A DNA stretch of 63,861 nucleotides, the filler included, from Choristocarpus tenellus KU-1152 (lineage: Eukaryota; Protista; Phaeophyceae): assembly GCA_964200185.2 (NCBI GenBank). It is 13 parts of 13 records of this genome, joined end to end, with 100 filler letters (N's around TTAATTAATTAA, not from the genome) between each part and the next. Parts side by side here need not be neighbours in the genome. Positions count along the whole stretch, not along the records: positions 27,062 to 32,689 come from CAXNAD020010197.1; positions 32,790 to 36,841 come from CAXNAD020016465.1; 11 more parts are not named here. The stretch is one strand, 5' to 3'. Positions 1-63,861 of the stretch are shown here, piece after piece. The notes beneath the pieces are model-generated. The model ran no database searches, was not told the origin of the DNA, and saw only the letters and a program-made list of their open reading frames with translations. The position numbers and the translations under genes are program-made. Position 1 is the stretch's first letter, and each line of letters begins with the position of its first letter.

Positions 1-2883
1 CAGTGTGGGATAATTCAACAAGTTCCAGTACCGTATACGTATGACACTTGTATACTGTGCAGGGGTGGTGTAGATGTGGTGCTTGCTGCACCACCACAGC
101 TTCATCCAAATAAGCTCACTAAGGGCAGTGTTCATACATATCTACATGTAACTACGCTTGAAAGGCACATGGAAAGCACATGCAGCAAGGGCGCATCGCT
201 CTGTCGTTGTTCTGGGACAAGTATAAAGTGCCTAAGACCACTGTTGCTCGATATAATACAGGTTTCTCTCATCACGATCCCTCGGTTTAAGAGAAAAGCG
301 CTCTTATATAAAATAAGAGAGGGTTTTGCGGTTGACCCCACCCTCTCTTATTTAGGTACACGTTCTGTATTGTTTTGTAAAATTCTCCGAACATTCTCGA
401 TTGTGGTGTTTCTAAACCTTACACATTTTCGTGTGCGTGGTGCGGTGCCATCATAAATACCAATTAAGTAGGATGAGCTCTCTCTAGAGGGGCAGGAGGC
501 TACGGGAGGAAAGGGGCTGTCAAATCCCGTCTACGACAGATAATATCTGTCACAACCAAATACCTTTATCTAGGCGTGTCATGCTTTATAAGCGGGAGAC
601 ATCAGGGAGATGGGCAAGGAGGGGCTTGTTAGATTCTGGGGATGCTTCCCTAGCTCCTCATCCTGGGGTGCAGGACTAAGCTAGGTTGGAGTCACAAGAG
701 GGCAGTGATGTAGCATAGCTGTTAGTAAAATAGTAAATACTCGGAGTAGATGATATAAAAACGTCCTTCACATTTAGGACAACTGTTACTTTTTCAGGGG
801 TTCGGACATTTGAATGATTTTTCATTGTTTTTTCACCTGACACATCTGCAAAATGTCAGAGGGCATAAAAATAAAAATAAAACAGGACATAGGAAAGTGT
901 GCACATTGTATGGTAGTCCAACTATGTAGTTATCAACGGGATTGAATGTGTCGAATTCTTCGCGACGGAAATATGTGCACGATGAACTGCGAATACTAGC
1001 ATTGGTTGTTACCATGGAAAAGGTGTACACTCAGCAGTCATACGTCATAGAGGCATATGAAGAATTTGTCTGATATGTTTGACGAAAGGGATTCAATGAT
1101 TAACAAAAATGTGTGCGTTATTTCGTCCGATGCAAGAGAGTCATATTCAGGATTTTTCTGATGTGATTGACGAACCTAAAGTAGGGTATATCCTCGAACA
1201 TGTTCAAGGTAAATGGGCAAACGTGCTCCTCGCGTCGGTCAATGGAGGGAGGGGGTGAATTTTGATATTACAGATTTCAGTGTATCCGTTACATCTACTC
1301 TAACCTCACGTTGCACACCGCTTTCCTATTTTCACCATGTTATGTGAGAATTTTTTTTTCACATTTTTCGATTCCTAAAAAAGGAAGAATCTAACCTCAA
1401 TGCCGAATCTTATTCCTCGCTCGAAACTGCCTTCATTCCATCATACCTGACATGAAACCAACCCCAACGTGAAGTATTATTTTCATATGTATTAAAAAGA
1501 CAAGATATACGAAGAAGAAACTGTCTGTTAAACTCACCCCATCTCGAGAGCCATTCCCTCATTCACTCACATAAGGAGCAATCAAGCAAGCCGAACATCT
1601 AAGCAATTTCCAGCCTTATTTACGAGAAGGACAAGAACCATCGCGCCTTACATGTGGGATGGCCACCCGACAGCCATTTCGAGACCTGACCAACACAGGG
1701 GATGAACCAGCAGACTCCCAAGGCATCCACCCCGCAATACCCAAAAGATACACCTCAGTCCCCATCACCAGTTCACATAAGCCCATGTAATCGAGGCCCC
1801 CTCGAAAATGTGGCAATCATCAGGGAGTAATGCATACGAAACAAGCAAAGAAAGGTAACTATTTCAAAGCAGTTGTGCCTCTGCCATTGATGATTCATCT
1901 TCAGGCAGTATTCCCATTGGAGTGATAAACACAAGGTAGAAAAAGGAGAGGTGGCATTCACAGGGTCATAAGGAGATCAACTGAGGAAGGACGTGGTGCT
2001 TACAACTTTCAAGGTTGCAGAGCAAAGCGGCAAAAGAAGGGATAGGAGGCTTTGAGGTTGCTTTAGCAATTAATGCAATGCTGCACAGATCTACTACTTG
2101 AAACTCCGCTAATGGCCTGTAGGGATGGTGCATAGTGAAACGAGGAATTATACGAGGTTTATTCCGAGGAAAATAGCAAGGGAATATGAGTGAAACTAGG
2201 GAGCTTGGCCTGCGTAGGACCGGAGGAGGAATTGAGATGGAGCAATAATGGTGACCAATGGTATCTGAATTGGTGATAGAAATGGAGGGGGCATAAATGT
2301 CATGGTCACTTACGATGTAAATTAGGACCAAGAGGGGTCCAGTGTGGGTGTCAAGAGGTCTGGCAGAGAGTACTAGTGACTAGATGCAGCCGGGGCAACA
2401 GGTGAAAGTGTGAACTAGATACAGGCACCAACTCAAATGGGAGGTCAAACTCTGGTGGGGTAGATGCGTCTTCTAGTTCAAAGGCATGGTGTGGGGAGGA
2501 TTTGTACAGGAGTGGATTCAAGGAAAGTAGTTGTATTGATTTGGAAGTGGGTATGCGGAAATCGGCAACATTGGTTGTTGAGTAGATGACAGTAGAGGAA
2601 ATTAGGCGAGTAGTTGGTGTGATAACAAGGGTGGTTCTTATGATGGTGGGATATCAGACCCAAACCAACTAAGAGGTAGGCAGGTTTTGACCTTTTTGCA
2701 TTCTCGGCCATCTCTCTTAACATTTGCAATACACTCTAATTCAATGCTTTATGTGCACATCGGTGTAATCAAAATTGATATTCCTCCTTTCTACACAAAA
2801 AACGACACCACAATTCAGCAAAGTTTCTTTCTGGAATTGCACAAAATGGCATCATTTGTACTTTCTCAGGATCCTTAGAATGC

Positions 2884-4200
2884 AATCCTCCCCCCCTCAC
2901 CTGGTTTGACTTATCCGTTGAGAAGTGGAGTGGATGTTAAGGCTAAGATGGGGCAAACTAATTAATCCAGAAATCCCGAGCAAAGCAAAAAGTCTATAGC
3001 CGAGTTTTCTCTTTTGTTAACCCATGATTGTAGAGGATCTCTCACAATGATATTGGCGTACCTATAGAGCTCTGGGGTGCCTAAGATACATATACCTGCT
3101 AATCTGTCGCAGAATAGAGGTAGGATGTGGTGTCATTGCTCTGGTGACGTGTGTGTGCTGTTCATCGATCTTCATGTGTTTGACCACTACACTGCCCCAA
3201 CACAACTCATCATGCATCTAGTGGGTAAAAGTTTGACCTACTCAATTCATTTTCGACTGCGGACAGTAGACATACCGTCTCATATACCCAGAAACGATTA
3301 CAGCAACAAGGTTTACATAATTTTATGAATAACTTCAACGATTGTGTCCTGGTTCCTCAGTGTGGAAACACCATTACATTATTCAAGTGTCCGACTGAAG
3401 GGGTAATTGAAGTTTTTTTTTCCCATTCCTTTCCTTTGATTTCAAATATATATATATGATAATGGGCACAACCATGACTAAGGTGCCTTCTGATAGGTAG
3501 GCAGGTGCTTAGCCCAACAAATCTGTGGGAGTATAGAGGTATACAGGAGGACTTTACCACTACTTGTAGTTGGAGTGGGAACATGGTTGTTCAAAACTGG
3601 TAGACTGTTGATGCAGACTCTTGACGCGAGCACTGCACTCCCAGATACTTGGATCCCTCGACCAGAATGCATCTATTCTATTGCTGAGAAGTATGCAGGT
3701 TTCTCAGCCCCACAGGAACATCCATGCAGTACAGTACAGTGCTTGTCATTTGTGCCACAGTGAGGACCAAGAGCATGTCCTTCTATGAACAAAGACAGCC
3801 CCCACCATTTCCACATTCCTCCAGAGCAGTGCATATCATACTTTATTGTAACAATCAAGCCTAACAAACCCAAATACACCCACCCACCATTAGCACAAGC
3901 ACCATAGCTGGGAGGAGACCGCTGAATAGGTAGTTACCCATGTCAGGAATCTGCCAAAACAATTTCAGGTAAGTGCCCGTATAAGACCTCAACCATCTGT
4001 CCTTATTGATCACTACTGTTGTTAACTCTATCCTTCTTGCTTCCACTCAGTCAGCTGTTCGGTCACTTCCATCCATCCCCAAAGAGTACCCTTTTGCAAT
4101 TGGAGGGAGACGCCATTCACATTTTGAATAGTTGGTTGGAGGGGCCTCCTGTAGTTGAGGTGCAAAACGTTGCCTGACTGGAAGTGTTCTTTCTCCACCC
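2884..4200 (-). mobile_element. Degenerate Ty1/Copia RT-RNaseH relic with polypurine tract
   Basis: Frameshifted motifs in Copia order on the minus strand: IAKGYS (~LVAKGYSQ), SPPSYG..LGLLGL (~LPPG..LYGL), LYCMD (~YVDD), GSKYLG, QYH.VRD (~HIDVQYHFVRD). They are followed by the PPT-like GGTGAGGGGGGAGGATTG at ~2884-2902. Confidence 0.5.
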
Positions 4201-4513
4201 AGGCCATCTCTTTGTTGACTGTTTACTATTCCTCCAGATCCAGACCCAGCTTTGCGTTGGAGCCTGGTTGATATGTCGCCAATCCCACTTACCCGGCACA
4301 TGCTTGAGGATCCGTTGACAGCATAGTAGGCACCACCTGCACACCCTTCTTGTCCGTTAATACTGCTAAGTGTACCTCCCAATCCATCGCCTACGAAACC
4401 GCATGCCCCCCTGCCTCCAATTTCAGGCATGTTCTGGCCTCCCCTCCCCCCCCCCCCACCCGCTCCGCCGACCCTGGCCCAGCGCATCATCGCTGACCAT
4501 CCCGAGTACGATC

Positions 4514-4613
4514 NNNNNNNNNNNNNNNNNNNNNNNNNNNNNNNNNNNNNNNNNNNNTTAATTAATTAANNNNNNNNNNNNNNNNNNNNNNNNNNNNNNN
4601 NNNNNNNNNNNNN
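4514..4613. other. Artificial contig linker N44-TTAATTAATTAA-N44 (first of 12)
   Basis: Identical 100-bp spacer with stop codons in all six frames at 4514, 7424, 12266, 19930, 22792, 26962, 32690, 36842, 43301, 46934, 51675 and 54609. Separate 10-N scaffold gaps occur at 18691, 44513 and 51230. Confidence 0.98.
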
Positions 4614-5261
4614 CGGGCGGGGGGTGCGTTGGGCCGGGGGCGGGGGGGGGGGGGGGGGGGGGGGGGGGGTGGCGGTTGAGTATCTACTGTGGACGTGTTT
4701 CTAGCGACATGAGTCGTGGCAAAGCGCTATGGCATTATATTTCGACCGCATGCAGCCAGCTGGGATCGCTGTGCATGAGGGGATATGGTATGTATGGGCC
4801 TGGAGTCAGGTCAGAGGTATAGAAATTGGTAGTGTCTCCCGTTTTTTAGCACTACCGAGTGACCCATGACGCTTTCACTTGTGCAGTACGTGTGTGTATA
4901 TATCATGCTCCTGACGTCGGGTGGATGGCAGGCAGAGGGGCTTAGATGGTCCTCTGTAAGCGGAGGGGGGAGAGTGGAGCAACAAGCGGAGAGATGGTTG
5001 AAGTCAGAGCGTTAGAGACGATGCATGAATGGAGGCAGTGTAAATAGTTCTATATCGTAGTGCAAGTGGTAGCTTGCAGCAGATATTACAGGTGGTGCAT
5101 TTGTTACAAAACGCTCAGCACGATGGGATATGTAGGTCCAATACACAAGTCTCGAGGGTGAACATGAGGCTTGCAGAGGGTACTTTAATACAAGTGTTGT
5201 CAAGTTTGCTGGATTTCTCCCTTGGAGTATTCACCTTACTGCTTTGATTGGATATATAAGA

Positions 5262-5520
5262 GAGCCAGAGTATCTTAGAGGGTAGAAGACGCGTCCATTT
5301 GGGGGTCAAAAGCCAATGTTGCAATTTCATTTTGATTTTGGATATCGTGTTTGTTAGAAAGTGTAAATATTCATGTTCCGGACACACGTTTTCATAACGT
5401 ACACATTTTACCTACTCCGAAACCTTTTGGAGTAGGAAAATGTCATAAAAAACCTGTTGGAAGCCAAGGTTTAAATGGACAAACAGGGCAAAACTCGTAC
5501 TCTCTAAGATACTTTCACTC
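5262..5520 (+). mobile_element. MITE family A (259 bp)
   Basis: TIR GAGCCAGAGTATCTTAGAGGGTA ... TACTCTCTAAGATACTTTCACTC, flanked by AGA/AGA. Homologous copies at 5581, 57515 and 63493. Confidence 0.85.
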
Positions 5521-5580
5521 AGAAGGACTGAATAAACATGTATGACCACCAATACCTGGTATCACAATGACTAGAAAATA

Positions 5581-5839
5581 GAGTGAAAGTGTCTTTGAGG
5601 GTACGAGTTTTGCCTTGTTTGTCTATTTGGGGCTCGGTTTCCCAAAGGGTTTTTTATGACATTTTCCTACTCCGAAATGTTTTAAAGTAGGAAAAACGTA
5701 TACGTTATGAAAAGGTGCGTCCGGAACAAGGATATTGATACTTCCGAACAAACACGATAGCCAAAATTACACCAAAATCGCAACATGGTGTTTGGACCCC
5801 CAAACGGACGCGACTCTACCCTCTAAGATACTTTGACTC
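5581..5839 (-). mobile_element. MITE family A, inverted copy (259 bp)
   Basis: Reverse-complement homolog of 5262-5520 with TIRs GAGTGAAAGTGTCTTTGAGGGTA / TACCCTCTAAGATACTTTGACTC, flanked by ATA/ATA. Confidence 0.85.
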
Positions 5840-6169
5840 ATAGGTTACATTATTAGAGTCAAGGCGTACAATATATTAAACCTAGGACTTCAAGATCATA
5901 TCGGCGTTTATGAAACCGCCATTAAGATACATCGCCTGTGACACATTGCATAGTACCTCTGACCGTTGGACGGCTTGGTCCTGAAGCGAAGGTGACAAAT
6001 GGTAGTCATCATCACCAATACATCATCATCATTCTAGTTCGCCGGACCTCCTAGAATAATGTATGGGAGGCGCTGTTGTGAGCAGTACATAGTCTAATAC
6101 GGCATTTCTAATGTTCTGCAACATTTCTTCTTCCTCCACAGTGGAAATATCATCACCAGAATGTGTTAT

Positions 6170-6665
6170 TGGTCTTAAAAAGAGTAAAGACCTCATGTTA
6201 CAGGCAAATAGCTCGAGCGTTTCTTTCTGCGTGCCAAAATGTGCAAACAGTATACGTACGTAAGAATTCATATAAGAGGAACTTTGAATTGATAGAAGAT
6301 GCAGATTAAGATTCGAAATGCATACATAATCCTACAGAATAGATGTCAATTCCTGAAAGTTGTAGAATAAAGACTTATGATTGGAGTATTTACACGGCAG
6401 TTTGCAGGTTTCATTTAACTCTTTGGCTGTAGAAAAACAGAGAATGATGTTAATAAGAGACTGAGTTGGTGACCACACGACTCAATTCTTTGATCCTTAC
6501 CCTCTTTTGATAAAGCGAGAAGCAAGACATTGACTGAGCTAATCATCAACTGACACCATACATGGTCATCATCTGTGAACCCCCGCGTAGCGTCGTTTTA
6601 AGGTCATTGGATTTGAGTTGCATATCCTGCGGAGGTGAGCTCTGGGGGGCACGCTGTATCATGGA
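6170..6665 (-). repeat. Dispersed repeat, homologous to 23260-23810
   Basis: Collinear reverse-complement blocks, e.g. CGTTTTAAGGTC(A/G)TTGGATTTGAGTT...GGAGGTGAG(C/T)TCTGGGG and CCAATCATAA..CTTTATTCT.CAACTT. Confidence 0.7.
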
Positions 6666-7203
6666 GGTCCTACCGCCTCTTGTCAAACTGGAGAGAATAC
6701 TCTGTATTCACCTCAACACTTAGGATTCTTTGTAGCTTCCTACATCCGCCTGGATTCTTTTCTTTTCCCACCTGGGTTTGTGATCCTCATTCGGCGTCTG
6801 AGGGGTTTCCTTCTTCCTGGCCTCGTCGTCTCCGTGGGTGTGATGGCATCTGTGGCTCCGAGGGAACCATAATTCTTCATTGTTGTACAACGAGTGGTCT
6901 CTGACCGTGACATGATCCACCTATAGTCGTGAACGAGTGGTTTTTGACCACCATGGTATAGACGTTGCCTAGGTAGTTCTTCCTTGCCATTCGTATACTC
7001 ACATTCCCGATCTGTTTTTCGTTTGTCACGCTGTTTTTTTGTTTCACAGGTTTCGCTGGGAATCAGTGATTCGGATATGTTCCTGCCCAGGGCCAGACTT
7101 TGCGAGAACTCTTGCAGCAGTCGTGACGGCTTATGCATCGCGCCCACGCATCAATAAATTCACCCCTTTCCACATCGAGCTCCTCGAAAACTCTCGTCTG
7201 ACT

Positions 7204-7253
7204 GAGTGAAAGTATCTTAGAGAGTACGAGTTTTGCCCTGTTTGTCAATTTAA
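7204..7253 (-). mobile_element. MITE family A terminal fragment
   Basis: GAGTGAAAGTATCTTAGAGAGTACGAGTTTTGCCCTGTTTGTC matches the family A end. Confidence 0.75.
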
Positions 7254-7523
7254 CAGTGGATTTTAAAAATTGAGGATGGAGAGTACTATTGAGGATGGCT
7301 TTGACCGAAAATGATGCGGAAAAAGTGCTGATATGTTTTTTGGTAAATGTTGCGGCACTTTTTAAGGGCCCCTTTTTGAATGGAATATATTTTTGTTCAT
7401 AACTATTTCGATGCTTGTGGAGGNNNNNNNNNNNNNNNNNNNNNNNNNNNNNNNNNNNNNNNNNNNNTTAATTAATTAANNNNNNNNNNNNNNNNNNNNN
7501 NNNNNNNNNNNNNNNNNNNNNNN

Positions 7524-7579
7524 CAAATGGCCACCACCCGGGGGTAGACCCCCCCCCCCCCCTCCAGATACTTTGGGTC
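7524..7579 (+). mobile_element. MITE family B right end (poly-C TIR) at contig start
   Basis: GTAGACCCC...CCAGATACTTTGGGTC matches the right end of the full copy 58473-58658. A similar end lies at 12366-12394. Confidence 0.75.
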
Positions 7580-7774
7580 GTTTTCACAAGTATTGAAGTG
7601 AGAGTATGCCCACTTCATTGGTCTAGTTAGTGTAAGAGTTGGTTAAAGTCGAAGAACTAGTAGTTACCTAAAATGATCCACGAGAACACTGGATATAGGA
7701 TCCACGAAATGATTTGATTCCTTTAGCATAGAGTGCGTAACAAGATTGAGTGATGAAACAAATCTCATGTAAAC

Positions 7775-7775
<1 letters not shown>

Positions 7776-7811
<36 letters not shown>
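7776..7811. repeat. (CA)n microsatellite
   Basis: Direct run of CA dinucleotides; another occurs at ~45922-45949. Confidence 0.95.
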
Positions 7812-7816
<5 letters not shown>

Positions 7817-7851
7817 TGCCTCCTTACTGCCCCTCCCTTGAAGGACCGTGT

Positions 7852-8412
7852 GGAAGGGGGAGACATGGAGAGTTGTCTTTTTCACAGAGACGAAGCGCCA
7901 GAAGAGCATTTTCATGATGAGGCCGCCTTTCTTCAACCCACCCCCATGGCGACTGCTTGCTCCAAAACAGACTTGGCCGCAAGACTCTTTGTGTCCAATG
8001 CCAAGCGGTGGACAGTCTCAAACGATCCTGCCCCAAGGACCTTGTGGTCGCACGAAATGTTTTCTGTTGAAGTTACCAACTGGGCAAGAGGTCGAAGAAG
8101 GCCCTGAAGAAAGGCTGTGTCCTCATGAAAGCGCTTTTTTGGCGCTTCATCTCTGCGAAGACAACTCTCCATGCCTCCCCTTCTTCGACCTCTTGCACAG
8201 TCTGTGGGTGTTTTCAACGGCAAACCTTGCTCATGACCACAAGATCCTTGGGACAGGATCTTTTAGGATTGTCCACCACTTGACATCGAACATGGAGAGG
8301 CCTGAGGTCAAATCTGTTGCTGTGTAAGCAGTCACCATGGGGATGGAATATGGCTTGATGGCGAAGGATGAGCATGGAGTGGCCTCTGTGGCCTTGAAAA
8401 CAATAATGAAGG
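7852..8412. pseudogene. Protein-kinase-like fragments with nested inverted duplication
   Basis: Minus strand HKVLGAGSFETVHRLALDTKSLAAKSV and plus strand HKILGTGSFRIVHHLTSNMERPEVKSV resemble kinase subdomains I-II (GxGxFGxV...AxK). A stop codon is present, and a GTGAGT donor lies at ~8412. Confidence 0.45.
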
Positions 8413-10429
8413 TGAGTTCTAGCACCAGACTGTTCTCTGAATAGGGTGGTTGTGGGGGAGTGAGGGGTTGAGTTTTCAGCAATCCCAGTGATTAGTGCTG
8501 TGGTGTCTCATCCCCTTCACAATGATTCACCAATAGTATAAAGTGAAGTGCCAGCCTATTGTTCTGTTGAATCCATTGTTGCGCTCAATTTTTCATCTTC
8601 TGTTTGGGTAGCATTGAACACATTTCAAGATGTCATTTGTAACATTGAATTCAGCCTAAGGTGCCTCATATTATTATTGAGGCCCAAAGGATATATTTTT
8701 TGGAGATGCTATGTCACTAATGACAACTGACTGCCAACACCCCCTCCCTCCGCGCCATTTGCTCCTGCAGGATGACTCCCTATCAGTGGCTAGCGCCACT
8801 TCTGGGATTAAGCTGCACAGCTGGTGGGTGCTTGTTCTTGGTGCCCTTGTGTCTAGAGATGCCATGATCCTCCCAATTCGCCCCTGGGGGTAGGAACTAC
8901 TTAGTAGCAGAACAATTTCAGTTGATGGAGGTACTGCTTTGGCCTTTCCCTCCAATAGTTTCCCCACTCTCCTTTTTTGAGAAAAGGAGATCGTGGTGCC
9001 GCAGCCCAAATAGCTGTGATGCAATGTTCCTTGCACCTTGTTGCAAGTGAAACATCATTGCGCCCAACCACAACCTAATGTTGTGCGGCTAACCCTCCAC
9101 ACTGCAGCCTCCTTGTCTCACAGGGTGCCATGCCAATGTTGTTCAATTGCAGCCATTCAGCACGATGTACAAGAGTGTACCAATGCTTCTTGAGACTGAG
9201 AGTGAGACAGTGTGGAACTACTTCAGTATGACCTTGTGGCACCTCACACTGACCAAGACCTCCATCACCTGTTGAGGTGAGACTGAGCACTCCTTGTATT
9301 GAATGCAGATTAGGAGGAAAGAAAGGGCCTATGGACACTACTTGCACAAAGTATCCATAGTACGAGGCAGCTTTTCTGACACGTTTTTTTGGGACTGAAG
9401 ATGGTCGATTCTTACATGTACCCTAATCATTTTGGCTGTAGTGGGCAAACTGCCCCGGAGATTGGATCCTGTATGAGGTTGTGGAGACTGTTGTAGGGTG
9501 GACAGGAGTGATTATCTTGACATTGATGTCTGTGATGTGGTGCAAGTCATAGGGTTGAGAAGCAAAGAAGCAACTCGTGTCACTTCTCAAATTATCACAG
9601 TACTAAAATGCTTAGTGCAAAAAGGTCCATTTTGACACCATTTTCAACATGTACCTGATTCTGAAGTGCTTAGTATAATTTTTCAACTCGGTGTTGAAAC
9701 CTTTGTTGTAACAGTCTGTTCTCCGGAGCATATGTCAATGATGATTTGGCAGTTCAAGGCAAAAACTCTCTTAAATGGATTGTTGTCTTGTAAAGGGAGG
9801 GTTAGTCCAACGCAATAAAGCACTTACTCTTTACAATGTAATTAATCAGGTGGTGTCGTCTAGTAAGAACCTTGGTTGGTGATAGCAATAAAGCATGATT
9901 CAATGATGATGTGATGGATTAAACCTGGTCTACTGGGAAGGAGTTTGTTACCTTGTATGAAGGAAGGTATATGATATTTAACTCTGAATATGTATCATCC
10001 TGATGCGTTCAAGTACACATAAAAAGCAAAGGGAACTCAAGGGAGCAAGCTGCGAGTCTGCTCTGTTCTCTAAGGCATTCTCAAACACGGAAGCGGCTGC
10101 CATATCTATGAAAGGATGAACCAAATCGTATCTGTCTAGACACAACTATGATGTGTCACAACTGGTGACATTTACATCTGACGACATTGCTTTGTGTGGG
10201 ATTCAGAAACAGGGAACATCAGCAGAGACAGGTGTACTGCACAAATCTGTGCGTGCACTGTGTTGCTGTATATTTCAGGTGTTGAAGTCTCGGTATATGA
10301 CAGTCATGGTCTGAATGAACATGATTGTGAGGTAGTACCATCACAACCTTGAGAAGATCCTCATCTGCAACTATAAGACAACTGAAGCAACCTATTTTCC
10401 AATACCATTCAAACCGTAAAACTCTCTAT

Positions 10430-11400
10430 ATCCCTATGATTCAAAGACAGAGTCTAAGTATATCTGAGTGTGAAATATACTGTAATGATGTCTAATTATG
10501 CGCTGATTTGGCCACCCCCTGGATGTTGTTCCTTGGGGGTTTGAACAGGACAAGGGTGAGACTAGGGGTGGTGGGGCCATCTGACATTCTAAGTTACGTT
10601 TGTTCTCTCTACTGGACCCTGGACATGTAGCAAACTCTAGGGTTAAGTTCTTTGATGTTTTGACAATAACAGTATCAAGCACCACTCTCTACCACAGTGT
10701 TTTTAGAATCAGGTCGATGATTCTCCCCCCCTCCCTCCGTCCATCCCTTGTTGTATACACAAAGATGTTGGGCAGCTCCACTCAGCTGCAGGAACGGTAG
10801 CATACATGGCTCAGGAGACACTGATTCCTGCTGGTACCATGCTGCAGCCTTCCACTATATCTTCAGCTTATCACTGTGCATTCCGAAAGCTGATGGGTAG
10901 AGGGAGTACCCCTTTGGGGCGAGCAGGTCAGTGATTGTTACAGTTTTGTCTGTAGAGTTTTGTTTTTTCAAGTATGAGTCTGTTTGGGTGTAGGTATGAA
11001 AAGGGAATGGGATTGAGGACTCTGTGGAAGGCTGTCCGGTTTGTTGCACACCTGGATACTCTTTCCCCTTTCACAGAGCATACATGTTCCTGGTCGATCG
11101 GGTGACAGCTGAGACTCTTCATGCGTCTGATTGTAGTATAGTAGCTCATATCCTACATACTTACGCTTGACAAGGTCACACAAAATGTTCCTGTTGCAGG
11201 TGTTAGCCCTGCGGTCAAAGCCACACTGTTGAAACATTTGTATTTTGAGTGTCCGCACCATGTTAATAGCGTAATGAAAATATCGACAAAAAGGAGCCCT
11301 CCCTGCCCAGAGCTGATGGTTTCTAGTTGTCAATGTACAATACATTGTTGGGTTGGGGTGGCACTGTGGGGGTGAATGGGAGTGTGGAGTTGGACAGAGC
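10430..11400 (-). mobile_element. Degenerate non-LTR retrotransposon (LINE) RT relic
   Basis: Ordered degenerate motifs QQCGF..RANT (~EQCGFRPGRST), CDLVKRKYVGYELL (~DLxKAYDxVxxELL), PKGYSLYPSAF (~QGCxLSPxLF) and YLDSV (~YLGS), across frameshifts. Confidence 0.5.
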
Positions 11401-12599
11401 TCCTTTCAGTCAAAATAGTTCCCCTACAGCATTTGCATTTTTGTATCTGTGAGGGCTGTAGGTGTATATTTGATGTGGAGTAGAATGTTGGCATGGTCAT
11501 GTATATTGATGGAGGCTTTGGAGCAACAATATTGGGTATATTGAGGTTGGCTGGGACAGAGCACAAATTTCACCAAATACTATGTTTGTTTTGTCTGGTG
11601 CTCATCCATTCAGTTGCTGCCATCCTCTGCCTGCCGCCTATGCAACATTTGACAGGATATGGTGCTTCTCAGGCAGCAGGAGCTTTACCTCAATGGTGTA
11701 TCATTGTCGAATGAGGAGGTAGCGACCTGGGCAATGAGACCCATTATGGAAAATAGGGTGCAATACAGTCGAAGTGCAAATAGTTTATGATCAACAGTTA
11801 TAGTAGTGTTGTCACATTTGTGGTTAACTGGCTCTTGCTTGGACTCTCATCAAATGTTTGGCACTGTGATATCCGGACTTTGAAGGATGCTATTATTGGG
11901 TAATCTGAAAAGTCTTCGTCCAGAATGTAGTCTGACGAAAGTGAAGATGAGTGTTAAGCCGTTGCAACTTTGCTGAAGCTATGTCTGGACAGTACCATAC
12001 TACAGATCCTCTGATATGAGGAATTTAAGGGAGAATTGTCATGATCAGACCGTGCACAATTTGGCATATGGTGTTAGACCACAGATTTAATCAGTCACAG
12101 AGCACTGAAAAAACTGAACTGCTGCATCTCGCTCTTCAGTGCATCTCACTGCCAAATTGTGTACATTATGACCGTAACAGTTCTCCCTCAGATTCCTTAT
12201 GCCAGAGGAACTGTAGTATGGTGCTGCCCCGACATAGATTCAGCAGGTTTGCTACGGGCCAACACNNNNNNNNNNNNNNNNNNNNNNNNNNNNNNNNNNN
12301 NNNNNNNNNTTAATTAATTAANNNNNNNNNNNNNNNNNNNNNNNNNNNNNNNNNNNNNNNNNNNNCCCCCCCTCTCCCCCCAGATACTTGGGTCGACTCA
12401 AGATTCCAATGTGAAGGAATCTCACTGCTGGACTTATTTTGTCAAATGAGTTCAATCGAACACCTGAACCTAAAATTGTTCCCTGGGACTATCTCATTCA
12501 GAGAAATGATCAGGGTTTCCAACTGAGGGGGAGTGGACAAACCAAGATCTAGAACTCTACTACACAAAGGTTCTGGTAGACATGGTGCCAAATGTTTAG

Positions 12600-14100
12600 A
12601 AATTTAGAAGTGTACAAGACTAAGAATGTTGACACAGTCAATAGAAAAGAGATGGTAGAGATAAGGTGAGCTCCAGGATTGGAACTGTGCAGGTTCAGCT
12701 ACTTTTCAAGGCATAGGTCTAGCGACACGGGATCATGAGTGAATAAAGAGCAATGCTCACAAGGGTTTCAAGGAGCAAGAAATTGATTCACAGTATTAAA
12801 TATCGAATCAGCACTGTATACAGGACTGGTTCTGAATATCACCCCTCAGCCTTATTTGGATCACTGTGATGTAATATTTTTAGTCAAGGGACAAGGTCCA
12901 ATAGATGTGCGTGTTTCTCTGAGGTCTTTTTGTGATAGGAAGAATACAGGATGAGTGGGCAGGTGGAGGGGGAAGTTGCAGAGGGGAAGGTTTGTTGAGG
13001 AGAAGCCCAAGGAATGGGTGCCTGCACGTGGTTTGTTGGTCCTAGTGGAATTTCGACAGTGTAACAACGCATAACCACCTGCATCAATCAATCAATCAGA
13101 GCATAACATTGTTACGGAGATTTAGTAATACGTAGTATGCATGCGTAAACCTTCACTATCCAATATGAGCATGACCTTCCAGCACCTGAAGCCTCAACTG
13201 ATACCCTATTAAGAATTACATAGTATATGGGTCATGCATCCCACCTATACTGTACCTAGCTAGAGCTCTGCACCAGATCGGTGCAACTGTGGTGTATTCA
13301 GAGGTTGAAGTAGGAGGTTGATGGAAGACTTCAAAGTTGTCACAAAAAGATATTGAATAGATGGGATTCCAAACAAGCAGAAGGAGGTTGTGATCGAAGG
13401 TGTGCTGATCCGAAGGAACAGTAATGGCCGGGCATTTGGAACTTGTGGTAGAGTGTGTTGTGTGATCTCCTAGATCGAGTAAGGGGTGTTGCTGAACTTT
13501 TACGATTCCCCACCAAAATGTACATGTTTTATTATTTCGTCTGATTTTGTCTTTGTATTGCAAGGATTTCGGAACGTTCCTGGATCCCTCTTTGCTTCAT
13601 TTTACAATACTAATACTCGAAGGCACAATGCCCCTAACTTGTTGCACTGACCCCAGCTTAGGCTCGTCTTACTTCTCGGTTTCCAATGACAGAGAGAGGT
13701 ACATGAGTTGTTAGTACAGAAATTGACATCAACTGGAAAACAAGTTAAGGAGGTGAAGCAATCGCAGGATGAATGTGATTTACCTCGAGAGACTGATTAT
13801 TTGCAAAACCTCTAGACCTCCTTCAGGTGTACAACAAAAGCAAAGATGGCATTTTACACTCTCCAATTAACAAAGCCAAAATATTACTATAATTCCAGGT
13901 CCCACAATCAATGTTCCCATTCCTTTCTGTGGCATTCTTTGACTCCCTTGCTGGTATCTTCCTCTGTACCTGTCATACCATGTACACAGCATCAATCTAA
14001 TACCACCTCTACTGATGCCAACCAGAGAACCCATTATTGACTGGTAGTGCAGCCACTTCGAAGTCACATTTCACTAATGCAATCTATTTCGGTTCAACTT
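12600..14100 (+). mobile_element. Degenerate Ty1/Copia RT-RNaseH relic
   Basis: HKGFKEQEID (~AKGFxQxxGID), LDHCDV (~LxHxDV), INWKTS (~ISWKS) and QPENPLLT (~QxADxLT) occur in order with many stops. Confidence 0.4.
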
Positions 14101-14165
14101 TAGCCCAGCTCAACTCCTTGCCTTTGCTTGTGGTATTGGTGGGTCATAGCACTTTTGTACATAGG

Positions 14166-14274
14166 TATAAGAAATATGATAGAATAAAACTGAAGCACCC
14201 TTAGCAGGAACACACTTTAGATATAAGAAATATGATAGAATAAAACTGAAGCACCCTTAGCAGGAACACACTTT
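14166..14274. repeat. Exact tandem duplication (53 bp identical, 56-bp period)
   Basis: TATAAGAAATATGATAGAATAAAACTGAAGCACCCTTAGCAGGAACACACTTT at 14166 and 14222. Confidence 0.9.
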
Positions 14275-17200
14275 GTGTCGTAGGGTTAATACGTTGTTAC
14301 TGCAGCTGTAGCAAAAGAACACACTGAATATAATGCGTATCAAATCTAAATACTTAGTGTGACATATCAATAGTGCTATATAGAAAAACTGAAGCAAGGG
14401 TATACTAAACCCTCCTGCAAAAAGGCCAAAACATGGGCACATCTCGTTTACTTTGGCTCTTGGTTCATATACAAGGCAGAAGAAAAACCACACACCCGGC
14501 AGAGAGAGTAAGACAAACAAAAGAAAAAGGAACAAGGTGGGCCAAGTTGTGGCTGCTGCTAGGGATGTTGGAGACAATATGTAGGCAAGAGAAAAGGGTA
14601 ATGGTGGGGAGGTCATCCTTGAGGTGTGTTTGCACAACAGCAACATATCCTCCAACAGTTCGCTACGCAAACACGAACTGTCAACAGGAATGGCATTAGT
14701 CGACTTCAAAGCTGCCAGGCGCAAGACAGGCATGTGAAAGGTTGTGGCCCAATTGTTACTACAGCATGTGAGGATGAAATGGGGTAGGGGACGGAGTGTT
14801 TCAACAGTCAGCCGAAGGAGATTCAAATATGTTTTGACCTTTGTGCTTGTTTTGTTCATCCTTGAGTCATTCAAAAATATCTATGTACCTGGGGTCTAGG
14901 TGAGACTCAAAAAGAATAATCCACCTGTTGCCTCCTTTGTAATTCCCACAAAACTTTTTTTTCACAGAGGGATAAAAAACAATTGAGCAACCTCCCACCC
15001 ACCGTAGAGACTCACAGCATGACCTCTAACATACATGAGCAGAAGACACCTATTTCCACCCATATAAACAAAGAGACAAGAAAAATTCCAACCAAATTAA
15101 ATTTACTATTTTCCTCTCTACTTCATGAACTAGCCCTAACCAACCACTCAAAAAATCTCTTGAAATATACACACTGACTGCTGTGCATGTAAGTTTCACA
15201 GATACTCCACTTTCTGATGGATAAGAGAAAAAAATTACCCTCACCCCTCTCACCTCTTTTCCCTTTTTTTACACACATTCGAATGCCAATAAAAAATGAC
15301 CTCTTGAAATGTAGTACGAACTGAGCAACATATAAAAAATCTGACCAAATAACAATGTGGGTCTCTCCACAAGGATAAATTGATGTTGCCTTACGGACAC
15401 ATCAAGGGTCCAGCATGCTGGATGACATCCTCAAGAAGTTGCACCAATAGACATGCCCTGCCTGCATTGGGGGGTGTCATAGGTAGTAGAGGGGAGGGGA
15501 GGTGAACGAAATTGTATGCTATGAGCAACTAAGTATGGGACTGTTACAGCTCAACATCCTGGCTGCCTGTTTTCACTGTCTTCCAAACGTTTTCAACCCA
15601 CACAAGAGAAAGAGTGCATGGGTCACAGCATGCGATAGAAATAAGCATGCACCACACATAAATTCAATGGGACCAAAAGTTGGCCTGGTTGTTATCGGAT
15701 ATACAGGTAGAGTTGTACTTCGACACGGCACAAAAACAGGATTCTGCTCTATGGAGAGGTCCTTTCATATCAGGTGTACTTTAACAGGAGATTGAGACAT
15801 GCGCGACATGGGACCTAAGCCTACAAGTGGAGATTTGGGTACCTAGGACCACGCATCCATCATGGCGCACCTCTTCGAGTTGAGTCCCCCTAGATTGGAC
15901 TTTACGTTATAGCATATCAAGGTCGCTGTGTGCAGGAGTGAACTCGACACCATTGGGGAACACAGCATTGAACCTCTCACTCAGGGCCTTCAGGCGCGCC
16001 TAGACGACATTGAGGGATGGTAAGTGGGGGTGGGTTAGAGGGCGGAAAGCAATAACAAAAAGGGAAAGGGAGAACTGCCGATCTACCTCCATGAGCCATT
16101 ATAGTCTTCTTGCGCTCGCACCATAACCTTGAAAGGTAAAAATGATATTTTGCAGTAGCAGATACTCAGAATATGTTCAAGGATTGCACAAAAGGCAAAC
16201 ATCCACGTTTTCCATTCTTTATCATAGTTCATCCCCCCACAACTTTACCACGCCCCAGATTGTGAAGCTTCACCATAAAGGCGCAGACTGGAATCCAGGA
16301 TCCAATCTCTTGTCACCTTGATCGCGTCTATGGCGTCAACCTGCCGCTTGATTTGCCCTTCGGTCGACCGTTTTCGCTGAGCCAGTTTAGATTTGCTGCG
16401 CGCTCCATTCATTTTTTTAACGTATGGTCGTGATCTGGTCATTGCATTCTTTCCCTTGCCTTTGCATAGAGAAGATGTCCCGCCAAGACTGAAGATTTTC
16501 AGGAGAGGAAATGATGATAGGGTGTCATGGGGAAGGAGATGGTGAGCAAATTTTGCTCGGGCCGAGTATATGCAAGGCGTAAGAGACTTGAAAAGGAGGA
16601 GGGACAGGGAGAGTTTAATACTGGCATTCGCACACAAATTGAAGGTCCAGAACAAGGAAACCTGGAGTGAAGGGGGTATGTAGAGGTGAATGGGCGTTGA
16701 TATTTGGAGGAGGTTGCGATTCTCAAGTCAAAGTACCCTAGATGTGGCAAATAGGTATGCGAAACTAGATGTGTCTACTACCCTCGAGTACACCACACAC
16801 CTATCATCAGCATAGAGGAATTTGTTGCAGAGGGTTGGGATAGCCATGTGAGTGGGGATTGCAACAATGTTGTGTACAGCGTTAAGACGGTGCGGGTTGT
16901 GATAGTGAACCTCTTCTGCTGCCTGACCTTGTTGTAGCCACTCGTACCATGTTTCAAATACGTTATGTAAATCGATGCCCGTTGCAAGGTTGTTCCTCTC
17001 CGTTCAGAGGGAACACCACCAACTATGAGGATGAAGCACGTTGTGGAAAGACAAGATGTTGATTATACTGTATGATTTGTATTAATACGTTAAATGCTTC
17101 ATAGTCTGCAAGTAATATAGTAGGAAAGTTGCCTTTACCTTTTTCAACATAATTTCAATTGAAGGAGATGATAAATTCGAACAGATTTAGTCTAACGGAC

Positions 17201-18492
17201 AACGAAAATTGAATCCAAACAATACTTCCGGTTTAAAAATCTCGTCACAAAGAGCATGTTTTGGGGTAGTACAAAACCTCTTCTTGTCCTTCCCCATACA
17301 ATCTACAATAGGCATCGTTGGGTGGTGGATTATAAAACTGATTATATAGAGGTGTGTGGTCTTTTCGATTTTCAGAAGACAAAATAATAATAATATTATT
17401 GTAGGCATTGTTTTTGCTTTTGTGTGAGAGGGATCTTTTACCTTTTTGAGTTGAATGTCAGAAAAACAATTTCGCGTTTTATATTCATATTTTTGTTTTT
17501 TATTTTGTAGTAGTTGTTGCAGCAGAGAAGTATAGTGTATTAGTTATACTACTACTACTATGAATATCCTTGTAGTTGTTAGTGTTTGTTGTAAATAAAA
17601 CAAAACTCGAGATGGTTGGATACTTCGTCACTATTAGGGTTAAAATAAGACACCACGACAACACAACTATAGTCAACGAAGTGGGTGGGGACAAGTGGAG
17701 GTTCTGTTCGTGTTTTTTTTACGCGCAAAATTAAAATGTTTACGGTTGTCTAATTAAGGACCTTTTTTTGTACCATTGGACTAAAAATATATACCAATAA
17801 TCAAAAATATATATAATTATAATTTTATTTTCATGTGACTGGAATGGATGCCATCATTGGTGAAGGCAATGTCCACACAGAGAGAGGTTGAGCTCGTTGT
17901 TCGTTCATCAAATTATGGAACTAGAAAGTATCTAGAGTGGCAGTTTGAGCGAGAGTTTGTTTTGTGCGTGTGGTGGCATGATGGGGAGAAACCCCCATTG
18001 TTGTTGCTGGTGGAATACACATAGAGATCGATAGTGAAGTAGAGTGTGTCAATGACGGCTCTCTCGGGTTAATTGCAACCTGTGGCGAACAGGTTGTGCA
18101 AACTTTGGCTTTGTGCAACTTTATATCCTCTCCTCGAGGAAGCAGGTGAGCATTGACACCCACACACACACTCACTGTTGTTGAATGGGAATGGGGCAAA
18201 GGGATTTTTAAATCGTGACATTTGTTACCTGAGACAAGACCTGGACTGTGGACACAACATCTACCTAGCAACAGCAACTCTTCATACCAAGGTGTGTAGT
18301 CTATTCAATGCAACAAATTAAATCTCATCACACCACCTCTAACCAAGTGACAATGCTCTTGTAGTCGTCTTGCCCTTTGTCAACCATATGCTAGCCTCAA
18401 ACTCTTCCTTGTGTTCCTGCTGATTGTGCTACTGGTTCAGGTGAATGATGTTCCCGAATGTGCCGTGATACTTGGAGGTGTGATTGAGTGGA

Positions 18493-18795
18493 GGCTCAAA
18501 GTACTGGGGGGGGTGGCGGCTATCCATTTTGGGGTCAATTTTTCATGTCACGGTTTTTGGGTGATTTGGTTGCATACCTCAGATGGAAAATGTAAGTGCA
18601 CTTTTCCTGGTTATGACCCAAATGGACACCCTGATGTAGACCCCCCCCCCCCCCCCCCCCCCCCACCTGTTTTGTGCCTCCCCCCCCCTTNNNNNNNNNN
18701 CCAGGTGGAAAATGTAAATTCCCTTTTTCTTCTTTTTCCCCAAAAGGACCCCCCTGTGTTGCCCCCCCCCCCCCCCCCCCCAGACAATTTGGATG
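18493..18795 (+). mobile_element. MITE family B copy spanning a 10-N gap
   Basis: GGCTCAAAGTACTGGGGGGGGTGGCGGCTATCCATTTTGGGGTCAATT... is collinear with 58473-58658. The right part is garbled around the poly-C tract and the gap. Confidence 0.75.
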
Positions 18796-19311
18796 TGGAT
18801 CCCCACAATCTGTTTGAATTCTATTCTTGGCAACAAAGACAGCACACCTCATGTCGTTCGTGGTTCCCTTTTGGAGCGAATGAACTTACTTGTGAAAGAA
18901 CCTCCATACCACTGGTGATCTCATGGTAGACCAGCCCACACTGTTACCCTCAACAACAGTCACCGTTGCCACACTGCTTTTAACCAGGTCAAGGAGAAGT
19001 CAAAGCAGTCATCTCTTACCCAGACTCTTACCCCCCCAGTGTACATGTGAGCATCCACACAGCTGAGGTGTTACTCTCTTACAAAAAGGCATCCTGTACC
19101 ACTTCATCCTCGGCTCCCCTCTACTCAACCCTAGAAACTCTGTTTTCCGCCTCCATTGGCCATTCCCAAAAAGGTAACAAGAAACACTTGTCTCTGCTAT
19201 GCTTCCAACCTACCCCTAAGAAGGTGGGCAAGGACCTAGGGAAGCACCCCAAGAATATATATCAGGCCCCTTCTTGCCCACCTACCCGGTGTCTGCAGCT
19301 TGAAACACATA

Positions 19312-19503
19312 TATCCACATTTGCCTCCAACCAATAACAAAGGAATATAATGCATCTTACAGTAACAGATTTGATTAAGTACGCAAGGCATTTGTCCTGC
19401 AAATACTGTGTATCCACATTTGCTTCCAAACAATAAAAAAGGATATAATGCATCTGTATGGTAATATATTTGATTAAGGACGCAAGGTATTTGTTCAGCA
19501 AAT
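19312..19503. repeat. Two-copy ~99-bp tandem repeat
   Basis: TATCCACATTTGC(C/T)TCCAA...GATTAAG.ACGCAAGG.ATTTGT..GCAAAT occurs twice. Confidence 0.85.
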
Positions 19504-19876
19504 CCTCTTTTTGGGATAGTGCAGAACGGTTTATCTTACATATTTTCCAAAGTATTTATACTATCTCCGTGCCATAAGTCTGTGCCGCGTTGTCCATAAC
19601 TTTTGAAGATGTTATTGAAATTCATTTCTACAAGAAGATTTGGAATCCTTGACGAAATTCTGGTTAGGGATACCTCTTATTATTACTATTATTCTCCATC
19701 CACCACAATTTTATCAGCCACAAAAAGAGCCTCCATGCCTAACCTTCGTTGTGTTTTCAAGCTCACCATACAACTGCCTCTCTTCCTTATCCCTGTTTGC
19801 TCGACACTTAAGTCATTCTCCCCTTTGTATCTAAATACTTGATTGTACACCACAAAAAAGAGCTGCCAAGCCCTCT

Positions 19877-19929
19877 GGGTCAAAGTATCTGGGGGGGGGA
19901 TCGGCGTCCGTTTTTCACCCTTTTTTCGA
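19877..19929 (+). mobile_element. MITE family C left end
   Basis: GGGTCAAAGTATCTG(n)..CGGCGTCCGTTTTTCACCCTTTTTTCGA; the same end occurs at ~43257-43300 and 63770-63861. Confidence 0.75.
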
Positions 19930-20029
19930 NNNNNNNNNNNNNNNNNNNNNNNNNNNNNNNNNNNNNNNNNNNNTTAATTAATTAANNNNNNNNNNNNNNN
20001 NNNNNNNNNNNNNNNNNNNNNNNNNNNNN

Positions 20030-20920
20030 GTGTGAATTATTATCTTTAAAAAAAATTTAGTACGGATATAATCGGATTTACAACTTCCAAAAAGTGTAAC
20101 GCACGGATTTTCAGGGTCATGGATCTCAGGGTGGTCCCACCGATCACCCGAGGCTCAAACAAAGTTGGTTTGGGAACATTGGAAATGTACTATATGAATT
20201 AAGTATGTGATTTGTATCTTAAAAAAATTGTAAGCACGGATATAATCTTAGTTACAACTTCCCAAAAAGTGTAACACACGGATTTTCAGGATCGTGGATC
20301 TCAGGGTGGTCCCACAGATAGCCCAGTGCTCAGACTAAGTTGGTTTGGGAACGTTGGAAACGTACAATATCAATGAAATATGTGCTTTGTATCTTAAAAA
20401 AATTGGAAGTACGGATATAATCGGATTTACAACTTCCTAAAAACGTAATACACGGATTTTCAGGATCATGGAACTCAGGGTGGTCCCACCGATCACCCGA
20501 GGCTCAAACAAAGTTAAGTTTGGAAATGTACAATATGAGTTAAGTATGTGATTTGCATCTTAAAAATTGTAAACGCGGATATAATTGAATTCATAAAAAA
20601 TAGAAATCACGGATAGAATCTGATTTACAACTTCCGAAAAGTGTAACGCACGGATGTTCAGGATCATGGATCTCAGGGTGGTCCCACCGATCGCTCGAGG
20701 CTCAAACAAAGTTGGTTTCGGAACATTGGAAATGTACAATATCAATTAAGTATGTGATTGGTATCTTAAAAAATACAAATCACGGATATAATTGGATTTT
20801 TTTTAAATATAAATCACGGATAGAACCTGATTTACAACTTCCAAAAAGTGTAACGCACGGATGTTCAGAATCATGGATCTCAGGGTTGTCTCACCGATCG
20901 CCTGAGGCTCAAACAAAGTT
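20030..20920. repeat. ~175-bp tandem satellite, about 5 units
   Basis: Anchor GGATCTCAGGGTGGTCCCAC (or a close variant) at 20121, 20296, 20470, 20668 and 20875; periods 175, 174, 198, 207. Confidence 0.95.
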
Positions 20921-21165
20921 CATACGCTCGTCTTCGAATCTAATACCTCCTACAACTCCTCACTGCTCAAGACCGCCTGTTGCCCGAAAAAACCATGACA
21001 GTTGCTTCCACAGCAAGGGGGTGGCTTTTGTCGCCTGCGTCTCCCTCCGTATTTCCCCCTCACCAGCCCGCCAACAATGGTGCGCTGGAGCTTCCTACCA
21101 ATGACGCTTCAGCGACCGGCGCTAAGCTTCGCTGAGGATGGGCTGAACCCATCCCAGTCAACAAA

Positions 21166-22021
21166 CAGGATGACTGCTGCGAGCACTTAGCCTGGGTGAA
21201 GAAGTTCGCGGCAGATGGCGAGTCCTTCCTTGCACACACCTTGGCCAAAGAGCAGGACATCATCCGGGCGTGTGAGAACCGCCACGATCGCAAGCACTTC
21301 GTTGGCGACCGTGTACCTGTGATTAAGCTGGGACCTGGATGTGGATCTATGCTCGCGGCCGGCATTCCCGTCTATACGCAGTTTTTCAAGGCATTGTTCG
21401 GGATATCCAATCATGTCATCGACGCTTGCAAAGGCACACCTAACGCAAGAGCATCAACCGGCGTGGATAGGTGGGTTTGATGTATGTACACAGTGTTACT
21501 TGTACCCGCTACATTTTTCCCCCCGCTTGATGATTGAACAGTAGTCCTACCTGAGAACAATGTGATCCGACCGTACTCACCACATTCACTTTGCAGTTAC
21601 AATGCCTAGATGTCTGATATACAAAGCTAGAGAGATCCCTCCAGCGTGGAGTAATGACTTACCTATGTATGTATATACACGTGCGATATGGTTTCTTACG
21701 CTTGAACAATATCATCTCATCCTACCATACTCACGCTGCTGCAGCAGTTACCACGCGTAAATATATACAGAATTAGAGATCCGATGATGGCATACGATCC
21801 CTCTAGGATTCCATCCCCCTTCCCTTGTATCCACCTCCAACACATATCCCATCCGTTTATATACATACGTGCGCTACTACAACAGGAACGGCACAAACAA
21901 AGATAAGGACATGGCTCCGAAGCGAGACCTGGTGATATCCTGGATAGATTACTGGGTTGATATATACGGGCAGTTCATACCTCACAAGTCCACAATTGTG
22001 ATCTACGCTGCGAACAAGCAG
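21166..22021 (+). mobile_element. Spliced or relic transposase-like N-terminal region (Sola-like)
   Basis: GC-rich coding-like segments DDCCEHLAWVKKF...IPVYTQFFKALFGISN (~VC..FF..LGIS) and WIDYWVDIYGQFIPHKSTIVIY (~W......GD.MP....I.LP), with GT donors at ~21471 and ~22022. Family call is from motif memory only. Confidence 0.35.
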
Positions 22022-23259
22022 GTAGGTTTTGCCCTTGGTTTTGGAGAGGTTGGCTGCACCCTGTGTTGGAGCTAGATGCAAACCGTGTGACCCGGCAGTA
22101 CGTAGAAAAGGTGGATCTTAGTAGTATTTCGAGTGTTGGATGTTCTTTACTTTGACTAATCACTGATATTATGGTTAAAAGAACATGTCAAGATTCGTAC
22201 GAAGTGCAAATTTTTTCTTTTGCTATGTCGAGATTACAATGTTCATGATGATGCTCTTCGTCGGTTTTACGAAGGAAGACAAAATAGCTGTTATTTCAAC
22301 GCCGTGTGCACCTACTCTGCGGCCCCGGGCCCGGTCTGACATTGGTAGGAAAACTGTGTACTTCGTATTTCTAAAGCGCTTCGCGATAATGATGATGATG
22401 ATTGTAGATTCGCCTCCTTTGCCGCTTCTGCAAAAGGCAGCAAGGCCCGAACAGAATGACGCTCATTGCAGATTTACGAAGATCATTGTATTTGCTCTTT
22501 CATAACGCACGATGAAAGCTTGCTTGATCCTGTCTTCCGCGTTCTCAGCCAAGTTATTGGTCAGTCCACCTTCGAGAGATCTTGCAGGGGTGTTCTTCGA
22601 GTGTTCCTTCTCAATAACTCCTCACTTGCCCACAAAACCAACATTTTTAATTAGGAGCTATACAAGGATTATTGGAAAGAGACAATACAGGTGTATCCTG
22701 ACGACCCTTCCAAGCGGGTAAGCAGGGTGTACTTCCTCCGATTGCTCAGAGAGGACAGGCCCAACATCAGGGTGAGGGTAGGAGGCGAGTTNNNNNNNNN
22801 NNNNNNNNNNNNNNNNNNNNNNNNNNNNNNNNNNNTTAATTAATTAANNNNNNNNNNNNNNNNNNNNNNNNNNNNNNNNNNNNNNNNNNNNCGTGTAGAT
22901 CCTGCAGTGGGGAGGGAGGGAGGTTGAAGTAAAAAAAACAAACTCGTCTATGTCTCAATATTGTTAAAAGACCTCCCCTCCCTCTCCTCTTAACCCTTTG
23001 GCAACATGGCTCTCATTTCTTATGGCTTGGGTATAGAAAGGTCTCCCCCTAGTGCAACCAGCTGAAGAGCTTTCAATGTGCTGGATTGGAATTGGAACCC
23101 ACGTGGAGGTAATGGTGTGGGAAGGGGCCCCCTGCCGATGAGGAGCCTCAGTGAGAGCCGATTTGTTTTTGGGATCATCTTCACTGGAGGCTGACTCTCT
23201 TCACACTAACACACACAAAACTACAGCCTTCTTGTGATCTACGATCAGGCCTTACATGT

Positions 23260-23810
23260 ATGTTACAGCGCGCCCCAGAACTCACCTCCATAGGATGTGT
23301 AACTCAAATCCAACGACCTTAAAACGATGCTATGAGGATGTTGCTCTTGGCAACAGTTTGTTAGGTGTCAGGCAGCCTTTTCTTGATACCCTGCTCAGTG
23401 CTTAGCTCAAAGCTCGACTCAATGTTTCGTTCAAGATAAAAAGACTGATTTAAGAGGGGTAAAGATTTTTGACCAAAAGCCCTCTTACTATTTTCATCAT
23501 CCACCCAATTTCTCTGGTCTTCTATGCAACTGCTCTATATGTACCCCAATCATAAACCTTTATTCTGCAACTTCTTAAGACACTTTGACGTTTTCTTCTG
23601 TAATATTTCGTATGCATTCCGAATCTTACTCTGTATCTTCTACGAAATCAGCATTTATTCCGTAAGGCTACCTATGTGTTACCAATCTCATATATTGTTC
23701 GCCCTTGTTAGAACGCGAGAAACAATCCTTGCACTATACGCCTGTCACAAATGTTCACATTTGTTAGAACACAAGAAGAAATGATCGCGCTATTCGCCTG
23801 TAACAGGTAT
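23260..23810 (+). repeat. Dispersed repeat, homologous to 6170-6665
   Basis: Collinear similarity to the reverse complement of 6170-6665. Confidence 0.7.
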
Positions 23811-24116
23811 GCCTGCTTAACAGAAGAAGCAAGCTGGCCGACTGAAGATGTTTTCAAAAGGAGCATCAGTATTCTCGACATACTGTGACAATGATCTCAT
23901 CCTTTTGTCTACATAATACTACTTTGACTGCTGCTAGTCTTCAAGTGGTCGCCACTCTTTGCCATCCTAGGCAGAGCCTCCAATGCATCTACCTTTACCC
24001 AGGTGAAGGAAGTTCAAAGTCGTTCTTTTCCCTCCCCTTGACTTGAGCAGGATAATGTAGGTTCCACTGTCATCTCTTACTCAAACCCCGCTGTGGACTT
24101 GAATACCTCAATCTCC

Positions 24117-24295
24117 AAGTCTGCTGACCCTTGGGTGGGACTCCTTCCAACACTTTCACCACCTCTACCAGCAGGACCTAAGGTCCCCCTACACATTACA
24201 AGGGAAAGTCTGCTGACCCTTGGGTGGGACTCCTTCCAACACTTTCGCCACCTCTACCAGCAGGACCTAAGGTCCCCCTACACATTAGAAGGGAA
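24117..24295. repeat. Two-copy 89-bp tandem duplication
   Basis: AAGTCTGCTGACCCTTGGGTGGGACTCCTTCCAACACTTTC... at 24117 and 24206, nearly identical. Confidence 0.9.
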
Positions 24296-26254
24296 GCTCT
24301 TGTAAAGCCCACAAAAGTGTTCTTCTATTTGGACTGTCATCTCTCAACATGGGCGGTGTGTGGATATTGGTCGGGGCTGCTTCCTGGGGGCAGTCTCTGC
24401 CCCCTTCAACACTTTTCACTCCATCTACAGGACGTCAACTAACTTCCACACTTCTCTTCACCTCGAAAATGTTTGGCTAGTAATTGGGGCTTGAACAGGC
24501 ATTATCAAGACCAACACTCCCTTCCGTCTGTGCTCAATAATTGTTCCACAAACCGCGTAGAGGCCCCACTCTTCCAAAATTATTTTCTCGAAAAATGACT
24601 TCCAACTCTTAAAAAAAACACACAAAAAACAGAGATCAAACCAAGAGACACGAGAAACTTGGAAACAGAACGACAAGGCAAAATGCCAAAAGATTGAACA
24701 AAACAGAAAAAAACCTTTGGCGGGCAAACGCTCGAGCCCATACGCTCCACAAACGCCCGTAAATCCAGGAAAGGTTCAGTGCCATCCACTCTGAAATGTC
24801 AGACGTGCTGGAAAATGCTCCGGATCTTTAGCTCTACACTGCCCAATACACAGCAAACACTTCAGCCAATTCAGCTAGTGACATCCACTGTGTTCAGGAC
24901 AACACTAGTAGTGATCATTTTGCTCTACAACATCAACACCTGCAGTTTAGACAATACCCCGCTGTGTACCATTTGTAGTATAAAAACCGCGATCTTCTTA
25001 TGCACAGGTAATATACCCTCCAAGGTGCGATCTACTAACTCCACCTCCCTACACACATTTCCATTCCTCGTCCTCTGAAATCCCACGCAAGAGCCTTGGT
25101 CCCGAGGTCAAAAACGTGCCCAGGGACTGCTTCTCCCGCCTTTTAACCCTTCCGAACACCACACTCGATGATATTGAATTGCCTATCTTCATCTCGAACT
25201 CGGAGAGACCATCACCTTCAACAAAAATCGATCCTGCAGCCGCAGCGGATGTTCTCCCCCTCACCAAAACTTCGAAAAGGCGTCAGGCATTCTAATCAGT
25301 AACTCAACGCCGCCGCATCTAATATTCTCCTCTCCTATACTTGTTCAAAGTTCTGTACATACACGCACACACTAATAATCCGGGATTCCCGCATTTGTTG
25401 GCCGCTTAACTCACAGACTTGTTGCTAAAAAAATCAAGTAAAATCAATAAAAGGACCATAAAAGGTGGAAAATACCAACCTCCACCCCCCCCCCCCCCCA
25501 ACCCCCCCTAATTTTGGCGATATATATTTTCCTAAACCCCCCCCTTCCCCGTTTTTGACAATACGATAATACTCCAGTTGAGGCAATCAGGAGCCCTCAA
25601 GACAATACATCCCTTATTCCTTCCACTCATTTCTTTCAGCAGATCTATTTATCGTAGTATGTGACCAGGCGTGTCCATCAAAAGTTACCGATCAACGCAT
25701 TCTGTGCTGTGTAGGGCTGTTCAAAGCCGTGAGAAAAAGAAAACAGTTTATGATACAAATAAAAAAATATCAACTACACTTTTATTATTATTAATATTAT
25801 TGTTATTCTTCTTATTAGGGAGGCTTTCAAATTTAGCAGGCGCAGCTTTTTTGAGTTGGGATAGACTGCAATTTTTGAATTCTACCCTTACCTGCACACA
25901 AAATCACTGTGCCTGACTGGATAGTGTCATTGCCGCACCCCGAAAATCACATACGACAGTAGGTTAGGCTATCTTAATTTTTTTTATTATCCTACAGGTG
26001 GAATCGCTTTGACAAAAAAAAATGCAAAAAAAAATCTCTTGGAAGAACTTAACTACAGAGAGAGATGAAAGGGAAGGGAGGGAGGAGCATGGTCCAAGGA
26101 TACTAAAAAAAGAAGTCAAAGCATTGTAATACCACTGCCTCACTGCCAGGACTATCTTGTCACATTCACGACCATACCGCCCCAGTGGAATGTGTTGTCT
26201 CACCATTTAAAATTGAGAGTAAGCTCTTAGAGAAAGAAGGTTCATACACAAGTT

Positions 26255-26635
26255 CGTGGAGTAGTGCTGCTGATACACTATAGATACCACCAGTGGAATA
26301 GATAATAGGATGGAGAGCCAGTGATAGGTATACCGTATCTATTGACTCTTTTAGTGTCGGTTGATTTATATTATGTTCAAGATACACTTGCTGTACTGAA
26401 GACAAGCAAGTAAGTGATTCATAGTAAATTAGCGTGGACGATTGCAAACCCCAAACTATAGGAATAGTAATAGTAGTCTACACCTGTCTCACCCCATCAA
26501 TTCAGTCCGTGCAATTGAGACCATAAGCCCCTTGCCACACTAATATAGTACGTTCACACCAAGCTACATATTGTCCTCTACCAATGCACACGATTGATCA
26601 TCTTAACTCCAGGCTCAGTGTGGAATACTTCAACA
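26255..26635 (+). mobile_element. LTR copy (same family as solo LTR 39770-40143)
   Basis: Collinear with 39780-40143 from TAGTGCTGCTGATACACTATAGA to GTGGAATA(C/T)TTCAACA. Confidence 0.8.
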
Positions 26636-26790
26636 ACACATGTCTTGGGTCCATTCGTAATTTTTCGGAAGGGACTTACTGACTGCAGCCCCAGACCTCA
26701 TTCTGGACACTCCCAAGCCTTACCGGTGCTTATATCAGGGAACAAAAACGATCCAGTTAACTATTAAAAACAACCGGAACAATAAAAATA

Positions 26791-26961
26791 AAGCTTGAGG
26801 TATCTGGGAGGGGGTGGCGGCTGTCCATTTGGGGACCATTTTTCCATGTCACGGTTTCTGGGTGATTTGGTTGCATGCGTCTGATGGAGATAATGTAAGC
26901 GCACTTCTCCTGGTCAGGGCCCGAATCGACACCCTGGTGTAGACCCCCCCCCCCCCCCCCC
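26791..26961 (+). mobile_element. MITE family B copy truncated at poly-C contig end
   Basis: GTATCTGGGAGGGGGTGGCGGCTGTCCATTTGGGG...GTGTAGACCCC. Further B-type ends lie at 27062-27132 (minus), 32667-32689, 36783-36841 and ~54502-54555. Confidence 0.8.
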
Positions 26962-27960
26962 NNNNNNNNNNNNNNNNNNNNNNNNNNNNNNNNNNNNNNN
27001 NNNNNTTAATTAATTAANNNNNNNNNNNNNNNNNNNNNNNNNNNNNNNNNNNNNNNNNNNNACCCAAAAATCATGACATGAAAAAATTGACCCCAAATGG
27101 ACAGCCGCCACACACCCCAGATACTTTGAGTCTATCCGTTCATCTGAACCATCACTGTGACATATAAATATGTGTATTACTTGTAACAAATATATATAGA
27201 AAAGAAATATATATCACCATCCACAAACCTTCAGCTGTAGCCACCGTGAAGTTGTGTTTCTGTTTAACCCACCCCTAGCATATTTTTTATTATCAATGAA
27301 ATCAAATAGGGAAAAAGTCACCAACTGAATGCAGGCAACCAAGACATCCCTGACGTCTTTTTTTATTTCGATCAAAAATAATGTATTAAAGGAAGGTAAG
27401 CCCTCCACCCTGACCTTATCCCTTCTTGATTGTATGTTTTGTTGTACTTATATACTAGAGAAGTAAGAAAACAAACCACATAAAGCCAGCTCTGCCCTGA
27501 AGTTACCTCTTTCGCTTAACCCAGTCAGAGTTAGACTTCACCAAAAAAAAATTTCATCCCAACGAAAAGACAAGTGAGATAATGGGGTACAAGGATACAA
27601 TAATCCCAGAACCAAAATGTCAAGTCCACCAAAAATATGAGGAACTCTATCGGTTCCATGTTTCCCTTTCCACCCACAAGAGACTGCTGTATTGAGAATG
27701 CTGCGTTTGATCAGAATTTTATCAGAGTGGGTACTCGTTTACTGTTCTCCTGTAGTGCCTGGCTGTGTCGTAGTATTGTTAACATGGCATGGCTACTGTC
27801 CTTTGAACATGGGTAAGATGTGATTATCTAGTCTTGTATTCTCATTTCCTTAGTCAACTCAATCATCTGATGCAATACCATTATACTTTTAGAATACACC
27901 ACAACAAGATTGTGTTTGGCCATGAGACATTTGTGTAACACTGTACTTAACTGTTCACAT

Positions 27961-28032
27961 GTACTCTTCCGGTGAAGCTGGGAAACCTCAGTGCTCTCAT
28001 AAACCTGTCCCTTCCCGACAACCAGCTCACCA
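27961..28032 (+). pseudogene. 72-nt LRR exon cassette with mutated acceptor (CAT instead of CAG)
   Basis: Encodes (G)TLPVKLGNLSALINLSLPDNQLT, a 24-aa plant-specific-type LRR. The donor GTGAGT is intact; the upstream TTCACAT replaces TTCTCAG of the paralogous cassette. Confidence 0.8.
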
Positions 28033-31000
28033 GTGAGTGTTTTGTTGCTTGATTTTCCCTACTTCGTAGAAAGAATGCTGTGCGGTGAATACAAATTCCA
28101 TCTTGAATAGTACTTTGATTCTCTGGTTGATGTGAACATTCAGAATGCTGTGTGGTGAGTCTATCAAATATTACCCTGCTTGATAGAGAGAATGTCCTGT
28201 GAGGAATAACAATTCCATAGTGGATGGTATTTTGACTATCTGGTTGATGTGAATATCCAGTAGTAGTGTTTAGCTTTTCAAATGTCACCTCTTAAGTAAT
28301 TAATCTAAATTGCAGTGTAGCCACCAATAGTACAGTCTCAGCGGAGATATTTCTGGGAAAAATTGTTGGCTGATGGTTTTGCCGTTGAGAATAAAAATCA
28401 GCACATGTTTCTACCGAAAGAAACAGTAGGAATCCCTGCTCAAGATACTGAACTGATAGTTAGGTCTGAAGCGTTACTTTTAACCTAAACCACCTTTTTT
28501 AACCTTTCCTCTTTTTACTTCTATACAATGTTGTACATACATATAGAAAACAAAAATGACCCGGAGAACTAAAGAATGGAAAAAAAATGAGCAAGTACCA
28601 ACAACCAGGCCTACCCAAAACTAACTCATGTTTTCTTTTTTTATATACAAATGCACAGAAACATCTAAAACATTTCAGTACTATCGTAACCTGATCCATC
28701 CTATACAGCTATCCACAAAACTATGACATAAAATTGGTACAGCCACAGCATGAAACAAAATGGAGAACCGTGAAATAAACATTCACAACGATCCAGCTCT
28801 CTACCTTGAACTTAACTGTTTGTTGATTTGCCTGTTCTTTTAATCTTTTGATAAATGTAATAAATATCAAAGAATGACAAAAATGAAAATAAAAGAAAAC
28901 CGACATTTTCACCAACACATATTTTTACCTATCCCATATACCAAGCCAAACCGGTAAAAAATGTGCTACTGGTAAACAAAAAAACTAAAGGAATTGTTGA
29001 ACACCGACCACAAGAAGGTACATGTACCCTCCTTAGCTTGACCCCCTTTTTTTGTGCACCTGTAGTTTGAATATTCAAAAATATAGTATAAAATAGAGTA
29101 ACTGGAACTATTTTTAGCTAAAAAGTAACCATGTGTAGCCAGCTTGACACTAAGCTTTTTTCATTTGATAATTAAAAAAAAAAAGTAAGTCTGTGTTTTA
29201 ACCCTACCCCATATAAGATTGCTCACTAGCAGAACAGAAGAAGAAAGTGATTATTTCTACACTGGACGTATCTCTTCCCAATCCTTCGACCTTTCTGTGA
29301 CATGGAAAGACACAAATAGGATAAAATTAGGAAAAAAAAAGATAACCGAAAATGATGAGCCAGTTCGATCATCTCAGACTCTTCTCTTTCATCAACACTG
29401 TAGCTTCTTTTTTTTCCACGTCTACCAAACCCCTAACCCTAAAATTGTACTTTTAGCTAGAGAGAAGAGTAAAAGGCTGAAAATATAAATGAAATATAAC
29501 ACAAGAGGTCAATTGTACCCTTCCCTTGACTATGTTTTCTATATGCACCCAATTTGAATTCTTGGAAGAAATTGTAGTCCAAAACATAGATGGACACAAT
29601 TCCAACTAAAAGGAGGGAATATATGGCATCAACCTCACATCGCCTCTCCCCTCCCCCGACTGAAAATCTAATCTCTTGTTTTATGTCTGTTTTTTTTCTT
29701 TTCCCTTTAGTTTTTCCCTTTAGTTCAGTCAGATGTGTTCAAAAATATGTGCATGTTCTGAATTAATAGTGTTAAGAGTTTTCGACATGGAGAGTTGGAT
29801 TTGCTTTATTTGAATGACTCGAATCAAGTGGAGAAGAGTTAAGGACTTATTTGCAAAGTACCAAACTAAATCACTTTGAAACAAGTACCTTATTACTTAA
29901 TCAACGTCACACTCTCATGTGGGGGTACTCTACACATATTTTTTTGTTCATCCTATTATGGGCATTTTTGCCATGTCTACCTAGTATAGTAGCTTCTATG
30001 GAGGGTCCTCCATAATTGGACATTTTATAGATATACTTAGGTGTTGCTGGGTAGATAACGACATTGGTAGCTATTGCCAGACTCCTCACCTACAAGTTCC
30101 TCTCCCTGTCCACCTCTCCTTTTTCCCCTCTCCCCAATACAAGAGGAGTCGACAAAAATCGTAGAAAAAAGATAGGACTGGGAATAAGAGCCATATTTTC
30201 TCCTTTTTTTTTAGACTGTCGCTCGCCACACGCGATTTTCAAGTTTGTGCTGCACGACCGACGTAGCCATGCTCCTCTGTACAACAGAACATTACTAATA
30301 GAATCGAACTTTGTAAGACGTCCATCACGATGGCACAATAATGGTTGGTGTCAAACTTTTCATGAATAGTCTACGATAGAGAAGGCTAGTGTTCTGATCG
30401 CAAGTATTCCTAGACTTTTATCCTGGGGATTTTTATTAACTGTTTTCGATGTGTTTCGCTTACATATCACAGAATTAAAAAAAATTGTCAAAGAAATTCC
30501 CGATGGAATATGGCGGGGAACCTTCAAGGCCTTCTTTGCAGCAACCGCACCTCAATCGTGTGCGTGGTTGCGGTGATAAGTGCCACTGAAAATGGGCAAC
30601 TCCAGGAAGACGTGTAGTCAAGTCAACCAGGGGGCAGTGCGCGAAAGAGATGCCAGATGACTAATGGGAACAACGAAGGCTACAAGGATAAGCATGGTAC
30701 CACCAGCGCAGGCAAAGCACTTGTGGTTCAAGACTGTAGATGAACGACGGAGAAGGGTTCTGCCACTATTGTGTCTGCTGTACTTGAAGTAAAGTGGGCG
30801 ACTGCTGATGCAGAGACTATGGTCACAAAACAACAAACCGATACGTAGATTGAATCGAGGCACGTTAAAGCAGAGGTGGAGGGCAAAGTGGAGCAAGCCT
30901 TCACCATGATGGAGACCACTGTGACGGGGAAGGGATAAAAGGCGCCAGAGAATACTGCGACTACAGTGCTTGGTGAGGAAGACGAGAGACGATAGAGGCT

Positions 31001-32417
31001 AAGCTGCTGAGAACCGTGAGGGTCATATTCGTGCTGAAGTAGCCAAATGTGTTGTCAACACTCTGAGACGCCAGCATTGCCTGAAGAAGAGATTGCAATG
31101 TTTGTGGGCGGAGCTCTGAAAGTAAAGGGAGGAACACGAAAGGAAAAAGAACAAGGTTGACATCTCCGGAAAGACCTGGAGTCTTTTGACCCAAACCATG
31201 TTCTACCTGCAATTGAGATTGAGCAAACAGAGGTTGTTGTGACTCTTGAGGAGGAGAGGCAGTACCACGAGGGGATCGGAGGTCCACTTTTTCCCAAATC
31301 CGGTTACCATCTTGTCAATAAACGAGCAGGAAGGATACAATTGTGCATGGATGGCTAAGTACAGTGTGCGTAGAACATACCCCAGATGCACGAGTAGCAT
31401 CTCAGGATCCACCTGCTCGGTGCTCTCCATGTTTGCTTTGTCGTTTGTTTTGGCCTTTTGCCAGCTATAACACCCTAGATGCGTTCACGTTTCCTGAATT
31501 GCCAACCTTACTACAATTTATCTCGCCCTTTTTTGTTTTCGAAAGTTTAAAAAGTAGGGACAAGGATGGGGGGGGATTGCTGTCAATTTGATTGGTCAAA
31601 CAACTATCAAAACACTGAAACCTCGATATGAGATAGTCGAAAACAAGCCTCCACAAAACGGCAACAAATGGCTCTCACTCCCAGGCGTATCGACAGTATA
31701 AACGTGAAAGAATATTCACCAAAAAATTCCCTTCCTACTCCAAACTTGCCTCATTTATGGATTCCATATATTCTTCAATTCTCTCGAATTTTGTGAGTTC
31801 CATTATTTTATTATTATTATATCCTCTGACATTTTACATTCTTACATTTCGAAAAACCGATTAAATATCAGAACCCCTAAAAGAGTAACAGTTGGCGTAA
31901 ATATGAAAGACATTTTTCTATCATCCAATTTACTATTTTACTACCAGCTATGCTACACCGCTGCCCTCCTGTGCCTCCAACCTAGCTTAGTCCTGCAGAG
32001 TCTATTTATTTTCTACAAATATATTATGCCCCTATTTACCAACCTGCTCACTTTATTTTTGATAAGAGTGTTCTACGCCAACAAATAGTTTTTTTTTTTT
32101 ACCAGCTCTACTAATTGATTGGTTTGTTATACAACATACATTAAAATAAAAAACGCAGAACAGCGGCCACACCCCTGAATATCTATTCTCTTGTAACTTA
32201 ACCTTTTCTTAATGATCCATCTGTTTTTTCTCAAAGTTTGGCTAGCATGACAAGAGTGTGGTATACCATACATAATTTGTTCTCTTGTTTTGTATTCTAC
32301 CTTGCCTTAGTCAACTCAATCATCTGATGCAATACCATTATACTTTTAGAATATACCACAACAAGATTGTGTTTGACCATGTGACATCTGTGTAACATTG
32401 TACTTGTCTGTTCTCAG

Positions 32418-32489
32418 GTACTATACCGGTGGAGCTCGGCAACCTTGGTGCGCTGAGAGAACTATTCCTCTACAACAACCAGCTCAACC
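32418..32489 (+). CDS. 72-nt LRR exon (one 24-aa repeat; ROCO/LRR-protein type), partial gene
   Basis: TTCTCAG|GT ACT ATA CCG GTG GAG CTC GGC AAC CTT...CAG CTC AAC C|GTGAGT gives (G)TIPVELGNLGALRELFLYNNQLN. It is a symmetric phase-1 exon of exactly 72 nt. Confidence 0.88.
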
Positions 32490-33162
32490 GTGAGTGTTTT
32501 GTTGCTTGATTTTCCCTACTTCGTAGAAAGAATGCTGTGCGGTGAATACAAATTCCATCTTGAATAGTACTTTGATTCTCTGGTTGATACGAACATTCAG
32601 AATGTTGTGTGGTGAGTCCATCAAATGTCACCTCTTAGGTAATACATGTGAGTTGTATAAATATTAGGGTCAAAGTATCTGGGGGGGGGNNNNNNNNNNN
32701 NNNNNNNNNNNNNNNNNNNNNNNNNNNNNNNNNTTAATTAATTAANNNNNNNNNNNNNNNNNNNNNNNNNNNNNNNNNNNNNNNNNNNNCCTACCCAAAA
32801 CATAACCCCTTACGTTGAGGAAGGAGAAGGTGTTAAATTATCATATGATAGGACAGGATTGAAGTACAAGCTATGTGCAGTAAGGGGGGGGGGGGGTAAA
32901 GATGATGCAAGTGCAGCAGAGGCGTACGAGACGTTGATAGGGGCATGTGGCGTTGGATGAGGCTCGGGGACAGGCCACAGCGATTTTTGCATACCACATG
33001 TGTCAAAGCATAAATGCTGGTGCAGTTTGAGTTGACATGTTGAAATACATACTCAAGCTCTTAAGGACAGATGCAAGGCATTAGGTTTATAGGAAAATGC
33101 CTCCTTTGAGAACACCTGCCAAAGCCAGTGCCTTCACAGAGACACAAGACACACAGACACTA

Positions 33163-33236
33163 GCATCCCAGTAGCTCAGTGGTAGTATACCAGCTTCTGC
33201 CAAAGGAATGTGCGGGTTCAAACCCGGTCAACATCA
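33163..33236 (+). pseudogene. tRNA-Gly(GCC)-like pseudogene or SINE head
   Basis: A-box TAGCTCAGTGG, CTGCCAA anticodon-like loop and B-box GGTTCAAACCC are present. The acceptor stem does not pair. Confidence 0.55.
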
Positions 33237-33686
33237 AGTTCTCTTTTAGGGGAAACCTGGTCTCGATGGACCACACAGCAAGCACTATGGAATTGTGGAC
33301 CTGCACCCTCCTGTCTATTGCTAAAGCAAAAAAAGAACGCAGAAATCCCTGAAACGTGGTAGCAGGCTTCATTGAAGCCAGGCGATTACTGCACAAAGTT
33401 TGACCGTGGAGGTGGAGCGATAAGTGGTGAGATGACTGAGCCCAACGCATGAGGATAAAACTAAGGCATGCACTTGGCAGCGCACTTGGTGGGTTAGTCT
33501 GTAGCTAATGAGATGTAGTGTCGTGTGTACTGCCTCTGGTGATGGGTTGGGTCTAAGGATGATCGAGGTTGGTTCCTAGTCCTATACTAAAGTGCCGATT
33601 AGAGCAATAATAGCAACACACCACCTGTCTTTGTGCATTCACGAGCCCATGTACTTCACACAGGTGTTTACATGGAAGTATGTTAC

Positions 33687-35605
33687 CTTGGCCAAGATGC
33701 GGTGCACGAAAGGAGCATTCAACTCCTGGCAGGCGTCTCCCTCGACCCCGACTGACACCTCCACACCCCCCTCTGCCAGGCGGCGGAGCCCCCCTCCGGC
33801 TGTTCGTGGGTCTGGGTCTACCATCCCTGCAACCACTCTAATGAGCCACAAGCAATAGGACAGGGAAAAGGAATGTCTCTCTGCCCATAGGGTGTGACTG
33901 TGTGGGGGTATTTAGTCTTCTGAAAGTAAATGTGCAATGTCTCACGGTATTTCAACATACTGTGATGTATAAAACTATTTGAGAATACTGGAGTATACTT
34001 CCACCAAGAACTGTGATACCCCCTGACATGGCTCATTAGCACCTAGTACACATGGACAAAGCCAGAACTTACATGTACCTGTCCCCTCTGGGTTATCTTT
34101 GATGACAGGTCTGAAAATATTAAACAGACGTGCACTCATCAAATAACCAATCAAGCATACCCTTCCCACCTGCTCTACTCTTTGTATATCCTTACAAATT
34201 ACTTATGCTCTCTCTTACCACTATATTCCTTTGTTGTTCAATCCAACAAAAACAGGACCACAGTATAAATGAAATAATTTCGCATGGTACAGTATCGCAG
34301 AATGGCTGTGCTGTGTTGACTCACACCAAATAACGCACCACCATCTCCAACCATGACCCCATCCTGGCCACTCTTGTTGATGCCTTCTGCCCTTCAATCC
34401 CTGCAAATGTTCCTCAGGGGCATCCTCAACCAACCTCCAAATCCTTCGAGATATGTCTGTCTTACTTACCGTTTCACACCGCTCTCCAGTAATGCTGATG
34501 TGCAAGGTGGCGTCCTTCCAAAATGATTACAAGGCTCAAGAGTTACATAAGCGGTGCCACCCATTGCCCTATCCCCTGCCTGACGGAGAGCCCATATCTG
34601 TTTGTTGGAGCAGCGTGGAGAAATTACATTCCAAGGGCAAGAATGGGACGTACGAGGTTGCTTCCCCATGCAAGCTGTTGGAAAATTTCAATCTGACTAG
34701 GGGGGAATGGAAAGGTATGGTGATGAGACCAACGTCATGCAGTTTGGTGGGGCTCCTCAGACCATGGGGTTGTGTGGATTCAAGGGGTAGCGTAACCTGT
34801 AATAGCATGGAGGGAGGGTGTAGGGTAGAGCGGGAGTGATTGACTAGCTCACATTGCATGTTGTTGACTAGGAAAGACAGACAAGAATGGCGTCGCCTAT
34901 TTTAAATCTCCGAGATATGCCTGGGAATAGACACGATAACTGACAAGGATGGGGATCGGGGTGGGACGGAAGCAAAGTGAGAGCGAGTGCCCGGACAATG
35001 ACCTATGGCGGTGCAACTCGCCCTCAGCTACGTCACTTAATGAGACTCGTCCAGACTGAGGTTACTCACGCTGGGAGGGTTATTCAAAGAAATAATAACT
35101 TGACCCTAGTGCATGGAGGGTGGTATAAGCCTTTTACAGTTCCCCTGACCTCCGCATGTGGCTCTCCTGCTTTCGGATGGTATCCTTCTCCAACCACCTT
35201 CCCCTTTTTGTCCAGCACAACGCATCCCACCGCAGGGTTAGGTCTTGTATTGCCAACACCTTGCGAAGCAAGTTCTAATGCTCGTCGCATGTGCACCGAA
35301 TCGCTAGCACCATCATCCCCTGGACCACATTGGATGACCACGACATCACCCCTAGAATTGCGTTGGAGGACACTACTGCGAGGCAACGAACTTCTGTCCA
35401 ACCTTCCTGCTACATGTATAGGCCACGGCGCACTATTCCAGTGATTTTTCTGGCGACGCGATTCGCCATGCCAGTATTGACCATGAAGAGAAACATGGGT
35501 CGGACCCAACAAACCGATTGTCCGAGTTGAACTCCAGCAGGTAGCGGGGAAGGCAAGCAGCAAGCAGATGGAAGACAAAGACATCTGTGCAGCATGCAGG
35601 TTCAT
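33687..35605 (-). CDS. ribD: Riboflavin biosynthesis pyrimidine deaminase RibD/PyrD, 5' part (exons ~35605-35150, 34597-34470, 33837-33687)
   Basis: [33 protein letters not shown] | [28 protein letters not shown]..| [10 protein letters not shown], with Zn ligands HAE and PCx8C. GT-AG junctions keep frame (phases 0, 2, 0). The N-terminal hydrophobic segment suggests plastid targeting. The start ATG is uncertain (35644/35605/35584) and 3' exons were not found in the contig. Confidence 0.93.
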
Positions 35606-36312
35606 TGGCTTGAGGGAACCATTGCACGAAGAATGCGAAGACATTGGGCGAGTTAAGGACGCACTGTCTGTTTCATGCAAAGTATCACACCACACCAAAG
35701 TACCTCCCACCCAAGATAGGTTTCGAGATATGGGCGAGGCTTTCATTTTCAGTTTGAACTTGAAACTGTCACTGATCACTTCTCGTCACATCAAAATTTT
35801 GTTCATATCAAACCAAGGAATAGAGGAGAGGGAAAGTCGTCGCGTTTTTCAATAATATGTCTGCAATTGGGGTGCGTTGTAAATCGAATTTCACACGAAT
35901 GGATTCACGTTTATTCTCCAATACACACAAATATCCCTCAAGCGGACTTCAGCTTCCGCATCAAGGTCACTTTCACGAAAAAAATTCTCACAGTTCATAG
36001 CTCGAGATCCCTGTTCACGTTTTATTCCTCCTACAACTCTCACGGAACAGCTTTTCTAATCTATACTCGCTCAGTACACCCTAACTAAGCGCTTCCCAAA
36101 AATTGAGCCTTCTGCATTGAGGTGATGTGATTCGGTGTAGGGGTGAGATAACCGGCACTTGGCTCACCCCATTAGTACATCAAAGCGAGACCTTTGTGAA
36201 AACCTCCGGTCTGATGCCAAGGTTCTAAAGCGGGAATGGCAATTCTCTGTCAAGCTCTTATGACCCTTCCAAATCCACCTCTCCACGCCGGATTTTAACC
36301 GAATGCTCTCAG

Positions 36313-36483
36313 GCAAAACCACTCTCTTTGGAGAGGGAGAATATGCGCATTAAGGGGATGAGGACTCGCAATGAAGCTCGAACCGACCGTTTTCTCAACG
36401 CTCGTCTTCGCACCATCGGCGTCGATAAGGACGCACTCGACGCACAGATGGAGGAGCGACGAGGACAGGCGGCTAGGGAGAGG
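36313..36483 (+). CDS. RIB43A: RIB43A-domain flagellar protofilament ribbon protein, 5' exon (not in the ORF track)
   Basis: CTCTCAG|AKPLSLERENMRIKGMRTRNEARTDRFLNARLRTIGVDKDALDAQMEERRGQAARER|GTACGA matches the RIB43A N-terminal motif R..RF.N.R.R.IGVD..AL..Q..E. An in-frame ATG lies at 36343. Confidence 0.78.
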
Positions 36484-37041
36484 GTACGATAAGAATGGTG
36501 CAGGCAACAGATGTAAAGGGGTGATGGAAGAAGTCTGGAGGATGTGGAGGGGATAGAAAGAGGTGGAGGAGATAGACAATGTTAGATCATGTGAAGGAAG
36601 GTAGGAGGGATGCACTAAAGGAAGAGAGGAGGAATATTGCAATATCTTCACACACTTTCTCCTCTTTGTATTACATAATGGGGTCACCAATAGGCATATT
36701 AGGACTATACCGTATAAACTATATATCTTCCACTCACATATGTATTTGTTCTATCAATTACTGACCATATTTTGGTATCTGAAGGTTCAAAGTATCCGGG
36801 GGGGGGGGTGGCGCCTACCCCTTTGGGGTTAGGTGTTTCATNNNNNNNNNNNNNNNNNNNNNNNNNNNNNNNNNNNNNNNNNNNNTTAATTAATTAANNN
36901 NNNNNNNNNNNNNNNNNNNNNNNNNNNNNNNNNNNNNNNNNGTTGGAACTGTGGTAAAAGGGGGGGTGAGGAGTGAGCTTAGTAGTTCGACATTTGCCGG
37001 GAAGAACCATCACGTGCACAGATCGTTGGTTTCTACCGCAG

Positions 37042-37334
37042 GCCCGAAGGAGTCCCCCAACACAAGGAAGAGCTCAGGTATGGAGTCTTCGGGGAGCCTG
37101 TTGTCCATGCTGGACTACAGCGGAGGCAGAGGTGACCCCAGTGGTTTTGATGACGAAGGGGACTCAGGGATTGATGAGGACCTTGTGCAGGAAATGGAGC
37201 ACCTGCGCCGCCTCAAGGTTCGGTCTGATGTCCAGCGCAGCAGGGCCGCCCTACGGTCCAGCCTTCAGAAGAACTTTGATCAACTATTATCCTCTAGTAT
37301 TACCGTTCTCCATGAGGGCAGGAACAAAGCCTGA
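37042..37334 (+). CDS. Probable terminal exon of an unknown protein
   Basis: TTCTACCGCAG acceptor followed by a GC-rich open frame (PKESPNTRKSSG...DEDLVQEMEHLRRLKVRSDVQRSRAALRSSLQKNFDQLL...) ending in TGA. No domain recognised. Confidence 0.5.
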
Positions 37335-39402
37335 ACCATTGCAATGGATGTAAGATAGTTGGCGTGCAGAAGGAGAAGTGAAAAAGGATTGGAAGCTATT
37401 GCTGTCTTCTCTTACTGCCTGTGGAGAAATCCCTGTCATTCCTGCCCCCTCTGGCCTTGAGGACTGTCGTTTTTTAATGGATGTTTGTGATCTGTTTTTC
37501 GAGAGCTGTGCTGCCATTGTACTTAAACATGCAGTTTTCGAGATTACCATAATACTGTAGGATTTTAACAATGGAGGATTTCCATGAATGTGTAATGGGG
37601 GGAAGGTGTTGAACACCCTATCTCCTATTTTGAACATGCATTCATCCCCTTGGGCGTAATTTTCTGTGTTTAATTCACATGTCACCACATGGACTGATGC
37701 CTATGAGTCATCACCTAATGGGAAACCTACCATAAGACGTTTCAGAGATGCTGCAAACAGTATGTGCGGATTTGGAATGGCGAGTAAAGAGAGAGAGCGA
37801 GAAAGAGACTTGTTCTTCTCCCAATTTCCTCAGTGTTTGTAGGTGATCAAACTCCTTGGTACCAGGGTTGAGATCATGTTGCTACCTTTGTAGCTATCCT
37901 GTGATGCTCCTTATCTGAGTAAAATCTGGTGGCAAGTGTGGTTAGTCACAACTCCACTGCACACCCAAGATGTTGCAGTAGTGCAGTGATTCTCGTTTGG
38001 TTGCTGTTGGCGACATTGGTCTTGTTGGCTGGTGCTGGGTGCCTACTTGCCGCCTTTTTTCTTCTTCTCCCTCCAGGTTTTTGGGATGGGTCTGGACCTA
38101 TACCCCTCCACAACTTGCTATTCAGACTCCTGTAGTGAGTGCACAGTTAAGTCCTTACCAGCAGTTTAGTTTAGAATGGTTTGGGGCTGCTGTGTGTGGG
38201 TGTTCAGTGTGTACCTGTGTATCTTGAGTTGCAGTTGGTGATGACCAAAACCGTGGTATTTGTACTCGCGTTTCTATTCATGTTTGACTGGCTGTTTTGT
38301 GTGTTGTTTGCAAATGTATGCATGTGTCTTGTCTGTGAGTGTCTGTGTCTGTTAGCACTCTCTTCAGTTTAAGCAAGGTATTGATTGGTATGTGTTGAGA
38401 CCTGCAGGGATAACCTCCATCTCATTGGGCTGATGTCCCTGGCTGCAAAACATTCACATGGCCACCCGAACCCTGCCGTTTCTGGTATTGAAATGCCTAA
38501 TAATCTGGCTTGTGGTTAGAAGAAAGCATGAAGAGAGGTAAATAGAGAACCCTTATCTTCTGATAGGAGGACAAAAGGAGGCAGAGCTTTTTGCTTTCTA
38601 CTTCTGCTGTTTGTCCAGTCGTTGTTAATAGATCTGTGCCAGTCTCAAGTCAATCAAGTCACTAAGTTAATGGTGTTTGAGATGAGGGGCAGTATTTTTG
38701 TAAAGTGTTTCGCTCTTGTGCACATTACCACTATTACTGCAAACAGTACGTACACTTTACTCCTTTCCAAAGCTACTGCAGATGCATGGATTTTGACGAC
38801 ATGATATGGTAGAGCACAAAGAAGAGTCAAGTCAACTCTTTGTAAGAAGGACTACTGGGGGAATTGTTTTAATATAATTGATTTGGCCAACCCATTGTCG
38901 ATTAGAAGTTGCTATTTGTGATAGTTTATTATAGGTGGGGAAGTATTACTAGTGATAGACCTGTTACTACTTCCAAGTAATATGTTTGCTTCATCGTTTT
39001 GATCACATAATTTGTCTAGGGGTTCCAAAACCTGTGGTCGAAAAGGTAATCCAACAATGGCAATACACACTACTACTTGAGAATGGCCAGCAAGGACCGT
39101 GATATAATTATTCTTTGTTCTTATTGTTATAGTACCTCTGTGCCATAATAAGTTCGTGCTGCGAAACATCTGGGCTCGCCGAGCTAGAAGGGAGCCGAAA
39201 AGGACGAAAACCCCACAGGATGAAATCGGGTTGACAATCTCAGCTTTCAGAAAAGGTGGTGGTCGATGATCATCAGGTACAAACTCGAGGTGCTTGGAGT
39301 CGTCAAAGTAGGCGGGGGGGGGGTTGTATTAAAGAGGTGTACTTGTTTCGTTTGCTTTTGTTTGAGGGTCTTTTGGGGTGATTTTGAGATCAGAACGCTG
39401 GC

Positions 39403-40670
39403 ATGGCAACCCTCCCGTCGACCTCATCTAGGAAGGCTGCCCAAGTGTCCCTGAATTCCAGGGTTGTGCTTGCAGTGCGGTACACCCTCTTAATGGTCCC
39501 TGGTGAGCATAAACTGCCACGACACGTTGGGCCAACCCTCACAATGGACTTTGGAGTGTCTGAGCGAGGGCTCTGGGAGGACGTTGCTGATCAGCTTGCC
39601 TGTGGCAACACACTTGACCTAGGGGGGGCGGCACGTAGTGGGCGGCCTTCAGAGCTCACACCAACCAAGATGGCCACAATACCTAGTATCAACTCCGATA
39701 ATAGGCCATATACAGTGTGTCAGGTGGCAATGAAGATGGCCGCCATATGGGCTGAATTATAGCACGAGCTGTTGGTAGATAGTGCTGCTGATACACTATA
39801 GACACCACTGGTGGATTAGGTAATAGGATGAAGAGCCAGTGACAGATATACCATATATACTGACTCATAGTGTCCATTGATTTTTGTGTCATGTTCAAGA
39901 TACACTTGCTGTACTTCAAACAAGTTAATAAGTGATTCATAGTAAAATAGTTGGGACGATTGCAAACCCCACACTATAGAAATAATAATGATAATCTAGG
40001 CTTGTCTCATCCCACCAATTCAGTCAGCGGAATCGAGACTACAGGCCCCTCTTTGTAACACTAATATGGCATATCTACATTAAGCTATTTATTGTCTTTC
40101 ATCAAAGCACGAAGCCGTGGGTCCAGCGTGGAATATTTCAACACGAGCACCATAAACAGATGGTTGGATGATATGGGGGCCATGCCGAATCGCCGCTGGA
40201 TCAACCACAACCTTAAATTGTGGCAAAAGGTATGGAGAATGGACTTTGTTTGCGATCAAGTGGACCGGAATCTTGGTGTGTACGCCTCCATGGCGAACAC
40301 GATCCATGTGTGTGGATTAAACCTGGTTTTACGTGATGGCTGATGGGGAAAGGGTTAGGGAAATTCCGCATGAGGACGATAGCGACCTTCCAGGGTCCCC
40401 TGCTGTCCAGCACAAGAGTCATATCCTCCAAACCATGATCATTGCAGTCAACGCCTGCCCAGATTTGGCTCACAGCTTTGATGGAAAGCCTTGGTGTTTG
40501 GCGTGTGTGTGCGCCAAAAACAGCAGACAGGACAAGCAAGAACCATAAAAAGGGGGATGTGTATGAGCAGGACTGTACTTCAGACCATTTGTGGTACAGG
40601 AAGTGGTACACGGAGGAGTTACTGCCTGCAATCAAGACCAAGATGCCTTGGTTGCAGGGGATCCAAACTA
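39403..40670 (+). mobile_element. Tc1/mariner transposase pseudogene (plant/oomycete mariner, DD39D-like), interrupted by a solo LTR
   Basis: FGVSER..W...RSGRPSELTP (HTH/linker), IHV(D*)TWFY (~VHVDEKWFY), QHKSHI..M, FDGK.GVW, A.RTSKN..KG and LLPAIKTKMPW. It is frameshifted and truncated before the second catalytic D. Confidence 0.85.
39770..40143 (+). mobile_element. Solo LTR (374 bp) with 5-bp TSD CGAGC
   Basis: CGAGC|TGTTGG...TTCAACA|CGAGC, with TG..CA ends and terminal TGTTG/CAACA inverted repeat. Homologs at ~26255 and ~43029. Confidence 0.92.
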
Positions 40671-40682
40671 AGACATCATAAA

Positions 40683-40943
40683 GAGCCAAACCAATTGAGA
40701 GGTAGGCAGGGTTTCATTTTAAGGGTCCCAAGAAAGGGAAAAAAGACTTCATTTTGTACAATTACAGAAACAACCATTGCTGAGTTGTGGTGTCACTTTG
40801 TGTGTGGAAAGAGGGAATATCAATTCTGCATACACTACTGTGAACATAAAAGTAATGAATTAGAGTGCAATATTCCATGGTAAGAACGATGGGTTAGAAT
40901 GCAAAAAGGTCTAAGCCTTCCTACCTCTCAATTGGTTTGGCTC
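40683..40943 (+). mobile_element. MITE family D (261 bp)
   Basis: Perfect 24-bp TIR GAGCCAAACCAATTGAGAGGTAGG / CCTACCTCTCAATTGGTTTGGCTC; second copy at 62878-63133. Confidence 0.9.
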
Positions 40944-41443
40944 AATATATAAAGAATCACTACTACAGGCAAAGATCCATGTGTCTTCTTATAGAACATG
41001 GGTTGGCATACTTTCTGCCATGATCCTAGCTGTTATATCATAACGCTTAGGAGCAGCATTCCAGGACAACATTCACTCCAAAATTCCATTCTCAGGACAA
41101 CACTTGTTTTACAATGTCCGTTCTCAGCACAACACCTCCAGCATTTGCCCTGTAAACACCCATTGTCGAGACAAGAATCGAGTCAATTTTCCGATATTTC
41201 CGTTGTTTCGTCCAACACCCATTTTGACCAATCGGTCTATTACCTGTGTTGTCCAAAACAACACTTCTTCGGGTATAATGCAAAAATGTGAAGTTAGTTG
41301 TGCAACCAACACGTAGTCTGAGGTATGAGAGATCACATAATACTATGTTTTGCGCAAGCGTTTTTATGTTTATGTTTGTGTGTGTGTGTGTTTGTGCAGT
41401 GTAGTGTGAGCAGTATACGTCCGAGCATTTTCTTCAGCTACAG

Positions 41444-42060
41444 TTGATTGTAGGAGACGCTGTATGAATTGCTAAGGACCCTGCCATTTCATGGATTGTG
41501 GGAGATGCAGCATGGTATTATTGCTAAGGATCCACCATTCCATGGATCGTGGGAGACGCATTTTGGTATGGCTAAGGACTCACAGTAGAAAACACCCCAG
41601 GATGTGTTCGTAGAGATTGTGATAGGATAGGTAGGAAGTAAACAGCTCCACCATATTATTCATTCCGGAGATTTGTAGTTGTGATGTACTAAGGGAGATT
41701 TTGTTGATTGTAGGAGACGCTGTATGCAATGCCATGTTACGTCTCCCACAATCCATGAAATGGCAGTGTCCTTAGCATTGCATACAGCGTCTCCTACAAT
41801 CAACAATATCTCCCTTAGTACATCACAACTACAAATCTCCGGAATAAATAATATGATGGAGCTGTTTACTTCCTACCTATCCTATCACAATCTCTACGAA
41901 CACATCCTGGGGTGTTTTCTACTGTGAGTCCTTAGCCATACCAAAATGCGTCTCTCACGATCCATGGAATGGTGGGTCCTTAGCAATACCATGTTGCATC
42001 TCCCACAATCCTGGAAATAGCGGGGTCCTTAGCAACACTATGTTGCGTCTCCCACGATCC
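41444..42060. repeat. Large inverted repeat (arms ~41469-41732 and 41775-42035) built from ~50-bp subrepeats
   Basis: The arms are near-identical reverse complements. Subunit TTGCTAAGGACCC.GCCATTTCATGGATTGTGGGAGA recurs, and GTTGATTGTAGGAGACGCTGTATG repeats at 41444 and 41703. Confidence 0.92.
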
Positions 42061-42302
42061 ACCAAATATCCCTAGTGTCACGCCTAAAGTGAATCTTTGG
42101 AAAAGAGTAGTACTTAACAATTGACTTATCACTGAAATACCATACACACAAAAACGAGGAAAACCTCTCCCTGACTAAAGTCAGTCTGCATACAACATCA
42201 CAGCTGTCACTGGACTAATGTGGGCATGCACTAAAATACACGACAGATGGGGGACAAACTCAAATTAAAATCATTCGGAAAAACAAACACAAGGGAAGAC
42301 AG

Positions 42303-43255
42303 TCACAAGGGGTAATATTCTCTGTCGCCGAAATAAGAGCTCCTGATGAAGCCTTCTAACCTGTCCAGTCTCGAACTGATGTCTTCCACCTCTCGAGATT
42401 CGGTAGGGGGAGGAGTTGTGGTCGATACCACATGCGATCCTTCCTTAGCCCCCCTTCCAGGTCTTCCTGTCCTCTCCCTGGCTCGAATAGTCAGGGGACA
42501 TTCGCTTATCTCGTGACTTAACCCTGTGCATCTCATGCATCTTCTACCTTGCCCGTCATCACCTCCCAGTCTTGTAGCTCGATCGAGGTCGGGGCAGTCG
42601 TACTTGGTGTGGCCATCTTTGCCACACATAAAACAGACTACACAGCCCTTTCCTCGACCCTTTCTACCAACAGTCTCCCTTCCCGCACTCACAACCAGAG
42701 CATGGTCGTTCCCTTCGCCACTTCTTGAAGAACTTGACGAGCTTTATGCTGAAAGTCTCTACCTCGACTCTACGTCAACTGCCCAGACTGATCCCCTACA
42801 GATGATGTCGGAGCCATGAAGACCGAGGCCACAGTCATAGACTCTAAGGGTCGCTTGGGCTCTCACAAAAAAAAGCGAGGAAGTCCTCTCCCTACTTCCC
42901 AGCGAACGTGGGGAGGTTGGGGATCCTGATCGGGTTGCCGGCAGATGTCTTGTAAACAATAACAATTCTCGCTACCAGTCTTGTCGCTTCGCACAACGTC
43001 CCAGGAATAATAGGTCCGCTACGTAGCGTGTTGAAGTATCCCACACAGGACCCGCGACTTTGGTGCTTTAATGAACAACAAAGAACAGCTTAATGTAGAT
43101 GAGTAAAGTTAATATTACAAGAGGGCTTATAGTCTCGATTCCGCTGGCTGAGAACGTGGGTAAGACCAGTGCTGATTGCTATGAGGGGTTTGCAATGTCC
43201 TCATGGATAATCAGAAAATATTATAATCAGAAAAGAATACTATTGTGAGAGCCAT
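42303..43255 (-). mobile_element. LTR retroelement 5' part: LTR, PBS-like site and gag remnant with two CCHC zinc knuckles
   Basis: LTR-family homology at ~43029-43200; ...GCGACA-AGAC-TGGTAGCGAG PBS-like motif (42961-42977); LPTFAGK.GEDFLAFF; CFMCGKDGHTKYDC and CMRCTGLSHEISEC (both CX2CX4HX4C). Confidence 0.8.
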
Positions 43256-43497
43256 ATTGTCAAAGTATCTGGGGGGGGGATGTCGGCGTCCGTTTTTCAC
43301 NNNNNNNNNNNNNNNNNNNNNNNNNNNNNNNNNNNNNNNNNNNNTTAATTAATTAANNNNNNNNNNNNNNNNNNNNNNNNNNNNNNNNNNNNNNNNNNNN
43401 CCCTTGTTGCCTCCGTGCTGCAAGAGCAGACAAAAACAGACCAAGCACCACCGTGTAACTGTCAGGTAACAGCGTAACGTAACCGTCCCTCTCTCAC

Positions 43498-45452
<1,955 letters not shown>

Positions 45453-46250
45453 CTTAACAAAAAGAAAAGAAAAGAAGAATCACCAAACGAAAAGGAACCC
45501 GTCAAACCATCCAATCATATTAGCAGCAGCATCAGAAGGGGATGCAGGCTGTGCATATATTGGAAGCCACGCCAAGAATAAAAAAAGTTTATACATTAGC
45601 ACATGTCATAGAAGAGTGTGCACTAACAGTGTATACACGATAAGCGATAGCCTCAATGAGGAAACTGATTCAGTACCGTAAAGTGGCGATAGTAAGTAAG
45701 AACATGAATCAGGATACACAACTCTCACGTTGTTAGTGTCGCCGGCCACAGAGGGGGGGGGGTTGGTGCTGGTATGGGTGGAGCTCTGGCAAGATGGGTC
45801 AACGTACTTGTATCACAAGGACTTGAGGGCAACAAGGCGAGGAGATGGAAATAACGGAGATGGAGCTCTCAAAAAACGATAGTAGAGTTAAAAGCACCCC
45901 CCACAAAACCTCTCCTGGGCTACACACACACACACACACACACACACACTCCATAGCATTGCGGAGCACTACAGAGCACCTCAGAGCACCACTGATATAT
46001 TCCAGAGCCACAGTAACACACGCTACACTGTTGTGCAAGTAGTGCATACTCCAACCTATTCATGGTCCAACCAATCAGACGCTCGAGTTCAACCATTTTT
46101 TTTTTCAGTCTCGCACCTTCACCGTTCTTACCGTTCTTCTTTTGGTTTCCGATTGCCAAGGTTCGTCCAATCAAACGCAAACGATACGCATAGATAGCCT
46201 TGACACACACGGTTGACAGGCCGCAACAACCGTCCCCATAGTTTTTATTA

Positions 46251-46282
<32 letters not shown>

Positions 46283-46614
46283 TTGGTAATTTCATTATCA
46301 ATCCTGCCACAAACGCGTCGCACGAACAGCGCAAAAAACAACCCATGCGAGCCCCCCCAACAACCCCCGCAAAACAACGCCTGGATTCCGAGAGCGTATG
46401 AAATGGGCCACAGAAGTATAACACGAGGGACACGGAGGAAATAAAAACAAACGCAGAAAAGAGTCCGGTTTCAAAAACAACAAAATTTTTTGAAACAACC
46501 TCAATCAACGTAAATACAATACAAAAAAAATAAAAATAGTTTGGGTTCAGCCTTTCCAGGAAAATTCCGATTTCTACGGACTTAAGAATTTAGAGGTCGG
46601 CAGCAACGGTACAC

Positions 46615-46815
46615 GACGGTATGGCACGTACCAACAATGGTATAAGAATTCAACACATACCACTATACGGCATGTGGTGCTAATAGTGCAAGCAATTCAA
46701 CACATACCGTGTAACCGACATTTACTAGTGATGTTGCAAGCAGGTAACTCAACACATGCGATGGTATGACCGACACGTACCAACAACGGTATAAGAATTC
46801 AACACACATACCACC
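46615..46815. repeat. Diverged ~50-bp minisatellite (4 units)
   Basis: AA(T/C)TCAACACA(T/C) at 46647, 46694, 46746 and 46796. Confidence 0.65.
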
Positions 46816-46855
46816 AACGGTTTCGAGCACGAGGACAGTAGTAGCAACACACTGC

Positions 46856-46909
<54 letters not shown>

Positions 46910-48659
46910 ATCGCCCCTACCCATCCACGCCACNNNNNNNNNNNNNNNNNNNNNNNNNNNNNNNNNNNNNNNNNNNNTTAATTAATTAANNNNNNNNNNN
47001 NNNNNNNNNNNNNNNNNNNNNNNNNNNNNNNNNTATTACGTGTCAAATCGCTATAACTAGCTACCATGGCTTGTGGGGGGTGTATGTGGGGCAAGTGCCG
47101 AAGGAAAATAGCTGGCGGGGTATAAGAGCACGATCTTCCAGCTTTTTTGTTCCACAGGGTATAGCGATGACAAGCCACGTGCTGTTTTCCGTTGGAATGT
47201 ATTTTAGCATACTGGCTCTTCTTTTTGTTTTGGGGCTACTGTCGACTCAGGATTTTAACCAAGGATATGGCCGTTTTAGCCCATACTTACATGCCTGTGG
47301 GCGCGCGCGCGCGTGTGTGTGTGTGTGTGACTTTTTGTGGTGGAATACGTTTTTCCACATGTGTTTGATTGTGTGCTGGAGAGGTGTGTTAGACCTGCAC
47401 AAAACTTGAAGTTGTTCGATTTGAAGTGGTGAGACGGACTGAGTCAGCAAAGTGTGTGAAGTTCAAGGGGGTTCCTTCTCCTCTCCCAGTTGCTGGGTTG
47501 GTAGGATATACCGTCTCTGTGAGGTACCGTGCCTAGCTGTTGCTGTTGCTGTTGGCCTAGTCGGATCTCCCTTCCGCTTTCACAGGACGTTCATGTGCAG
47601 ACACGAGGGTATAGATCGGTCAATCTGTATTGTTGGGTTGTGTCTCATCACACATGTAGTAGGTCGGTTGAGGGTTCCACCCTCCCGCCTAGCTGCAACA
47701 GTAGTAGTACCTGTATGAAGTAGTGCACTGTAGATATTAAAAAATAAAAATAAAGCGTAGCGTATACCAGTACATCATACATGATAGCGTGGTGATGATA
47801 AATGGGCAGGATAGGAACGATCTCAGCAGCAACTGTTTAATGAATTGTGTTTATTCAGTAAGCATACACAACAGAAGGACAAAAGAGGAGTGGATTTAAT
47901 GACCCTGTACTTCCAGCAGCCGTATGGGATACACGAGTGTGTTTGATCTGGTTGCTGGTTGAACATGGGCAATACAATACCAAGCAATACGTTTATTATG
48001 TCATCAGCCACTGTTTTGCTTGTCAGAATCCTGTTCACACCAGGCAGGAATACACAGGTCTGCAGTTTACTCTGTTACCATATTTTGTTCTCCCTGTCTC
48101 AGAGGTACTACTAGATCTCGTAGTATTGTCAGACTGTGCCTGATTCGGTGTTGGCCGGCCTCTCGTCATTATAGCTTCTGCATCAACACTCTAGAGAAGT
48201 GTGGATAGCACGCACACAGGCCTAGAAGGTCCATCAACCACAGTACACTGCATTAAATCGTACTATTCACAGCGGTCGAAACAAAGGGCAGCTGGAGGTT
48301 TCTACATAGCACAGGTGACCAACCGCATGCCTTCTTGTGTGAGTGAAGCAACTTTTTTTTTTAATACTTTCTCACTACCTTTCTGGACGGGTGACTCCCA
48401 ACACATTCCTGAAAAGGAAAATACTCTTGTTTGGGCATGGGAAGGCCCTCGCACATTGATGCATGGTGTCCTTTTCCAGATTATTGACCGAGGCAAAAAC
48501 CCCAGTTGATGAAAGAAAGCTGGTAGAAGTTGGAAATGACTTGGCCGTTAGTTGTCTTCAACTGCTCTTTCACTTAAGGTGTGCGCTTGCTGTGAAGTTT
48601 TCCGAATTATTGAGTTTCCAACGCAGTTCCACCTCCAAACAGCTTCACTCCCTATCCAC

Positions 48660-49205
48660 ACAGAAGTATTTTACACTTCTTACCTCGTATTATTACTATA
48701 TTCTTTGTGGTTTGAATCGCAAAGAATTCACTTTAATATTGTTCTTAAGATAAACCTCTTCCATTATTATTTTATAGTGTGCTTTGAATTACCAAAAATT
48801 TACTTTCATATTGTCCTGAAGATACACTTCTTGCCTTACATTATTATTTCATACTCTGTACTTCGAATGACCAAAAATGTACTTTGACATTGTTCTGAAG
48901 ATACACCTTTTACCTTGCATTATTATTTTATACTCTGTACATTTGAATTACCAAAAAATTACTTTGATGATGTTCTGAAGATACACCTCCTTGATTATTG
49001 TTTTATACTGTATCCTTTGAATTACAAAAATTTCACTTTCCTATTGTTCTGAAGATACACCTCTTTTACTTAAAATAATATTTTCTAATCTATATTTTGA
49101 ATTACCAAAAAATCACTCTCATATTGTTCTGAAGATACACCTCTCACCTAAAGTTATTATGATCTGTTTTTAGACAAAAAAAATCGCTTCATGATGATCT
49201 GAAGC
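48660..49205. repeat. AT-rich 70-80-bp minisatellite (~7 units)
   Basis: TTGAATTACCAAAAA...ATTGTTCTGAAGATACAC anchors at ~48746, 48817, 48896, 48976, 49050, 49130 and 49200. Confidence 0.9.
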
Positions 49206-52113
49206 GATCAAGGTTTATATATGTATATTGTTCCGCATCAAGGACCGACAGATAAGTTGGTCATATATCCAACACATTGATCCATGAGGAAACACACACA
49301 ATCAACAGCTGAGGTGCTAATTAGTATTATTACAAAAAATGGAGTTATTAGGAGGGTGCATGAAATATGCCTAGAGGCTTCAATTCGGAGGGTAGTGAGT
49401 TGTGCCCAGCCCGGATGGACGTCTTCCCCGAGACTATTGAGGGTACTTCTGGTTGACGGATTGCAACACGTTCTACAATCCAAGACAGTCCAAAATAGAT
49501 ACGAAGCAAACCCCCACTCTAATCCCGACAGGGAACCAGTCGATGAGCGGGAAGGGGGAATAGTCAGGCTTACGCAATAGAACCTATTAAGCCCACTCCA
49601 GTAGAAAAGAAAGTTGTCGCGATCAAGTAATATACTTTGGGGGGGATTGGCAAAGAGAAACGTACAAAAAAGAAAAAAAAAATCTATCTACTGCTGCTGC
49701 TGCGTTAGTCACCAGTTGATGGATGGTTCGGCCTTCAAGGCTTTAGTCCCAAGGATCTAAGCAAACCTCGGTACATGCACAAACAAACAAACAAACACAC
49801 AAACACACACACACACACACCGTTGCATTACTGCATTACTGCATTACTCAGGCTCTTGACCTGCGCGGCAAAGCACACACAAGTTGGGGGATCATCCTTT
49901 CTCGTTGGAGACACTCCTCAAACCACCTCAAAGCACAAAATTCGTTCGAATGTCAAGAAGAAGAAGTTCACACACACCAACAAACCTAGATGAAACTGTA
50001 ACAATCTCCAACAAAAAATTGGGCTCTATCTTTTCAAGAGGTCCACCATTTGGTGCAAATTTCCAGGGCCTTTCCAGAGTGTGGTGGTGGTCCCCATACA
50101 AAGAAAACGGTGTATGATACTACTTCTAAACCAATTTGGCCTGCTGCCATATTTTTGGGAACTCTTGGCAGGCACAGTGCTCTCACCAATCCGATTTTTG
50201 TTTTGCCACCAACTCTAGAGTCACTCTTTTATCAGCAAACAATAGTGTAACCCTAACCCTTTTGCCACGTAGCCAACACAATACCACAAAAGTTTTTTTT
50301 TTTAACACGATACAATTAACTCTTTTTAACTTAAGAAAAAAAAAAAGGGCGATGTTTTCCATGTCTTGCATGCCTTACCGTATGGATAACATCACAAACA
50401 AAGGCAACTCTTTTCTCGTATTCTTACTGATACAACAAATCCTAACCCTAAACCGATCATACTTTGTTTCTCAGGTCAGTCAAAAGCCTGTTTGGGTTGG
50501 GGGACGGGACGGGTAGAACTCCATCAAGAACTAACGCATATCTACCTGACCACATCGTGAACAAAGCTAAACTAGCACACTACTGATGTAATAATATGAC
50601 TGACAACCCTCCCCAGCTAGCTCTATACAAGTCAACAGGAAAACAAATAATAAAAGTCCTTCCGACGGGATGAACAACCAAGGTTCGGGTTCCATTGACC
50701 CTCCGTTGGGGATTAGACATAGAGATAGAGAGAATTCCTTTTCAAGGACTAATGTAGCTTATCCTGCACCAAAGACAGAATGCCTCGGTATTGGAATGCA
50801 CATATGTTACACCAACTTCAGTGTATCGAGTTTGAATTAAACAATTCACTTCCATGCAAAAATAGAGGTATGCAGAAATTGAACTCTGTAGCACTTGGGA
50901 GTATATATATATATGTATATATACCCCTGCAATGACCTCAAGCATGGTTGTAGTCGTTGCCATCTGTTACGGAAGCAGATTCTTGGTCACACCTGATGTG
51001 CACAACAAGAAAGAGAACAGCTTAATGACATCAGTTCAAACTTATATTACTACTACCACTACCACTACCACCACCACCACCACTAATAATAATAATAATA
51101 TTAGATTGTAATGGCACAAAGTACAAGAAAAAAATAGAAAATTAAAATTCTTACTGAGATGAGGAGCCTTCTCAATGAAAGGGGGGGGGGGGGGAAAATT
51201 TAAAGGGGGGCACAGGATTTGCATCTCTANNNNNNNNNNTCATGGGGGGGGGGGACACTTTTAAGGGGGTCACTCGATTTGCATCTCAACACAAAATTTC
51301 AAAAAGTGAAAAACACTTGAATGAAGTACTTCACTTAGAGCAGTAGTAATCAGCAAGGCTGCTGTGACTCAAGTGCGCCTCTAACTCCACTTCTTTATAT
51401 TTTCTGAGCAGTAGTCCGATGAGAATAAAAATAATATTTTTCTGTGTGTGTCCATGTACATCAAAACTATGACAGGTTCTAATTCAAACACAAATTGGGC
51501 AAAAAAACATGTTCGACTCTCTCTCTCAAGTTTGCATCTGTAAATAAAAAGATAATTTCAATTCTGTTAGATAATACTACAAATGAAAAAGAAGAGTTGC
51601 ACAAACAAACTTCACTCCAACAAAGAAACCTTTCACCGACCCCACTGCTCACAGAAACTATAGACACAAGGGGGNNNNNNNNNNNNNNNNNNNNNNNNNN
51701 NNNNNNNNNNNNNNNNNNTTAATTAATTAANNNNNNNNNNNNNNNNNNNNNNNNNNNNNNNNNNNNNNNNNNNNTAGGGAGGGGGGGGGGTGTGGGTGGT
51801 TGGGGGGGCACATTGCTGCACTGCAAACACAATGCCCTTAGGACTCTACTGCTCTGGGTATTTGAGAAGAATAATTCAAAAGCAAAAAAAAGAAGCGACC
51901 CATCACATGATTGAGTAAGACCCTTCCTACCAACTACTAACTCCAAACTCGGCATCCCTAATTAGTACTACACATCTCATCTCTAATTAGAACTACAGAC
52001 GCGGATACTACTCAAGTGCAGTGCTATTACAAGTACTTCCTGTCGAGAAGGTATATTCAGATCTGTCTGAAGCAACACCCGTGTGTATTGTGAGTAGAAG
52101 AACCTATCCTCAC

Positions 52114-52875
52114 TCAGGGATGAGGGCAGAAGGAGTGATTAGTGTGTGGAAGGCCTGAGGAATCTCAGCTTTGTGGCCCATCTGCCACAACAGTGCACCT
52201 TGATATAAATATACAACTATGTGACTTGGATAATACCTCTCAGCTCTCATGGACTTGATTGTATGCATGTTGTGTGTATATTTACTGTATGTATGTGTGA
52301 AGTTAAAGACATGATACAAAAGGCAACATCCAATGCTCCACAACAACAAATGCAATAGGTTGTTTGCGTGTGTCACATCCAACCAACAGGATCAATACAC
52401 CCCCTATTCCCTCAACCCCAGCCTTGCTCAGTGTGCACAGTGACGATCCCTCATCCCTCGACCTACTTTCCCTACCACTCGTCATGATGTCATGATGCAG
52501 TGACTGTTCACCACTAGTTTACCTCAAGTGTGCCTCCTTGCCCTCTGCTTACCATGCCACCACCAAACCAATTGCAAACAACCCACCCCAACCAAGTCCC
52601 TATCTCACCCCCCTCAACCCACCCTGTAGGATAGGGCAAGGACTACTTCGACCAATCAAACCAATCCATTCACACCCACCCGCCCTTGCTGTGTCTACAA
52701 GAGCATACGCATGACCACAAAATACTTCTAAGAATCTTCTTGCCTCTTCCCTCTGTATATGCAGGCAAGCGATCCATTCCATAACTTCCAATGTACCCAA
52801 ATCCTTGGAACCTTTCTCACTTTCAAACCCCTCCAGGCTGGACTCTAACAGGGATAGAGCAGTGGCATGCCTATT
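52114..52875 (-). pseudogene. Possible TPR-like exon fragments
   Basis: HATALSLLESSLEGFESEKGSKDLGTLEVMEWIACL resembles kinesin-light-chain-type TPR helices, and GALLWQMGHKAE lies between an AG and a GTGAGG. Weak. Confidence 0.3.
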
Positions 52876-55389
52876 AGGACGGCAGATGATACGAGAATCC
52901 GTGGGGAATATGGGTAGAATGACGGTAGCTAGATGGTTGATTGGGCGTTGGGTGGAATGCAATCAAAGCAGTTCGAAAAGGTGCTTGCCCATCTCTTCCC
53001 GTTATTTCTCCCCTTGGCATGAAAAGGGGGTCGGTAAGGAGAGGGTGGCAGAAGCACAACAGCATAGAAGGGCTATGTACTCAAAAAAAAGGACTTGGCT
53101 AAAAAAGCATTGCAAGATATGCAGCATAAGGAAGGGATAACGATAATCCCCCCCCCCAAAAAAAATGTTGTTCCCATTCACCCATTTATCCACAATCTCC
53201 AGAAATAGAACGGACTGAGCAGGGCATAGATACTGCAGAACAAGGCCAGCAGACAAACATACACACACAAATATATGTATGATACAAAAGAGAATAATGT
53301 CATTTTAAGAAAAAATAATAAACACACCGTTGAATAGTTGCAGGACCTAACCCTATCCCCAACTGAGACTTCACCCCTTCCCCAACCCTTAACCCTGACT
53401 GCAACCCTTGGTATTTGCTGTCATTGATCATCAACTGCTGCATCAAGATCAAGTACTTCATAGAAATAGTGGTGCTTTGCATTTGCACCTTCACATCCCA
53501 AGCGTGCCACGTACAGAAGATCTACTTCAAGTATACCGTAGTTGCCACAGGAGGTGCATATGTATATAAATATATATATATATATATTCTGACCACATTC
53601 AATACTTCGATAAACAAGAAATTAACAATAGCAAATCCAAGTACACAATTAAAAAAAAAACTTTTTTTTTTGTGTGTGTGTGTGTGAACGCTTACAAACG
53701 CACTCAACAACGTACGTCATCGTCATCATATGCGTACACACAAATAAAATGAAAAAAATAACAATCCCCCCGATGATGGGCATATCGATTGATTTTATAT
53801 TGATACTTCCTGCCTCAAAGCGCACACAACACACACCCAATTAAATTAAACGACCAAGCGAGTCCTCTACACTTCACCTAGACTAATCTTCCCCCTGTAC
53901 ATAATACAGTTGTTGCGAACTTCTCACTCGTGTGTATTGCATACGTAGTGGGACAGACGAAGCTCACAACCACACTCACCGATCCCCTCCATCTCCAATC
54001 ACCCTAGCAAGATTACTACGCCACACAGCCAGGCTGTAGTTTGCAGGGGGAAGGGCGCACTCCCCCATCTGAACACTCCGCCTGAACATCTTCTCTGCCT
54101 CTTTCTTCCTTCCCTACAAAAACCCTCCCAACAAAAGACAGGGAGATTGATGAAATGGGGGATCATACTTCAAATACGACTTTTTCTGCCATATTCAGGG
54201 AAAAAAAAAAATCAAAAGTGTATCTGTGGAGTAAACGACCATTGTACAGGGATACATAGGGTTAGGGTTAACCAAAATCCAATGATACCACAGACAAAAG
54301 AAGGGGCTGACTGTGGAAGTAATTCATTACATGTGCTACTTTACACTCTGAAGTAAACTTAGATCATTTACAAAGAGTAGTATACTGCCATGCAAATGGA
54401 AGCAACCAACCCCTGGTAGGGACCTCCACCCCCCCTCTAGAGTCAGGGAAGCTACACACCCCTTTTCCTACCTATTTTGTGTAGCACTGACCGATTGAAT
54501 TGGGTCAAAATATCTTGGGGGGGGAGGGGGGGGGGGGGGGGGGGGGGCGGCTGTTTCTTCGATGGGGAGAGCACCTCGCGGAACACCACTCAACCAGAAA
54601 TACTCTGTNNNNNNNNNNNNNNNNNNNNNNNNNNNNNNNNNNNNNNNNNNNNTTAATTAATTAANNNNNNNNNNNNNNNNNNNNNNNNNNNNNNNNNNNN
54701 NNNNNNNNGGGATGAAAGTATGGGAGGTTTTGAGGTGGTGGTAACGATTATGGAATGCTTCCCAGAACTCCCCCCCGATGCCCCACTAATGACATTAGGG
54801 ATGGGGGGAGGTGGGAGGTGATTATGAAGGGCCAAGCAACATGTGTCCTGAGAAGAATAGTGAGGGAACTCAAGTTGAGATTATGGGAGTACGCCCTGCA
54901 TTCGGGCAGGATAGGGGGAGGCACAAGGATGGCAACAATAGGATCATCAGAGATAGTAATACAGGGGGAGGGGAGGTGGAAGTTGGGTGCATTCATGGTA
55001 TATGTGAGGTCCAACATGAAAGAACCAGTGTGGATTTCGAAGGGTCTGGCAGAGAGTAGGAAGGATTGGGTACAACCAGGGCAGGAGGTACAGTGGTGAA
55101 CTAGAACAGAAATCAATCCTGAGGGGGAGGGGAGGTCAAGTTTGGGTGGGGTAGATGTCTTCTAGTTGAAAGGCATAGTATGAAGTGGTTGATGAAGGGG
55201 TGTTCTTGGATGATTGTGGAGTGGTGTTGAGTAGTGTGGGGGAGTGGTGAGTGCGGGAAAGTGTTGGGGGGTTGAGTGGTGTTGAATGGTGTTGGGATGT
55301 GGTAAGTGGGGGAAAGCATTATGGGGGGGAGTGGTGGTGAATGGTGTGGTAGAGTGGTAAGTGGTGTGAGGTTGAGTGGGGTTTAAGGG

Positions 55390-55612
55390 TGGGGTGGTGA
55401 CTGGAAATCAGTAGTGAAGGGGTCTCACTGGTTGGTCATCGGATGTGGGGGGTGACTGGAAATCAGTAGCGAAATGATCTCACTGGTTGGTCATCAGAAG
55501 TGAGCGGTGGCTGAATATCAATGGAGAAAGGGGTTTGCATTGGTTGATTGTTGCATGGGGGGTGCTACTGGAAATAAGTGGCGATGGGGTTGCACTGGTT
55601 GGTCATCGGACG
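55390..55612. repeat. Diverged ~55-bp tandem repeat (4 units)
   Basis: ACTGGAAATCAGTAG...CACTGGTTGGTCATC units at ~55400, 55455, 55511 and 55567. Confidence 0.75.
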
Positions 55613-56159
55613 ATTTTCACATTTACGACAACTGTTACTTTTTCAGGGGTTGTTGCGTTACTTTATTGCCTTTTCATTGTTTTTCCCCTGACAAATTTGG
55701 AAAATGTTAGATGACATAATATATATATATATGTACGACAGGTGTGGTGTCCACTACTACTATTATGGAGGGAAGTACTATATCAAGATTTTTTATCACT
55801 TTCCATGCACTTTCAAAATTTAATTTCGTTGCAAAATTTTGTTCAATCGGTAAGCTCTAATTGCAATGATCGCACTCTATATATCGTGTTTACATGTGAT
55901 TATGTAATAGGTGAAAATCCATGATTTCAGTTGTAGTCTGTACAACATTGGAGGACAGGTAAAAAAATAAGAGCAAGAGGTCGAGAGTGTTGACCTTTTG
56001 GGAATGCCACAAAAGAAGGGGGGGAGGCTGAGGAAAGACCATGCAAGGTTCCAGATGGCTGTGCGAGGAATAAGATAATTTTTCAGTGGAATTCTAACTC
56101 CCCACCATGTTTATTGACACTGAGATGCCAGAATTGTGGTGGCAGTCTAGAACAAGTAT

Positions 56160-56800
56160 AGTTGTTTTTATCATGCCTCAACGGAGGATGAGATGTGTAT
56201 GTAGTGGATGATAAAACGCCTTGCTCCCACATTCATGTCGAGGTACCACGTGAAGAAAATGATCTCATGTCTCGACAATGCATCGTGCCACCATGGCTTT
56301 GATAAGGAGATGAAGTGGCTCGAGGCAAACTCCAAGGGGTACACCACAGACCTGTTACCATACACAAGGTTGAAACAATGTTGGGCAGAGAGAGACAGAC
56401 CACAACTTTGAATTGCCAGCTGTGGAGATCTTTCCAAAGAGTAATTCTTGTGGTGGAGACTGCCTGAGTATGGAGGTTATTGCCACTGCGACAAGGGCTA
56501 TTTCCAGGGACAATACCCAGACAAGCTCCTTGAGTTACCAGAGGCGTTCATGAGGAAGAAGGGCTGGGATACGATTTGGACACTGCCTTACATACCCAAG
56601 TTTCAGTCCATAGAGTTGTTCTGACAAGATGGAAAGCAGTACACCAGCTTTCGTTGTGCAAGTGAGAGATCACATAAACCTGAGGTTGTACGGTGATCCT
56701 ACCTGGATCAGATTGAGGGTGGGTGGAAAACAGTACACTGTGGCAGGCTGGTTGATCGTCACCAAAGAGAGGTGGCAGATTACATCAAGAGAGACGACAG
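56160..56800 (+). mobile_element. IS630/Tc1 superfamily transposase relic with long D-E spacing (Sailor/DD82E-like)
   Basis: YH.S....M..WMIKRLAPTF..Y..KKMISCLDNASCHH ... GWDTIWTLPYIPKFQSIELF* (~LDNAxYH ... LPPYxPxLNPIELxW), with stops and frameshifts. Confidence 0.7.
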
Positions 56801-57514
56801 AATATTGGAGGGAGACATATTTAAGCTGAAGAATGTTCCACACGAGCTGAAAGATATGAACGAGTCGGTGAGAACAACGCGTCAAAGTAAATGAGAGGTA
56901 CTCAGATTTACATTATAAGGATACTGACACATATGTGCAAAATTCGACGTTTTTTACAAATGTGCACAGGATATTTTGTGAGTTGTGTGGGGAACATTTC
57001 AAACAATGGAAACAAACGCTCTCAAGTCAAACTTAGAACTTCATCCGCTGAAATATGGGTGAATTGCAAAAGATTTGAAAGCAGACTTGAAATTCAAATC
57101 GGCCAATACCTGGGTATCTCTCGTTTAGTTTGACTCAATGGATGCTGTCGAGGGGGGAGTAGACGGGAAGATTTGCGGAGTATTGTGAGGCGGAACTCAA
57201 TGTGGAAGGTGGTAATGATGACTGTTTTGAAGCTGATGAATCTGAGCCTGTAATTTAATAATGGATATCAAAAAGACAACTCAGAGTACTTCAAACATTT
57301 TCATCTTCAAACGTTCTGCACTGTCAACCAAAACGTTTTAGCGAAAAACATATCCTATGAGTTTCATGTGTATCAGGATTCCAATGACTCGTGTTGCACA
57401 TCATGAACAGGTAAAAAAATATTGTAAATATGAAAACAAAAATATGACCCCCAAAACACACTTGATCTTCTACAAAATTGAACCCTATTGCACGCTGTAT
57501 TTGTCTTCCTGTAC

Positions 57515-57772
57515 GAGCCAAAGTATCTTAGAGGGTAAAGCCGCGTCCATTTGGGGGCCAAAATCCAATGTTGCGATTTCGATGTAATTTTGATTATCGT
57601 GTTTGTTAGGAAGTGCCAATATCCTTGTTCTGGGCACACCTTTTCAAAACATACACATTTTACCTGCTCTGAATTTTTTTCAAGTAGGAAAATGTCATAC
57701 GAACCCCAATGGAAACCAAGCCCCAAATGGACAAACAGGGCAAAATTCGTACCCTCTAAGATACTTTCACTC
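57515..57772 (+). mobile_element. MITE family A (258 bp)
   Basis: GAGCCAAAGTATCTTAGAGGGTA ... TACCCTCTAAGATACTTTCACTC, flanked by GTAC/GTAC. Confidence 0.88.
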
Positions 57773-58472
57773 GTACCTTAATCGATGCGCTAGGACGCCA
57801 GCTTTCATTAGGTATGTATTACATGGGATGAATCGACCTGTAGCAGATTTTACAGCGGTTTAAATGCCTCCAGTCTACGTGTGGAGATGGAGTATTTTCT
57901 CCAAATTGGTCTTAAACGGAACGTATCTTGTGTTCGATGTGAGGTTAGGATCTCGAACCAACTGTATCAGTCCGACCTGCCACCACTATTCCAACCATCT
58001 TTTTTTTTCTAAACTCAAACATTCCAGAAGATATGTAAAGAATCTTCAATATCACTCTCTTCACATACTACTACTGCATGTATGTATGTACTACGAACAA
58101 CAATAGTGAGCGATGGTGTATTACATTTGTGATGATTGCTGATGACGATCATGGATGGTCGGATGAAACTAGTTGATGCACTCTACAATTAATGGTGCTG
58201 TCGTTTCCGATCTTCATACTATATTCATTCACAGTACAAGTGGTATGTCATAGGAGAATATCAGGCTCAGTTATGTGTGTAACTCTTGTCTCAACACTTA
58301 TCTCTTGTTCTGTTTCTAGTATCAATAATGTACATTATCAGAATCCAGAATAGAATGTTTTGTGTACCTATTATTTTGTACTTCAAAGTACACATTACGA
58401 ATTGAAGTTAAAACAAACATATAGAGTAATTGTCAACATGAATGAGATATGCATCTACCTTCGCCCCCCAAA

Positions 58473-58658
58473 GGCTCAAAGTATCTGGGGGGGGGGGTGG
58501 CGGTTGTCCATTTAGGGTCAATTTTTTCACGTCACGATTTTTGGGCGATTTGGTTATTGCATACGTTGGATGAATAATGAATGTAAAAGCACTTTTCCAT
58601 ATTTTGACCCAAATGGGCACCCTCGTGTAGAGCCCCCCCCCCCCAGGTACTTTGGGTC
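58473..58658 (+). mobile_element. MITE family B, complete copy (186 bp, G/C homopolymer in TIR)
   Basis: GGCTCAAAGTATCTG11 ... C12AGGTACTTTGGGTC, flanked by AAA/AAA. Confidence 0.88.
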
Positions 58659-58962
58659 AAATCTCTGAGGGCACAGTTTCCTCACATTTTTTTTTTGCCT
58701 CATTTCATTGAAACAGCCATTCGCAATTTTATATTATCGCTGTTCAGAAACGGGTATTTTGACAAAGATCATTATTATGTGGTCAAATGAACAGAATTGC
58801 TACAAAAAAATAACAATTTATCCAAAAAGAAGAGTGAAAAGATGCCTGTTCAAATTGCGCCCTCCTTACTATAATGAACAGACGACAACCTTGCATAAGT
58901 GTTTAAGAATACATCACGAGCTCATTCCCCGTCCAGGTCACTGGCATCCTGAAAATAAATGT

Positions 58963-61381
58963 TTATAATGCTGCGAACACCAAGTGTGCAGCAAATGTTG
59001 CTCCCAGTAACAGAGTGACCATCAACGCCTGAGGATTGATAACAACTTTCCCCACTGCAGCCGACGAGAGATCATCATCAGTGGCATCACTCATACTGAT
59101 GCCGAATTCACGACCAAAGTCTGAGTCATCGGACAACTCAATAATACCAGTCAAGACACCACCACAGAGGTCTCCATGCCCACAATAGCCAAGATGTTCT
59201 AGAGTCTGGGCCGGGTAGTAAAAGATGAAGTCGATGCACATTTCATTCTCTGAGCCAAGCCCGAAGATCTTCCCATCATTACCTGAATCGTAGTAGCAGT
59301 CTGTCTCAAACCAATCTCCCTTTTCAATTGTCTCTCCTACAGTTCTGGTAGGATAGGCTCCCGATTGAGAAAACGTGTAGTACTCCACTTCGGAGGACCG
59401 GATGAGTTTGTCATCACGATATTGACGAGTTTCCATCCGACGCCCAGCTTCATGCATGTGCAAGAAATGTCCAAACACGGTGACACTCTCGTTCTGGTGT
59501 GGGCAGGGGTGGATGGAGGACCTTGGTACTAGAAGAGGATCAAACAGCATGCCATTTGTTCATGTATGCACAAATATATACTCCAAGATATAGTTGAAGG
59601 TGGGTTGTCTTCATAGCACTCATGGTAGTATTCATTTAAAATGGTGGACTTTTTAGTAGAATTTCTATGGTTCACACCGTAAATCAAACAACAGCAAACA
59701 GGTCGGTGCAGTTATGATAATAATTTAACCCACCTGGAAACCTTGTGTGCAGGATGAAGGGCAATTGAAGGAGTATAATGAACGCCCATCTGGCAACTCT
59801 TCTCCTTGCAATGTTACAGATGGGTCCCCCAACTGCATTGTGCCAGCATCATATTGTCGAAGATCTTCGGTGTAATACACCCGAACCCCTGAACTGTCCA
59901 CCAACCCAGCAATATTGGATGGATTGTCGTAGTGTGTCTGAAGCAAAATGGACTTGTAGTCGGAAGAACCTCCACCACCATCAAATCGAAAACCAGCCAC
60001 TCCTGGGAGAGCTTCTCCCGACACAGGACCTGGAGCCCACACATAGACATCCGCAAACCCAAGGTCCCGTTGACAATTCTCATCAATTATTGTCTTCACG
60101 ACCAGGTGATGGATATGGGGCTCTGTGTCACTGTCCACAATTGTCTCAAAGCCAATGATATGAATGACGGTGGAAGGCACACCCAATGCTGTCAAGTTGG
60201 GTTGTGTTAAGCAGGTGTCCTTGTACGTTGTTGTGTTGGTCGGTATGATAAAATCAACCTGTACAGCAGTTTCGAGAGAAGAAGACATGTAGTTGATGTA
60301 TGGATATTTGGTCAAAATATAGCGAAATCGGCGTGGGTCTGCGAACTTTTGGAAGATACGATAAGGCAAAGACAAAAGTACAGGTCACACTAAGAACAGA
60401 AATCGAGAACTCCAGTTAGCACAAGAAGTACCAGCCTATTATACTTGGAAGGTTGGCTCGACATTGCCAATAGGTTTTTCTTGTAGTGTAGTAGAATCTA
60501 ATCAATAGCAGCATTACTATTGTAGTAGTTCCTTCTCCACAACCGTCTCAAGCAAACAAAGTCAAGGTCAAGAAGTATATCCACGAATATGTGACCAGTA
60601 AGAGGGTCGTTTCATGACAAACAGAAAGTAAATACTGTAATATTCGACTCTATACCAAGAAAGAGTGAACAATAAAACCTCCTTACAGGTTACAATGTGC
60701 AACAAACTTCAGAGATTATAGGGTAACATCCAAATCGGCTCCTGTTACATTTCTCACTGGTGCTACGTCGAAGTAACTGACGCCACTTTCTCCCTTCACG
60801 TCCACCAGCGGATCCGAAGCCGGGTTTGCCTCACCATAGAAAACTACTGAACCTGTCATACGGTTCGTCAAGCCATGGTAGCTGATGGTACTCGTATCCC
60901 CCCATGCCGCAATGATCTTTGTAGGACTAGCGCCTTCCACAGTGTCGTTGAGAAGAGGCCAATCCTGCGTATCGTTTGTGATCAGGAGACGCTTGGCTTC
61001 GAACACGAGCCAGTCCGCGCCCTCCTCAGATGACAGTAAGGTCCAGTCCGTTGTGCTCTCGTCCTTAGTGGGCAGCTCGTTTCCCGTGGCGAAGGAATCT
61101 GTGAGACTCCCAGACTCCGTTTCGTAGTATATAATGTCCGAGCCGGCCATGCCCCCTACCTCGGCAATGCCAAAGCCGACCCAACCTGCTGCAGCCTTGG
61201 CATGAACGGCGAGCTGGATGGTATCCAAATCCGTGTCCAGCGTCCAGAATATGTCGAGGTTCTCGTCCAGAGTGGCGTTCCGAGAGTATCTCGATCCGTC
61301 GAAGCTTCCCTGAGCAGACGTAAGCGTTAAGACACTAGCAAGGAAAGCGATGATGGCGGTTACACATATTCCAGAAGTCAT
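58963..61381 (-). CDS. DOMON + copper type II ascorbate-dependent monooxygenase (DBH/MOXD1-like), complete, 559 aa; exons 61381-60758, 60258-59734, 59493-58963
   Basis: Signal peptide; DOMON motifs (GWVGFG..GGMAGSDII; IIAAWG..ISYHG); Cu ligands HIHH, QTHYDNP, HMH and EMC; hydrophobic C-terminal tail. Both introns are GT-AG phase 0; exon lengths 624/525/531 nt. Confidence 0.94.
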
Positions 61382-62877
61382 TCTCCTTAGTCCTCTCTTT
61401 TCACTCGTGGAGTGCTTAATCCGTCAACTTCGTTCAAGAGAGTGGTGGTAGACAAGATGTTAATTATATTAGACCATACGCCCAACCTGGTGCATTCATG
61501 GAGCGGTGTGGGAACGGTAGGTAGGTGATGTTGGTGTGAGAAAACTTGACACAAAAACAAAATACCATTATATTCAAGAATGAATTTTGAAGAGTTAAAT
61601 ATTTTTGTTTACTACCAGTACTATATCTGGGATATATACAGTCACATCATGGGAAGTGGCGAATTGTTTTTCAGTGTGAGTGGTAAATTATGAGTGATGA
61701 TATATTTTTTCTTTACTGATGATGTGATGGGGAAAGATGCCCGAAGTGTTAGTAATAGTATGACAGGATGTGGTGAACCAAGATGGATCCTTGGCAAATA
61801 GTGGCGTAATCACTCCTGTCGTATTCTTTTGTGTAATTTGCTAGTCGTACAAACTAGACTCATCACTGAAAAACAGAAACAGTTGTCAGTTGGTTGAGGA
61901 AAATAGTCAACAATGGCGCCAAAGAGCACTGAGAGGAGAGATGTCAGCAATTTGTGTATGGCTGTTTTTCGTCGTCTTTGCTACACAACACACTGTTGCT
62001 ATAGAAGAAGATAACGTGAAACAACACATGTAGCAGTAGCTTAAGTGGGCAGATCCTAAAAGCTAACATCATCCACTCCACCTATTGAGTCTCGTAGTAG
62101 ATATAGCACACTAAAACACAACCAGTATGTAGCTGTAGTGGTCTCTACATCCACTTCAGCTCCTGCTACCAAGGAGGTTAGACCAAACTTCCCCCTACTT
62201 CATCCAGCGCACCAACCAGCCTTGTAGTGATGAATGTGGCAAGATGTGAGTGGGTATTCATTCGCTGTCCATTGCACATGCACTATGCAGCAGCCTAACT
62301 AAGCATGTCTGACCACCGCTTACTCTTGACCATGAGGTACTTGTTGATGGTCCAGTCAGTCCTCTAGGAAGATGTCGAGCACACTAAATAACTCTTCCCC
62401 AATGAGATGCGCTCTGTTTTTGATAGGTTGTAGTCTGTAGGATCTCCTGCATCATCTCTGCACTTATCAGTGTTGATCGGATGTTATACATTACATATAG
62501 TATCATATTGCACTACAATATCGATCTACGTAGAATAATTGCTAAAACGATACAAGATATGTTATGTGATATTACGAACATTGGAAGTAATAATGTTGCA
62601 ATCAATTACAGGCATGACCTAAGCCTGTGATTTACGCCTACTTCTAGCGATCATACACCCTTCCTTGGTCTGTAGACTATGACCTGCCAAAAACCATGTC
62701 TTGGTCTGAACAGGGAGGCAAGGTGAGAAAGCTAAGTGGAGGAGAGGAAGGGTGGTCAATAATGTGGTAGCATCTCATACTGAGTTGTGAGAGGTGTGTC
62801 CCTGTTATTGGGGAGGAAATCGTTTTGGATGTATTGCTATTGTTGTTCTCTATTATTGGTACATTCTATTGTGGTTT

Positions 62878-63133
62878 GAGTCAAGGCGATTGAGAGGAAG
62901 GCAGGTTTGGACCCTTTTACATTCTAAGCCATCTTTCTTACCCTGTGTAATACACTCTATTTCACTGCCTTATGTGTGCATTAGAGTTCGCATATTGATA
63001 ATCCCCCTTTCCACACAAAAGGTTATACCACTTAGGCAAAGCTTCTTTCTGCAATTGTACAGAATGTCGTCTTTCTTCCCTTTCTCGGGATCCTTAAAGT
63101 GCAACCCTGCCTACCTCTCAATTGGTTTGGCTG
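62878..63133 (-). mobile_element. MITE family D, inverted diverged copy
   Basis: Collinear with the reverse complement of 40683-40943; ends CCTACCTCTCAATTGGTTTGGCTG; flanked by TTT/TTT. Confidence 0.82.
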
Positions 63134-63492
63134 TTTGTAAGATTTAAGAGAGTCCACCTTTGCTGTTACCCCCTCAACTTCAATGCTGGAAAGTTCCTGT
63201 AAGTTTTTATTCTGACGGAAGGTCCGCCAGTGGAATCATGGGTGCTTGACGAGGAACCTTAATTGGTACAACGGTATAATGGTATATAACATACGACAAT
63301 AAAGGTATAACAACAGACAAACATGTTTTCCACAATAGTGCAGACTTTGGGATAGAGGAGTAATAGAGGGGATGGGGTTGTGGAGGTGATGGAGGAAGGC
63401 GACGACGGTACATGAGACAGGCAGTGGCAAGGAACAAATATAAGTGGAGGGTTTAACCCAGCTCCGGGAATAGACGCACAGGTTTCGATTGA

Positions 63493-63750
63493 GAACTAAA
63501 GTACCTTAGAGGGTAGGACCACGTCCATTTGGGGGCCAAAATCCAGTGTTCCGATTTTTATGTAATTTTGGCTATCGTATTTTTAAGAAGTGTCAGTATC
63601 CTTGTTTCAGACACACCATTTCATAACGTGTACATTTTACCTACTCCAAAACATTTTGGAGTTGGAAAATGTCATTAAAAAATCCATGGGAAGCCAAGTC
63701 CCAAATGGACAAACAGGGCAAATATCGTACCCTCTAAGATACTTTCACTC
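63493..63750 (+). mobile_element. MITE family A (258 bp)
   Basis: Collinear with 57515-57772; ends TACCCTCTAAGATACTTTCACTC. GATT occurs on both sides if the start is taken as 63491. Confidence 0.85.
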
Positions 63751-63769
63751 GATTTCGCAGAATGGAGAA

Positions 63770-63861
63770 GGGTCAACGTATCTGGGGGGGGGGGTGCCGG
63801 CGTCCGTTTTCACCCTTTTTTCGATTTTCACTTTTTTGGCTATCGTATTTTTAAGAAGTGT
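63770..63861 (+). mobile_element. MITE family C left end running into family-A internal sequence
   Basis: GGGTCAACGTATCTG11..CGGCGTCCGTTTTCACCC..., then GGCTATCGTATTTTTAAGAAGTGT identical to 63570-63593. Confidence 0.7.

Follow-up and report, generated by a model that had tools for sequence, protein, structure and literature searches.

How two exons that encode leucine-rich repeats (LRRs) came to differ far more than the introns surrounding them is the question raised by a short piece of the genome of Choristocarpus tenellus KU-1152 (assembly GCA_964200185.2). The window, by which we mean the whole stretch of DNA analysed, comprises 63,861 nt, filler included; the piece in question (positions 27062–32689) comes from CAXNAD020010197.1, and its units, patches and exons described below lie on the plus strand. 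According to blastn and local alignment, the piece contains one long direct repeat (27823–28176 and 32280–32632; 88% identity over 353 nt), in which each copy is an intron–exon–intron unit. The earlier note on this DNA offered either an exchange of old exons into standardized frames or a homogenization of the frames by conversion, and compared the system with the variable lymphocyte receptors (VLR) of lampreys. Our analysis retains the conversion, which fits best, and finds no support for the exon-exact swap into standard frames or for the VLR analogy. The most likely agent is gene conversion of the ordinary kind, not a machinery dedicated to swapping exons.

Identity and state of the two exons

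Exon 1 (27961–28032, peptide TLPVKLGNLSALINLSLPDNQLT) and exon 2 (32418–32489, peptide TIPVELGNLGALRELFLYNNQLN) are separated by an offset of 4457 nt. Both are symmetric exons of 72 nt with 23 codons at nt 3–71, contain the motif GxxPxxLxxxxxLxxLxLxxNxLx and are directly followed by GTGAGT. In length, phase and motif they agree, as had been suggested, with the type I architecture of Ectocarpus, in which one 72-nt exon encodes each LRR of the brown-algal ROCO GTPases and LRR-only genes, with codons at nt 3–71 and the pattern GxxPxxLxxLxxLxxLxLxxNxL (PMC3341825; PMC11378527). The GC3 of the exons (0.70) falls among the values of eight intact algal exons used for comparison (0.61–0.74). The peptide of exon 2 gave a weak LRR_1 match (E 0.01) and resembles the 24-residue plant-type LRRs, including those of known structures. 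The only species-named match among the short relatives was Ectocarpus sp. 12, in an alignment led by a 48-aa fragment; the exon peptide also resembles plant and bacterial LRRs. The top matches inspected from a large protein search had a bacterial look, with no clearly algal one among them, and a protein search with P0267 returned only P0267 itself. Scans with junction and flank patterns produced one chance bacterial match (L001) and none in the viral and genome collections. No ROC-COR or other domain and no further LRR exon was found in the piece, which ends 200 nt past exon 2. The best reading of these features is that the exons are type I LRR exons that belong to, or adjoin, an LRR gene of the ROCO or LRR-only kind; we infer this host group and gene, and the exons are presumably of brown-algal origin and expressed.

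The two exons differ in their state. In exon 2, both the CAG acceptor and the GTGAGT donor are intact. The acceptor of exon 1 reads CAT in place of CAG and thus offers no AG, a loss that the earlier note had overlooked; exon 1 is therefore probably inactive, as far as its sequence indicates. Inactivated exons lacking a splice site form a class already described in the LRR domains of Ectocarpus (PMC3341825). All eight intact exons of the comparison read AG|...G|GT, whereas the last base is A in exon 1 and C in exon 2. Hence the split junction Gly is not encoded (the junction codon of exon 2 gives Arg), and without the final G even exon 2 is atypical.

The comparison exons, which share this length and phase, were taken from a contig of Ectocarpus sp. 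12 (L002) and from CALKLP010000342.1 (L004), the latter found by a broader acceptor pattern. L004 (4061 nt) is filed in a Verrucomicrobiales MAG and consists of eukaryotic, brown-alga-like DNA, which is likely due to host contamination of the bin. On its minus strand lie six type I LRR exons bordered by AG/GT sites; a degenerate inverted exon at ~3876–3980 is 73% like the exon at 2210–2315. In L002, the region just upstream of an annotated gene fragment of Ectocarpus sp. 12 contains a type I LRR exon (9805–9876) that is missing from the annotation and has an in-frame stop.

A mosaic of young patches and older sequence

The mismatch counts reported previously for exons and flanks were all reproduced: the exons differ at 20/72 nt, the downstream flanks at 0/99 nt (28033–28131) and 4/137 nt overall, and the upstream flanks at 9/113 nt. 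By Fisher's test, the mismatch rate of the exon exceeds that of the downstream (p = 2e-7) and upstream (p = 7e-4) flanks, and none of 1000 permutations reached the observed clustering of differences in a central tract. Fourteen codons specify the same amino acid in both exons, and seven of them (7/14) differ synonymously. Five of the nine replacements fall at repeat positions 13, 14, 16, 18 and 19, which bears out the reported concentration in the xxLxLxx part. All four of the concave-face sites positively selected in ROCO LRRs (14, 16, 18 and 19; PMC11378527) differ between the exons (p ~0.014).

Over 17.8 synonymous sites, the exons show 8 differences (pS 0.45, interval 0.22–0.70; dS ~0.68), with pN 0.21 and dN/dS ~0.37. 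At the 2.4% divergence of the distal flanks, this number of synonymous differences has a probability of 4e-9. The exons are thus far older than their immediate frames, as proposed before, and they must have diverged for a long time as working exons under purifying selection. It is hardly credible that this pair arose by recent duplication with positive selection, decay or exon-targeted hypermutation as the only later force. The decay of exon 1 and the changes at known hypervariable sites would fit such a history, but the synonymous divergence and a dN/dS below 1 refute selection or decay in a fresh duplicate as the sole cause; the earlier view that positive selection alone is insufficient was right.

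The divergent tract does not follow the exon exactly. Along unit 1, the mismatches amount to 1/71 in the upstream patch (27848–27918; 0/49 at 27848–27896), 8/42 in the proximal intron with its polypyrimidine tract and lost acceptor (27919–27960), 20/72 in the exon, and 0/99 followed by 4/38 in the downstream patch (unit A, 28033–28169), which opens with the GTGAGT donor. The corresponding patches of unit 2 lie at 32305–32375 and 32490–32626. Since 8 of the 9 upstream mismatches are crowded into the 42 nt adjoining the exon (19% of these sites), the tract extends into the intron. The proximal intron differs from the distal one (19% vs. 2.4%, p = 2e-4, with the boundary chosen after the fact) and does not differ from the exon (19% vs. 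28%, p = 0.37). Part of its divergence may stem from the decay of the exon 1 acceptor. The best-fit tract starts at 27912–27957, which is 4–49 nt inside the upstream intron, and ends at 28015–28039. Its 3' edge fits the donor site at the exon end, while its 5' edge lies inside the intron. A model in which the tract is exon-exact was 4.6 log-likelihood units worse, and with the intronic 5' boundary this speaks against the exon-exact exchange put forward earlier.

Homology continues beyond the patches. The upstream margin is alike at 20/30 positions, which is weakly significant (9/500 shuffles), and the downstream tail at 83% over 35 nt (0/500 shuffles). Similarity along the pair therefore alternates between old and new: a margin of 20/30, then 1/71 mismatches, 28/114, 0/99, and the 83% tail. 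In copy 1, ~117 nt of the downstream flank are duplicated in tandem (28054–28312), with units A and B being 76% alike; unit B, the older tandem copy (28171–28312), has an end that matches the tail of copy 2. This duplication is absent from copy 2 (32280–32655 with the tail included), whose downstream flank begins as unit A and ends as unit B. The switch from A to B is a separate trace of unequal recombination.

The two units are very probably real and distinct. Contigs from two samples, X1 and X2, cover the piece at single-copy depth, with one difference in ~5 kb of long pieces among the matches listed; position 28432 is G in X1 and A in X2 and in the assembled stretch, so the samples are nearly, not fully, identical. 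An assembly artefact, in which both units received one flank from a repeat that was collapsed or wrongly polished, is very improbable. It could be invoked because no contig among those listed spans the whole piece and because the two units are joined across a high-copy repeat at ~31875–31997. Yet one X1 contig ends at 27877 and another at 32334, in both cases exactly 30 nt inside the 49-nt block that the units share. A further X1 contig opens on the first base of the 99-nt block (28033), and an X2 contig starts 30 nt before this block ends, marking a branch at its far end; an X2 contig likewise ends 30 nt into the upstream patch of unit 1. If the read graph was built from 31-letter words (k-1 = 30), as we assume, these two entries and two exits mean that the identical blocks exist twice. 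The spacer between the units also has single-copy depth. The identity of the flanks is thus very unlikely to be that of a collapsed repeat. The units are not alleles joined in tandem either, since their outer sequences are unrelated.

Several repeats surround the units. The ends of the piece (27062–27134 and 32660–32689) are the ends of a very high-copy element, the left one at thousands of times the single-copy depth; the terminal repeat includes a run of G8/C8, and both bodies lie outside the piece. This element resembles a PIF/Harbinger-type MITE, and it is probably the reason why the contig ends there. A Pack-transposon was rejected, because the inverted repeats that close the piece on either side are parts of these elements. 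The short repeat at 31875–31997 reaches hundreds of times the single-copy depth, and contigs break across it. A GC-rich (~50%), purine-skewed, decayed coding-like stretch at 30260–31470 is present in ~5–20 copies at ~80% identity; it had no Pfam match and is probably a transposon remnant. A 13-nt tandem repeat (2.1 copies) occupies 29699–29725.

Probable conversion among members of an old family

The pair has relatives. Other single-copy contigs match flank and exon at 78–82%, differing by 18–22% overall and at no fewer than 8 of ~54 flank sites (15% or more); at 5 of 8 diagnostic flank sites they carry the letter of unit B. The identical flank is consequently private to this pair. In X1, at least seven contigs cover the acceptor region, with a summed depth of ~11x single copy. 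The intron–exon–intron units thus appear, from their sequences, to form an old low-copy family that is ~20–25% diverged. The exons of L002 and L004 differ pairwise at 23–36 of 72 nt, the pair studied here being somewhat closer at 20. No shared intron flanks were found between the exons of these two arrays, in which the best flank score among the eight exons was 25, compared with 83–120 for our pair. The frames, once described as standardized, are therefore not standard.

These observations bear on two mechanisms that would treat the frames as functional elements. A programmed, possibly somatic system placing LRR exons into standard frames, as in lamprey VLR, is very unlikely here. The strong contrast between exon and flanks and the 3' boundary at the exon end would suit it, and somatic recombination has been proposed by Zambounis et al. 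(PMC3341825). Nevertheless, the frames are standard neither in the family nor among the compared algal exons, the 5' boundary lies inside an intron, no inverted signal was seen, and X1 and X2 hold the same flank pieces; Teng et al. (PMC11378527) reported no somatic recombinants or recombinase, and no dedicated deaminase has been reported in brown algae either. Equally improbable is a Dscam-like arrangement, in which purifying selection would hold the flanks alike as docking or selector sites for splicing control, even though ROCO LRR exons are alternatively spliced (PMC11378527): other copies differ by at least 15% in the same flank, and an identity of 99/99 exceeds what selection on splice elements gives. 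Within the piece, neither flank pairing nor a stable fold rose above shuffled sequences (z 0.48), which weakens both proposals, and there was no Rfam match, a further point against the Dscam-like one.

We favour gene conversion, with a probability of about 0.6. Old paralogous LRR units would have been homogenized in patches by interlocus (ectopic) gene conversion that spared the acceptor and the exon. The old family of intron–exon–intron units would first have diverged by ~20–25%; later, conversion between neighbours 4.5 kb apart would have overwritten the distal intron on both sides, while the core, consisting of the branch and acceptor region and the exon, escaped. We infer conversion as the cause, as well as its direction and the role of selection. 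Conversion of the core may have been selected against, either because it erased a distinct binding face or because it transferred the defective acceptor from exon 1 to exon 2; alternatively, repair tracts may have stalled at a core that was already divergent. Since exon 1 seems dead, selection for its diversity must be past. Intra- and intergenic recombination is documented in the LRR domains of Ectocarpus (PMC3341825).

Several points count against the conversion reading: it requires two patches or one broken tract, the 3' boundary (28015–28039) agrees with the exon end, the old upstream margin is weakly significant, exon 1 seems dead, and some of the divergence of the proximal intron may be acceptor decay. 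A replacement of the core, by contrast, would be a single event after homogenization. In that scenario, which is possible but not probable, the units were near-identical over ~320 nt, through duplication or one long conversion, and the acceptor region and exon of one copy were then replaced by a conversion tract of 70–115 nt from a third, older member. The core divergence of 25–28% is near the 18–22% of the other family copies, donors exist among the contigs covering the acceptor region, and intergenic LRR exchange has been described in Ectocarpus (PMC3341825). On the other side, no donor was identified, and the old homology outside the identical patches implies that the units were already paralogues before they were homogenized. 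Conversion with a spared core and replacement of the core differ only in the order of events. If the core was replaced, the pair records a real exon swap by ordinary homologous recombination, with the shared frames as homology arms.

Comparison with known systems and significance

This pattern is also known from the human red/green opsin pair, in which exon 5 forms a divergence peak under intronic gene conversion (reviewed in PMC3924837). There, too, the introns of tandem paralogues are homogenized and the exon stays divergent, linked synonymous sites included; here, near-identical patches likewise lie within older homology (weak at the upstream margin) and divergence peaks over the exon. The opsins, however, are whole-gene duplicates with known selected sites, whereas our pair consists of repeat exons of one domain. 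In the LRR genes of the ciliate Tetrahymena, one exon encodes each LRR, and ectopic recombination or conversion has multiplied and reshuffled the intron–exon units; these genes differ in their 90-nt exons, thousands of genes and a link to retrotransposons. Lamprey VLR share with the present family the LRR modules and a reservoir of related copies. VLR assembly is somatic and lymphocyte-specific, building an intronless gene through homology inside the LRR modules with the help of cytidine deaminases. None of these features of somatic assembly was shown for our pair. The "segment switch" of snake three-finger toxins (ASSET; PMC2474615) resembles our pair in that introns are >85% alike whereas segments of the exons differ strongly; it concerns sub-exon segments of unrelated proteins, and its mechanism was left open.

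Among brown-algal type I exons, inactivated copies without a splice site, variation at positions 14, 16, 18 and 19 and signs of recombination are all matched here. The pair departs from the type I arrays in its AT-rich introns (~35–40% GC), in the spacing of its exons (4.4 kb vs. ~110–600 nt in L002 and L004) and in its homologous intron frames, L002 and L004 sharing no flanks. In a term search of Zambounis et al. (2012; PMC3341825) and Teng et al. (2024; PMC11378527), no statement was found that flanks are more alike than exons, and neither "gene conversion" nor "flank" occurs as a word in either paper. This detail may be unreported for brown-algal LRR genes.

How LRR exons are shuffled in brown algae has been debated since 2012, when somatic recombination was proposed, alternative splicing being the simpler account offered later. 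Because the introns flanking the two paralogous exons align here, breakpoints can be mapped, which is impossible in the Ectocarpus-type arrays compared. One pair with one dead exon is, taken alone, ordinary paralogue mosaicism, a known kind of pattern. The pair nevertheless points to homology-driven conversion, with the exon either spared or swapped, and gives a clue to how repeats are reshuffled in the candidate immune receptors of seaweeds. A bolder extension, which we consider unlikely, is that recurrently converted frames act as homology arms, so that acceptor-plus-LRR cores are often exchanged among about a dozen units, toggling exons and altering binding faces, possibly in the course of vegetative growth. 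If true, such core exchange would supply the mechanism that accounts of LRR exon shuffling in brown algae have lacked.
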